Of a stretch of DNA of 64,000 bases, positions 1-64,000 are shown piece after piece. The translations under genes were made by a program, and so were the position numbers. Each line of letters starts with the position of its first letter. Position 1 is the first letter of the stretch. The notes beneath the pieces are model-generated. The model was not told where the DNA came from. It ran no database searches and saw only the letters and a program-made list of their open reading frames with translations. Origin of the DNA: Leucoraja erinacea. Its lineage: Eukaryota. The stretch spans positions 20,894,001 to 20,958,000 of the forward strand of contig NC_073397.1 of NCBI RefSeq assembly GCF_028641065.1. Direction: 5' to 3'.

Positions 1-100
1 AACACAGGCAGGTGAGACTAATGTAGATGGAGCATCTTGGTCAGCGTGGGCAAATTGGGCTGAAGGGCTTGTTTCCGTCCGGTATGACTTTATGACTCTG
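1..100 (+). mobile_element. CR1/HER1-type LINE 3' terminus
   Basis: gggctgaagggcttgtttcc...tatgactttatgactct tail, shared with other CR1 3' ends in the window. Confidence 0.6.
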
Positions 101-1066
101 ACACATGATGTTTTGAGACAAGTATTCTTTGTTGATGGATCCAGTTCATGTTGCTTTTGGTTTGTGTTTTATTTCCAGGCTGCTTGAATGATAGGGAGAT
201 GCAGTTGTGGCATCTGTTAAAACCGCTCTCTGCCCAGAAGAAGTAGCAGTGAACAGTTTGTGGAAACAGATGAAGAATGCATGCAGTCTAATGCCTCGTC
301 CCACACCTGGCTAGCTAATTCCTCAAATCTAATGTAGAGCAGGATAGTTTGTCTACAGTTTTAAATGTGCTCCTGTTATCAGTGGTCCTTTGCCATTGTT
401 CGATAGATAACACTTTAGAGATTAGTTATTCCTGAGAACTGTGCTGTACATATTTTCTGTAACAACTAAAAAACAAGTGCACTCTCACTGTAGGTTCTCT
501 TGACTGCTCACTACCAGTATAAAAATATTCAGCACAAGATGCCCTGGTTCTATGACAGAAACATTAAATTGAATTTGTATAAGAAAAACAAATGTCTTGG
601 CGTACAAGTAAACTATTCGGGAAGTTTGCAATGAAAGATTCAGTGGCAATAAATGCGTAGTTGGCAAATAAATTCCCTGATGTAGAGAGGCTGGTGGGGG
701 CACTGCATCAAGGGCCATTGTCCCATTGTCAGTACAGACCTGTGTTCACATATGAAACAAGGACGAATGCATAGAATACTTTGAGATCACCTGCATCTGA
801 TGTGAACAGCACTATAATGGCTTTGATAGCATGTCCCATGGTCCTGCCTCCACCACCTCCATTACACTGGGGATGGTGGCCAACTTGATTTTGAAAGCGG
901 CTTCTGACCAGGTTTCCAAGTGAAATTTGTGTTATGCAATCAGTTGGTTTAAATGGGGATTGAGTGATTCAAGCTCTCACTGCCCACCATAAGTATTGTT
1001 GAGCTGCTGGTTAGAAGACTACAGCACAATGCCCAGGGTTCCTATGGAGCTGTTATACAGGGTATT

Positions 1067-1608
1067 ATAGAAAGAACAGTACAGCACAGGAATGGGCCCT
1101 TCGGCCCATAATGTTTGTGCCGAATATGATATCAAGTTAAATCAATCTCATTTGCCTGTGCATGGTCCACAAATCTCTATTCCCTGCACTTCTATGTATT
1201 TATCTAAAAGCCTTTTAAATGCTACTGTAGTATCTGCCCCCCCCCCCCCCCACTCCCTAAGCAATACGTTCCTGGCCCCCACTACTCTCTATAAAAAACG
1301 TGCCCCACACATTTCCATTAAATCTTCCTCCTCTCACCTGATAACTGTGCCCTCTAATGTTGGACATTTCCACCCTGGGAAAAAGGTTCTAGCTGTCTAC
1401 CTATTTATGGCACTCATCATTTTATATACTCCTGTCGTCTCCCCTAATCCTCTGACATTCCAGAGATAATATTGCAAGTTTCAACTCCCTGTAGTTGAAA
1501 CCCTCTAATCCGGGAGTATAATGGTAAACCTTCACTGCACCCTCTACAAAGCCTCAACATCTTTCCTGTACTGGGGCGACCAGATTTGCACGCAATACTC
1601 CAAATTTC
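1067..1608 (-). mobile_element. CR1-type LINE 3' fragment
   Basis: 3' tail (cagtacagcacaggaatgggcccttcggccc) plus degraded RT C-terminus; same family as 52010-52470 and 33120-33700. Confidence 0.65.
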
Positions 1609-2239
1609 TTGTGGGGGCAGTTATCCAGAATAGCACACTAAGGTGACTGTTTTTACCTGTGATTATTATCCAGTTCTTTTATGTTGGATATATTGGAGAT
1701 TGGTTGAGCTCTTAGGATATAGGAAAGGATTTTCTCTGAGCACAGAGGGAACTCCCAGAACAATGGGAAGTGCGATGTTCAGAACACTGCGTGAACTGTT
1801 AGGCAGTTCACTAGTAGAGTTGCTGCTAAAGATACATATGAGCAGTGGAAAGATATTGACTGGGTTGTTTAAGACAAGGAGACATTCAAAACTCTAGAAG
1901 ATTTGCTACCCAGAACAGGTGTGTTTAGTGCACCACAAGAGGTTTGGGCAACAGTTTTTGTCCAGGTATTGAATGGCAATGGTCTGGACAGACAGGTAAT
2001 AACCAGTTCACTGGTGGAATATCTAGTAATCTGTATTTGGTCAGGAAACCTCATGTAGTATTTAGCATGATTCTGAGCAAGGAACTGGAAAGGATTTCCC
2101 AGGCCCCTGAGAAGAGAGTTTGCCAGAGACTGGTAGCCAGCCAGGATGATGGGGTTATTATTATTGTTCAAGATGGGAGGATAGCATTTCCCCAGGACGC
2201 TGAGGGAGCTAAACTCTTGGGTACTTTTGTATGTGATTA

Positions 2240-2560
2240 ATTTTTCAGGACGTAAAGATTGTTGGCAAGGTCAACATTGATCGTTCATCCATAATTGCCC
2301 TTGAAAAGATGACAGTAAGCTGTGTTCTGCAATCCCAAGGAAGATACTAACACAGCACTGTGGTTAGAGAGTTCCAGGATTTACACAAAGACTAGTGTGA
2401 ATGACAAAGAAAGGGTAATGAATTTCCAAGTCAGGATGGTTTGCAATTTGGAAGTAGGTTGAGTTTCCACTTCTGCCTTGAGCAACCAAACAGTCTGAAG
2501 GTCTTGATTTCGAAAAGGCATTGTGGAGATAACTTCATCAGCTGCTGGATTCAGCATTTC
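2240..2560 (-). mobile_element. Old chondrichthyan CR1/L2-like LINE 3' end
   Basis: Reverse complement reads accatcctgacttggaaat...aatcctggaactctc...caagggcaattatggatg; same family as 61670-61880. Confidence 0.55.
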
Positions 2561-4339
2561 AGAAACCATTAAGCATAATCAAATAGTTTCATCAACAATC
2601 CTCACGCGAAATGCTTTGTACAACTCGAACCTGATTGTCATAAACGCATTGTTATCTCTAATGGTCATTGCATAATAGCATTGAGTCTTTGACACTCTCT
2701 TCAGTCATAAGTTTCAGCAGATGAGTTATCTACTTATTTGCTGCAATTTGTCTGTTATCAAAGGTCCAGCAAGGTGAAACGTTTTTGTGCTAAACTTTGA
2801 TCTTAATGTATCAATGTTGTTGCATCGAGCTTTATGTTATATAGAGCAAGTGTTAACATTGTTGATCATCACCATTTCTAAAGGTGGAGGTGATGAGGAC
2901 TGCAGGGCACAGAGCAACATCGGGCATCCATGATGCTTTCTTTCCGAATGAAGGAATTACCCATGGTCATGTTATTGAATCTTGAAGGTTAAAAAATGGA
3001 GGTCCCAGTTGTGTTATCATTAATTTAACTAATTAGAACGCAATGAACACTTTACCGGAAAGACATTGCACAGCTCAGTATATTGCAAGCAAGTACTGTA
3101 CCTAACCCATCCAATGGTTTCCTCTGTCTGCACACCAGAATGCTTTCATCTGGAATTCCATTAATATGTGAAAGCCTCACTGTTAGCTAAGGTCCACGAG
3201 AGGCTCCGCAGAATGTTTCCTCTGAGGACCACTGATATAACTGTTTTTAAAAGACTAAAGGACAAGAAAAATCTGTTGATATAGGATGGTACAATGTGAT
3301 AAACCAGCAATTTTAAAACTCCTTTAAACACCTGTACAATTTCACATCTACTCACTAATAATTTTTTGTGGGAATACTGAAGTTCAACATATTGTATAGT
3401 AGAGTCAAACACTCATTTGCAGGAACGATGCAAAATCATGAAATAATAATAAATGATTTCCAAAGCCACCTTCATCACTCATATAAATAATTATGCTGGA
3501 ATTAATTGGTGAAAATATTGTGAACAGCATAAACCTAAGCATAACCATAAACCCTTTAATTTATCACTTTTAGGTAATAAAAAGTGGTTTACTTGAATTT
3601 TACTTTGATTTTATTTTACCCTGAAAAAAAATCGTACAGGTGTGTTGTATTGTGTATCTTGTAAATAAATCAGAAATGTGTATTTACAATTTCATTCGTT
3701 TTGCTTTGACATTACATAATTTGCAGATAGAAGAAATCTGACCAACCCCATTTTGCTGTGTGATGCATCATTCTGTGGCAGTGAACTGTTGGCAGTAAAT
3801 TTTAATAAATCAAATGACGTGAATATTGTAGTTTTAACTTGTAACATAGTTGTATTTTGTAGAGACTAAATGTTGGTACATCTCTAAACTGATATTTGTG
3901 GTAACTAAAATTACCCAACTTTCCCAAAAGTAAAAGACAAAATATTCAACCTACACAGAAAACTTCCAACGTATATAAAGATATCAACTATTATTCATGT
4001 AATCTTCCTCATTAACAGCTTGTTGGGTGTTCAAACTAATTCCTTGAGGTGCACCTCCTAGATCATCATGCAAATACACAGATTCATACACAGTGGCTGC
4101 AGCCAGGCTAGTGGAAGCCTCTTCCCAGTAGTGGCATTGAGTGCTGTTGTCATTCATGGCTGACTACAAGCAGCTCTACACCTAGATGGTGTGGCTGGTA
4201 AGCTTATGATTTTGAACTGAAAATGTAACAGTCTAGTTCTGATGATAGAATTTATGAGGCTGGTGTGGTGACCAATGCTAACATTCTGAGTGACGACAGA
4301 ATTTACTGGGCCCTTGGTGCCAGTGGTACTCTCACAGGA

Positions 4340-4790
4340 CTAGGCATCGTTCAGCGAAACAGTCGCTGAGACTGCACTTGGTCTCGCCAATGTACCGGAG
4401 ACCAAACCGGGAACACCGGATGAGGTTAGCGGAGATGCACATAAAGCACTGTTTCACCTGGAAGGACTGTTGGGGTCTCTGGATGAATATGAGGGAGCAA
4501 GTACAGGGACAGGTGTTACATCTCTTGCAGTGCAGGGAAAAGTACCTGAGGAGGAGGTAGTTGGGGTGGGAAGATTTGAGTGAACCAAAGAGTTGCAGAG
4601 GGTGCTGTCTCTACGGAAGGCAGAAAGGAGTGGGGATGGGAAGATTGTGACCGGTGGTGGGATCACGTTGGAGATGAAGGAAATGCCGAAGAATGATGTG
4701 TTGGATGCGTTGGCTGGTGGGTGAAAGGTGAGGACCTATCCTTGATATCTCTTGTGGGAGGAGGAGCGAAAGAAGAACTACAGATAGGTT
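4340..4790 (-). mobile_element. Penelope-like element fragment (GIY-YIG region)
   Basis: Minus-strand translation QVKQCFMCISANLIRCSRFGLRYIGETKCSLSDCFAE; also AFRRDSTLCNSLVHS...GTFPC. Confidence 0.8.
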
Positions 4791-4899
4791 ACAGGAAACT
4801 ACATATTCCAGCTCTCACTCCCCCTCCTTACTGCTCACCCTCTTTCACTTGCAACACCTCACACTTGCTCAGAACAACATCTCCCATGGCTCAAGACCA

Positions 4900-5810
4900 G
4901 ACACAGAACATGGAACAGTACAGCACAAGAACAAGCCTTTTGGCCCACAATGTCTGTGCCAAACATGATGCCAAGATCATTTCTTATCTACCTGCGCATA
5001 ATCCATATCCCTCCATATCCATATACCTATCCAAAAGCCCCTTAAATGCCACTATCAAATCTGCCTCAAACTGTTACTTTCTCGGGTTGGACTACCCACA
5101 TACTGTCTCAAGTAACCCTCTTGGATACACCTCACAAATTCTGTAGGCTTTGGCACCGAGCAATTCCTAGTCAATTTTGGGAAAGTTAAAGTTACCCACG
5201 TTGCCTTGGCATCTTTTGGAAATGTGCCTACATATCCGTTAGTCTATCTCTCACTTGCTATTGGGCGGCCTATATGAAAGAGTGCTTGTACCTTTCCTAT
5301 TTCTAAGTTCCATCCATATCTCCTCAGCGAAGAACCCTCCAGTATGCCCTCTCTAAGTGCAGCCGTGATAAGTAGCACAATTCCTCCATCTATTTTGCCT
5401 CCCTCTCGATCACATCTGAAATAACGAATTCCCAAAATGTTGAGCTGCCATTCGTGACAATACCTAGATTTCCATCGAGGCTCCAGCCTTGCCTCTCTAA
5501 ATAATCTGTGATAGATCTTATCAGGCTTTGGAGACTTATCCCCTTTAGGGCATTTGAGGAGACCAAACATCCTAAAAATGCCCTCACATATTAATATACC
5601 TCAATTATTTCACTATCGTCCATGCTCTTTGATGAATACCGATGCAAAAATATGATGTACAAAAAAAATATTACCCAAGACAAGAGTAGGCCTAGAGAGA
5701 ACTGTTTGTCTAGGACATTGGCAGTTTTTATGTCATGCATCTGGACGAGCTGTTGGATAGATCATTGGATAAGGATTTTGTTGACCAGGCCACTGGGGGA
5801 GATGTTTTAA
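4900..5810 (-). mobile_element. CR1 LINE fragments (3' tail, endonuclease remnants)
   Basis: CR1 tail at 4900-5070; remnants WQLNILGIRYFRCDREGGK..GGIVLL and DKSPKPDKIY. Confidence 0.6.
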
Positions 5811-6052
5811 AGAGGTCTGAGAGTAATGTTCACCGGATGGTATACGAGTTGCTGGCTAGGATACATATGCTGGCTAAAACAATAAGAGACAAGAGAGTTT
5901 TATTGTCATGTGTCCCAGATAGGACAAATAAATTCTTACTTGCTGCAGCACAACAGAATTTGTAAACATAATACAGAATGGGAGATAAAAGTTCAGTGTG
6001 TCTATGCACCATAGACCATATATACACACAATAAATAACAGATAAAATGCAA

Positions 6053-6990
6053 TCTATATTACTAAAAGTCTGATTTTGACCGCTTTTGGCTCGCTGTGGT
6101 GTGATTTCCGAGAGAACGCCGCCACCTACGGCCGTCATTTTTGGCCACCTCGCTCAGAGCCCCACTCCGCCTTCTGGGACCGGAGGATTTTTCCCATTGA
6201 TGAAAAATCAGAGAGATATTAATGTTATTACAAAAATTGCCATTCTCTCTGCTGCCCCTGCTGGTGGGAGGGGGAGGGACTATAAAACCCGGAAGTGGTG
6301 TGCCTCACTCAGTCTCTGCAAGATGGAGGGTCAGAGGGTCACGTCTCTCTGAGCTCTGAATAACACTGAACACATGTCTACTCAACTGAGTCCTCTTAAT
6401 GTGGTTTGAAAATGAAAATATGGTTGGTTTGAAGTAAAAAGGCACTGCCTGCAAATGGTTGTTTGGGTGCTTTGGGTTGAAGTTAAAAGCACTACTGCAA
6501 ATGGTGGTTTGGGTGCTTTGGCTTGAAGCTAAAAGGCACTACTGCGAATGGTAGTTTGGGTGCTTTGGCTTGAAGTTAAAAGGCACTACTACAAATGGTG
6601 GTTTGAGTGCTTTGGCTTGAAGTTAAAAGGCACTACTACAAATGGTAGTTTGGGTGCTTTGGCTTGAAGTTAAAAGGCACTACTACAAATGGTGGTTTGG
6701 GTGCTTTGGGTAATTTCCTGTTTGCACTGTATATTGATTTTAGATAAAACGCTACCACTTACGGCTGTGATTTTTGGCCATCTTACTCAGTCCCCCGCCG
6801 CTCAGCAGGTGCAGAGGATTCTTCCCATCAATGAAAAATAAGAGTTATTAGTGTTTAAAAAATGTTGAGAATCTCTCTTCTGTCAATCACGCCATGAAGG
6901 CCACACCTTTTCCGGTGGGAGGGGGAGGGGTTATAAAGCCCGAAAGTGTGGGTGTGGCTCAGTCTCTGCATGATGGGGGAGGGAGAGCTA
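6053..6990 (+). mobile_element. Non-autonomous Helitron, 5' portion
   Basis: A|TCTATATTACTAAAAGTCTG 5' terminus resembling the Helitron at 14673-17151; internal ~240-bp duplication (6100-6330 vs 6750-6985); no 3' hairpin-CTAG found. Confidence 0.6.
6436..6710. repeat. 47-bp minisatellite, about 6 copies
   Basis: Unit aaaaggcactactacaaatggtggtttgggtgctttggcttgaagtt; measured period 47 (6582 to 6629). Confidence 0.9.
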
Positions 6991-7362
6991 TGCTTGCACA
7001 GTAAGTACCATTGTGTACAACAGGCAATCTCTGAGGATATTCAATGGATTATAAATAGCCAGGATTTTGCCATAAATGCCATGTGCCTTGTTTGATGATT
7101 TCACCGGGATAATGCCTTTTTCACGCGAGTGCCTAAATCAGCCTTTTTTCATTGTGTTACTAAAAGGTCGTGCTATTTTTTCTAGTTGTACCGTGATTAC
7201 AATGACGTTTTCTATGTTAATACGTTAAGATTTAAAAGTTATTATTAACGTGTTAACATAGCATAACTTACAAGAAAATTTGGGGCGAAACCAGGGGCGC
7301 CACCATCGGTCATTCATTCGTTCATGCCGCTGCCTGCTAGTTCAGTCTTCTCCAAGATCCTT

Positions 7363-7645
7363 TTAAGAAAGGACTGCAGATGCTCGAAAAATCGAAGGTA
7401 GACAAAAATGCTGGAGAAACTCAGCGGGTGAGGCAGCATCTATGGAAAGAAGCAATAGGCGATGTTTCGGGTCGAGACCCTTCTTCAGACTGATATGGGG
7501 GGGGAAAGAAAGGAAGAGGCGGAGACAGTAGGACAAAAAGGAGAGCTGGGTAGGGGGGGGGGGGGGAGGGGGGAGAAGACAAGGGTTATCTAAAATTAAA
7601 GTCAATGTTGATACCACTGGGATGTAGACTACCCAAGGGAAATAC
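7363..7645 (-). mobile_element. Penelope-derived short element with hammerhead motif
   Basis: Reverse complement CTGAAGAAGGGTCTCGACCCGAAACATC (7461-7488) followed by gatgctgcctcacccgctgagtttctccagc. Confidence 0.75.
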
Positions 7646-7871
7646 CCAAGCTTGTCTCCTCACTACATTTACTGCTGGCTCCAGTCGCAAATCTGAGTGA
7701 TCTGTGCAAGGCATTCATTGATGCTGGAATTCCACTGTGGAAATTGGAAAACAAATCTCTCAGAGGTTTTTTATAGAAATACACAGAGGAACATATACCA
7801 AGCAAGTAATCATTACTGAAAAATCATGTTGAGAGCAACTTCAACATTGTTCTGCAGAAAATTAGAGATGA

Positions 7872-8703
7872 GTTGAGTTTCCTTTATTGTCATTCAAAAC
7901 GTAATAGTTTGAACGAAATTGCGTACCTTGCAGCCATGACAAAAAATAAAGTAACAGAACACACAATGAAGTTTAACATCCATCACAGTGAGGAGCTGCC
8001 TGGGGTCACTGTGATGGATGTTAAACTTAATTGTGTGTTCTGTTACTTTATTTTTTGTCATGGCTGCAAGGTACGCAATTTCATTCAAACTATTACGTTT
8101 TGAATGACAATAAAAAAGTTGTAAAGTATTCCCTGCTTGTTCTCCCTCTGCGTTGAGGCGATCCAGGCTTTCGATGTTGGGCCCCCCCGGCGGCTGATGG
8201 CAAGTCCTGCAACCAAATCCAAGCTTCACGAAAGGGCCGATTCAAACTCCGCGGCCCGGGGCGGACGAAATTGCCACCCTCCAGTCCAGCGGACGAAGCT
8301 GTTGTTGCGGGAGCTCTGGCGAATTGGTCACCAACCTGGGAACTGCGAGCTCCCGATGTTGTCGTCCACTGGGCCCACGGCCGAAGCCTCCGAGGCTCTG
8401 AAGTTGAGCTGCAGCGCCACCACAACCCCGAAGTCGGCCAACTTCACTATGGTGTCCACAGGCTCTGCCTCCGGAGCCTTGGGGTCGGTTCCAGTTGGAG
8501 ACCACCAGCTCCACGATTAGGCCTGAGCGCAGACGGAGACAGAGATACGACAAAGAAAAGGTTGCATCCCCTTGAAGAGGTTAAAACAAGTTTCCCCCAC
8601 CCCCCACTCATACGCAAATAAAAATAAACTAAAACATACATCTAACAAGACAAAAGAAAACAAAAAAAAAGGAAAAGATAGACAGATAGCACCGCCACTT
8701 CCG
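7872..8703 (-). mobile_element. GC-rich non-autonomous retroelement with 3' fold-back duplication
   Basis: 5-bp TSD GATGA (7867-7871 / 8704-8708); removing the insert restores the host frame R-D-E-V-A; Rex1-like 3' end ...aatttcgttc...aatgacaataaa plus short tail. Confidence 0.7.
7884..8113. repeat. Near-perfect inverted repeat, ~108-bp arms and 14-bp spacer
   Basis: tttattgtcattcaaaacg...catcacagtga [ggagctgcctgggg] tcactgtgatg...cgttttgaatgacaataaa; about 2 mismatches. Confidence 0.95.
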
Positions 8704-9383
8704 GATGAAGTTGCATGCAACAAAATATGGATCTCAATAGATGAGACAACCAATACTGGAGCCAGGTCAACCATCAAAGGTGTATTTGTTGACATCGGAA
8801 GTATTGGAGAAGTCAAACAACTCAACTATTGCCCAGCTGTTTACATCTTCACTTGCTGTTCTTTGGCCAGAAGGTATAAAACACGAGAATGTTATTCTGT
8901 TTGCGAGAGTTTTATTCCCCAAAATGTTGCATTTGACATGCTTAGCTCAAGGACTTCATACGTAGCTTGTTTCCAAATGTCGATTGCCTAGTTTCCAATG
9001 TCAAGAAAATCTTCCTCAAAACACTGTCATGTGTGGAGTTGTTCAAGGAAATGGCACCTGAGATTCTGCTACCTCCTCAGCCCGTTTTGACTATGTGGGG
9101 TAAACGGCTCTATGCTGCAAATTTTGAAAAGATAAAATAAATCGTCAACTGTTATGAAGAAGAATCCGCTGCAGTCAGGATCGTCAGTGAAATCATGCAG
9201 AAAAGGTCCCTCAGCCGTGATCTTGTGTTTACTGCTTTGAATTTTGTAAACTTCCCACAAGCTATCACTTCCCTTGAGAAACGTGACAAAACATTAGTGA
9301 ATAACTTACAGGTTTTCAACAAAGTAACTGACGATATTCGTAAAGTTCCTGGCGATGTAGGTAAAGACATACAAGGAAAAACA

Positions 9384-9690
9384 TACTCCAGAACCAGGGG
9401 CCACAGTTTAAGAATAAGGAGTAAGCCATTTAGGACAGAGACGATAAACACTTTTTCTCACATAGTGGTGAGTCTGTGGAATTCTCTGCCTCAGAGGGAG
9501 GTGGAGATGGATCCTCTCGATGCTTTCAAGAGAGAGCTTGATAGGGCTCTTAAATATAGCGGAGTCAGGGGATATGGGGAGATGGCAGGAACGGAGTATA
9601 GATTGGGGATGATCAGCCATGATCACATTGAATGGCGGTGCTAGCTCGAAGGGCTGAATGGCCTACTCCTACACCTATTGTCTATTGTCT
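9384..9690 (+). mobile_element. CR1/HER1 LINE 3' end nested in the hAT element
   Basis: SRTRGHSLRIRSKPFRTE..VVSLWNSLPQ; (tctattg)n tail. Confidence 0.85.
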
Positions 9691-10794
9691 AAAATGTGAG
9701 AGTGATTTTAGCTAACAAATATCTTGAAGAAATAGAAAATATAGCTAAAGTTCTCAAAGGTAGTTGTAATGCCACAAGATATCGACATGAATATTGAGTC
9801 TGTAACTTGCTTCGGGTATGCACCAGTGACCTCAGTTGAGGTAAAACTAATTTTTTCACAACTGAAGCAGATTCTGCCTGACAGATGACATCGTTTAACA
9901 TCAGATAATTCGAAAAAAATTCTAGTAATTATGTGCAGCCAGGCAACTTTGCTCATTTAATGTAGTATACCTTTATATTATTTTTAACCATATTTTGGTG
10001 GTGGAGATAAATGTATTTTTATGCATATTTCTGCCATTTTATTATGCCTTTTTGCCTACCTAGCTTAGAGTTTTTTAGTGCCTAAAGATCCTGGCTCTAA
10101 TTATAAGCGTGAATCAGTGAGAATATTTTCCCCAGTAGATTTTAAATATTATTCAAATAAAGTGATGTGTGGATGTTGCCCAGGGTTCCAGGAAGATTAC
10201 TGAGCACAAAAGCAAGGATGCTGGTTCGAAAACAGGAGCAGCATTGACTCGGACACCAGTTGTATGCAGCCCTGGAAAAACTGTTGGCTAAGACATTATA
10301 AGACTTGCAAAGAACATTTTAGGCCACTAACCTGGGTGTTAGTCAAAATATTAAAATACATATCACCTAGGAAACTAGAAACTTTTGACAGGGCTCAAAC
10401 ATGGTCAGTGCATTAGACAAGTTGTTAGCTAGCCTCTAAGGGAGCTGTTACTGAGGAACTGTTATCAAAGACTTTGAGAGAGGGGCAGGTAGTGTTTTAG
10501 CCAGGACAATGGGAGCTATTGGCCAGTTGAGTGCCTTGGACAAGGTTTTCCTGTGCAAACAGTCCAATGATTTCTTAAGCTAAAAATAGATTATTTAAGT
10601 TCCTTAATGTTATTATAACAAAATAAATGGCTGCATTACCAAGCAGTACAGATTCTCAATATTCTGGTATTTGATGAGTAGTTTGTATTTGTGTGCCGCA
10701 CAGATCCTGAAAAAATAGCAACGCTGATGGAACATACAGGGAATTCCTCTCCCAACCTCTGGGAGAAATCTGGCACAAGAAAACATTTTACAAA

Positions 10795-11045
10795 GATGGG
10801 CGGCACATTGGAGCTGCTGCCTTATGGTGCCAGAGACCCAAATTTGATCCTGGTCTCAGGTGCGGCCTGTGTGGAACTTGCATGTCATTAGCTGTGATGG
10901 TGTGAGTTTCCTCTGGGCACTCCAGTTTCCTCCCATATTCCAAGGATGTGAGGGGTTGTGTATTAAATGGCCTCTGTAAATTGCCACTAGCGTGCAGGGA
11001 GTGGATTCAAAAAGTGGGATAACATAGAACTAGTGTGAACAGGTC
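10795..11045 (+). mobile_element. HE1-like tRNA-derived SINE
   Basis: gggcggcac...gagctgctgcc...gccagagaccc...tgatcctg head; same family as 55803-56095. Confidence 0.65.
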
Positions 11046-11724
11046 AGCTATATCTTTTAATCAAAAGGAGAAGATATGTTTGCATATCAGTCTGGATAAA
11101 AATCCTCATACTTTGCCTCATCTACTTTACACACTTTTACAGTACAACAATGATCGTGACAGGCCCAAATACCAATAACTGTTTAATCACCAGAATTTGT
11201 CCAAGATGGATATTCATGAGATGTTGCTCCAACATAAAACAGGATTTGGAAAATTCTACGTCAAATGCACCTTCCCCCACATTTGGAGTGTTACTTAGAG
11301 TGCACAAAGGAACATTTAATTTGTTCCAATACTGATGTTACTAGATGCAACTGTCTATTTTTCGTGTGGCCAAACATTACGGGACGTAAACTGAATTTTC
11401 ATTATGCAATTAGTTGCTTGAATGGCTTCTTACTTCCTGTAGAAAGTTTGGACAGGTCGTTACTGCTGACTCACAATTCTAGTCAATATTTGCAGTGGAT
11501 CCTGCTTTTGTCATTCTTGCATTCTTCAATTGAATCATATATTTATCCTCTTGAATTCCACCTGTGAGGAAATAACCCCACCTGATCTCAAGTTATCTTG
11601 TGCACTGCAGGTAGCTCCTGATAATCTTCTCTGCAGTTTCTTAGTTCCAGGGTGGTGTGTTTTGCCTGATCATTGCTGCAGCCTTGGTCAACTTGTCTTT
11701 GTTTTTGGTGCCAGTTGCTGAAGG

Positions 11725-14187
11725 TCAATTTAAACCGACCGTCTCATCCTTGTTGTCATCAGGGACAGAGACAGTGACTTGAAGAGACTGGTATGTCATC
11801 TTGTAATTGATACCATTGTTGTTGTCCCAGAACTCTACTCCATCAACACTGTACTTGATAGCAAACTGCAGGCAGGTGGCTGCCGGGAGCATGTGTGTAG
11901 TAGGATTCAGTGAGAATGTGAAGCGGTCCATTTTGCCATCAACATTGCTTTCAAATAGGGCTGAAACATCAGTGAAGAGACTCCAATCAGTGCAGGTATA
12001 ACGGACTGTCACCTCCTTATGGTATGCCAGGTTAATGACCAGGATGGTGCCACTGATAACCAGTTCTGACTCTGTCAATGCTTCCAGGCACACCTTCTGG
12101 CTATTCAGTCGTTCACTGAAGTTCTCATCGTCCTTGGGATTGGTGAATTCCATTTTGAAACGCTGCACCCATATCACATGTTCTGTGGGATCAGTGGCAC
12201 TGTAGCTGGCCAGGACATGTGATGGCACTGTTGGCTCTACTGATGAGTCAAAGTTTCGAACTTCTGTTAACTCTAAGCCTAATGAATCTGCAAATCTCAC
12301 CCTACTACTGCCATCGCTTCTGTTGCTCCCTCGCCTCTCTTCTGGGGAGCCCGGACATGATTTTGCTCGTTTCCGCACTGTCGGCTGTAACAGCCAGTCC
12401 CTTTTACCTGGACCAAGATGGGAGCCATCTTGTGCGCTATGCAAGTCATTCTGTGAGCTAAGCCCATCAGCCAAGTGCACACTATCACATAGGCCTGAGA
12501 TGTAACTCCGATTTTGCGTAAGGGTAATAAAGATCTGCTGTTCGAGTTCTGCTTTCTGAGTGGGGTCCAGGGACTCCACATCTTGGCATTTGAAAAACTT
12601 CATCTGTTGTTTGAAAGTCCTGCTGTCACTTGAGGGGACGTGAACACATTGCTCCAATCTCTTGCCCCAAGCTGATTTTGCATCCTGACACACGGTAGGC
12701 TTAATCTGCTCCATTGACTTTGTGGTTCTATACATAAATGATGATTTGGGTTGTACAGGTTGAAAACTCATCCCTTCTACATGCGCTTCTTCTTCTGATT
12801 CCAGCTTCAATTGCACAGCACTCTCAATACTTGGATCGAATGCCGGTTTCATTCCATTTGTCATGGGGTTGGTCAGCTCTGGCACTATGCCATTAACCTG
12901 AGCATGACCAATGTCTTTTTCCGATTCCTGATCGTTAACACTAAATTGGTTCTGCTTTTCTGGTCCTGAACTATCAACTGACTGGTTATCCTGGTTTAAC
13001 TCACCCTTCTTACCTAGCGTACACTGGTTGACCTTCTCTGACCCACTTTTCTTACCATGTGCACACTGAGGTATCTGCTCTAACCCATTACTCTTACTCA
13101 ATACCGGCTGCAAAACCTGGTTTAAATCATCAGGCAATGAAAACTGGGTGACTTGCTCCAAACTGCCTCTCTCACCCATTGTGAATTGGGTGAGGTGCTT
13201 TGAATTATCAATCTCACTCAGGGTATACTGGATAGATTGGGTGATACATTTTAAACCACCACTTTTACCCATTGCAGTTAGATTGGTGCCCTGCCCTAAA
13301 CCAACACCCTCACCCTCAGTGGACTGGGTGACCTGCTGTAAACCTACACCCTCACCCTCAGTGGACTGGGTGGACCGTCCTAAACCAACACCCTTTCCCA
13401 TAGTGGATTGGCTGATCTGTCCTACACCAACACCCTCACCCTTAGTGGACTGGGTGATCTGTCCTAAACCAGCACTCTCGCCCTTGGTGGACTGGGTGAT
13501 CTGTCCTAAACCAACACCATTACCCATTGTGAACTGAGTGATGTGCCCCACATCAACACCCTCACGAGACTGGGTGTTCTGCCCTACACCAACACCCTTA
13601 CCCACAACGTGCCTTAAACCAACACTCTCTCTCTTGGTGTACTGGGTGACCTGCCCTGAGCCTCCATCCTTACCCAGGGCGGACTGAGTGACCTGTGTTA
13701 TTCTTTTGCCCAACTCAAGCACAGAACTGACCTTTTCTAAGGTGGAAACAACTATTTGCTCCTTGCTTGACGGTGAAATCAAATTCAGACCTGCTGGTTT
13801 GATTCTTTGTTCTAATTCAGAATTGCCAACAACTACCATCTGGCTCTTCCCAGGTCTCACCACCTTATCCAGGGCTAACTGAATGCCTGACTCCGACCCA
13901 ACACATTTAACCGGGACAAACTGGGCGCCCTGCTCTAACCTGGTGTTACCTGAACCAGGTTGGGTGCCCAGCTCTGACCCGACGCCCCTGTCCTGCCCGG
14001 GCTGCCCAGGCCGTGATTCCCCGGCGGCTGACAGTTGTTTGACCCCCTTCTTCCAGCCCAGGACCTGCTGGATCTGGTTCCTGAATCCCATGCAGCGGTT
14101 TCCTGGGCCTGCCCGGGCTTCGGGCGCTTGCGGCGGGCGGCCCTGGACGGCGCCGGCTTCGCCCAGACTCTGGGAAGCTGCTGCCAT
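11725..14187 (-). CDS. PPP1R3D: Protein phosphatase 1 regulatory subunit 3D-like glycogen-targeting subunit (CBM21), intronless, 820 aa
   Basis: RKRAKSCPGSPE (cf. RRARSLPSSPE); RVxF motif RVRFADSLGLEL (RVRF at 12292-12303, aa 629-632); CBM21 FSERL..QKVCLE..ISGTILVINLAYHKEVTVRYT..W..FAIKY..EFWDNNNGINY. Strict orthology is uncertain; it could be a duplicate. Confidence 0.85.
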   Translation of the reverse strand: MAAASQSLGEAGAVQGRPPQAPEARAGPGNRCMGFRNQIQQVLGWKKGVKQLSAAGESRPGQPGQDRGVGSELGTQPGSGNTRLEQGAQFVPVKCVGSESGIQLALDKVVRPGKSQMVVVGNSELEQRIKPAGLNLISPSSKEQIVVSTLEKVSSVLELGKRITQVTQSALGKDGGSGQVTQYTKRESVGLRHVVGKGVGVGQNTQSREGVDVGHITQFTMGNGVGLGQITQSTKGESAGLGQITQSTKGEGVGVGQISQSTMGKGVGLGRSTQSTEGEGVGLQQVTQSTEGEGVGLGQGTNLTAMGKSGGLKCITQSIQYTLSEIDNSKHLTQFTMGERGSLEQVTQFSLPDDLNQVLQPVLSKSNGLEQIPQCAHGKKSGSEKVNQCTLGKKGELNQDNQSVDSSGPEKQNQFSVNDQESEKDIGHAQVNGIVPELTNPMTNGMKPAFDPSIESAVQLKLESEEEAHVEGMSFQPVQPKSSFMYRTTKSMEQIKPTVCQDAKSAWGKRLEQCVHVPSSDSRTFKQQMKFFKCQDVESLDPTQKAELEQQIFITLTQNRSYISGLCDSVHLADGLSSQNDLHSAQDGSHLGPGKRDWLLQPTVRKRAKSCPGSPEERRGSNRSDGSSRVRFADSLGLELTEVRNFDSSVEPTVPSHVLASYSATDPTEHVIWVQRFKMEFTNPKDDENFSERLNSQKVCLEALTESELVISGTILVINLAYHKEVTVRYTCTDWSLFTDVSALFESNVDGKMDRFTFSLNPTTHMLPAATCLQFAIKYSVDGVEFWDNNNGINYKMTYQSLQVTVSVPDDNKDETVGLN
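12950..13960 (-). repeat. Coding 42-bp (14-aa) tandem repeat within the PPP1R3D-like ORF
   Basis: Best copies at 13297-13625, consensus GVGLGQITQSTKGE; degenerate copies on both sides. Confidence 0.9.
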
Positions 14188-14420
14188 CGACGGTGCGGGC
14201 GGGCGGCGGCCACGGGCGCCGAGGCGGCTCCATCACCGCGTGCTTTGTGACCAACGTCGACACGTCAGCCGCCCAGTGGTCAGCCCGTCCACAGGGGGCG
14301 GTAGCGACGCTGTGCCGCCTTGGCCCAGTGGTCAGCCCGTCCACAGGGGGCGGTAGCGACGCTGTGCCGCCTTGGCCCAGTGGTCAGCCCGTCCATAGGG
14401 GGCGGTAGCGACGCTGTCCA
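13930..14420 (-). promoter_or_regulatory. CpG island / probable promoter of the PPP1R3D-like gene, including three 52-bp repeats (14271-14418)
   Basis: High CpG density spanning the ATG at 14187; repeat starts at 14271, 14323 and 14375, each containing CCA(C/T)AGGGGGCGGTAG. Confidence 0.7.
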
Positions 14421-14870
14421 CCAAAAAATCATATATATATGTATTAATATATTTAAAGATATGCATATATTTATATGTACATATTTATAAATATAATTGC
14501 CTTCATGGTTTATGTACATCATCTGAGAAATAAAATAAAGAGAGAAATAGAGCATAGCTTTAATCAAAAGTTGCTTCTGATCCATGAGAAGGAACTTTGA
14601 GATCTATTTATCTCTATCTTGCCTCTCACACATAGGCACACACACAAACACACATTCATATATATATATATACTAGGCTAAGTGGGACCCGTTGGGTCCC
14701 ATGTTCACACTGGAGGGCTGGTTCCCCAATGCAATATTCCACCTCTCCATCAATTCCAATATTGGTGGCCAATGGGGTGGGGCTTTCTGGAGTGCTAGTA
14801 TGGGTGACGTCGGCCGAAGGGACAGGTTTCCAGAGGGCTAGTATGGACATTGTGGGCCGAATGGATTCTT

Positions 14871-15330
14871 GGGCTGGCAGCTCAGTCACTCGGGCCTGGT
14901 GGGCTGGCAGCTCACTCACTCAGGCCTGGTGGGCTGGCAGCTCAGTTACTCAGGTCTGTTGGGCTGGCAGCTCAGTCACTTAGGCCTGGTAGGCTGGCAG
15001 CTCAGGGCTGGTGGGCTGGCAGCTCAGTCGTCAGGCCTGATGGGCTGGCAGCTCAGGCCTGGTGGGCTGGCAGCTTAGTCACTCTAGCCTGGTGGGCTGG
15101 CAGGTCAGTCACTCAGGCCTGGTGGACTGGCAGCTCAGTCACTCACAGCCTGGTGGGCTGGCAGCTCAGTCACTCACGGCTGGTGGACTGGCAGCAGTCA
15201 CTCACAGTTGGTGGACTGGCAGCTCAGTCACTCACGGCTGGTGGACTGGCAGCTGATTCATTCATGGCTGGTGGACTGGCAGTTGACTCACTCACGGCTG
15301 GTGGGCTGGCACACAAACACACGGCTGGTG
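14871..15330. repeat. 30-bp G-rich minisatellite, about 15 variant copies
   Basis: Unit ggtgggctggcagctcagtcactcaggcct. Confidence 0.9.
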
Positions 15331-15540
15331 CACACACAACACACACTCCATCCCACACTCACACATAGACACACACACTCCATCCCACACACACATACAC
15401 ACACACACTCCATCTCACACACACACACCCTCCATATCTCTCTCTCTCTCACACACACACAAACACACACACACACACACCCTCCATCTCACACACACAC
15501 ACACTCCCTCACACACACGCCCACCATCTCACACACTAAC
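15331..15540. repeat. (CA)/(CT)-rich compound microsatellite
   Basis: Direct inspection. Confidence 0.9.
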
Positions 15541-15542
15541 AT

Positions 15543-16440
15543 CCGGTAGGCGGCGCGACTCTGGTCAGCAGCGGCCTCTGCAGCCTGTCCGCGTTTTTAT
15601 TATTTTTTGTCTGTGTTTTTATGTAGTTTTTGTTATTTTATGTTGGGGTGTGTGTGTGGGGGGGCGGTGGTGGGGTGGGAGAGGGGGGGAAACTTTTGAA
15701 CCTCTCCCTGCACTGGAGACCCGACCTTTTCTCGTCGGGTCTCAGTTGTCGTTGGGGCCGCAACGAGGAGCGGCCTCCAACGGGAAGAAGCCGGGGACTC
15801 TGGTGCCGACTCACCGTCGCCGTCGTGGAGCTGGCCGAGACCGGAGCGGGTGGAGCGGTGGAGGAGCGCTGCCGCTGCCGCTGCCGCTGCTGCTGCTGCT
15901 GCTGCCGATGCCGCTGCTGCTGCTGATGCGAAGGCAGGCTGCTACTGCGGGTCTGCGGACGGCGGCACCGGGAGCCCGCGGATCCCTGGAGGGAGACCGC
16001 TTTTCGGGGCTCCTGCAACGGCGACTTCTCCCGCCCGAGTTGCGGGGTTGAAGAGCTCCTGGAGCGGGGCCTAACACCACTGCCCCGCGCGGCTGGAATG
16101 GCCGCGGGACTCTGCGAGCGCACACCGGGGGCTCCAACACCAAGACCCGGTGTGCGACCTCGCACCACCCGGCGTGGCTTTAATGGCCGCGGGACAATCG
16201 CCATCGCCAGCCGGGGGCTTTGACTTTGACTCTGACATCGGGGGGGGGGGGAGTGCAGTGGAGAGATAAGTTTTTTTTGGCCTTCCATCACAGCTATGTG
16301 ATGGATGTTTATGTAAAATGTAATTATGTTGTGTCTGGGGTCTATTTGTGTGTAATGTATGGCTGCAGAAACGGCATTTCATTTGGACCTCCAGGGGTCC
16401 AAATGAAAATTAAATAGACTATTGACTATTGACTATTGAC
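15543..16440 (+). mobile_element. GC-rich non-autonomous retroelement with the same architecture as 7872-8703, nested in the Helitron
   Basis: CCGGTAGGCGG 5' end, T-rich tract, G-run, GC-rich core with (gct)n, ccatcaca..tgtgatgg hairpin, (gactatt)n tail; flanking ACATC duplicated (15539-15543 / 16439-16443). Confidence 0.7.
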
Positions 16441-16509
16441 ATCACACAAAATATATATGACAGTAAAACTCTTGAATCTACTCACGCGGTTGAGCGCGGC
16501 CTCTCTCCT

Positions 16510-16800
16510 GAGCGGGATTTCTGCAGTGAGCGGGACTTCCTCAGTGAGCGGGTCTTCCGCAGTGAGCGGGACTACCCCAGTGAGCGGACATTGAGTTCAA
16601 GCAGCATAGTGCAGACCAACCCTTCAATTGAGTTCAAGCAGGACAGTGCAGACCAACCCCAATTCAGTTCAAGCAGGACAGTGCAGACCAACCCTTCAAT
16701 TCAGTTCAAGCAGCACAGTGCAGACCAACCCTTCAATTCAGTTCAAGCAGCGCAGTGCAGACCAACCCTTCACTTGAGTTCAAGCACAGTGCAGGCTAAC
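16510..16800. repeat. 18-bp repeat (about 4.5 copies) followed by a 37-bp repeat (about 6 copies), inside the Helitron
   Basis: Units tgagcgggacttcctcag and agttcaagcaggacagtgcagaccaacccttcaattc. Confidence 0.85.
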
Positions 16801-18149
16801 AGGTCACTCACAGTGTGGACTCATAGTTCTGGACTCAACTCTCACTCACGGTCTTCTGGGGTGACTGACTCACGTCTGGCCTCCGGGGCTTTATTCTCCT
16901 GGCCCCCCCGGAAGGGGCGTTACCTTCATCATTCTGACTGTCAGGCGAGAAGACCAATCTGCTGATCTCACGATTTTTTAAACATTCATAACTTTTTTAT
17001 TATTTCCGATCGGAAAAAACTTGGGGTGGTTGGAGGAGAGGAGGATGGTGAGTAAGATGGCGAAAAAGTCATAGCGCAGCGTTTATTTCATAAATTTATT
17101 AACAATGTAGACAGGAAGTGGTGAAGATGAGACTTTAAGTAAGAGTATAGATGTTAAATTTGTGCATAGTGTGTGTTAAAGCAATACAAGGGAAACTGCA
17201 CAAGGGAAGGGGTGGGGGCTGGTGAGGAACGATGGGAGGGAATTGGATAGAAACAGATAGATTAAGCAGGGGGAAAACATGTAAAAAGAAAATTAACTAA
17301 AATATGTGAATTGACAGATGAGATATATCACACACATGCTGTTCCACTGCAACACTGATTACACCAAAGATACTAGGGATTACACTGCGAGGGGTATAAA
17401 GGAAGTCGTGTTTTGCATTTCAAGATGGCGGCCGTTACGCTCCGTTATGTACTACACCTCAGTGCATTGGATTACGCAGGAGTGGAGTATCTTGCTCCGC
17501 TCTATGATCTTTTGCTGTCCACTGCCTACAGGGGCAGCAGTGGAGTGGTGCCACCCTCCCACTGGGCGCCAGCTCTCGGTACCCCTTACACAGCCCCACT
17601 TCCTCAAGGCTCGCTCGTTGTGATACCAACTCTTTGCATTTCATTGCGCTTACACCTTCCACTAAATTTTGTTCACGTTCACGATTTTAAGTCTTGCCTT
17701 GATTCTCTTAACCAGGACTTATTGGCTCCATTATTATTTTTAAACATTGAGTGTAATGTGGAGGTACAGCGGTTTAGAGAAGATCCAGTGTTTTGTGTTG
17801 ATGAGCACATCATTCTATCTTGTGTCACTCCTTTAGCACCATGTCATATTTGCAACATCATTCACTCTGCCAATCCTTTTTTACACCTCCAAGCCTTTTC
17901 CTAGCTTCTATGTCATCCACTAATGTGGAACCCTTGTAATTCATAAGTAATAGAAGAGGCAGTGATCCCAGTACTGATCCCTGGTAATGCCATTCAACAG
18001 ATTTGTTCACCAGCATTCTCTGGTTTTTGTCTTCAAGCCAATTTCATTTTCGTGGTGTATTCATATTCATTCAATTACAAAGGAAGCTCACCAACAGCTT
18101 GTTTTCCTCAGACGTTTGTGGTGATTCAGCATGTCGTCAAATACTCTAT

Positions 18150-18665
18150 CATACCTCTTCAGACGTATAGTGGAAAGCCTGCAGCTGGTTACATCACTGC
18201 CTGGTTCAGAATCCAAACATCCAAGAGTAGCGGAAGCTGAAGAAAATGATGGATATTGCCTGGTCCATCATGTGCACTGACCTTCCCCCTCGATGGGATC
18301 TACAAGAAGCACTATCACAGGAAGGCAGCGAATGTCATCAAACACCCACACCACCCTGGCCAAGCTCCCATCTCACTACTACCATCAGAAAGAAGCCTGA
18401 CACATTACATCAGTTTAAAGAACAACATCTTCCCATCAACCATAAGGCCTTTGAACCACATTGAAAAACCCTAACCCCAACCCTACATCAGCACTGAACT
18501 ATAATGGGCCTTATACTATTAAGGTTGCACTACATATGATAGCTTGAACTAGTCTAACTTAGTTGATGGGTTGTTGTTGGGTTGTGCCAGTAAAGATGCA
18601 GCAAGTAAGAATGTTGTTGTTTCGGTCCTGCTGCATACGGCGATTGAACAGGTATTTGACTCTTG
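18150..18665 (+). mobile_element. Rex1/Babar LINE 3' fragment
   Basis: gctggttacatcactgcctggttc...IYKKHYHRKAANVIKHPHHPG..LKNNIFPSTIR; gcaagtaagaat 3' UTR. Confidence 0.65.
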
Positions 18666-19654
18666 GTGTATGATTCCATGTCACAACTTTACTCACCAAC
18701 TTTTATTTGGGACTTTGTAATGAACACCTGAAAATTCATGTATATGGTCCCAATGGTATTTAATAATTTATTTTTATTTTACATGATCAAAAAGGAACTC
18801 AATCAGATCAATCAAACACTTCTCTCTACTGGCTCTGCTTTGGTGACTTGAAGCTATTCTTGTTTTATCCAGTTATTGTCTTTAAAATCCTTCCCCACAA
18901 ACGGGGTAAACTGATGCCTTGCAGCTTCCTGGGCATGTGATAGGAGTTATATAGATATCAAGCATGGAAACAAATCCTACAACCCACACATCTATTCCAG
19001 CCATTATGTAATTGTCTCTATTAAATCACACTTTCCAGCACTCAGCTGGTGGCTTTCTATGCTTCATGAGCTCAATGGGGCTACAAAAGCTCAACCATGT
19101 ATTACTAAAATGTTGTGAAACCACCGGCCTCCACGAGCCACTCAGGCAGTGCTTTCCAGATTTCAGCCTTTCTCTGCGAAAAACAAAATCCACATATATT
19201 CTTTAAATAACTATTTGCTTTTATATTCTGTCCCATACCCCATCTTAACCATCTCTGCTGCCACCATCAGGGATCCTTGGATATTCCTTTGTTCCTCAGT
19301 ACTTCCCAAAGGCTGTATAAATGTACATATTGTACGCATCTTATTATGCCTCCCAAAATCAATCACTTTACATTTTCAAGATTAATTTCCAACTGGCATT
19401 GCTCTTCCCCTCTTACTAACTCATCCATATTGCTCTGCAGTCAATGTCCAGCCTGCTCATTCTTAATAATACCACCATTTTTATTGTAATCTTTACATAT
19501 CAGATTTCCTGCTGACATGTCAACCCCAGTATTGATCTATGTGATACACCACTGGTGACAGTTTTCAACCATCAGCCTCTGTCTCTTACCACCAAGCCAA
19601 TTTTAGTCCCAATTTACCAAATTACTCTGGATCATGTGAGCTTTTATATTCTAG

Positions 19655-20410
19655 GATTAATTAGAGGTAGTCAGCATGGCTTCATACATACTAACTTGAT
19701 CGAGTTTTATGATGTGGTAATGAAGGTGATCGATGAGGGCAGGATAAATATATTGTCTACATGGATTTTAATAAGGCATTTTATAAAGTTTCCCCATGGT
19801 CGGCTGATGGAGAAGATTAAGATGCATTAAATTAATAGTGACTTGATTGTATAGATTTGGAACTGGCTTACTATAGAAGAGAGAGTTGTGGTGGAAAGAC
19901 AATATTCAGGCTGGAGGTCTGTAACCAGTTTAGTTTCCATTCATTTCATTTCATGTTGTTTAGATATATAGAGTGGAAACAGGCCCTTCGGTTTACAGAG
20001 TCCACATGGACCACAATCACCCATGCACTAGTTCTATCCGACACAAGGGACAATTTACAGGAGCCCGTTAACCTACAAACCTGTATGTCCTAGGGATGTG
20101 GAAGGAAACCAAGCACCCGGAGAAAACCCACATGATCACAGCTACCCCCAGTTCTGCAGGGATCTGTGCTGGGACCTCTGCTGTTTGTGATAGATATAAA
20201 TGACCTAGACATAAATGTAGAAGGGTTGGTGAGTAGGTTTGATGATGACACCAAAATTGGAGCAGATGAAGACAGCGAGGAATTCTGTTCAGAGGATATA
20301 GCGGGATAGATCAGTCCCACCTTGGTCACTCCATCTTCCTCCCTCTCCAGCACATTTTGCACAGACATTGTGGGCAGAAGGGCCTGTTTTAGTGCATTAC
20401 TCTTCTATTT
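19655..20410 (+). mobile_element. CR1 RT fragments with a nested minus-strand SINE (about 19950-20140)
   Basis: LIRGSQHGF..TNLIEFYD; PQGSVLGP-like and DDTKIG remnants. Confidence 0.65.
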
Positions 20411-20989
20411 AAACTGGTCTCCCATGTGAACATCACCCATGTAGACTACATCAACCGCTCTACTCTCATTGACACACTTAGTGATATCCTCAAAAATGTA
20501 ATCAAATTAATCAGACTGAATCTCTCAATAAGAAAGACATGCTTAAACTCCTTGGTTAATCCCGGCCTCTCCAAATGCAGATTAATTTAGTCCCTCAGAT
20601 ATTTTCTGACATTTAATTCACCAGCCTTGCCTGTCCCTGCTGCCCTTGAATAAACATACATTTGCAAATGCACATTCATTTGACACTTCTGTAACCAAAG
20701 AGGTTAAACATTCTCTCAGTTCCCCAGCAACCTTCATTTTTGTCTAACTGAGGATTTACATCCTGAGGATCTATCCACCTTTAAGCCTGCTGAGATATAT
20801 GATACTCCATCATTTCCAATGGGAATTAAAATTCCACTATTCCACTCCCTAAATTCTCCAACTACAATATTGTTCCCCGTTCTGTCAATGGATGAGCGAG
20901 TGATATTAATGAAAAAAGATATTGGTAGTGGAATACATTTTATTGATGATTATAAAGATACTATTGATGATGGGTATAATGGGTTGATG

Positions 20990-21355
20990 GGTTGAAAGGC
21001 CTGGATAGAGTGAATGTGGAGAGGATGTTTCCACTAGTGGGAGAATCTAGGACCAGAGGTCATACTGTAGCCTTACAATAAATTGATGTACCGTTAGAAA
21101 GGAGATGAGAAGGAATTTCTTTAGTCAGAGGGTGGTTAATCTGTGGAATTCATTGCGCCGAGGGCCAAGTCAATGGATATTTTTAAGGCATAGATTGACA
21201 GTTCTTTGATTAGTAAGGGTGTCAGGGGTTATGAGGCGAAGGCAGGAGAATGGGGCTGAGAGGGAAAGATAGATCAGCCATGATTGAATGGTGGAGTAGA
21301 CTTGATGGGCCGGCTGGCCTTATTCTGCTCCTAGAATTTATGAACTTAAGAACTT
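20990..21355 (+). mobile_element. CR1 LINE 3' end
   Basis: ggatgtttccactagtgggagaatctaggaccagagg...gatcagccatgattgaatgg tail. Confidence 0.75.
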
Positions 21356-22402
21356 ATGAAGTATTTCACAAAAATTGGATTTTGTGAATGTTTGGACAGA
21401 TTGTTTAATTGACATAAATGGATTATGTAAAACATTTATTAGTGAATGGTAGGGTTATACCAATCCATAAAGTTTGTGTAAAAGATTATATCAAATGGTG
21501 TATATTAATGGAGATACAAGAAACCCCGGGTGCTGCACTCTTGAGCAAAACACAAAGTGCTAGAGGAACTCAGTGTGTCAGGCAGCAACTGTGAACGGAA
21601 TCGACTGGCAATGTTTTGGACCAAGGCCCTCCTTCAGTGAGATTAATGATACATTATACAATTTATTATTTCTCTCCCATAAAAGAAAAAAGTAACCCTT
21701 TCTGCAACACCTGTTATATTAATGGTGATGCATTATTTTAATGGCTGTGGCCATTATATTGCTGCTGTTATATACAATATGTATGGAGTTATAGAATTCA
21801 CTGCAATACCCTGGGGGTTTATTAACGAGACGTTATACAAACTGTTGCTTTGCTCCTATAAAAGAAAGAAAAAATTCCCTTGCTGTAAAAACAGTTCATG
21901 AGCCAAGTTCTAAAAGTTGGGCCAAATTAAATGTCTTGGCAAGACAGCCTCAGGAGAATGTAATGCTGTTTTCTCAGGAATGTCCTTAGAACCCGCAAAT
22001 ATGCAGATTAGGCACTGGCAGTGAGCCTCAGAGCATCTGCAAAATTTAAGGCTATAAACAATACAGTTCTGACAGACAAACAACAATAAATTGACAAGCT
22101 GATAGACATTACAGAGGTCTATACTTGAAGAATGCTACTGCCTGTGATAATGTCTTAGCTGTCCTCAAGCTTCAAACATTGATTCTTTTGGTGGGGAAAA
22201 GGGTATAAAGGAAACTGTGCTTGGTGAAGAGAGGAAATGATTAAATACAAATGGACAGCAAAAATTATATCCTTGCCCTAGGTTTCCTTTGGGAAGATAA
22301 TGACATAGTAATAAACTGAAGAATGGAAAGATGATTATTATATTGAAAAAGTATGGAGGCAAAACAGACTGCAGCAGCTAGTGTGGCTGAGTTCAATGCA
22401 GT

Positions 22403-23850
22403 TATAGAGTCATAGAGTTCTGCAGCATGGAAACAGGCCCTTCTGCCCAACTTGCACATGCCAACCAAAATGCCCCATTTACCATTAGTCCCACCTGCCT
22501 ACATTTGGCCCATATCTTTCTAAACCTTTTCTATCCATGTATCTGGCCAAATGCCTTTTAAATGCTGGTATAGTACATGCCTACCTACCTCAACTATCTC
22601 CTCTGGCAGCTCGATCCATGTACTCACCATTCTCTGTGTGAAAAAGTTGCCCCTCACATTCCTATTAAATCTTTCCCCTCTCACCTTAAACATGTGTTTT
22701 TTGGTTTGTGATTCCCCTACTCTGGATAAAAGATGATGTGCATCCACCCTGTATTCCCCTCATAATTGTAAACACTTGTATCAGATCACTCCACATCCTC
22801 TTACACTTCAATAAATAAAGTCCTTGCCTGCCCAACCTCTCCCTATAGTTCAGATCTTAAAGTCCTGGCAACATCCTTGTAAATTTTCTCTGGACTTTTT
22901 CAGCGTAACAACATCCTTCCTATAGCAGGGTTACCAAAACTGAACATTATACTCCAAATACGGCCTCACCAACATCTTGTACAACTGTAACATAACATTC
23001 AAACTTCTATACTCAATGCTCTGCCTGATGGAAGTCAATGTACAAAGAGCCTCCTTGACTACTTTGTGTACCTGTGATACCACTTTCAAGGAACTATGTA
23101 CCTGCATTCCTAGATCCCTGTATTCTACAACACTCCCGAGGCCCCTGCCATTCACTGCGAAGGTGCTGCAACACCTCCAATTTATCTGCATTCAACTCCA
23201 TTAATGAATCCTCAGATCATTTGCCTAACAGATCGAAATCCTTGCTACATCTTTGCTATAGTATCGATGATACCACCCACTTTAGTGTCATTTGCAAACT
23301 TACTAATTATGCCTTGTACATTATCATCCAAATCATTGATATAAACCACAAACAGCAATGGGCCCATACACCGATCCTCGAGGCACACCACTAGTCACAA
23401 GCCTCGTGCGAAAAAACACTTTCCACCATCACCTTGCCATGAAACCAATTCGGCTAGCTCTCTCTGGAGCCCATGTGATCTAACCTTCCAGACCAGCCTA
23501 CCACGTGGAACCTTATCAAATGTCTTGCTGAAGTCCATATAGACAGCTTCTAGGGCTTTGACCTCATCAGCCTTTTCGATTACTGCTTCAAAAATTTCAA
23601 ACAGATTCGTAAGACATGATCTCCCATGTACAAAACCATGCCGACTATCCCTAATTACCCTGTCTATCCAAATCTTATATTGTGCATAAATCTTATCCCT
23701 CAAAATCCAGGCTTTTCCTTGCATCTCTTCTTAAATAGAAGCACAATATTAGCCACTCTCCAATCTTCTGGCATGTCCCCTGTGTCTAACGGTGGTTCAT
23801 ACATCTCAGCCTAGGTGTCGGCCATTTCTTCTCTAGCTTCCCACTGTATC
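22403..23850 (-). mobile_element. CR1 LINE, RT region to 3' end
   Basis: RDSRHGFVHGRSCLTNLFEIFE..YMDFSKTFDKVP; YKMLVRPYLEYNVQFW; FFTQRMVSTW. Confidence 0.85.
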
Positions 23851-24289
23851 CTGAAATCTCCTGCTGCTGCTCCAACTGAAATACATTGACTCTAGCAATC
23901 TAACTGCTGCCTTTGGAAATCTCCCTGACATTGAAATACACTGACTCTAACAATCCCACTGCTGCCTTTTCATTTGGGAAGATGCCCCTTAAAAGACCCT
24001 TATTCCTTAGTCAGGACGTACCCCGAGAGAAGGTGTAGCTTTAGTGCAGTGTGTCCCAGAGTGATGTGATCTTTGCACTCAATAGCCTACAATAGAAAAG
24101 GGCAAAGAACATAACCCAGCCCATAAGGAAACTTTTATCAGCTGGAACGGCACTCATCTAATATAGGTTGGGCCATACAAAGTTCTCTCACCTTTTCCTA
24201 TCTGATAAGAGCGCCTCATCAGAGTATATTCCTGCAACAGTATGAAGTAGAATTTCATCCTCATCTCCACAGGCAACTTTCTCTGTGTT

Positions 24290-25600
24290 CTCTAATATCA
24301 GGCAGTTTCAATGAAAAAACATTGCAATAGATTTTACAAAATGAAATGGACGAGGTTAACTGTGGTTGACAGGGAATCCAGGAATTATAATGGAGAATAT
24401 GGAAGTGGCAGAAATATTAAATTGATATTTGTCTGCCAAAACAAATAAATAGTTAGGAAAAAATCTAATAAATCATAAACTAGTATTACTAAAGAAAATG
24501 TTTACAAAGTTAATGAGACTTAAAGACAAACAAACCTAATGGGCTGAATCCTAGGTGCTAAAAAATGGTGGTTATAGCTATAATCAAGCACTTGTTTGGC
24601 TGGGGGCTCGCAGTGAAAGAACTGTTCCATTGCTCTTTGGGAACCAACAGATAGAATATTGTGATTTTTCCAAAGGAGTTCCAAAGTTATAAATCTTGGA
24701 AATGGAGTGAGTGATTAGAATGGATTGAGGGTTGGTTAAATAACAGAGAATAAACTAGGAATAAACAGCTTGTTTAACAGGCAGAATGTAACTTGTAAAG
24801 TGCTGGAAGGAATGGTACTTTGACTTCAGCGTTTTGCAAATTATGTTGGTGTAATTTATCAACGTTTTAACATACGGCTACATGGGAAGGTAGGTTGTGA
24901 GGAAGATGTAAAGAACCTGCAAGAGATGATGGCTGGTTAAATGATCAGCCAGGAAGCTGCCAACTGGAGTATAATATGAAAATAAATCACTTTGGAGGAA
25001 GGATTGGAAAAAAGATTGGAAATGTTTTTTTAGAAAGTGAGAAGCAAATAAATATTAATAATCATAAGGATGCAGTATGTGTATGTGCAAGAAACATGGC
25101 CTTTTCACCACTGTTGCTTGGTGTTGAGGTCTAAGTATGGGGAGACCACATGTCTTATTCAAAACTGGTCTCATCATTCATGTGATATTCCTGCCATGAA
25201 GATGATGGGATTCAGGCTATTTTATTAAGACAGATCTAGTAGGATAGACCTATATTCTCTGAAATGATAGGAATCCTCTACTTCTGAAGGGCATGAATAT
25301 ATGTTAATATTTCCTCTTACATAGTCCCTTGTAATCTAGGATGACCTGCTTCTATTCCCATTCTATTGATTCAGAGGAGGCTGTTGAGGCCAATGTGGAG
25401 GCTACAGACTCTTCCGAGATTAGGCATCTGAGGAGGGTGCCTGCTATGACAGATTGTGAGATAGTGTACTCACGGAGTACATTCAAGAATCAGATCCAGA
25501 GTTTTGGGGGCAATAAGAACTAAAGGTTTAATGGGATTGCATGCTTACATGAAGGTGATGTGGTTCAGCCATGATGTTACTGGAGGGTAGAGCAGGCTTG
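24290..25600 (+). mobile_element. Highly decayed CR1 LINE
   Basis: Scattered RT-like remnants and a degenerate 3' tail (cagccatgatgttactggagggtagagcaggc). Confidence 0.45.
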
Positions 25601-25667
25601 GCCAGCCACGTGAGTAGCTCTGGTAAATGTTAGTATTCTTACATGCCATCAGAGGAAAGTACAGTTA

Positions 25668-27191
25668 CAGTGCATTCAGAAAGTATGCAGACCCCTTTAC
25701 ACACAATATCTCAGAATGAAGAAGCGAAAACATGTTTAGAAATTTTTGCAAAGTAATTAAAAAGAAGTAACTGAAATATCACATTTACATACGTATTCAG
25801 ACCCCTTGCTATGACACTCAAAATTGACCTCAGGTTCATCCTCTTTCCATTGATTATCCTTGAGATGTTTCTACAACTTGATTGGAGTTCACCAGTGGTA
25901 AATTAAATTGATTGGGCATGATTTGGAAAGGCACATACCTGTCTATATAAGGCCTCACAGTTGACAGTGCATGTCAGAGCAAAGTCTAATCCATGAAGAT
26001 GAAGGAATTGTCCGCAGTCCTCCGAGACAGGATTGTGTCGAGGCACAGATCTGGGGACGGGTATAAAACAATGTCTGCAGCATTGCAGGTGTCCCGAAGA
26101 GTACAGTGGCTTCCTTCATTCTTAAATGGAAGAACTTTGCAACCACCAGTACTCTTCAGAGAGCTGGCCGCCCGGCCAAACTGAGCAATTAGGGGAGAAG
26201 GGCTTTGGTCAGGAAGGTGACCAAGAACCCAATGATCACTCTGACAGAGTTCCAGAGTTCCTCTGTGGAGATGGGAGAACCTTCCAGAAGGACAACTATA
26301 TCAGCAGCACTCCACCAATCAGGCCTTTATGGTAGAATGACCAGACAAAAGCCGCTCCTCAGTAAAAAGCACATGACAGCCCGCTTGGAGTTTGCCAAAA
26401 GACAGCAGAAACAAGATTCTCTGGTCTGATGAAACCAAGATTGAACTCTTTGGCCTGAATGCCAAGCGTCACGTCTGGAGGAAACCAGGCACCGCTCATC
26501 ACCTGGCCAATACCATGCCTACGGTGAAGCATGGTGGTGGCAGCATCATGCTGTGGGGATGTTTTTCAGCGGCTGGAACTGGGAGACTAGTCAGGATCGA
26601 GGGAAAGATGAACGGAGTAAAATACAATGATATCCTTGATGAAATCCTGCTCCAGAGCGTTCTGGACCTCAGACTGGGGTCCACGTTCTGCTTCCAACAG
26701 GACAACGACCCAAAGCACACAGCCAAGACAATGCAGGAGTGGCTTGAATGGCCCAGCCAGAGCTCGGACTTGAACTCGATCGAACGTCTCTAGAGGGCCC
26801 TGAAAATAGCTGTGCATTGATGCTCCCCATCCAACCTGACAGAGCTTGAGAGGATCTACAGTGAAGAATGGGAGAAATTACCCAAATACAGGTGTGCCGA
26901 GCTTGTAGCGTCATACCCAAGAAGACTTGAGGCTGTAATCGCTGCCAAAGGTGCCTCAACAAAGTACTGAGTAAAGCGTCTGAATACTTATGTAAATGTG
27001 ATACTTCAGTTATTTCTTTTTAATTCCAGTGCAAAATTTTCTAAACACCTGCTTTTGTTTTTTTTATTTTGGGGTATTGTGTGTAGATTGATGATTAAAA
27101 AAAAAAAGAATTTAATCAATTTTAGAATAAGGCTGTAACGTAACAAAATGTGGAAAAAGTGAAGGGGTCTGAATAGTTTCTGAATGCACTG
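25668..27191 (+). mobile_element. Tc1-like DNA transposon, near full length, inactivated
   Basis: TA|CAGTGCATTCAGAAA ... TTTCTGAATGCACTG|TA termini; transposase at 25993-26970 with [15 protein letters not shown] and SSDLNSIE, broken by frameshifts, stops and a short deletion. Confidence 0.95.
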
Positions 27192-27879
27192 TATATTGTA
27201 TGTCTCCCTCTCATGCGCACACATGCATATGAAGCCACCATCTGGCAGTGACGCTTCTATACTTTCATTTAAATTGTCTAGACAATAGTTGTGACAATTA
27301 TCTTAAACTCGAGATATCACTGCAGCAGTTCCTCAGGCCTAGCCATGTTCAGGCACAGATAGTACTTATGTTGAACAATCTCACTTTCCTTTGGCCAGAT
27401 ACAATTCCAATTTGTGGAACATTTCCCACTCTCCCTACTTCAGCTGCACCAGGGCTCCTTGATACAGATTTGGCAAAATGCTGCCTTGATTCAAAGGTAG
27501 TCATTCTCACTTCAACTCAGTGCATTGTCCTGTTGCCACGTTTTCACATCAGTATAATGATAGTTCTCTGTATCAAACATAACGTGTGCTTATATGTGCT
27601 GTGCGATCAGCACCTTATTATATGCACCCACCATTTCAGAACCACAACTGATGCTGGGATAGGGTAAGGAGAAAGGTGCACCCTTTTTGTTCAATCTCAT
27701 GAATCATTTAGAGCAATTTAATAATTAACAGATGTGCTCACCGTTCACATGTTGCCATGGGCAGTCTAATGTTCTGGGCCAAGTAACTTGAATAATCTTC
27801 ATAGACCAGACAGAACAAGCTCAGATTTATTATTTTATTTAAAGTCATTAAACAAATGTCGGTGATGTTTCAGTTCCCA

Positions 27880-29170
27880 CAGGGAAGATGATAAAATCTC
27901 TCTTCCGATTGGCAGGATGTGATCTGCGATTGGCTGAAGTCTATAAACTACAAGATTGGATAAAGGCAATGGGCAATAATTTAAATAAATACATGGCTTG
28001 CAAACATTTCTTTAAGGTATAAAGACGCAACAGGAAAAATGGACCAACTATGGATAACAGGGAAACTTAAAGATAGCATTAAATATAAGACAAGATTTAT
28101 AAATTTGCCAGAATATCCAGTAAACCTGAGGATTGGGAGCATTTTTGGATCAAACAAACAATTACCAAGAAATTGATAAAGAAATGGAAAACAGAATGTG
28201 AGATTGAACTGGTGAGAAGCATAAAAATAGACTGTTGGGGCATCTGAAGGATAGGACCAATGAGGGCAAATGTAGGTTCCTTATTAAAAGAACAAGAATG
28301 GTAGAAAAATAATTAAACAAATGCTTTGTGTCTCTTTTCTAAACGCACAAAATCCTCCTGGAAAGGTTTCAATGCAAATGAGTAAATAAAATTAATTAGT
28401 ATTAGTAAAGAAATACTATGAGAATAGTTAATGAAATGATGAAGTTTTGAAATAGATGGCTTCAGTGGCTTTTCATATCAAGAAATACTGTATTCATAAA
28501 AATATTCAGGAATATTTAAACAGAATACTCATTTTCAATAACATTATGTTATTCCACTGAGTTAACATCATTGTCATCATCAGTTGTCATTCATTTACAA
28601 TGTTAAAACAAATATTCATGGAGTTTTAGATATTTGCTGTGCTCCCTTTCACTGGTACTCTGGTTCCCATGCTCCCTTTTAAACTTAATGAGTTCACTGG
28701 AAAATGTTACGTAACATCTAAAAAAGGTGAACCAATGCTGTTGGGATATTAATAGTAATATCATCCAAAGTTAAAAAAATCTGCCAGTTCAGCATCATCA
28801 ATATCCCAAGCATGCCAGAACAATGGAGTTCACTGTAATGTGATTCTGGTGGGTCAACATATATTTATGAAAGAAGAATCTTATATGACTAATCTATTGG
28901 AGTTCCTTGAGTATTTAACGATAGATTGGAAGAAAGGAAAACCAGTGGAAGGAGGATATTTGAAATTTTAGAAGGCGCACCAATGTTGGAGCAAATGAAA
29001 TTGGGATAATAAAATAGTGTGGACTGAGAGGGGGTTAACAGACAGAAGACAAAGAATATGACTAAAGAGATCCTCTCAAGGTTGCCAAACGGTGGCTTGT
29101 GCGATAAAGTGCTTGGATCGTAAGTACTGATGATTTGGCTGAGGGGACCAAATGATACTTTTCCCAAGAA
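27880..29170 (+). mobile_element. Decayed CR1 ORF2 fragments
   Basis: CR1-like remnants (aaacctgaggattgggagc; aatcttatatgactaatctattggag). Confidence 0.45.
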
Positions 29171-29329
29171 GAACACGAGAATGCAGATGCTAGAATTTTG
29201 AATTAAAAACGATGTTCTGCAGGAATTCAGCACGTCGGGCAGCATCTGCGGCAACATAGTCTTAGCGTTCCGCTCCATTATCAGTCATTTAGATGGAGAA
29301 ATGGGACACCAAAAACCCATGTTTTCAGA

Positions 29330-29505
29330 AGGGCAGCACAGTGATGCAGCAATAGGGTTGCTGCCTTACAGTGCCGGAGATCTGGTTTAATCCTGGCTCA
29401 TGTAAATTGTTCCTAGTATTTAGGATAGGACTAGTGTACAGGTGATCGCTGATCGGCACAGACTCGGTGGGCCAAAGGCCTGTTTCCATCTATAAACTAA
29501 ACTAA
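29330..29505 (+). mobile_element. HE1-like SINE with internal deletion
   Basis: gggcagcacagtgatgcagc head; (ctaaa)n tail. Confidence 0.65.
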
Positions 29506-31065
29506 AGGCATGTGACACAGTAATATGTGTTGATGCAAGTGGAAAGTTTCAAAAGGGCATTGATAGTCCAAGTGGACAGACAGAGATTAGTGTGGGTAAA
29601 GGAACTTTGTTCTGAGGAAGACCTTTTTCTAAGTAGTGACAGGCCAGAAATAACAGAGTAACGTAATTTGCAGCTAAAAAGGGTTAAGAAGCCACACACA
29701 CCCTACTAAAAACATGAACATTAATTGCTGAACTAATTAACCTATTTAAGATGATTAATGGTTCAATAGGAAAGATTCATAAGAGCCATTTTTTCTTGTG
29801 TGTTGGTTCAGTTCTGGGTCAGAGCTGGGATATTTAAATCTAAAAGGTCATGTCTTTAAGAAACCAAAATGCACCTGTTCTTTTTTTTGGCAGATAAAAC
29901 TAAAAGGTGACTTGGTAAAAACATCGATAGGCAAGAGTCTTAATGGGCAAACCAGGAAGAGACAAGTGACAGACACAGAACAACCACAGTGAGATCACAG
30001 AGAAATATGTCAGAAGCAAACTTTTTGGATGAGTTATGACCAAATAAATCATATGACCACACTCCAGCATGGTGAGAGTAACCTTTGCTTTATTTTACGT
30101 ATCTCATGACCTCACGATCATGATAAGCACTTTATAGTCATGCTTGTAACACAGAGGAAAGTGGCACCCAGTTTGTGTGCAGCAAACTCCACAAGCAGCA
30201 AGGTCATAACAATGATGTTACCCATGGTTGATACCTAAAGATGAAAGACAATAAACCATCTGGACACAATGGGAAGCTCCCCAGGATCCTGGGGATAAAT
30301 TTGATGATAATATGAGTATTGAACGATGTAGTTTTTGTTGGAGAGCAAGAAGGATGTTAAAACAGGCCCATTCATATTAGGGGATTTGGGCATGCGTAAT
30401 TACAGCTTTTTATAATTCACAATATTTGACGATAATGATAAAATAGTTGTAATTAGATAGCATAATTACAAAAATGCCGATTGTGATTGTATCAGATGGT
30501 AAACAAACTCAGTGAGAGTGATAGCCATTTTCCAAAAGCTGTATTGCCATCTGTAAGCTATAAGGAGCCAATATGAGGCAATATGAAACCAATGTGAAAG
30601 CAAGCCATGTTCACTGGAGAATATTAAACAACGCAAACCAACAGGAAGAGTTGGAGAGTTCAAAAGGAGTATTATGTCTGGTGCTGCAGTTCCTCAAGTG
30701 GGAATCAATGATCCTGTGGGAAAGAATATGACTTCCCACACTATTATCACACACAAGGATATGTCTGGAAACTAGAAGCAGACAGTAGCAGCAGGAAAGT
30801 GAACCGAGACTAAGGTCATCAAGTATCACCATCCCACATAGTACAATAATATCCACAAGCAAAACCTCTGCTTGAAGTAAAATGAAGGGGAAATTACAGA
30901 TCCCTCATTTAAAGAACATTCATTGAAAATTTACCAATTACAGAAATGAGCATTCTAGTTCTGTAACAACAGTCAAAGAGAACGAGTAGATCACAAAGAG
31001 TACCCCCAATTATCCATACGATTGAGTTTAAGCAAATGTCCTTATGTTTTGCGCACTTACAATCA

Positions 31066-31970
31066 AGTAGGTGGCAGTATGATCTGCGAGGAGGATGCTA
31101 TAAGGCTGCAGGGTGACTAGGATAGGTTGGGTGAGTGGGCATATGCATGGCAGATGCAGTATAATGTGGACAAATGTGAGGTTATCCACTTTGGTGGCAA
31201 GAACAGGAAGGCAGATTATTATCTGAATGGTGTCAGATTAGGAAAAGGGGAGGTTCAACGAGACTTGGGTGTGCTTGTACATCAGTCACTGAAAGTAAGC
31301 ATGGAGGTACAGCATGCAGTGAAGAAAGCTAATACCATGTTGGCCTTCATTTGCAAGAGGATTTGAGTTTAGGAGCAAGGAGATCCCACTGCAGTTGTAC
31401 AGGGCCCTGGTAAAACCACACTTGGGAGTATTGTGTGCAATTTTGGTCCCCTAATTTGAGGAAGGACAGTATTGCTATTGAGGGAGTGCAGTGTAGGTTC
31501 ACCACGTTAATTCCCGGGATGGAGGGTCTGACATATGATGAAAGAATGGGTCGACTGGGCTTGTATTCACTTGAATTTAGAAGGATGAGTGGATATCTTT
31601 TAGAAACATATAACATTCCTAAAGGATTGGACAGGCTAGATGCAGGAAAAATGTTCCCAATGTTGGGGGAGTCCAGAACCAGGGGTCTCAGTTTAAGAAT
31701 AAGAGGTAGGCCATTTAGGACTGAGATGCGGAAACACTTTTTCACCCAGAGATGTGAATCTGTGGAATTCTTTGCCACAGAAGGCAGTGGAGGCCAATTC
31801 ACTGGATGTTTTCAAGAGAGTTCGATTTAGCTCATAGGGCTAAAGGAATCATGGGATACCAGGAAAAAGTATGATCGGGGTACTGATTTTAGATGATCAG
31901 CCATAATCATATTGAATGGCGGTGCTGGCTTGAAAGGCCGAATGGCACCTATTTTTCCATTTTCTATGAT
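31066..31970 (+). mobile_element. CR1/HER1 LINE 3' part
   Basis: WQMQYNVDKCEVIHFGGKN..RDLGVLVHQSLK; QFWSPNLRKD; ESRTRGLSLRIRG. Confidence 0.9.
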
Positions 31971-32231
31971 TTTGTCTTGCTAGAGGTGTCATGGCATTTC
32001 CATGACATGATTGTTATTTGCCACTTAGTAGTTCATGCCGGAATGTTGTTTGGTTTTTGGTTTAGTGCTTGGTTTAGTCTTCACTTCTGACTTTATGAAA
32101 GGAAAGTCATTGATGAAGCAGCTGAAGATGGCTGGACTAGCACATTGCCCCAAGGAACCCATGCAGTGATGTCCAGCGTCTTGCTACTTACTTTTAAACA
32201 TTTCAAGAGTTTACCTTGTGATTCTCACCCC

Positions 32232-32620
32232 AGGGCAACAGAGCGGTGCAGCTGGCAGAGCAGTGCCTCACAGCACCCGAGACCTAGGTTCAAACCTGAT
32301 CTTGGGTGCTGTCCATGTGGAGTTTGCACGTTCACCCTGTGACTGTGGGTTTCCTCCGGGTGGTGCCAAATCCCAAAGATGCCAGGTTTGTAGATTAATT
32401 ACTCATAGGGTCATACAGCATGAAAACAGGCCCCTCTGCCCAAACTGACCAACATGCACCATCTACACTCGTCCCATCTACCTGCATTTGGGCCATATCC
32501 TTCTAAATCATTCCAATCCAAGTACCATCTAAAAGCCTTTTAAATATTGTGCCACTACCTGCTTCAACTACCTCCACTGGCAGCTTGTTCCATAAACCCA
32601 CCACCATTTGAGTGGGAAAT
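32232..32620. mobile_element. HE1-like SINE (+) abutting a CR1 3' end (-)
   Basis: SINE head at 32232; gtcatacagcatgaaaacaggccc CR1 tail from about 32410. Confidence 0.6.
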
Positions 32621-33119
32621 GCACCAGCACTGAGTGAGAAATATTGTCATCAATAGTCATGGCACCAATGAACACTGTGTACCAGGGTGGTTACACACTC
32701 TCAATATCCTGTCACATCATTATACAGTTAACAGAGTTGTGCCAATTTTGAGTGAGTTGGGTGTCACCATGTCTGAAGCTTCATTACCTACTTCAGCCTC
32801 AGCTTTCTCCTGTATTGCACAAACAGCTCTCCCCTGCTCTCAGACCAATGTCTTCCGGGAAGTACTGGTTAGGCATTAAAAAAGTAATATTAATCTATAG
32901 GTCTCAATATTCCTTCTAGGCACAAGGCAGCACAGAACTCTGGGGAAAGAAAACTGCATTTGCTGGAAATCTGAAATAAAAACTGAAAATGCTAGGAACA
33001 CTCAGCAAGTGAGCCAGCACCTTTGGAGGCAGAACAAGTTAAAGTTTGAGGTTCTCAACAGTGTTTCTCTTTTCACAGATGCTACTTGACCTACTGAGTA
33101 TTTCCTGCTTTTATTATAT

Positions 33120-34050
33120 AGCTCTTTGACATTTCTACCCTGGGAAAAATATTCTAATCACCTACCCTATCTTTACAAATTTCTATCAGCCTCCGTGCTC
33201 CAGAAAAAAAACAACCCAAGTTTGGCCGACTTTTCTTTTTTAGCTAATACCTTCTAATCCAGGCAGCATTTTGGCTAACCTCTTCCTCATCCTCTCCAAA
33301 GCCACCACATCTTTTTTATAATGGGGCAGCCGGAACGGTACACAATATTCCAAATGTGTCCCAACCAAAGTCCTATAAAGCAGCAAAATTACTTCCTGAC
33401 TCTAATATCAAATGCCAAGACCATTGAAAGCAAGCATACTATACGCCTTCCTTACCACTCTATCTACTTATGTTGCCACTTTTAGAGAGCTGCGGTCTTG
33501 AACCCCAAGATTCCTCTGTGCATCAAAATTGTTAAGGGTCTTGTCGTTAACTATATACTATCTCCTTACATTCGACCTCCCATTGAGCAACACCTCACAC
33601 TCGCTTACATTAAACTGCCACCTGCCATTTCTCCACCCATTTCTGTAGCTGATCTACGTATATCCCACTGTATATTCTGACAACATTCCTCACTGTCACC
33701 TGCAAACTTACTAAACAACCCGTACATTTACGTTCAATTTGTGTATATATATAATATAAAACAAACAGCAGAGGTCTCTAACATAGGTTACTGCGGAACT
33801 CCACTGGTCATAGCCATCCAGCTGGAATAACACCCTTCCACAAAATCCTGTCTTCCGCGAGTAAACCAGTCCTTAATTAGTCCATATTCTTCCAAATGAG
33901 AATAAACCCTATCCCAAAGAACTCTCTCCAGTGGTTCCTAGCCACTAATGTGAAATTTACCGGCCTATAATTTCCTGCACCATCTCTACTTCCCTTTTTA
34001 AGCAAAGGAACAACATTGAGTACTCTCCATTTCTTCGGGGCCTCATCTGT
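33120..34050 (-). mobile_element. CR1 LINE fragment
   Basis: Similar to 1360-1608; RT remnants. Confidence 0.6.
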
Positions 34051-35035
34051 GAAAGGGCACGAAGCAAAAAACCTGATTCACAATCCTGACCTCAATTTCA
34101 GCAGGATGCAAGATTACACAATCCACTTCCCCAAATGTAAGGAGTCTACTCAATCCTAATATGACTAATCCTCTCCAACGAACATTCTTCTTTCTCAACA
34201 CGAGGTCAATCCAATCTGTTCAATACGAGGTCCCCTTCAGCACACACTCCTCCCTCAACATGAAAAGTCCCCTCCATCAAAAATTGCTCTCATTCAGTAC
34301 AAGGAGGCCCCTCCACTCCAAACACACCTCTCACTTGAACATACTTCATGGGTGGATTTTCCAGAATTTAGCCCTCTGGCCCCCTTAAAGTGACTAATCT
34401 TGTGCATGATGTTGAACTTATTATGATGACAGAAACTGTATTATTCTCAGCTTTTCACCATCAGTCTGAGCACTTTTCTCATCCGGGTAAATGAGTTGAG
34501 CACGTTGTGGAGCAACTAATTACTGTTTATTAACAAAGACTGGGTCATACCCACTTTAAAATTACACGACAAAGATAAGCTGCAGTTTGATGTGGATACT
34601 TCATGGCGCATGAGGTCCCCATGTTGATTCAGTACGATATCAACAGGTCAGGAAGAAGCTGTTGAAGTATGCTATAAAGCGGCAACTTGTCCAGGCCTAG
34701 GATCAGTGTTCATTGTACAGATGAGTCACTGGGTTGTAAAAAGTACAGAACGCAGGAGTTGTTGGGAGCTCATACTTTAGTTTGATCACGGATACTTCAC
34801 AAAGTGGATCAGCCTTTGTGAGAATTGGGTTACCTCATTCTCCCGTGGAGTGCAATATATTCTAACATGTCCTTCTCCCCAGAGGTTGGAGGAGTTGGGC
34901 TTATGGCATCACTAAACTCAGTGCTCAATTTTTGTGCCCTTTTCCTAATTCTAGTGCATCATGTATCTTTTTGTTTACCTCTAAGTGACTGATGTCGGGA
35001 ATGAGTCAGTAGTTTGGAAGCCATCACACAGAAAG

Positions 35036-35172
35036 TTCAGTCTGATGAAGGATCTCAACCCGAAACATCACCCATTCCTTCTCTCCTGAAATGCTGCCTG
35101 TCCCGCTGAGTTACTCAGGCATTTTGTGTCTACCTTTGATTTAAACCAGCATCTGGGGTTCCTTCCTACACA
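35036..35172 (+). mobile_element. Penelope-derived short element with degenerate hammerhead
   Basis: CTGATGAAGGATCTCAACCCGAAACATC (35042-35069), then gctgcctgtcccgctgagttactc. Confidence 0.7.
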
Positions 35173-35334
35173 TAGAACGTTCTAATGGAATTCCATCTTC
35201 TCTAGATTAAATAGGAAATATGATAGGGAGAGAAATATCATTGTTATCAAGCCATATCGCAACTCGTCATAGAGATGGCAACAATCATCAAACATTGTAC
35301 ATCTGCCATCTTCATATAATGAATTTCTAGCTGC

Positions 35335-35366
35335 TCAATCAAGCTTTTTCATCAATTTCGCAGTGC
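35335..35366 (-). CDS. ADTRP/AIG1-like exon 6 (terminal): G-TAKLMKKLD*
   Basis: Strong acceptor tttttttgttttattgcag; phase matches exon 5; basic KKxx end comparable to the ADTRP and AIG1 C-termini. Confidence 0.7.
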
Positions 35367-35779
35367 CTGCAATAAAACAAAAAAAAACCCATCAAAGCAA
35401 CAGAAAATGGTTCATCAAGTCAATAGATTTAATTGTCATGTACTGACAACGGAACAATTAAATTGTTACTTGCAGCAACAAAACAGTCCTAGAAACACAT
35501 TGCAGTAAACCCTCATTTTAACCAAATCTGTTATAGTCCGAGTTTGTTGTTTCACAGAATGGAGCAAATGGTGTTTTTGAAGCATTTTATCGGTTTAGTT
35601 TAGAGATACAGCGTGGGAACATTGAGTCCGTGCTGTACATCGATCACCCAGACACCATGTGGGAGGAAAAATAGAACCACTGTAATAATTCCATCCTACA
35701 CACCAGGGACAATTCACAGTGTGCAGGATAGAACTACCTCAGTGGTTCTATCTTTCCTCCCACATTGCAAAGACAAAGA

Positions 35780-36640
35780 CTTTGTGACAGTGTGGGTTTC
35801 CCTCAGGCTTCTGGTTCGGGAACACTCATATGATTATTTCTGGAAACACACTACTCCACATATTTTTCCTTATAAAATCAGTAACAATTGTGGCGTATTC
35901 GTTCAGGCCCATTGCCAAGTCCTTGAACATCGCCCAGTCTACCGACTCCATGCAATCACGGAGTCATTTCTCTGCCTGCCCGATCAGCTCTGTGCAGTCC
36001 TCATCACTGGAGCTGCACTCTTCAGTCATTGTATATACGCAAGAAGGAGCACAGCCAGGTGGTCTTAATGCCCAAAGTGAGGGCAAGGGATGGAGCTATA
36101 GCAATCATTAATGGTGGAATAGTAGTGGCTTGTGGTGTTTGATCCTTTAGTGCTGCATAACCTGTGTTGGTGGTAGGTAGGAGGTGACTTCTTCAAATTG
36201 GCCTTATTGTGGTCCCCAGCTATGATGGGAAAGGCATTGGGGTACGTCGTTTGGTGTTTGTTGACCATGGTGTGCAGCTCCTCCAGTGCTAGATTAATAA
36301 ATGCCTGGGGCGGGATGTAGACCGTCGTCTTAATGTGGAGGTAAATTCCCTTGGGAGGTAGAAGGGACAGCACTTCACTGCTATATATACAGGTGCGGAG
36401 AACAGGAGTGGGACATTACTGTTACATCTGAGCACCATGAAGTGTTTAAGAAGAAGCTGATGCCTCTAGCTCTCCCTTTCCCTAGTACCACCGTTCGGAC
36501 CATATGATGAATGGAGAAACAGAATAGGCAGCATTCCCTCATCTCTCTTTGGTAAAGCAGCCTTTTCCTCAAGTTCCCAACCTTATTTTCCAGGGACTCA
36601 TAGTATACTGACTGCAACAAAATCAAGAGCATTGGAAGAC
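35780..36640 (-). mobile_element. Rex1/Babar LINE endonuclease fragment in intron 5
   Basis: SLENKVGNLRKRLLYQREMRECC; TVYIPPQA; IIAGDHNKANLKK. Confidence 0.75.
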
Positions 36641-36984
36641 TAATATATATAATCTAAGAAATGCTTGTGGTAATTTATCAGTTATCTGTTTGAGGGTGCA
36701 AATCACTTTATGATATCCTAGAAATGTTCCTAAGTTAGGCATAATACAAGTCTGATACATATACAGCTTCCCTTAAATTTTAACCCTTCTCAGTCCAGTA
36801 TCTTGGTCCAGTATCAGTGTCTAAGTATCTACTCTTTTTACTGAATATTACACAGAATCCTTACAGCATAAATCCAGGAATATAGCATGTGGTTGGAGCA
36901 GCGAGGGATAAATTGCATCTAAATCAGCTGCCAACAACGGTGAGAAAGTACTCTAGGAAGTGGGTGTAATGCAAATCGAATGAA

Positions 36985-37250
36985 AGAGTCATACAGCATG
37001 GAAATAGTCACTTCAACCCACCACGTCCACACCAACCATTGATCACCCATTCACACTAGTCCTATGATATCCCACTTTTTCATCCACTCTTACACATTAG
37101 CGTCAATATACAGAGGCCAATTAATCTACAAACCCGCACCCAGAGGAAGCCCATGTGATCACAGGGAGAACATGCAAACTCCAAATGGGCTGCATCCGAG
37201 GTCAGGATCAAACCAGGGTCTCTGGCACCGTGTGGCAGCAGCTCCAACAA
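36985..37250 (-). mobile_element. HE1-like SINE
   Basis: Reverse complement of gagctgctgccacacggtgccagagaccctgg head. Confidence 0.65.
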
Positions 37251-38791
37251 GCAGTCAATAAGGACAACAGGCAAGTTGGTACTGTAATATGTGGTTCTAA
37301 ACAAGGCTAAAGATATAGGACCTTGTTTGCTTTGGGTGATTACATCTGGTGAGCAGGTACTGAAGGACACAGTTGTCCTTCCCCTTCTTTGGCAGGGCAA
37401 GATGGGCCAATGAATCGAGTTCATAAGTCATAGGAGCAGCATGAGGCCATTCAGCCCATCAAGTCTAGTCCACCATCCATCATGGCTGATCTATCTTTCA
37501 CTCTCAACCCCATTCTTCTGCCTTTCCCACATAGCCTTTGACACCATAACTAATCAAGAATCTTTCAATCTCCGCTGCAAAAAACTCAATGACTTGGCCT
37601 CCACAGTCATCTGGGGCAATGAAGTTGAGGCGGACTGAGGGGGACACGGGCTGAGGGAGAGGAATTATGGGTGAGGATGTGCCAGGGCGACACAGGCTGT
37701 AAAATGAAATTGGAGGTGGCAGGTGTGAGAGGATCAACTAGTCCATGTGACATTTAAGCTGCTTTCTTAGCTCCGCCATGACCCACCGTCCCAGTCTCCT
37801 AAAATGTTCCTCTTAAACGCATCTGTACTGTTTACCTCAACCATTTCCAAAGGAATGTTTAAAAGGCATTTCGACATAAAGTTGAATAGAAAAGTAATTG
37901 AGGGTTGAGGGCATTAGTGCAGATAGGTATCATGATTGGCTTGAACAGAGTGGGTAACAGAGTCTGTTCTGTGCAGTGTGTTTCTGATTCCATGCAGCAC
38001 GCTCCACGTTTTCATTGCTCTCTGAGCAAAAACAATTATTCTGAATTTTCCTCAGGTTTTTCTATTAGTTACATCCTTCACTTCAGGTTGAATAATTTTC
38101 TCTGTAACGACTCTATCATCATGTTAAAGATGTCTAAGATAATTTCTCTGAGGAAAAAAAAGGCCTAAATCTGTTCATCATTTCTCTGCCTGTTCAAGGT
38201 TGTATGCAAGTCTCAACAATCTGACAATCTCAGGCAGTAACACCGTGGAATTGGCAGGGGTGAGCTGAGTGAGGAGAGCAGAGATCACCAAAAGTAGATT
38301 GAACAGTCAAGGATAACTGCTTGGGTAGATAGGGTGCTCCCTCCTACTGACGGAAATTTGACAAGGGGTGAGGTTCAGTGTTGGTGCCTGGCCAAGCTGA
38401 AGCATTGCAAACTGCACAACCACCAGCTTTTCTAGGGGTCCCATATAAAACATGTCCTTCAAGACATTTTATACAAGACCAAAACAAAGTGGAGTGGACA
38501 ATCATTAACAATGTCAGTTAACATGGAGCTAAGTAGAAATGTAGAATGACCAATAATTGACTGAGCACACAACTGGATCTCATGAACAATATATGCTCAG
38601 AAATGTTATGAAGGGCGAGAGATAAATGAAAAATGAGCAACTACTGAGCATGGCATGGCCCACACACCCAGTTTGATTACAATAAATTAATATAATGTCC
38701 TTGTACTGGGATTCTAATGGGAGATCTACTGAATGGACCTCTTCCTAAATCTAAACCTATGCAGAATCGTCCTTTGGTCAGTGTGACTTAC

Positions 38792-38943
38792 CCCATCTCC
38801 AGTGATGTAATTTCTCTCCCACAATATACAGTAAGACAGTTATAAGAACAGCTACTGCAAGAAAGATTCCCATGGCAAATGGGCTCAGCACCTCCAGAAT
38901 GGGGTATACCCAGATGGCTGATATGTAGTGAATCCATAACACC
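38792..38943 (-). CDS. ADTRP/AIG1-like exon 5
   Basis: cag|G VLWIHYISAIWVYPILEVLSPFAMGIFLAVAVLITVLLYIVGEKLHHWRW G|gtaagt; 152 nt. Confidence 0.92.
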
Positions 38944-39750
38944 CTGAAAAAGAAGGAAAGACAGGAGGATATACATGTCTAAAATCATTCCTTCGTCTCC
39001 TTCATGGTTTGCAGCTGGCAAATGTGCACAGACCGAATCTTGGCAAATACTTCCATAGGACCATCTAAATACACCCAACCTCATTCCCCACCTGTACATG
39101 CTCACAGCCTAATTGATCCAAAGGAAGATGACACTGTAGGAAGAGTATAAGACGGGGACAGGAACTGGATTGTGATGATGGGAAGAAAACATGCGGAAGA
39201 TGGGGAAGGCCACCTAAGGCATGGGGGTCAGGAGGGGGTGACTGCAATGGAGAGTGAGAAGGTAAGTGAAATAAAATGGTGAGAGGGGTTGGGCAAGAAC
39301 AGATTGAGAAAGAGATGAGCAAGCAAATGAGATGGAGTGATTGAGGGGGAAGCTTAGGGAGAGATGGTAAATGAGGCAGGACAGGATCATATAAAGACAA
39401 AGAATGAACAGAGAGGGCAAAGTGGCAAATAAGAGAGGATAAGGCAGTTATTCGAGCGAGAGGAAGGAGGAATAAGAGAGAAAGGTTATCAGAAGAGACA
39501 CGGAGATAAAGAGAAAGATGAGTCCATTGAAGGAGGAGAGATAGGTGGGATGATTGAGAGAGCAGGAAATCATGATGGGGAGACAGTGTGTGTGATGTAT
39601 AGAGGGAGAGAAGGGGATGGAGTGATGGTTGGACGGAAGCGGGAGAGTCAAAGGAAAGATTGGACAGTGTGAAACAGAGACAGACAGATACAGAGTATGA
39701 ATTCAAAACAGTTGTATCATTATACATCATTAAAAATGATTACAACTCAC

Positions 39751-39866
39751 CACAGTAAGTAGCAGCTGCAGAAAGTAACAAGAACTGCAATGCCTCCCTT
39801 ACGATTGGAACATTGATGTGGCACAATGGTTAGTTCTACCATCAATAGCACCAGAACCAACGTGTG
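39751..39866 (-). CDS. ADTRP/AIG1-like exon 4 (begins with the catalytic His)
   Basis: gcag|HTLVLVLLMVELTIVPHQCSNRKGGIAVLVTFCSCYLL(W)|gtgagt; 116 nt. Confidence 0.92.
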
Positions 39867-40035
39867 CTGCAAAGAAAAACAGGGACTGAGTGAATGGATC
39901 AAGGATGTATTTTCTCAGTTCAGTAAAATTGACATACCTTAATTTATAACCTATTAAATTTAAATTCCTGCTTCATTTTTGTGTTTTCCCATATCTATGG
40001 TAAATCTAATTGAATTCTGATAACTAATACCATCA

Positions 40036-40896
40036 AGTCAAGTCACTTTTATTTATATAGCACATTTAAAAAACAACTCTCGTTGGCCAAAGTGCTTTAC
40101 ATTGGTGGAGGTACTAACGTTACACAACATTGGTTCATAGATTAAGTATATACATAAATACATACATATAGCCCTCACTCAGAGGACGTCAAGAAAGGCG
40201 AGAGTAAAGATGAGTTTTAAGTCTCTCCTTTGAGTCGATGGAGGGGGCAGTTCTGATGGGAAGAGGGATGCTGTTCCACAGACTAGGAGCTGCAACCGCA
40301 AAGGCGCGGTCACCCCTGAGCTTATGCCTGGACCACGGGATGTTCAGTAACCCCAAGTCGGCTGATCTGAGGGACCTGGAGGTGGTGTGGTGGGTAAGCA
40401 GACTTTTGATGTAGGTGGGGGCAAGCCCGTTAAGGGCTTTGTAGACATAAAAGAGGATCTTGAAATTTATTCAGAACCGCACAGGGAGCCATTGGAGAGA
40501 GGCCAGGATCGGGGTGATGTGATCCCTTTTTCGGGTGCCCGTCAGGAGTCTCGCTGTGGCGTTTTGGACCAGTTGCAGGCGAGACAGGGAAGATTGGCTG
40601 ATGCCAGTGTAGAGGGAGTTGCAGTAAATTAGGCGGGAGGCGATAAATGTGTGGATGATCTTTTCGAGATCATCAAACTGGAGGAATTGTTTTATTTTAG
40701 CTATTGTCCGAAGCTGGAAGAAGCTAGCTTTTACCACGGCATTGACTTGTTTGTCAAATTTCAATGCTGAGTCAAATATCACGCCAAGGTTTTTGACGTG
40801 AGGTTTGGGTAATGGGGTAAGGCTTCCAAGGCTGCCTGCTATCACTTTGATTGAGTCCGAGGGGCCGAGAAGGATGACCTCAGATTTACTCTCGTT
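40036..40896 (-). mobile_element. 5'-truncated L2-clade LINE in intron 3
   Basis: NESKSEVI..VKNLGVIFDSALKFDKQVNAVVKASFFQLRTIAKIK..HITPILASLQWLPV; (ttgac)n tail; 8-bp TSD TACCATCA (40028-40035 / 40897-40904). Confidence 0.9.
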
Positions 40897-41001
40897 TACC
40901 ATCATATTGATTTTTCACTTGCTAAGCTTTATTTTCTAAAATCAACTTAGGAATTGCCCCCATATTTTTGTAACAAAGGGCTGCAACAGCACATTACTTA
41001 C

Positions 41002-41103
41002 CATGGCATGATTCAGCCATGTTGGGATGATCTGGTCAAGAATCTTTGGGTAAACAAGCTCACGGTCATAGGCATAAATCAACCAGAAACTCACAACGAC
41101 AAA
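41002..41103 (-). CDS. ADTRP/AIG1-like exon 3
   Basis: ttcag|[34 protein letters not shown]|gtaagt; 102 nt. Confidence 0.95.
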
Positions 41104-41411
41104 CTGAAAGAGAAATAAAAGACTCAGTTCCCCACCTCCTGTTGCAATGTCTTGCTTAGATTAACAGGGATAAGTGCTGATAGCATACAATGGAGTTTTC
41201 TACCACAGAAGGCAGTGGAGGCCAATTCACTAGATGTTTTCAAGAGGGAGTCAGTTATAGCACTTGGGGCTAACAGAATCAAGGGATATGGAGAGAAAGC
41301 AGGAATGGAATACTGATTTTGGATGATCAGACATGATCATATTGAATGGCGGTGCTGGCTAGAAGGGCCGAATGGCCTACTCCTGCACCTATTTTCTATG
41401 TTTCTACTTAC

Positions 41412-41561
41412 AAAGCCCACAGGGAATGCCAGGGCTGTGAAGAACCAGTCCTGTAGAACACCGATACGATAGGTGAAGTGCTGCACTCTTTTATTGGGTT
41501 GAGGAAGGAGGTTCAGGAGATCCGTGAGGACACACAATCCAAAAAAGCTGGTCTGCAGAAT
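41412..41561 (-). CDS. ADTRP/AIG1-like exon 2
   Basis: ccag|ILQTSFFGLCVLTDLLNLLPQPNKRVQHFTYRIGVLQDWFFTALAFPVGF|gtaagt; 150 nt. Confidence 0.95.
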
Positions 41562-42019
41562 CTGGAGGGAGAATCATACATATCAAAGAGAAAATCAGAA
41601 AACCAAAGGGAATCAAAAATATTCAGAATCAGATATCCTTCATTTTAACACACATTTCCAACAATGCCGTAGTTGCAGACACAACGGTTACAGAAGATGG
41701 GAAAGGTGGAAAGGTTGCTGAGAAAAACAGAGGTTTGGATGGACAGGGAATGGAATGCAGGGTGAATCGGTGCAGGCATGTGAGAAAGGACAGTGGGGAT
41801 ATGCAGTGATGGGAGTTGGGTCGAGGGGTGGAGGGAGGTAAGATGACGGAAGTCGTGGGAAACAGGCCAAGAACACTGATGGGAGGATGGGGAGATAGGA
41901 CGAGTGGAAACAAAAGAGGTTGCGGAGTCAGGCGGAGTGGATGGCAAGAAACCGGCAGGGGGGGGGTTGAGGTGTCAGGGAAAGGTCAGCGGGGAAAGGA
42001 GAGTGAGGGACGGGCTCAC

Positions 42020-42178
42020 CATGTTGATGAAGGTGAGGTATTTCCAGCGCCCGCCATAAGAGGCAGCGCCGACGTGCCGGCCGCCGGCGGTGACTGATAA
42101 ATTTTGTTGCACAGCAACCAAGTACCAAACCAGCACGGCCAAGTGTAGGCCCAAACCGGCAGCGCGGCTGATCGCCAT
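42020..42178 (-). CDS. ADTRP/AIG1-like exon 1 (FAR-17a/AIG1 family; contains the catalytic Thr)
   Basis: MAISRAAGLGLHLAVLVWYLVAVQQNLSVTAGGRHVGAASYGGRWKYLTFINM|gtgagc; 159 nt. All six exons join to 711 nt (236 aa plus stop). Confidence 0.95.
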
Positions 42179-42199
42179 GATCTGGGTGCAACGATTGTC

Positions 42200-42450
42200 A
42201 GGGGATGGGGGCGGGGCTTGGCCGTGGGGGCGGGGCTTGGTCGTAGGGGCGGGGCGTGGTCGTAGGGGCGGGGCTGGACCTGATAGAAAGGGGACGGACT
42301 TAGATAAGAGGGCGGGACCTAGAAGAAGGGGCGGGGTCTGTTCGCGCCTGGGGGCGGGGTCTGTCCGCGCCTGGGGGCGGGGTCTGTTCGCGCCTGGGGG
42401 CGGGGTCTGTTCGCGCCTGGGGGCGGGGTCAACTCCGATCGCAGCTCCGG
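42200..42450 (-). promoter_or_regulatory. CpG/GC-box promoter of the ADTRP/AIG1-like gene with a 23-bp tandem repeat
   Basis: About 10 GGGCGGG boxes; gggggcggggtctgttcgcgcct repeated 4 times plus a partial copy (42328-42430). Confidence 0.75.
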
Positions 42451-42697
42451 TAACTTTAACGTATTGGAACAAAACTTGTTCTTTGCAAACACACTAACAC
42501 CGAACGACACTCTCACACCCATCGCCCCTTTATATTTATATTCGCCCTGATTGTACTTACACCCAGCACATTGCTGATTATTGAATGCTGGAGGGTATTC
42601 CACATGTTGCGGTGCTGGACTTCCTCTCCTTAACTGCTCACTCATGGTTGGAGGTGGCAGAGCCGCAGAGAGGCTTAACCTGAATCTGAATCTGAAT

Positions 42698-42725
42698 CTG
42701 AAGAAGGGTTTCGGCCCGAAACGTC
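42698..42725 (+). ncRNA. Minimal hammerhead ribozyme motif (Penelope-type)
   Basis: CUGAAGA-A-GGGU[UUCG]GCCC-GAAA-CGUC. Confidence 0.7.
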
Positions 42726-42959
42726 GCCTATTTCCTTCGCTCCATAGATGCTGCTGCACCCGCTGAGTTTCTCCAGCAATTTTGTGTACCTTCGATCTTC
42801 CAGCATTTGCAGTTCCTTCTTGAACACTTAATCTGCTTGGTAGGATTCTGCTCTGTGTAACAGACTCTTCCACACACTGTTTGTCATTTCGGCACTTGAT
42901 ATCGCCTTTACATTCTTCAAGTACCAAAAATAATCTGGACGATGTAGCAAAGTTTCTTG

Positions 42960-43830
42960 GTCTCTTCGATAGCCCGCAGCTCCGCTCTTGCTCCCCCTCC
43001 CCGCATTCGTAACAAAGACAGAGTCCCCCTTGTCCTCACCTTCCACCCAATTGGCCATCACACGCAGCACATAATCTAACAATTTTTGCCATCTCCAACG
43101 GGATCCCACTACTAGCCACATCTTCCCATCTCCACCCCTTTCTGCTTTCCATAGAGACCATTCCCTCCGCAACTCCCTGGTCAACTCGTCCCTTCCCATC
43201 CAAACCACCCCCTCCCCAGGTACTTTCCCCTGCAACTGCAGGAGATGCAACACCTGCCCCCCCCCCCCCCCCCCCCCCCCACTCTGTCCAAGGACCCTGA
43301 CAGTCTGTTCAGGTGAGGCAGAGGTTCACTTGCACCTCCTCCAGCCTCATCTACTGTACCGCTGTTCCAGGTGTGGACTCCTGTATATCGGTGAGTCCAA
43401 GCACAGGCTCGGTGATCGTATCGCTGAACACCTCCGCTCACCTTCCTAAACCTACCCGATATCCCGGTTGCTGAACACTTTAACTCCCCCGCCCATTCCC
43501 ACGCTGACCTTTCTGTCCTGGGCCTCCTCCATTGTCAGAGTGAGGCCCAGCGCAAATTGGAGGAACAGCACCTCATATTTCACTTGGGTAGCTTGCACCC
43601 CAGCATGACGAACATTGACTTCTCTAACTTCAAGTAGCCCTCGCTTTCCTTCTCTCTCCATCCCCTCCCCCTTCCCAGTTCTCCTACTAGTTTTACTGTC
43701 TCTGACTACATTTTATCTCTACCGCCCACTCCCCTGAAGAAGGGTCTCGACCCGAAACGTCACCCATTCCTTCTCTCCAGAGATGCTGCCTGTCTCGCTG
43801 AGTTACTCCAGCATTTTGTGTCCACCTTCG
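42960..43830 (+). mobile_element. Penelope-like element 3' part: GIY-YIG remnants plus pLTR with hammerhead (43734-43761)
   Basis: RNKDRVPLVLTFHP; AFHRDHSLRNSLV..PGTFPCNCRRCNTC; QVRQRFTCTSSSLIYC..LYIGESK; RKLEEQHLIFHLGSL; CTGAAGAAGGGTCTCGACCCGAAACGTC. Confidence 0.9.
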
Positions 43831-45469
43831 AAATAAATTTACAAGTGATATATGTGTTCTGTGCTGTAGATATCCTGGCATTTAGTTGTCCAATATACAT
43901 TCAAACACCAGGATTAGAGGATTAGAACAAAATACATTCAGAATCTTGTGCTTTGTACCTCTGGACGGTGGTGGGGGAAAAGGTGAAACAGGTACCTTCA
44001 TACTTCATCTCCTTGCATGGAAGGTGTCTTGGGAAGAGAGTGATCCAGAACAGAGATGCTAAAAGAAAAGGGAAGGGGAAGCTACTTTTGGTGGTTGTGG
44101 GTCATTTGTTGAGTGGGGAGGCTGGTAGTATAGAGTTAAGGGCAAAAGTGATCCTGGCTGTCTTCCCTCAATTCTAGCTACACACATGGGCTGGTGATCA
44201 GAAATACTGTATTAGATGGGATCCAGTGCATCTAATCCTGGAGCTCATTAGGAGCAGAAACCTTGACTAATGCCTTATCTCTCGAACCCAAACATTATCA
44301 GACAGTGATCAGAAGCAAGAATACGGGTTGATGAAGTATCTCACTCTAAGTTTCTTACCATTGGTCACGGGATGTAATCACTATCAGGACCCAATGGTGA
44401 TGTAATCTTCTTCATGTTCAGGAATCTTTGGCTTGCAATCAGTTTCATAATTTTTGCCAGCTTTTCCCTTCCTCAAAAAATGAATAAAATTGGGCTTTTA
44501 ACAGAAGCAGGAACCCTGACTGTGTGCTGTCTGCTTTAAACAGTAAATTTCATTGACCATATCTTTCGTTCCTGAACAAATAGGACAACGTTGTACTTAC
44601 ATGTTTTTTTTAAACTTTAATTATTAAAGTCCATACTTACTAGTAATAAATTACATTAAAAAAAAACAATGCACTGACAACAGAAAAACAAACATGATCT
44701 CAACAAACTGCACCTCTGATCTCTTCAATTTGTTGTTGTGAGAAATGTATAATGTGAACTATTATTGCCTTTCAACTGCCCTGAGCCAAAGTACTTGCCC
44801 AAAATCAACTGACAGATTAAAGTTTACAATTACTTGCTCACCCAATAGTTGCTTAATTCATGGTGTGAAGGTAGGCTTGGATGGGGGGAGAAGTGGGGAG
44901 GATGGGAGTGCGGGAGTTGATGGGAATGTGAGGAGAATAAAATGGGATTAATTATAAGATTAATGTAAATAGTATTTGATGGTTGGCTTTGGCTAGATGG
45001 CTGAAGTACCTGTTGCAGTGCAGTATGACTGTAGATCCTTAATTTACAGCAATCCGTGGAATAAATTATTGCTCGATCGGTTTCCCAGCTCTGTAATGCT
45101 GATGTCACAGTTTGGGGGAGTAAGTGCAAGGTCTCCGTTTTATTTTCAAAGAGTCATACCCATTCTGTTGCAAATATCACTGTTCAGTGAGTAGGAAGCC
45201 GTTGTAACTTGTTCCTCCTTTCACAACCCATGGATAATTGACAAATTGACTGAGAACTGGAAACTGCCAATTTTGGCAGCATTTTTGTAAATCCTTCTGC
45301 AGTAACATCTTCACTTCAACATGGATCGGGGGACGGTTTCACCTGTGGTCCAACGGGTCTATCATAACATTTTTCATAACGTATATTCTATGTATCAGCC
45401 AAGATAAAATCTATCTAGAATTTCTTACCCACCTTACCTATCTATCGTACCACCAAGGATCTGTAGACT

Positions 45470-45700
45470 ATAGAGAGAAATAGGCCTCTTGGCCCACCAA
45501 GTCCACATTATTAAGATTCTACCACTTACCTACACATTAGGAGTAAATTATAGTCATCAATTAACACCCAAACCTGCATGTGGAAGCACCTGGGGAAACC
45601 CATGTAGTCAAGGGAGAACTTGCAAACTCTTCACAGACAGCACTGGATGTCAGGATGAATCTGGATTACTGGAACTGTGAGGCTGCGCCATTGTGCCACT
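45470..45700 (-). mobile_element. Degenerate HE1-like SINE
   Basis: Reverse complement starts agtggcacaatggcgcagcc. Confidence 0.55.
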
Positions 45701-45759
45701 TCATGTCGACTACACTTTGGCAAAAGTCTCACTAAAATCTACCTACTGACCTATTACAA

Positions 45760-46950
45760 TTTGCCTATTCCCACAATAGATTAACAGAGAATACGATCTC
45801 GCTGGCTCTCCGCTAAGTACTGGATCACATGGACAATAAGAACACATATGTCAGGAAGCTGTTCACTGACCACAGCTGTGTTCAACATCATCATCTCCTC
45901 CAAACGTATTATCAGACTCAAAGAACTGTGTCTCTGCTCTTCGCATGTAATTGGGTTCTCGACTTTCTTATTGGCAGACCTCAATCAATACGAATTGGCA
46001 ACAGCGCTCTCAAAAACCATCAGTACAAGGACACCTCAAAAATCTGTGCTCAGTCCCCTCCTCTATTTTACCAATGCCCATGACTGTGTAGTCAGACACA
46101 GTTCCAATGCCATCTTTAAATTCACCAACTATACTATCGTTGTTGGACAAATAATGAATAACGATTTGACAGAGTATATGAGGGATTTTGAAAATCTGAT
46201 TGAATTGTGCCAGAACTATAATCGTGCTCTCAACGTTAGCAAGACCAAGAAGATGATTGTTGACAAGGATCCACAAACTGGTCTTCATGGACAGGATTGC
46301 GGTAGAGAGAGTCAATAGAGATTTTGGGCGTGCATATCTCTGAAGATCTATCCTGGACCCAGCACATTGTGGCAATCACAAAGAAAGTTAATCAATGGCT
46401 CTACTTCCTTAGAAGATTGAGATTGAGGAGATGTCAACTAATACTCTCTTGAACTTCTACAGGTGTACAGTAGAGAGCATACTGGTTACATCATGACCTG
46501 GTTCAGCAACTCAAATGCATGAGAATAAAATAAATTGTGTGCTTGTGGTAGATGCTGCCCGCTCCTCAGCATCGAAGGAATCTATATGCAATAGGAAGCA
46601 AATATCAGAAGGCAGACCCTGTCCATGCTCAAAATATGGTCCTACCATCAGGAGGAAGGTATGGGAGCCTGAAAACTTTGACCACCAGGTTCAAGAAAAG
46701 CTTCTTCCCAACAACCATTAGGCTCTTGAACACTAGACAACTAATCTTAATTATATACTTCTATAGACTCTCTTTGGTTGCATGAAGGACAATGGGTTTT
46801 TTGTACAAATATTGTGGTTATTCATTGCATTTTGTTTGTTATATATTGTCTGTTTGTATTGTGTTTATGGGCCTGTTAAACTGCTGCAAGTAAGAATTTC
46901 ACTGTTCATTGTCGGTACATCTGACAATTAACCATTCTTGACTCTTGAGT
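45760..46950 (+). mobile_element. Rex1/Babar LINE, RT region to 3' end
   Basis: DNKNTYVRKLF; CNWVLDFLIGRPQSIRIG; PQKSVLSPLLY; LNVSKTKKMIVD; RFKKSFFPTTIRLLN. Confidence 0.85.
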
Positions 46951-48919
46951 CCTGTTTGTCTGTAGGGGGTGAGGGGTCTGGTGAAGATCCTCACCTTTTG
47001 GACTGTATTGTCAGCACAGTTCCCCAGTGCAGCCAGGGACCTGAGCCCACTGCAGCCTGAGTGATGCTGTGCTTTGTTACAGCCTGTGTCGTGTCGATTT
47101 CTTCACCAGGCCTATCATTGTAAACACCCACACAGTGCTGCTAGAGAACAACTCTCCTGTCTGCTCAGCTGGCTCTGAAAACACTTCCCACACGTGTGTG
47201 GGCAGCTGAGATGAGGGAATCAAAATAAATGCAGCCGTCAACAACATGAAGCGTGCGATGGAAGCATACCGAGAAGCGACGGTTCCTCACCGTGCCAGCC
47301 TCCATCAAAGCCGTCCCTAGCATCAGAAGGTTAGAGTTGTTGTTTCTCAATTTCCCTTCTCTCCTGGTTTAATCTGTTGCTTCCCATCAGCCTTCTTTGA
47401 CTGATTGTGGGTGCAGCCTTGGTTGCAGAAGAGGAGATCAGTGGGGAGATAGGAGGGGAGGGAGGTCAGATGGGAGGAGAGGTCGGAGGGATGGGAAGGG
47501 ATGTCAGAGTGGTGGTCAGTAGGGAAAGGGGAGAGAAGGCAGGGGGATGGGAGAGATTGAAGAGCCCAGAAATCCGTCAGAATTCATCAATAGAACTGAT
47601 TGCAGAAACCTCACGTAGTTTCAAATTGCCACTTCACCAGATTATTTTTTCTCTTGTTCAACTGCCCTCAGACTCATCAATAAATAACCTACTATAAAAC
47701 AGCTTATAGTTCCTAGATACTGAGAAAGCCGTTAATGTGATAGATCTGAAATAAAGGAGAAAATAAGCAGAGGTGGCGAGATCTACAGGGGGGGCAAAAC
47801 TCTCAGGGAAAATAATGACAAGACATAAGAGAGAGGTGTATCCTGAAAGAAAAAGAGAGAGGTAGGCACTGAAAGAGATTATGAGTCAAAGGTTAAAGTG
47901 GTAAGAATGCAAAGAGAAAAAGGAAAACAAAGACAAATACACAAAGAATGGGCTACAGGAAGCGGGAGAGAGTAGAGACAAATCTGGAGGGGAAAGGGAC
48001 AGACTATTTAAATATAGACTAATCAGTGTTATTGAATGCTGGCCTTTTTACCTGGAGGATAGTTTCGAAGGATCAAAGGTCATGCTGGCTTTACCTTTAG
48101 GCAAGAGGAGCAAGAGGGATTACTAATGTAATGTGGTGGTGGAAGGGGGAGGGAAATAAAGGAAAAGGTGTGAGAGTGTGAGAAAAATGTAAGGGTGTCA
48201 GGGGTTTTGAGGAAAAGGCAGGAGATTGCAGTTGAGAGGGAAAGATGGATCAGCCATGATTGAATGGCATAGATTGGATGGACCGAATGGCCTAATTCTG
48301 CTCCTAGAACTTATGAAGATAGCCAAGGAGGCAAAGACAAGGGAGAATTTAGCTTGATTACAAGTGTAAGGGATTGACAGAAAAAATGTCAAATTGTAAT
48401 AAAGGGGCTCACAGTGAAAAACAAGAGTGGAGAGATATAGAGAAAGGGAGAGTGAGAGAAATTTCAAGGAGGTTTCAATGAGGATGAGATAAAAAGACAG
48501 CAAGAGAGAGAGATGCATAGATAGAACCAAATGGTACAAAAAGAGAGAGGGACAGAATGGAGAGGAAGAAAGGGGAGAGCACAGCAGAGACCAATGGCAG
48601 AGAGGGAGAATAGATGGAAATGCTGTGAGACAGGGAGATTCAGTGAAAAGGCAGAGAGTGTAGAATGCTAGAATGTGACAGAGTGAGTGGGATAATGAGG
48701 GGCTCATAAATGGAAATAAATACAGGGAGAGTGTGGGACAGAGAAGGACAGGAATGGATGGTTGGAAAGAAGACGTGACAGAGTGATTTTTCCAGAGGTG
48801 TATTACCGATGTATTTAAAAACTAAGGAAGTATTCTCTTAGCACTTGCCCTGTGATGCCAATGCCCCTGTTGATAATAATTAATAATGCTGCCCAACCTT
48901 TGCCAGGGATATTTCTTGA

Positions 48920-49282
48920 TGTGTTTATTGCTTCACGGGTGCCAGGGCTAAGGATATCTCTGAGCAGTTGCAGAATATTTTCAATGGGAAGAGTGAGCAG
49001 CCAGAGACCATTGTGCACATTGCTACCAATGACATTGGTAGGAAAAGGGATGAGGACCTACAAAACGAATACGAGTTCAGAAAGTGGTAAAAAAAAAAAA
49101 CAGGACGACAAGGGAAGCAATAAGTTCATGTTCAAAGTCTCTGATTACTCCCCTGTGCCATCTGTTAGTAAGCATAGAGATAGAAGGATAAGTGAAATGT
49201 CTATGTGGCTGAGGACCTGGTGCAGGAGGCAGGGATTCAGGTTCTTCGATCATTGGGGTCTCTTCTGGGGCAAAGGTGACCA
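48920..49282 (+). mobile_element. CR1 ORF1 (SGNH/esterase-like) fragment
   Basis: GARAKDISEQL..IVHIATNDIG; MSMWLRTWCRRQGFRFFDHWGLFWG. Confidence 0.7.
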
Positions 49283-50502
49283 GCATTTCCTTTCTACGCA
49301 TTTTACATGCTCTTTTAGCCCTTCTCGTTATCCAGTAACCCAAACATTCCTTCCAGATGAAGAGTGAATTATTTGTGTCACTTCCAATTTGGTGTATTGC
49401 ATTCAGCCCTCACGATGTGGTCTCCTCTAAATTAGAGAGAAACCAAAAATGGATTGGATGAGTGATTTGCAGAAAACCTCCCTTCAGTCCAAACTGGTGA
49501 TCCCGAGCTTTCAGCTGCCTAGCACTTTAATTCTCCTTCTCACTTTCTCTCTCCCCTTTTCTGTTCTTATCATATTTTATTTCCATCCCCTTCAGACAGC
49601 ACAGCTGTGATTAACATATCTTCCCCACCCTCCCTCAGCCAGCACCACCTTCCCTTTTATTACTCTAGCTCTCTTGGTCTCGGTCCTGTCACACACACTC
49701 CATTGTCCACCGCACTCCTATCTCTTTCTGCAACTTAAAACACTTTTCCAATTCAGATGAAGGATCATCAACCTGAAATATGAATTCATTTTTTTCCCTC
49801 CTCAAGAGCTACCCGACTGCCTGAGCACTTCCAGCATTCTCTGTTCTTACTTCACTGGATGAGTGTGGTTTCAACAACCACTGAGAAGCTCCATACCAAC
49901 CAAGTGAAAGTGCCGCACTTAACTGGCATCTCACCCAGTATGCTACTTCTGTACACTACTGTTACATAGTGGTTACCATCTACAAAATACACCTACCCAA
50001 GACATTGTGAGTAATAATCAAGGATATTGGTGAGTAAATGATCCAGGTGACCAGTGAATGTATTAAGCAAGAGTATTGGGTGTTTTATCGAAGAGATCTG
50101 TGTGAATGGTTCTCAGCTATTAGGTTTCTTGCCAATATAAACACCTCAAGTGCACCTTAATGGCTATATAGCACGTTGGCATATCCTGACACTGTGAAAG
50201 AATCTAGAATTGGAATCTTCTATATCCCAGGAATAATTGACGAGGTCACTATGAAATCTCATGGTGTCAGGTAACACACAGATCGAGGAAAGCTCTTCCT
50301 GAAGCTACCCACTGATGAATTGGAAGTCCTTAATTTAGAGAAACACTTGGAAGAACAGAAAATAACAAGGCAACAGAATGGACTCTGGGTGTTGACCAAT
50401 GTCTATCACGAAGGGTGGCTTGGAAATGCCAGCACTCACTGAGGTGGTCAGAGAAATAACTATCTGCATCAGGTAGAGAGTGAACTAACATGAGGGCTAA
50501 AC

Positions 50503-50642
50503 TGGGGTGGGAGATTGCAACCTTCATGTAGTCCGCCCTGTTTCGACTAATGCAATCAACCCGGCGTGCACCATCAAATAAGACCAAAGAGAACAAGTTG
50601 TACTACAACTTTAGGCTGTGCACGCCAAATGCAAGAAGAAGA
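50503..50642 (+). mobile_element. 140-bp retroposed element with (GAA)n tail
   Basis: 10-bp TSD AGGGCTAAAC (50493-50502 / 50643-50652); internal ggcgtgcac...gtgcacgcc inverted repeat. Confidence 0.7.
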
Positions 50643-51034
50643 AGGGCTAAACGTACCTGTGGTAGGTACATCTACCCATTATAACTGGCAGAAGAGTCCA
50701 CCAGAAGAGTCCACAGTCCTTGAAGAAGCAAAAAGCCCACCTTCATAGCGATGAGCCTTTTCAGGGTCCACAACTGGAACCTCAGAAGTGGGCTTCCATG
50801 AAGTAACAGGAAATTAGCAGCAGCAGAAATAGGCACTGCTACGACGTGGCATATCCTTCACTCTACCACTATTACCAGGAAGGGAGAATTGAAGGGAGTT
50901 AATGAGCATGCAAGAGTAAATAGGTTGCATGGAAATAAGTAGGGGAGTGGGGATGCTGGCGATTGCTCAGAAAGTCAGCATCAATGTGACTACTGCCTCC
51001 TTTTATTGCCACAAGAAATAATGAGAAAAAGTAC

Positions 51035-51955
51035 AACTCACCGCACCTTCACAGTGCATGGCAGGACCCTGGGGAGTGTTGTAGAGTAGAAGAATCTAAG
51101 AGTACAGGTACACAGTTTCCTGAACGTGGTGTCGCACGTAGATAGGTTGGTAGAGAAGGCTTTTGGTACATTGGGCTTCATCAGCCAGGGTATTGAGTAT
51201 AGTAATTGGGGTGTTAATCTTACAGTTTTACAAGATGTTGGCGAGGCTCCATTTGGAATATTGTGTTCAGTTTTGGTCACCCTACTACAGGAAGGATGTA
51301 ATCAAGGTAGAAATAATGCAGAAAAAAATTACCATGACATTGCCAGGACTCAAAGGCCTGAGCTATAGGAGTGATTGGGCAAGCGCTAGGCAGGCGATTT
51401 TTCCTTGGAACACAGCTCTGGGCGGAGCTCCAACGCGGGCGGGTGATATTAGTCAAGATGTGCAGAGGGTCAGTCTCCACCCCCGGCGCGGCCTGGGGAA
51501 GCCGCCGAATAGGAGGGGTGAATGCGCAGAGTATTTTATCCGTCGGATAGCGGGACATCAAGCCGCCCCAGAGCAACTGCGGAGGGGTTTAAGGTGAGAC
51601 GGGGAACAGTGGAGGAAGAGACTGACTTTTTAAGTGGGAAACCTGATGTGTGGGGAACTCTTTCACCCTCAGTGTGTTGTGTCCTGTTGATTTTTATTTA
51701 TGGGTATGGAGCTGCCAGAGGACAAGTAAAATTGAGACATGTAGCATAATCAAGATGCATTTGAGGGGAAAATAAGGTGAATTAGTATTTTAATGGTACA
51801 TGGATAGGTGAAAAGATTTAAAAGGAACCAGGGGATCATGGGGCAATTTAGGGAATGAGCTGCCAGAACTTGAGACATGTAGCATAACATCATTTTATTT
51901 GGCATGGAGTTTCGAAATGGGGCTGGGAGTTCCATGCTGTTTATGACTCTATGCT
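51035..51955 (+). mobile_element. CR1 LINE 3' part with a scrambled GC-rich centre
   Basis: LQFYKMLARLHLEYCVQFWSPYYRKD; CR1 3' tail at about 51950. Confidence 0.7.
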
Positions 51956-52004
51956 AATACAGTCCAAATATACTTCAACTACTCCAAAGTGTGTGTGGTA
52001 GAAC

Positions 52005-52470
52005 ACAGAACAATACAGTATGGGAACAGGCCCTTAGGCCCACAATATTTGTGCCAAATACGATGCCAAGTTAAACTGATTTCATCTGCTTTACATAATC
52101 CATATCTCTATTCCTCACACTTCCACGTGCCTATCCAAAAGCATCTTAAATTGCATTATCATATCTACCTCCACCACCACCCCTGGCAGAGCAATTGAAG
52201 CCCCCACCACTCCCTGTGTAATAAACTTGCCCCGCACATCTCCATTAAACCTTACCCCTCTCACCTTATAGTCAAGCCTTCAAGTGTTGGCCATTTCTAT
52301 CCTGGGACAAATGTTCTGATTGTCTACCCTATCTATGCCTCTCATAATTTTATATACTTCTATCAAGTCTCCCTTAACTACCGATGTACCAGAGAAAACA
52401 ATCCAAATCTATCCAACCTCTTCCTGTAGCTGAAACCCTCTAATCCTGGCAGCATTCTGGTAAGCCTCCC
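52005..52470 (-). mobile_element. CR1 LINE 3' end
   Basis: RLTRMLPGLEGFSYRKRLDRFGLFSL; acagtatgggaacaggcccttaggccc tail. Confidence 0.75.
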
Positions 52471-52884
52471 AATGTTGTGATATAAATGCAATAAAAATTG
52501 AATTCTCCCCTTTAAATTATTGATGACTGACAAATGTTGATGGCAATGATTGTTGAGGACATGAATGAGTGGATGAGTGAGTAGGTTCAAGGTTGAATGG
52601 TTTTCAGAAGTGACAATGAATGGCTGAGTGAGAACAGCCAGCATCAGTCATGACTCTCAGCAGCTGTCTTACTCTACCCTGAAGATTGGCTGAGAGTTCA
52701 AGTTGCTGGAACAAGCCCAAAAGTTTCAGTTGTCAGTTGACTCATAGTCAGGAACAGTCGCTCATTTGGAAATGCCACCTTTTGGATGAGACAATGAACT
52801 CAGATTGCTGTGAGCATGGGCAAAATGATCATAAGACAATGAAGATAATGGGAGAAGTGCGGTATGGTGTACCTTGGTGATTGC

Positions 52885-53087
52885 CAGTCACCCCCCCCCC
52901 CACCCCCCCCCCCCAGACACTCCTTCCCCCAGAAAAATTGCACTACTACGACTGTATGTACACATATATATATATTGCTCATTATTCTATGTTTGCTATT
53001 CTGGGGAGATGCTAACTGCATTTCGTTGTCTCTGTACTGTACACTGCACAATGACAATAAAGTTTGAATCTGAATCTGAATCTGAAT
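52885..53087 (+). mobile_element. Rex1-like 3' end with (GAATCT)n tail
   Basis: catttcgttg...caatgacaataaagtttgaatctgaatctgaatctgaa. Confidence 0.6.
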
Positions 53088-55080
53088 GGCTGGTGGTGGG
53101 TAAATTTTGAATTTGTACACAGCTGGAGATCTGATGCAGCCTTCCAGCAGCATGAGGCAGCTGGTGTTTACACTAGACTGTATACAATCCAATGCTAGCA
53201 ATGCCTCAACAGCATCTTGCATTTCTGGGCATCAAGGTTATTTGTGGTTTTATTTACTTGGCCGTTGTGTGTGTGGCTTACAGTTGTCCCATTGCTGTCG
53301 ACTCTGTTGGTTTTGAGAAATTATAATAACTTTTTTAATGATGAGGATGGGATGTTGGCTGAATGGGTCATGTAGATATCCAGGATCTTTAAGTGTAAAA
53401 CTTGGTTTGAGAAACATGCCTTCTGATACATCCGCAATTTTGGTAACAGCTTACATTCAACCAGGCTGAGGTTAGCTCACTTCCTCCATATCTCATGTCA
53501 CTTCTGCTCACCGCCCACACAGTACTGTTTCACTGTTTTGCAGCAAACGCTTTTCAGAAATAATATTGCTGCTAAAATTTGCAAAGGACCTTTGGAGACT
53601 CTGCTTGCAGCTCAGCAGTCCCTCTGTACTTCCCCTTCACCATGTCTGTGAAAATACAAAAAGCAACCTTGCCGAAGATTACTCTTCCTGAGGCTGGGAT
53701 TATTAGTATTTCACTATGTCAGGAATAGCAAGCAAAGGTTTGTGCTGCTCTGATATTACCTGGTTGCCTTATAGGGTAAACTCTCTCCCATGCTGGCTCG
53801 TTCTGTACAGGGGATAGGAGCTGGGAGTGCCAGATTCAGCAACACAACTTGTTAAGGTAAGTAACAATTAAAGATAACAAGGGAATATGGGGAAAAAATC
53901 ATGGAGAACAATTTGTGTGGACTTGTATTGGGAATGTCACGTATCTATTATGATCAAGCTGTGTGTTTGATGTATAGCAGTTAATACGTTTCATGTCCTT
54001 TAGGAATCAGGCATATGTTTTGATATAACTCATTGGGTGGTTTATGGATTCATTAGATATTGGGTCCACACGGTGATTGTCAAAATAAATACTGAAGCTG
54101 CAAGGAGTGTATAATAATAACTGTAGAAAATCACCCCATTTTAGACGAGAAAATAAGTCAAAGCAGCCCTTCCTCCATTATTTATCATTCACACCTCAAT
54201 TGGCATCCATTATACACAGGCCTCAAGATAAGATGAACACAGATGAGAAAAAGATGTATGACACCAAATAGACACTTATTGTACTACTGCATATAAGAAC
54301 AATTAAAAACAAATACGCTCAGCTAATGATATCCATTACATACAAGAAATTGATTTTATTTTTCAGCTGAGGAAATGGCCACATACAGTATTTGACTGTT
54401 TGTCATGCATAAAATATATGTAAAAATTATTCTGTGTAAATTTTAAGGCATTTACACTGGCTGGAAGACATGCCCATCAGGGCCAGTGTTATTGATTCAG
54501 AACCATTCATACACGTGAAGACGTGATCAATGTGTGTAACATTCATTTCCCATTTAACATTTGAAATTGATACACATTTTGTAAGTTGCAGTATGATCTC
54601 TGTTTTGTGCAGATATAAACTAATAGTTCTCCCATTTGGTTCTGGAAAATCAATGCTTTGTACTGTCCTTGTGTCGGCCTGATTGTGCGATAGTACAGCT
54701 CTAGGTTTTGAGTGACTCAAACTGCGTTTCACTGCAGATGCACACCTGCAATATGATCACAATGATCACATTATACAAAAACACATGGGAATGATTGCAG
54801 AGGTGTAAGGAGCTAGGCAAAGGGGTGCAGCCAAACAGTGTAGATATGTCGCCCTCCTCCCACGAGCCTTTGTTCACTATCGCCATGTTTGCACGATTAC
54901 AGTAGCTGCCATAGAGGGCCACTTCCCATGATTCTTAGTGGCAATAAACCACCACTGGAATCTCCGCAAGCAGCTGCCATTGGAAATTTAGATGGTCACA
55001 GATAAAGACACCAAAGTAGGAGAAAGCTACTCCAACAATTTCTTGAAGATAAACTATACGAGTTGAGAAAATTGTAGCAA

Positions 55081-55263
55081 NNNNNNNNNNNNNNNNNNNN
55101 NNNNNNNNNNNNNNNNNNNNNNNNNNNNNNNNNNNNNNNNNNNNNNNNNNNNNNNNNNNNNNNNNNNNNNNNNNNNNNNNNNNNNNNNNNNNNNNNNNNN
55201 NNNNNNNNNNNNNNNNNNNNNNNNNNNNNNNNNNNNNNNNNNNNNNNNNNNNNNNNNNNNNNN
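55081..55263. other. Assembly gap (N run)
   Basis: 183 N bases. Confidence 1.
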
Positions 55264-55802
55264 NTTCAATATCCATGCCATTGGCTTGTAAGCTATCCAA
55301 GTGGAATATGAGGTGCTATTCTCAAATGGAAGAGGAGGTGCTGTTTATGTATTCTGGTTTGTGGAATTTATTCTGGTCTTGCAGTGGGGTACCCCAACAC
55401 ATTGTGCTTACATCATCTATACATACAATGACATAATTGCTGCCATTATTGCCTTCTATGAATACTTTATTTAATTCTTAAACAAAAATGCACCACAGCA
55501 CTACTTTTCAGCTCTTTCATTGTGGCTCGTAGTTCTGATTGATAAAGTGGCTAGATGTTGTTTCACTTCTATGTATACCTGTTCCTGCTACCCGATTGCT
55601 CTCCTATGCTTCTGTTGAACTAGAAAAGCAATAAACACCAGAGCACAAGGTTGTTAGATTATGGCAGTGTATAATTCTGCTTATATTGATGGTCCAGATG
55701 AATGCCCAGTTTTGTGCTTACATCTATTCTGAGCCTATAATTGTAGTGCAACCCAACACAACAGAGGGTGTCTCAGCAAGATGGGACCTTGTTATCTCTG
55801 AG

Positions 55803-56095
55803 AGGCGGCACAGTGGCACAACGGTAGAGCTGCTGCCTCACAGTGCCAGACACCCAGGTTCAATCCTGACCTTGCGTGCTGTCCAAGTGGAGTTTGTACA
55901 TTCTCCCTGTGACCACGTGGGTTACCTACCGGTACTCCGGTCTCCTCCCACATCCCAAAGATGTGCATGTTTGAGTGATTCGGATGCGAAAGTGGGATGA
56001 CATAGAACTAATGCCCAGGTGATTGATGGTTGGTGTGGACTCAGTGGGCCGAAGGGCCTGTTTCCACACTGTATCTCTAAACCAAATTAAACTAA
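55803..56095 (+). mobile_element. HE1-like tRNA-derived SINE with CR1-shared 3' tail
   Basis: ggcggcacagtggcacaacggtagagc (A box), ggttcaatcc (B box), gggccgaagggcctgtttcc tail. Confidence 0.8.
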
Positions 56096-57114
56096 GATGA
56101 ATTGGTGTGGTCAAGGCCTGTAGCGTGTATCCAAGAGCAGCCACGGCAAATTGCTACCTTAAGGATAAGCTGCTGCTCTCCTGTCACTAAATCCTTTGAT
56201 TTAGTTTCATATAGTCAACATCTGAAAGATTTTAGTTTGGCAAGACCGTTCGTTGTTCTACTACTCATATTTTGTGATTAAGCTCAACTTGCAATTTTTT
56301 TAACCAATGTTTCATGGTGTTATTTGTCTTGTTAATTGAACAAGCGAGGAGAGTGTGCATAATATCTTACCTTCCCTCATGGTAGATTTTACTGACAGAA
56401 ATGCATTTCAATAAGGCTCGGGGATCCACAGGATTTTGGAGAAGAGGTGGCGGGGCAAGCCCTCCCTCCCCTGGGTGATTGCAGAATGTTAATCTTTACT
56501 ACGCGGGTGAGGAAAATTAACAAGTTACATGGATAACTAAAAACATTTGCCCCTAGTGCACTTCTTCAGCAGCTCCGCAACGGTTCCTAGTAATTGCCAA
56601 AGGACAAGGAGGTCTTGCTGCTTCAGCACCAGTATGAGGTTGCAAACCTCCGTGATTATTTCAAGGAGGTCTGAGTTGATGAAGATCTGGGAGGGTTTGA
56701 AGCGGTCTCCCCCTATTAGAAAGGAGAACTCCTGAAGGGGAATGAAATCTATAGAATCTGAAGGAAGCAGTTATATCGCTGAAAGATGCAGGAGGACTTT
56801 CCACAAATGTAAGACTAAAGGAGAGATTATTAGAGGTATAAGATTTTTTTTTAAATGATAAAACAAAATGGGGTTGAGAGAAACAAGGTGCAGTTTTTAT
56901 ATACTGGCAGGATCGTGGAGGGTATATGAGTGGGTGTTTCCTCTCTTCTACTTCAGTGTCAGTGCATCACCCAGGGTATAATATGGTAAAGTTACTGAAT
57001 ATATCAGATAATTGATTTTTGTTGACACAGAAGGAAGCCAGTCAGCCCATTAGGACAATGCCACTCTCAGAAGAGCAATCCCATAAGAACCATTTCCCGT
57101 CTCCTGCATCATAT

Positions 57115-57625
57115 TCTAGAAACATAGAAACCTAGAAAATAGGTGCAGGAGTAGGCCATTCGGTCCTTCGAGCCTGCACCGCCATTCAATATGATCATGG
57201 CTGATCACCCAACTCAGTATCCCTGCCTTCTCTCCATACCCCCTGATCCCTTTAGCCACAAGGGCCACATCTAACTCCCTCATAAATATAGCCAATGAAC
57301 TGGCCTCAACTACCTTCTGTGGCAGAGAATTCCACAGATTCACCACTCTCTGTATAAAAAATGATTTTCTCATCTCGGTCCTAAAAGACTTCCCTCTTAT
57401 CCTTAAACTGTGACCCCCTAGTTCTGGACTTCCCCAACATCGGGAATAATCTTCCTGCATCTAGCCTGTCCAACCCCTTAAGAATTTTGTAAGTTTCTAT
57501 AAGAACCCCCCTCAATCTTCTGAATTCTAGCATGTACAAGCCAAGTCTATCCAGTCTTTCTTCATATGAAAGCCTGCCATCCCAGGAATCAGTCTGGTGA
57601 ACCTTCTCTGTACTCCCTCTATGGC
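57115..57625 (-). mobile_element. Young CR1/HER1 LINE 3' end
   Basis: LSYEERLDRLGLYMLEFRRLRG; GHSLRIRGKSFRTEMRKSFFIQRVVNLWNSLPQ. Confidence 0.9.
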
Positions 57626-58307
57626 ACTCCCTCCTTCTCACTTGCCTGTTAACACCTCCTTCAGTCATTTTTTCTACTTACCTACATTACAGGTTAATTT
57701 ACTGTGGCCAGTTAACTTGGTGGTACATATTTGGGATGTGGGAGGAATCCCATGTGATAACAGGGAAATCATTCAAACTCCACACAAACAGCACCTGCGG
57801 TCAGGATTGAACTTGGGTCCCTGGGATTGTGAGGCTGAAAGGTAGAGACTATGGGGACTGTATCTGTGATATTGTCAGTTTCTCCGATGAAAGTACAGAT
57901 TAACTACTAATGATTAATGTTTATATCCTACACAGAGACTCAGAATAATTCCAGAGATCGGAACGCCCACGAAGGAGACATCAAACATGACTGCTCCATC
58001 TGAGGACAATAAAGCAGACATGAATACTGAGAGATAACCAAGAATCAGCAACTCAGAGCTTCTTTCTACAGTCCCATAGACTTGGCCAGTCGGGTTTAAA
58101 TGATACACCACCCACCTCTACGGTTATTGTTCAACTGAAGGTTTATCCCCTTCTCAACCGAGCTCCCCTCGGACAATTTGTTCTCTTTTATCTGTCCAAC
58201 AAGGACTTCATCAGAACTCTTCAACCAGCCAGCAGGGATCTTCTAAGGCCTGTAATTTTTCTCTGCCTGACTCTACATTAGGTCTCCAAACATCGCAATC
58301 AAAGAGA

Positions 58308-61300
58308 ATGGGCAAAGCTCAACTCCAGAATGTAAAGGATCCATCTCTACCACATCCATGTCAAACTGGATCCAGACTAAAACCTACCCATAAAACCACT
58401 GGAGACCACTCTCCTCTCTGTGCACCCGGGTTACAGCCTTTCCCCAATTCACCTGGACTTCACGTTACCTCTCCAGTCACTCGACCTCAAACTGCTCCTG
58501 AAACCACCAGTTCCCAATCTACCCCTTCAGTTCCCAAGCTGAAACCAACTCTCTGTACTACTGGACTTGAACTACCACTCCAAACCTCATCATTCCAACC
58601 TCTTTCCCATACCTTTGGGCTCTATCCTTTGCCTCAAACCGCCAGGATCCACCCTGCCTCAAAGTCTCTTGGTCTACAAACTTCTCTTCATGACCCCAGT
58701 CTCCAATCTTACCTCCATCCCTCAAAATTCGACCATCTCCCTCTAACCCCAGGGCTCCAAACTCCCTTCTTTACTCTCAGGCTCCAACTTCCCACCCAAA
58801 CCTTAGAGCTCCAATGTCCCCCGCATATCCCAGAGCTCCAAACTTCCCCCTGTACCCCCAGATTCCAATCTTCCCCACAAACTGCTGGACTTCCAACAAC
58901 CTGTATCTCTGGGGTCCAACATCCCTACCAGAGCCCAGAGCTCCAAATGCCATCGTTTACGAAAGAGCTCCATATAGTCCAGCTTCCAGAGAATGTTCAG
59001 CAAAACAAAGCAAATGGGCAGAGAAAATTTGTGTGCAATGAATGTGGGAGGGACTGTGCAAAGCGCAGTGCTCTTGAGAAGCATATCCGGTCTCACACTG
59101 GAGAGCGTCCCTTTCCATGTATAACCTGCGGGATTTCTTTCAAAACGCAGAGTAACCTGTATAAACATAATAGGACACAAAGTCATTTGCACAACTGCCA
59201 GCTTTCTGCTGAATTGGTGAGAAGCAACAGGCTAGAGTTGAGTCAGGTGAAGGACAATTTTCCTTGTGAAAATACAGATCAGGAAACAAAAGGAAATTGT
59301 CACATTGACCTGCTTGTGGCTAACTCCAGCAGTGTTGGTCATACAAAGAAGCAAGATTTCACAAATATTGTGCAACGGGATACGTGTTGGAGGAGGGTCC
59401 ATGCTACTGACAAAAGGGAGGATGGCTCACTGGATGGAGAGAAACAGGGCAATGTCCAGCAGCAACTTGGCCAAATGGGAAACAGGCATTTGGTTCTACA
59501 GAGACAGCAGGCCACTTATTTTGCCAAACAGTGGGTACACAAGTCTTCGAATTCCAGTGTACAAACCAATGAAAGCACAGACTCAGGGTACTTTTCCCAT
59601 TCAGACAGTCCTGACCAGCCACAACAGAGTCTACAACACCAGAGCACTGACACAGAGTCAGAGAGGTGCTCTCAGTCCAGTCAGCAGTGGTCAAGTGTCG
59701 GGCAAAGTGTACTGGAGTCAGCCGTGGATGACAAAGCCCTGCAAGGCATGCACCATCCTCCACGTGGTATACAAGAGCTGGAGGAGAGGATCTCAAAGCT
59801 CATCTCTGACAACAAGGCCGTGGTTGACGACAAACATTTGGAAACTGTGCGGCCAAGAAAGACACTTAATTCAAAGCAAGGGAGCATTGATTTACCAATG
59901 CCATACACGTTTAAGGACTCCTTTCACTTTGACATGAAACCTGTTCAAGTCAACAAGAAATCAAGAGTTCCCTCCAGTTTACCAGCATTCACTTACCAAC
60001 TAACACACAAGTTCCCCTCCTTGCCGGATCAGGTTTCCTCTACTGTTGCTTGTTTGCCCATTATAAGGAGCAACTCTGCGCCAGTTAGTAAGAGATGTCT
60101 GATAAGTAATGAAACCGGCAATAGTTCAAGCTCTCACCATCAAGTGATACAAAGGAAATCCACCACCATGTCGCTTGTCACAGACTTGCAATCACACTCA
60201 TTGGACTTCCATCCCCAACAGCATCGAACCCTGGTCAGGCAAACCGCTCTTGAGAGTTTGCCAGCAGGTGGTCTCACCACAGAAGGGCCCAACCCCATTG
60301 TTAAAAATAAGATGTGTAATTCCAAGGTTGAACAAGTTTCAAAGCACAAGTGCAGGTCTTTAGTTAAGAACAATGACCAGAAAAAGCTGAAGAGGTTTTC
60401 ACATGAGAAGTGGTTGATATATGGAGAGGAAACCTTCCGAAAAAAATACCAGGAGCCAAAGGGAGCTACCCACTCTGCTGAGCCACCCGCCTCACACACA
60501 AAGCGCCCTCACAATGTCAAAATGCCAGACAAAGGCATTTCAGTACTCTCTGAGAATCCACACATCAACCCCCTGGCATCATCTTCTGCACAAAAAGTTC
60601 CCGTTCCAAAACACCTTTCAGATGCACTTCCCTTAGCGTCAGTGAAGGTCACAACTTTCAACACCCCAATGTGCCAGGTACAATTTTCACAAAAAAATGT
60701 GGACCAACATTCACCACAACATGAATATCCAGTTCCCTACCATAATGCTAAAGAGACAAAGGCTCCACTAATCCCAGACCGTTCATGGGAAGTACCTGCA
60801 ATTAAATCAGCAGAGAAGCCCAATAGAGGTGAAGGAACGGGCAAGATAACTGCATCACACAATGCTCAAGAAACTGTTGGGGACATGGGGAAGGAACTTA
60901 CTCTCCATCAACGATCACCTACAGTGAGTGGCCAAACATGGAATGATGCTACAAGACCAATGCAAACGCATTTAACACATCCAAAGTTGGTGAGGCAGCT
61001 CAGCATTCTTGTTCCAGAAGGCAAACAAGAAGGAAGAAGTCAAGAAGAGCATAAGCTTCATGAATTTAGGTTGCAGAAAGGTGAAGATGGTAAGTTAGAG
61101 TTTCCGTCAGGAATACCACCCAGGAAGAAGCAACGGCTGAAAGTAGCTGGCACTGGACAGTCAGCAAAGACGCTACAAACTGGTTGTGGTTTGCCAGTTG
61201 GGGCTGTTCTATGTGAGTCACCTCAGTCAAACTGTGACTTCATCCCAGACACCACCCATGAGTCATATCAAGTAATCAAGTGCATGAAGTGGAAGGAGGA

Positions 61301-61694
61301 AGGAAACTCTGTTGAACAGCCTTTGACATCAACAGTGTTCAGTAGTTTTACTGCCGCTGGCTCCTCTCCTTATGACTGTTCTAGTTCTTTGCCAGAGCAA
61401 GAGGCAACACTTTCTATATTCCCCTCCCTTCATTTACAGTCATTTTCAGTGGGCAAAAGTAAAAAGAAAGAAGCAATTAGTCAAGGGGGGTTTCCAACAC
61501 TATTGCAAACAGCTGGAAATCATATAAACAATGTTGGCAAAAACTTACATGTGGGAGTAAGCATGGACCAATGGGAAGCTATTGCATCTCCCCAAGCTGT
61601 GGCTCACCCCTTGCTGAAGCAAGATTTTCTTCCAAAATATCAACTCAAATGGACAAAGAAAGAACCGACTTCACCAAGCCACTCACCGTCATGA
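58308..61694 (+). CDS. ZNF831: Zinc finger protein 831 (HIVEP/Schnurri-related), large coding exon, 1128 aa
   Basis: Two C2H2 fingers [53 protein letters not shown]; ZNF831-type blocks [65 protein letters not shown]; candidate acceptor ...ctctacattag at 58281, 26 nt before the ATG. Confidence 0.9.
58317..58975 (+). repeat. Degenerate coding 27-bp (9-aa) tandem repeat, about 22-24 units
   Basis: PGLQPFPNS / PGLHVTSPV / TGLELPLQT / FGLYPLPQT / PGLQTPFFT / PELQTSPCT / PELQMPSFT. Confidence 0.75.
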
Positions 61695-61880
61695 CTAGGG
61701 AATATGTTGGCAGTCCTCATTCCTGGAACTCGCTCCCTAACAGCACTGTGGAATTGCCTTCATTGGAAGGACTACAGCAGTTTAAGAAGTCAACTCACCA
61801 GTACACTAGGCAATTAGGGAAGGCAATGAATGCTGGCCCTGCTAGTGATGCCAGATCTCAACAATGAATAAATGAAAAAT
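61670..61880 (+). mobile_element. CR1/L2-like LINE 3' end overlapping the ZNF831 stop codon
   Basis: ccaagccactcaccgtcatgactagggaat...cctggaactcgctccctaacagcactgtgg...ggcaattagggaaggcaatgaatgctggcc; matches the minus-strand copy at 2240-2460. Confidence 0.7.
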
Positions 61881-63729
61881 AATTGTTCTTCATTGACTGC
61901 ACATGCTGCAGTCGATGAAGGGGCAACCAACTTCCTAAAGCCCAGTGTTCAAGATGTCCAGAATGATTAGCAACATCAAAACCAGTAACAGTATTGTTTG
62001 TTTCTCACATATCAATCAATAGGACGTGGTGAACTGAAGACTGTAGAATACTTCAATGTTAGTTACCATTAGGCAATCAAGCAACAACAATTTCCAACAA
62101 ATAGTCAACCTCGGCAGCCTTTTGGAACCTAATCTGTATACAATCTTGACATCAGAGTGGCAGATTGGCTCCAGTTTGTAATATTATTAATTCAATGGTG
62201 CGGAAATGCCAACAAGGTGATGGAGTCTGAGTATGAGCAGAGAGTCCAAGCTCCTGTAGTGTTATCTAGTATAGACTATGCTCCTATATTCTTTGGAGAA
62301 AGGCGAGATCACTGCAATCCAGAATCTAATACATACACGACAAAACATCTGACCTATCACACCTGACACTGAGGGTTCTTTTGCTATATAGAGATTACAA
62401 CAGAAGAGCTGTGGAACTTGTGCTCAATCAGTGAGTATACCTATGAACTATTCCTTGTACATTTGTGTTGCTAAACTTCCCTCCTTTTTGTCAGTCCCAA
62501 GCACCAATTAAAATGTGCATGCTGCTGATGCCTCTCAAGATTCCATGTGCTGACGGTCCCTAATTTTGCTCTGTTTCCCGGTTACTATGAATGGCAGAGA
62601 GAGAATGAGATGGCTCACACAGTCAATTGACAGCACTGGGCACTGCAAGGATCCAAGAGCATTGAAGTACATGTTCAACTTGTATGTGTACTTCCAACAA
62701 AGCAATGTGTCAATTAGTGAAGATAACAGTTCCATTGCTAGTTTAGTGGAAATAGAGTCAAGGGCACAGAACATGGATCTCATTAAATAAATGGGTTCTA
62801 GAGGGCACAAGAGATGATCGGAGAGGAGTGGGAAAGATGTGAACATGGTCTGGGGGCCTCACAAGTTTAGCCAAATGAATGAGTGAACAGAATGAAAGTG
62901 GCATGAAATACACACCAAATTATTTCAATCTGCAAAGATATTCATGAAACGGATCTTGATCATAGAGGTGGGGAGAGAGGTACCAGAACCCAGTGTACAG
63001 TAGGAGAAGAAGTACGGCAACTATGTCAATCAGAGAAGATAACAGTTCCATTGGTAGTGATCTCCACATCCTGTGAATGAATGAGGAATGGTGGCGACAG
63101 AGCCCAATGGAACTTTATATGGTTAAACCTGATCTGTCAACAAATGTCGAACAAATTCTGCACCAAATGCCTTCCATGTTGCATTAAGGGGACATAATGA
63201 TGCAGAAATGAGGATTGTATTGTAAGAGTGCAATTCATTTAAGGGAACTAAAGGGGTCAATGGGAGTGTAGTTTAGTGGATCAATAATTGCAGAATTGTG
63301 CAGATCAGTGAAGGCTGTTCAACAGAGATTTTGAATTGGCGATGTAACTGAGTTTAGTGGGGCCTTTACCTCGAGGTGGCAGCAAAAGGATGGATCGTAA
63401 GATGTGAGAGGCAATTGATATAAGGAAGTTCACAGTTGGTCCTGTGACAATGACAATGGGATTAAGGAGGCTACATGAGATGGCTAGTGCAAGGAGTTGC
63501 CTGTGAATATAGACCGGATTTTTCACCTGGGAAGTCATGAAGGAAGGAAACGTAGAGGTGATGGAGAGCATAATGAATTAAGATGGTTGAATTCAACGAG
63601 CATGAGACATTGTTTGGTGCAGAGGCAGGAAAGCAGTGAAGGTTTTGTGGTTACACAGAACTATGAGTGAATGCTAAGGATGGGAGAGCCGAGGATCAAT
63701 GAACTGGACATTGATGGGTTTGGTGGTGG

Positions 63730-64000
63730 AGAGAATCAACAACAGGAGTGTCCCTGCGTGTACACATCTCTGAATATCTGTCTTGGGCCCAGCACATGGA
63801 TGCAATCACAAAGAAAACCCATCAATACCTCTACTTCCTTAGAAGATTGAAGTGTTTATGTAGATGAATACTCTCTTCAACCTCTACAGAAGTACGATGG
63901 TGTACACTGACCGGTTGCATCATGGCCTGTTTCGTCAACTTGAACGCCTAGAAATGAAGGAGGTTAGAGAGAGTCTAACGCACCTCTCCATCTATCACAG
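63730..64000 (+). mobile_element. Rex1/Babar LINE fragment
   Basis: Similar to 46310-46510 (catctctgaa..cccagcacat..caatcacaaagaaa..ctctacttccttagaagattga). Confidence 0.7.

What the first reader, a model, noticed from the sequence alone, without database searches (positions are those of the whole stretch)
11725..14187. Giant PPP1R3D-like subunit with a ~550-aa extension built partly from 14-aa repeats
Seen: a single 820-aa ORF starting in a CpG island. PPP1R3D homology begins only around aa 558 (QNRSYISGL) and continues through RAKSCP, RVRF and CBM21. Upstream lie many in-frame 42-bp repeats (GVGLGQITQSTKGE) that decay outward without stops or frameshifts. Known: mammalian PPP1R3D is about 300 aa. 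Inference: the preserved frame across old, diverged repeats suggests translation and selection. The G/Q/T/S-rich arm could act as a disordered phospho-tunable spacer or scaffold on glycogen particles.
Basis: partly seen in the sequence, partly recalled or inferred. Interest (0 to 1): 0.7.

Follow-up and report, generated by a model that had tools for sequence, protein, structure and literature searches.

The report
Shark-lineage glycogen regulator with repeat arm
In this skate and in most sharks and the chimaera examined, the gene for a normally small protein that steers a phosphatase to glycogen (PPP1R3D) has an extra front end of up to 550 residues, made of a conserved tip and a fast-changing 14-residue repeat arm, which is likely translated and likely works as a floppy tether to an unknown partner, though no RNA or protein from it was seen here.

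Summary
Observation confirmed: one 820-codon ORF (14187-11725, minus strand) starting in a CpG island, with RAKSCP, RVRF, CBM21 and WDNNN. Trees (97/97) and neighbours make it the PPP1R3D orthologue. The extension is ancient, not skate-specific: 14-aa periodicity in 10 of 12 cartilaginous-fish species, chimaera included. New here: residues 1-57 form a cap, seen in 7 of 12 species, about as conserved as the PP1/glycogen core and found in no other protein family. All 6 indels in the ORF in related DNA keep the frame, against 1 of 6 in the flank. Repeat residues drift almost neutrally (pN/pS about 0.8) and AlphaFold gives no fold. The clade has also lost the C-terminal WIHFI of its relatives. Best reading: conserved docking tip + length-tolerant disordered spacer + ordinary PP1-glycogen module. 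The 'phospho-tunable' idea is unsupported. Against: zero reads in the one polyA run laid, and two ray gene models lack cap and arm. The scan's notes held no earlier finding on this gene; they hold two other skate proteins with repeat arms. New variant of a known kind.

The parts
11725..14187 (-). Single-frame ORF, 820 aa, PPP1R3D orthologue
13900..14400 (.). CpG island over the start codon (likely promoter; TSS not mapped; edges approximate)
   Evidence: GC 0.71, CpG obs/exp 0.81 at 14001-14400
14017..14187 (-). Conserved N-terminal cap, aa 1-57, core motif F-x-x-Q-I-x-x-V-L-G-W-K-K at aa 35-47
   Evidence: 56/57 identical to Rhinoraja, 34/56, 38/52, 34/52 to three sharks, 27/51 to Callorhinchus; only these orthologues hit
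12853..14016 (-). Gly/Gln/Ser/Thr-rich arm, aa 58-445, derived largely from a 42-bp (14-aa) coding minisatellite
13267..13560 (-). Youngest array, aa 210-307, seven units of type GVGLGQITQSTKGE; copy number differs among close relatives
12538..12852 (-). Non-repeat linker, aa 446-550; the two ray gene models begin at its start
12463..12537 (-). PPP1R3D-type N-terminal motif (LTQNRSYISGL...VHLADG), aa 551-575; matches LPRSLSYINNLYQNVQLAEGFG of frog PPP1R3D
12352..12369 (-). RAKSCP, counterpart of the 14-3-3 site RARS74LP of human R6
   Evidence: PMC4482762 passages
12292..12303 (-). RVRF, PP1-docking RVxF motif
11797..12108 (-). CBM21 glycogen-binding module with WDNNN substrate motif (11815-11829)
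11728..11769 (-). Degenerate C-terminus (ETVGLN) in place of WIHFI

Best explanation
This is the skate PPP1R3D gene, whose open frame has an extra 550-residue front end shared with sharks and chimaera, and the protein likely works as a tethered PP1-glycogen adaptor: the conserved 57-residue tip likely docks on an unknown partner, and the repeat arm is predicted to be a disordered spacer. Shown: open frame, orthology, intact RVxF, 14-3-3-type, CBM21 and WDNNN motifs, a cap as conserved as the core, frame-keeping indels, near-neutral drift of repeat residues, lineage-specific gain and loss of 14-aa units. Inferred from the family: the core binds PP1, glycogen and glycogen synthase/phosphorylase and so promotes glycogen synthesis. 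Inferred: a 42-bp coding minisatellite expanded between cap and core before sharks and chimaeras split; selection keeps the frame so that cap and core stay on one chain, while arm length and sequence are loosely held. This would be an N-terminal counterpart of the long C-terminal arm and anchor of PPP1R3F. Untested: translation from Met1, the tissue, the cap's partner.
For: Orthology: 51-row careful tree joins the long clade with frog PPP1R3D and teleost ppp1r3db at 97/97; AU tests on a 20-row tree reject joining it to either other paralogue clade (p 0.007, 0.009); an endothelin-domain gene lies about 59 kb and a SYCP2-domain gene about 124 kb away on the same contig. Cap: 56/57 identical to Rhinoraja against 336/387 in the arm (Fisher p 0.007) and 227/250 in the core; present in 7 of 12 species' models incl. 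Callorhinchus. Frame: 6 of 6 indels in the ORF are multiples of 3, 1 of 6 in the 665-bp 3' flank (Fisher p 0.015); substitution-only neutral simulation leaves the 555 codons open in 2.7% of 300 runs at 90% aa identity, 1% at 84%, 0% at 66% or less. Spacer: pN/pS 0.78 among 7 young units; units per species 4-27 by a shark-only profile; net charge near zero, aromatics 0.6-3%; pLDDT under 50 and no secondary structure over aa 1-540 while CBM21 folds at over 90.
Against: Zero reads over 11304-14318 in the only raw polyA run laid (X12, 7.3 million records, about 6% of the run, tissue unknown, a relative about 98% identical in DNA). 5 of 12 species' models lack the cap: two rays start at the equivalent of Met446 and have no repeats; two Chiloscyllium and one Scyliorhinus model start inside the arm; their DNA could not be read here. 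A 290-aa Callorhinchus record lacks the whole extension. Met1 has T at -3 and an overlapping upstream ORF starts 46 nt before it. Cap conservation could partly reflect promoter DNA, as no dN/dS could be computed for it. Support in the 20-row tree is only 76/83, and no amniote PPP1R3D was in either tree. FoldIndex is near zero (0.07) for the arm, not clearly disordered, and the cap helix is not more amphipathic than shuffles (p 0.15-0.36). Two of the in-frame indels are about one repeat unit long, so the slippage mechanism alone makes them multiples of 3; two of the flank indels lie 5 nt apart and may be one event.
Confidence: 0.55

Rival explanations
1. The extension is translated but close to inert: a coding minisatellite grew inside an old N-terminus and only stops and frameshifts are purged because they would cut off the core; the protein acts as an ordinary PPP1R3D.
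For: Near-neutral drift of repeats; 19 of 25 listed single-base differences in the ORF are non-synonymous (a biased subset); arm length varies about threefold; two ray models lack it.
Against: The cap is as conserved as the core over the shark-chimaera split; internal Met codons nearer the core would allow easy loss, yet 10 of 12 species keep an arm.
Confidence: 0.17
2. The main product is short, started at an internal ATG or from a promoter inside the arm; the long frame is a minor isoform or a 5' leader.
For: Ray models of 362-364 aa, Callorhinchus record of 290 aa; weak -3 base at Met1 and an upstream overlapping ORF; no reads in X12.
Against: A leader would not stay free of stops and frameshifts; Met446 is not conserved (Thr in Rhinoraja, Leu in Cetorhinus); the CpG island sits on Met1 and the arm is CpG-poor (obs/exp 0.12-0.35).
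Confidence: 0.1
3. The Gln/Gly-periodic repeats form a structure of their own (beta-solenoid, amyloid-like stack or transglutaminase-crosslinked mesh) that gathers PP1-glycogen particles into a scaffold.
For: The 14-aa period is the top lag in all 10 species with an arm; the chimaera array keeps Gln at unit position 9 in 7 of 10 units at 23% mean identity (shuffle p 0.001), in the same register as shark units.
Against: Neither AlphaFold model gives any structure in the repeats (both weak tests, 10-12 informative rows); phase breaks and short units are common; pN/pS near 0.8-0.9; shared ancestry alone can explain the kept Gln.
Confidence: 0.1
4. The arm is a phosphorylation- or O-GlcNAc-tuned regulator of the subunit.
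For: Ser+Thr make up 14-21% of the arm; 15 [ST]Q sites in this skate.
Against: [ST]Q count falls to 3 in Mustelus and 4 in Callorhinchus; [ST]P sites 0-2; residues drift near neutrally. The known regulatory site (RAKSCP) lies in the core.
Confidence: 0.08

Closest known systems
PPP1R3D (R6, PPP1R6) of bony vertebrates
   Same: RVxF, 14-3-3-type RxxSxP, CBM21 and WDNN motifs in the same order; shared N-terminal motif with frog PPP1R3D; sister clade in trees; single frame.
   Different: 629 aa precede RVxF against a median of 108 (maximum 199) in 116 short homologues; conserved cap and 14-aa repeat arm; C-terminal W[IV]HF[IV] present in 107 of 117 short homologues but in 0 of 12 members of this clade; about 1.8 times longer skate-to-stingray path than a paralogue (0.39 vs 0.22). 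Human R6 is 33 kDa (PMC4482762).
PPP1R3F (R3F) and PPP1R3A (GM)
   Same: A PP1/CBM21 module joined by a long arm to a targeting element; R3F is ER-anchored by a C-terminal transmembrane domain (PMC13759716 passages; GM layout recalled).
   Different: Their arm is C-terminal and ends in a membrane anchor; here it is N-terminal, repeat-built, and the tip is a short soluble motif. The likely 3A/3F genes of this genome (L005, L008; names inferred) fall elsewhere in the tree.
PP1/PTG (PPP1R3C) holoenzyme, PDB 7qm2
   Same: Best sequence and fold match of the core (E 1.7e-21; E 1e-14).
   Different: Paralogue, about 30% identity, covers only aa 623-799.

Membership tests
PP1 glycogen-targeting subunits (PPP1R3) | RVxF PP1-docking motif upstream of CBM21 | tested here: met
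   RVRFAD at 629-634, aligned to PTG in 7qm2
PP1 glycogen-targeting subunits (PPP1R3) | CBM21 domain | tested here: met
   PF03370 92.8 bits, cut-off 28.9; model pLDDT over 90 and Foldseek match to PTG CBM21
PP1 glycogen-targeting subunits (PPP1R3) | WDNN substrate-binding motif | tested here: met
   WDNNN at 787-791; function in human R6 from PMC4482762
PP1 glycogen-targeting subunits (PPP1R3) | Binds PP1 and glycogen and raises glycogen synthesis | not testable with these tools
   needs bench assay
PPP1R3D orthologues | Groups with bony-vertebrate PPP1R3D | tested here: met
   97/97 in 51 rows; 76/83 in 20 rows with both alternatives rejected; no amniote sequence included
PPP1R3D orthologues | Synteny with EDN3, SYCP2, ZNF831 (human order recalled) | tested here: met
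   Endothelin and SYCP2_SLD hits within 125 kb on C21; C2H2 ORF at window 58308 (name ZNF831 recalled). FAM217 and RPEL searches gave no C21 hit
PPP1R3D orthologues | 14-3-3 site RARSLP upstream of RVxF | tested here: met
   RAKSCP at 607-612 in this gene and most clade members, altered in Chiloscyllium; binding itself untested
PPP1R3D/E-type short subunits | About 300 aa, ending in W[IV]HF[IV] (typical, not a published criterion) | tested here: not met
   820 aa, ends ETVGLN; hence filed as a variant
PPP1R3A/PPP1R3F membrane-anchored subunits | Long C-terminal arm with transmembrane anchor | tested here: not met
   protein ends 23 aa after CBM21; tree places it elsewhere
Structured repeat proteins (beta-solenoids) | Repeats fold into a regular coil | tested here: inconclusive
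   no structure, pLDDT under 40, shallow alignments

The most novel reading that the evidence does not exclude
Cartilaginous fishes rebuilt PPP1R3D over 400 million years ago into a tissue-restricted anchored glycogen scaffold: a new docking motif (FxxQIxxVLGWKK) replaced the lost C-terminal WIHFI, and a Gln-periodic 14-aa arm stacks or is crosslinked to hold PP1-glycogen particles on a cell structure, a way of placing glycogen not described in other vertebrates.
Probability: 0.12. Interest if true: 0.7.

Novelty: new variant of a known kind. Interest (0 to 1): 0.4.

Why it matters
The choice of targeting subunit sets the size and place of glycogen particles (PMC3240831, abstract). A whole vertebrate class with a re-engineered PPP1R3D gives a natural test of how that targeting is encoded, names a candidate new docking motif, and points to an unexplained conserved C-terminal motif (WIHFI) that this clade dropped. 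It also corrects annotation: these genes are listed as uncharacterised, while a different paralogue is often named PPP1R3D in rays. It remains a lineage-specific extension on a known regulator with no function shown.

Tried and rejected
No RNA holder was listed for the ORF. Contigs of runs X1, X2, X3, X5 lie in pieces along the ORF, arm included, with no joints, but these runs are only guessed to be RNA, X1 is flagged probably DNA, and they were picked for holding the ORF: not used as evidence of expression. The two unnamed 774/776-aa records on 3.2-kb contigs match the length of the repeat-bounded genomic stretch, so they are no proof of a transcript. High read depth at 15525-16500 is not a neighbouring gene but a dispersed repeat (4537 candidates, 40 scored). 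Amphipathic membrane helix in the cap: not above shuffles. Five non-orthologue hits to the cap profile (P0142-P0146) are multi-stretch repeat proteins; four were inspected and are unrelated. ESM Atlas gave no usable hit for cap or arm. Cap and arm have no second copy in the genome. Second AlphaFold job on the basking-shark protein had mean pLDDT 31 and is uninformative. No complex prediction was obtained, so cap-to-core docking is untested. A soft BLOSUM unit profile had a high shuffle background and its seeds force G3/Q6/Q9, so its column frequencies are circular. Testis-specific expression was considered (fast evolution, CpG start, silence in one run) but nothing tests it; the listing gave no lead. 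Paper searches found nothing on this gene in cartilaginous fish: 1 unrelated paper; 0; 0; 20 of 40 listed, none relevant; subscription journals and supplements were not searched.

Full report
Observation. The ORF is as described: 14187-11725 on the minus strand, 820 aa, no stop, while the five other frames over the first 555 codons carry 11-38 stops. The start lies in a CpG island. The core has RAKSCP, RVRF, a CBM21 domain above the Pfam cut-off and WDNNN; its best solved match is PP1/PTG. A 42-bp array is found at 13285-13565, and a profile made only from shark units finds 12 units between aa 68 and 393, against at most 1 in 50 shuffles.

Identity. The genome holds 8 CBM21 matches among 9 candidates. 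In a 51-row careful tree this gene and its cartilaginous-fish relatives are sister to frog PPP1R3D and teleost ppp1r3db at 97/97. A 20-row tree gives the same join at only 76/83 but rejects joining the clade to either other paralogue group (p-AU 0.007 and 0.009). Trees used the last 290-300 residues; 44 of the proteins fetched were used in the larger tree, and no amniote sequence was returned by the searches. An endothelin-domain gene and a SYCP2-domain gene lie about 59 and 124 kb away on the same contig, and a C2H2 ORF in the window is probably ZNF831; that these flank human PPP1R3D is recalled. FAM217 and RPEL searches gave no hit on this contig.

Distribution. A search among 451-1435-aa proteins gave 10 hits among 7984 scored candidates, 9 of them this gene and cartilaginous-fish orthologues. 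A search with the core alone gave 15 hits among 1344 candidates, the same 9 plus 6 distant proteins of 29-36% identity; it did not retrieve vertebrate PPP1R3A or 3F, so its reach is limited. Among shorter proteins 120 of 158 hits were listed: 3 belong to this clade, and 117 others are 235-397 aa with a median of 108 residues before RVxF. Over 12 species of the clade, lag 14 is the top period in the 10 that have an arm, chimaera included; the chimaera units are in the same register as shark units, with Gln at position 9 in 7 of 10. Different parts of the array have re-expanded in different lineages.

The cap. Residues 1-57 are not repeats. They are 56/57 identical to Rhinoraja where the arm is 336/387 and the core 227/250, and 53-73% identical to sharks and chimaera, like the core. 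The cap is in 7 of 12 species' models. A profile search of 1.84 billion representatives found it only in these orthologues; five other hits were repetitive proteins. It has no second copy in the genome and is not notably amphipathic.

Selection. In DNA contigs of three related organisms all 6 indels in the ORF are multiples of three (5 in the extension), against 1 of 6 in the 665-bp 3' flank (Fisher p 0.015); two of the former are about one repeat unit, and two of the latter may be one event. Neutral substitution to the Rhinoraja level of divergence leaves the extension open in 1-3% of 300 runs, and in none at shark-level divergence. Residues themselves are weakly held: pN/pS among the 7 youngest units is 0.78, and 0.90 over 16 units with one slightly out of phase; 19 of 25 listed differences in the ORF are non-synonymous, 10 of 14 even in the core (biased and small). 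The core evolves faster than a paralogue, and the C-terminal W[IV]HF[IV] of 107 of 117 short homologues is absent from all 12 clade members.

Structure. AlphaFold folds CBM21 (pLDDT over 90) and gives no structure for aa 1-540; with about 12 rows covering the extension this is weak. A second job on the basking-shark protein was uninformative. FoldIndex is borderline.

Expression. No RNA support was obtained. The single raw polyA run, from a relative, had no read on the ORF in 7.3 million records; its tissue is not given. Gene models of Hypanus and Mobula begin at the equivalent of Met446 and lack cap and arm, three other shark models start within the arm, and a 290-aa Callorhinchus record exists beside the 594-aa one. 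Their DNA could not be read, so real loss and annotation error cannot be told apart. Met446 is not conserved. An overlapping upstream ORF begins 46 nt before Met1.

Mechanism. From the family: RVxF binds PP1, WDNN binds glycogen synthase and phosphorylase, CBM21 binds glycogen, and RARSLP binds 14-3-3 in human R6 (PMC4482762; passages and Introduction read). Different subunits set particle size and place (PMC3240831, abstract), and PPP1R3F is ER-anchored through a C-terminal tail (PMC13759716, passages). PMC6084890 (passages) added nothing specific. The pattern here, a conserved tip, a frame-locked but drifting arm of variable length and an intact core, fits best a docking tip on a flexible spacer (0.55). 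Rivals: inert expansion (0.17), short main product (0.10), structured Gln-periodic scaffold (0.10), phospho-tuned arm (0.08).

Novelty. The proteins are in public databases as uncharacterised. Nine paper searches (listings only, apart from the four papers above) found no description of the extension; subscription journals and supplements were not covered. The scan's notes held nothing on this gene but two other skate proteins with N-terminal repeat arms (unchecked), which suggests such arms recur in this lineage and tempers surprise. Verdict: real, ancient, likely translated; new variant of a known kind; interest 0.4.

Noticed in passing
window 13946-14233 (-): 95-codon upstream ORF starting 46 nt before Met1 in another frame, with G at -3 and +4; would dampen translation of the long form if the TSS lies above it (Kozak rule recalled).
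   Followed up: partly
window 14271-14417: 52-bp GC-rich tandem repeat, 2.8 copies, 98% match, directly upstream of the start, in the likely promoter.
   Followed up: no
window 15540-16100: CpG-island-like dispersed repeat with thousands of candidate copies at 88-96% identity; family strongly and strand-specifically represented in a polyA run.
   Followed up: partly
window 58308-61694 (+): 1128-codon open frame with a C2H2 finger pair, probably the large exon of ZNF831 (name recalled).
   Followed up: partly
L001-L008: Eight CBM21 loci in the genome, incl. two PPP1R3C-like sisters (L001, L002) and L004, whose clade public sources name either PPP1R3D or PPP1R3E although it is a separate paralogue.
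   Followed up: partly
P0006, P0008 (Chiloscyllium orthologues): RVRF is changed to QVHF and the 14-3-3-type site is altered, hinting at weakened PP1 docking in bamboo sharks.
   Followed up: no
C-termini of P0020-P0136: W[IV]HF[IV] ends 107 of 117 short PPP1R3D/E-type proteins; a search for the motif found no relevant paper among 20 of 40 listed.
   Followed up: partly
window 55081-55264: Run of 184 N.
   Followed up: no
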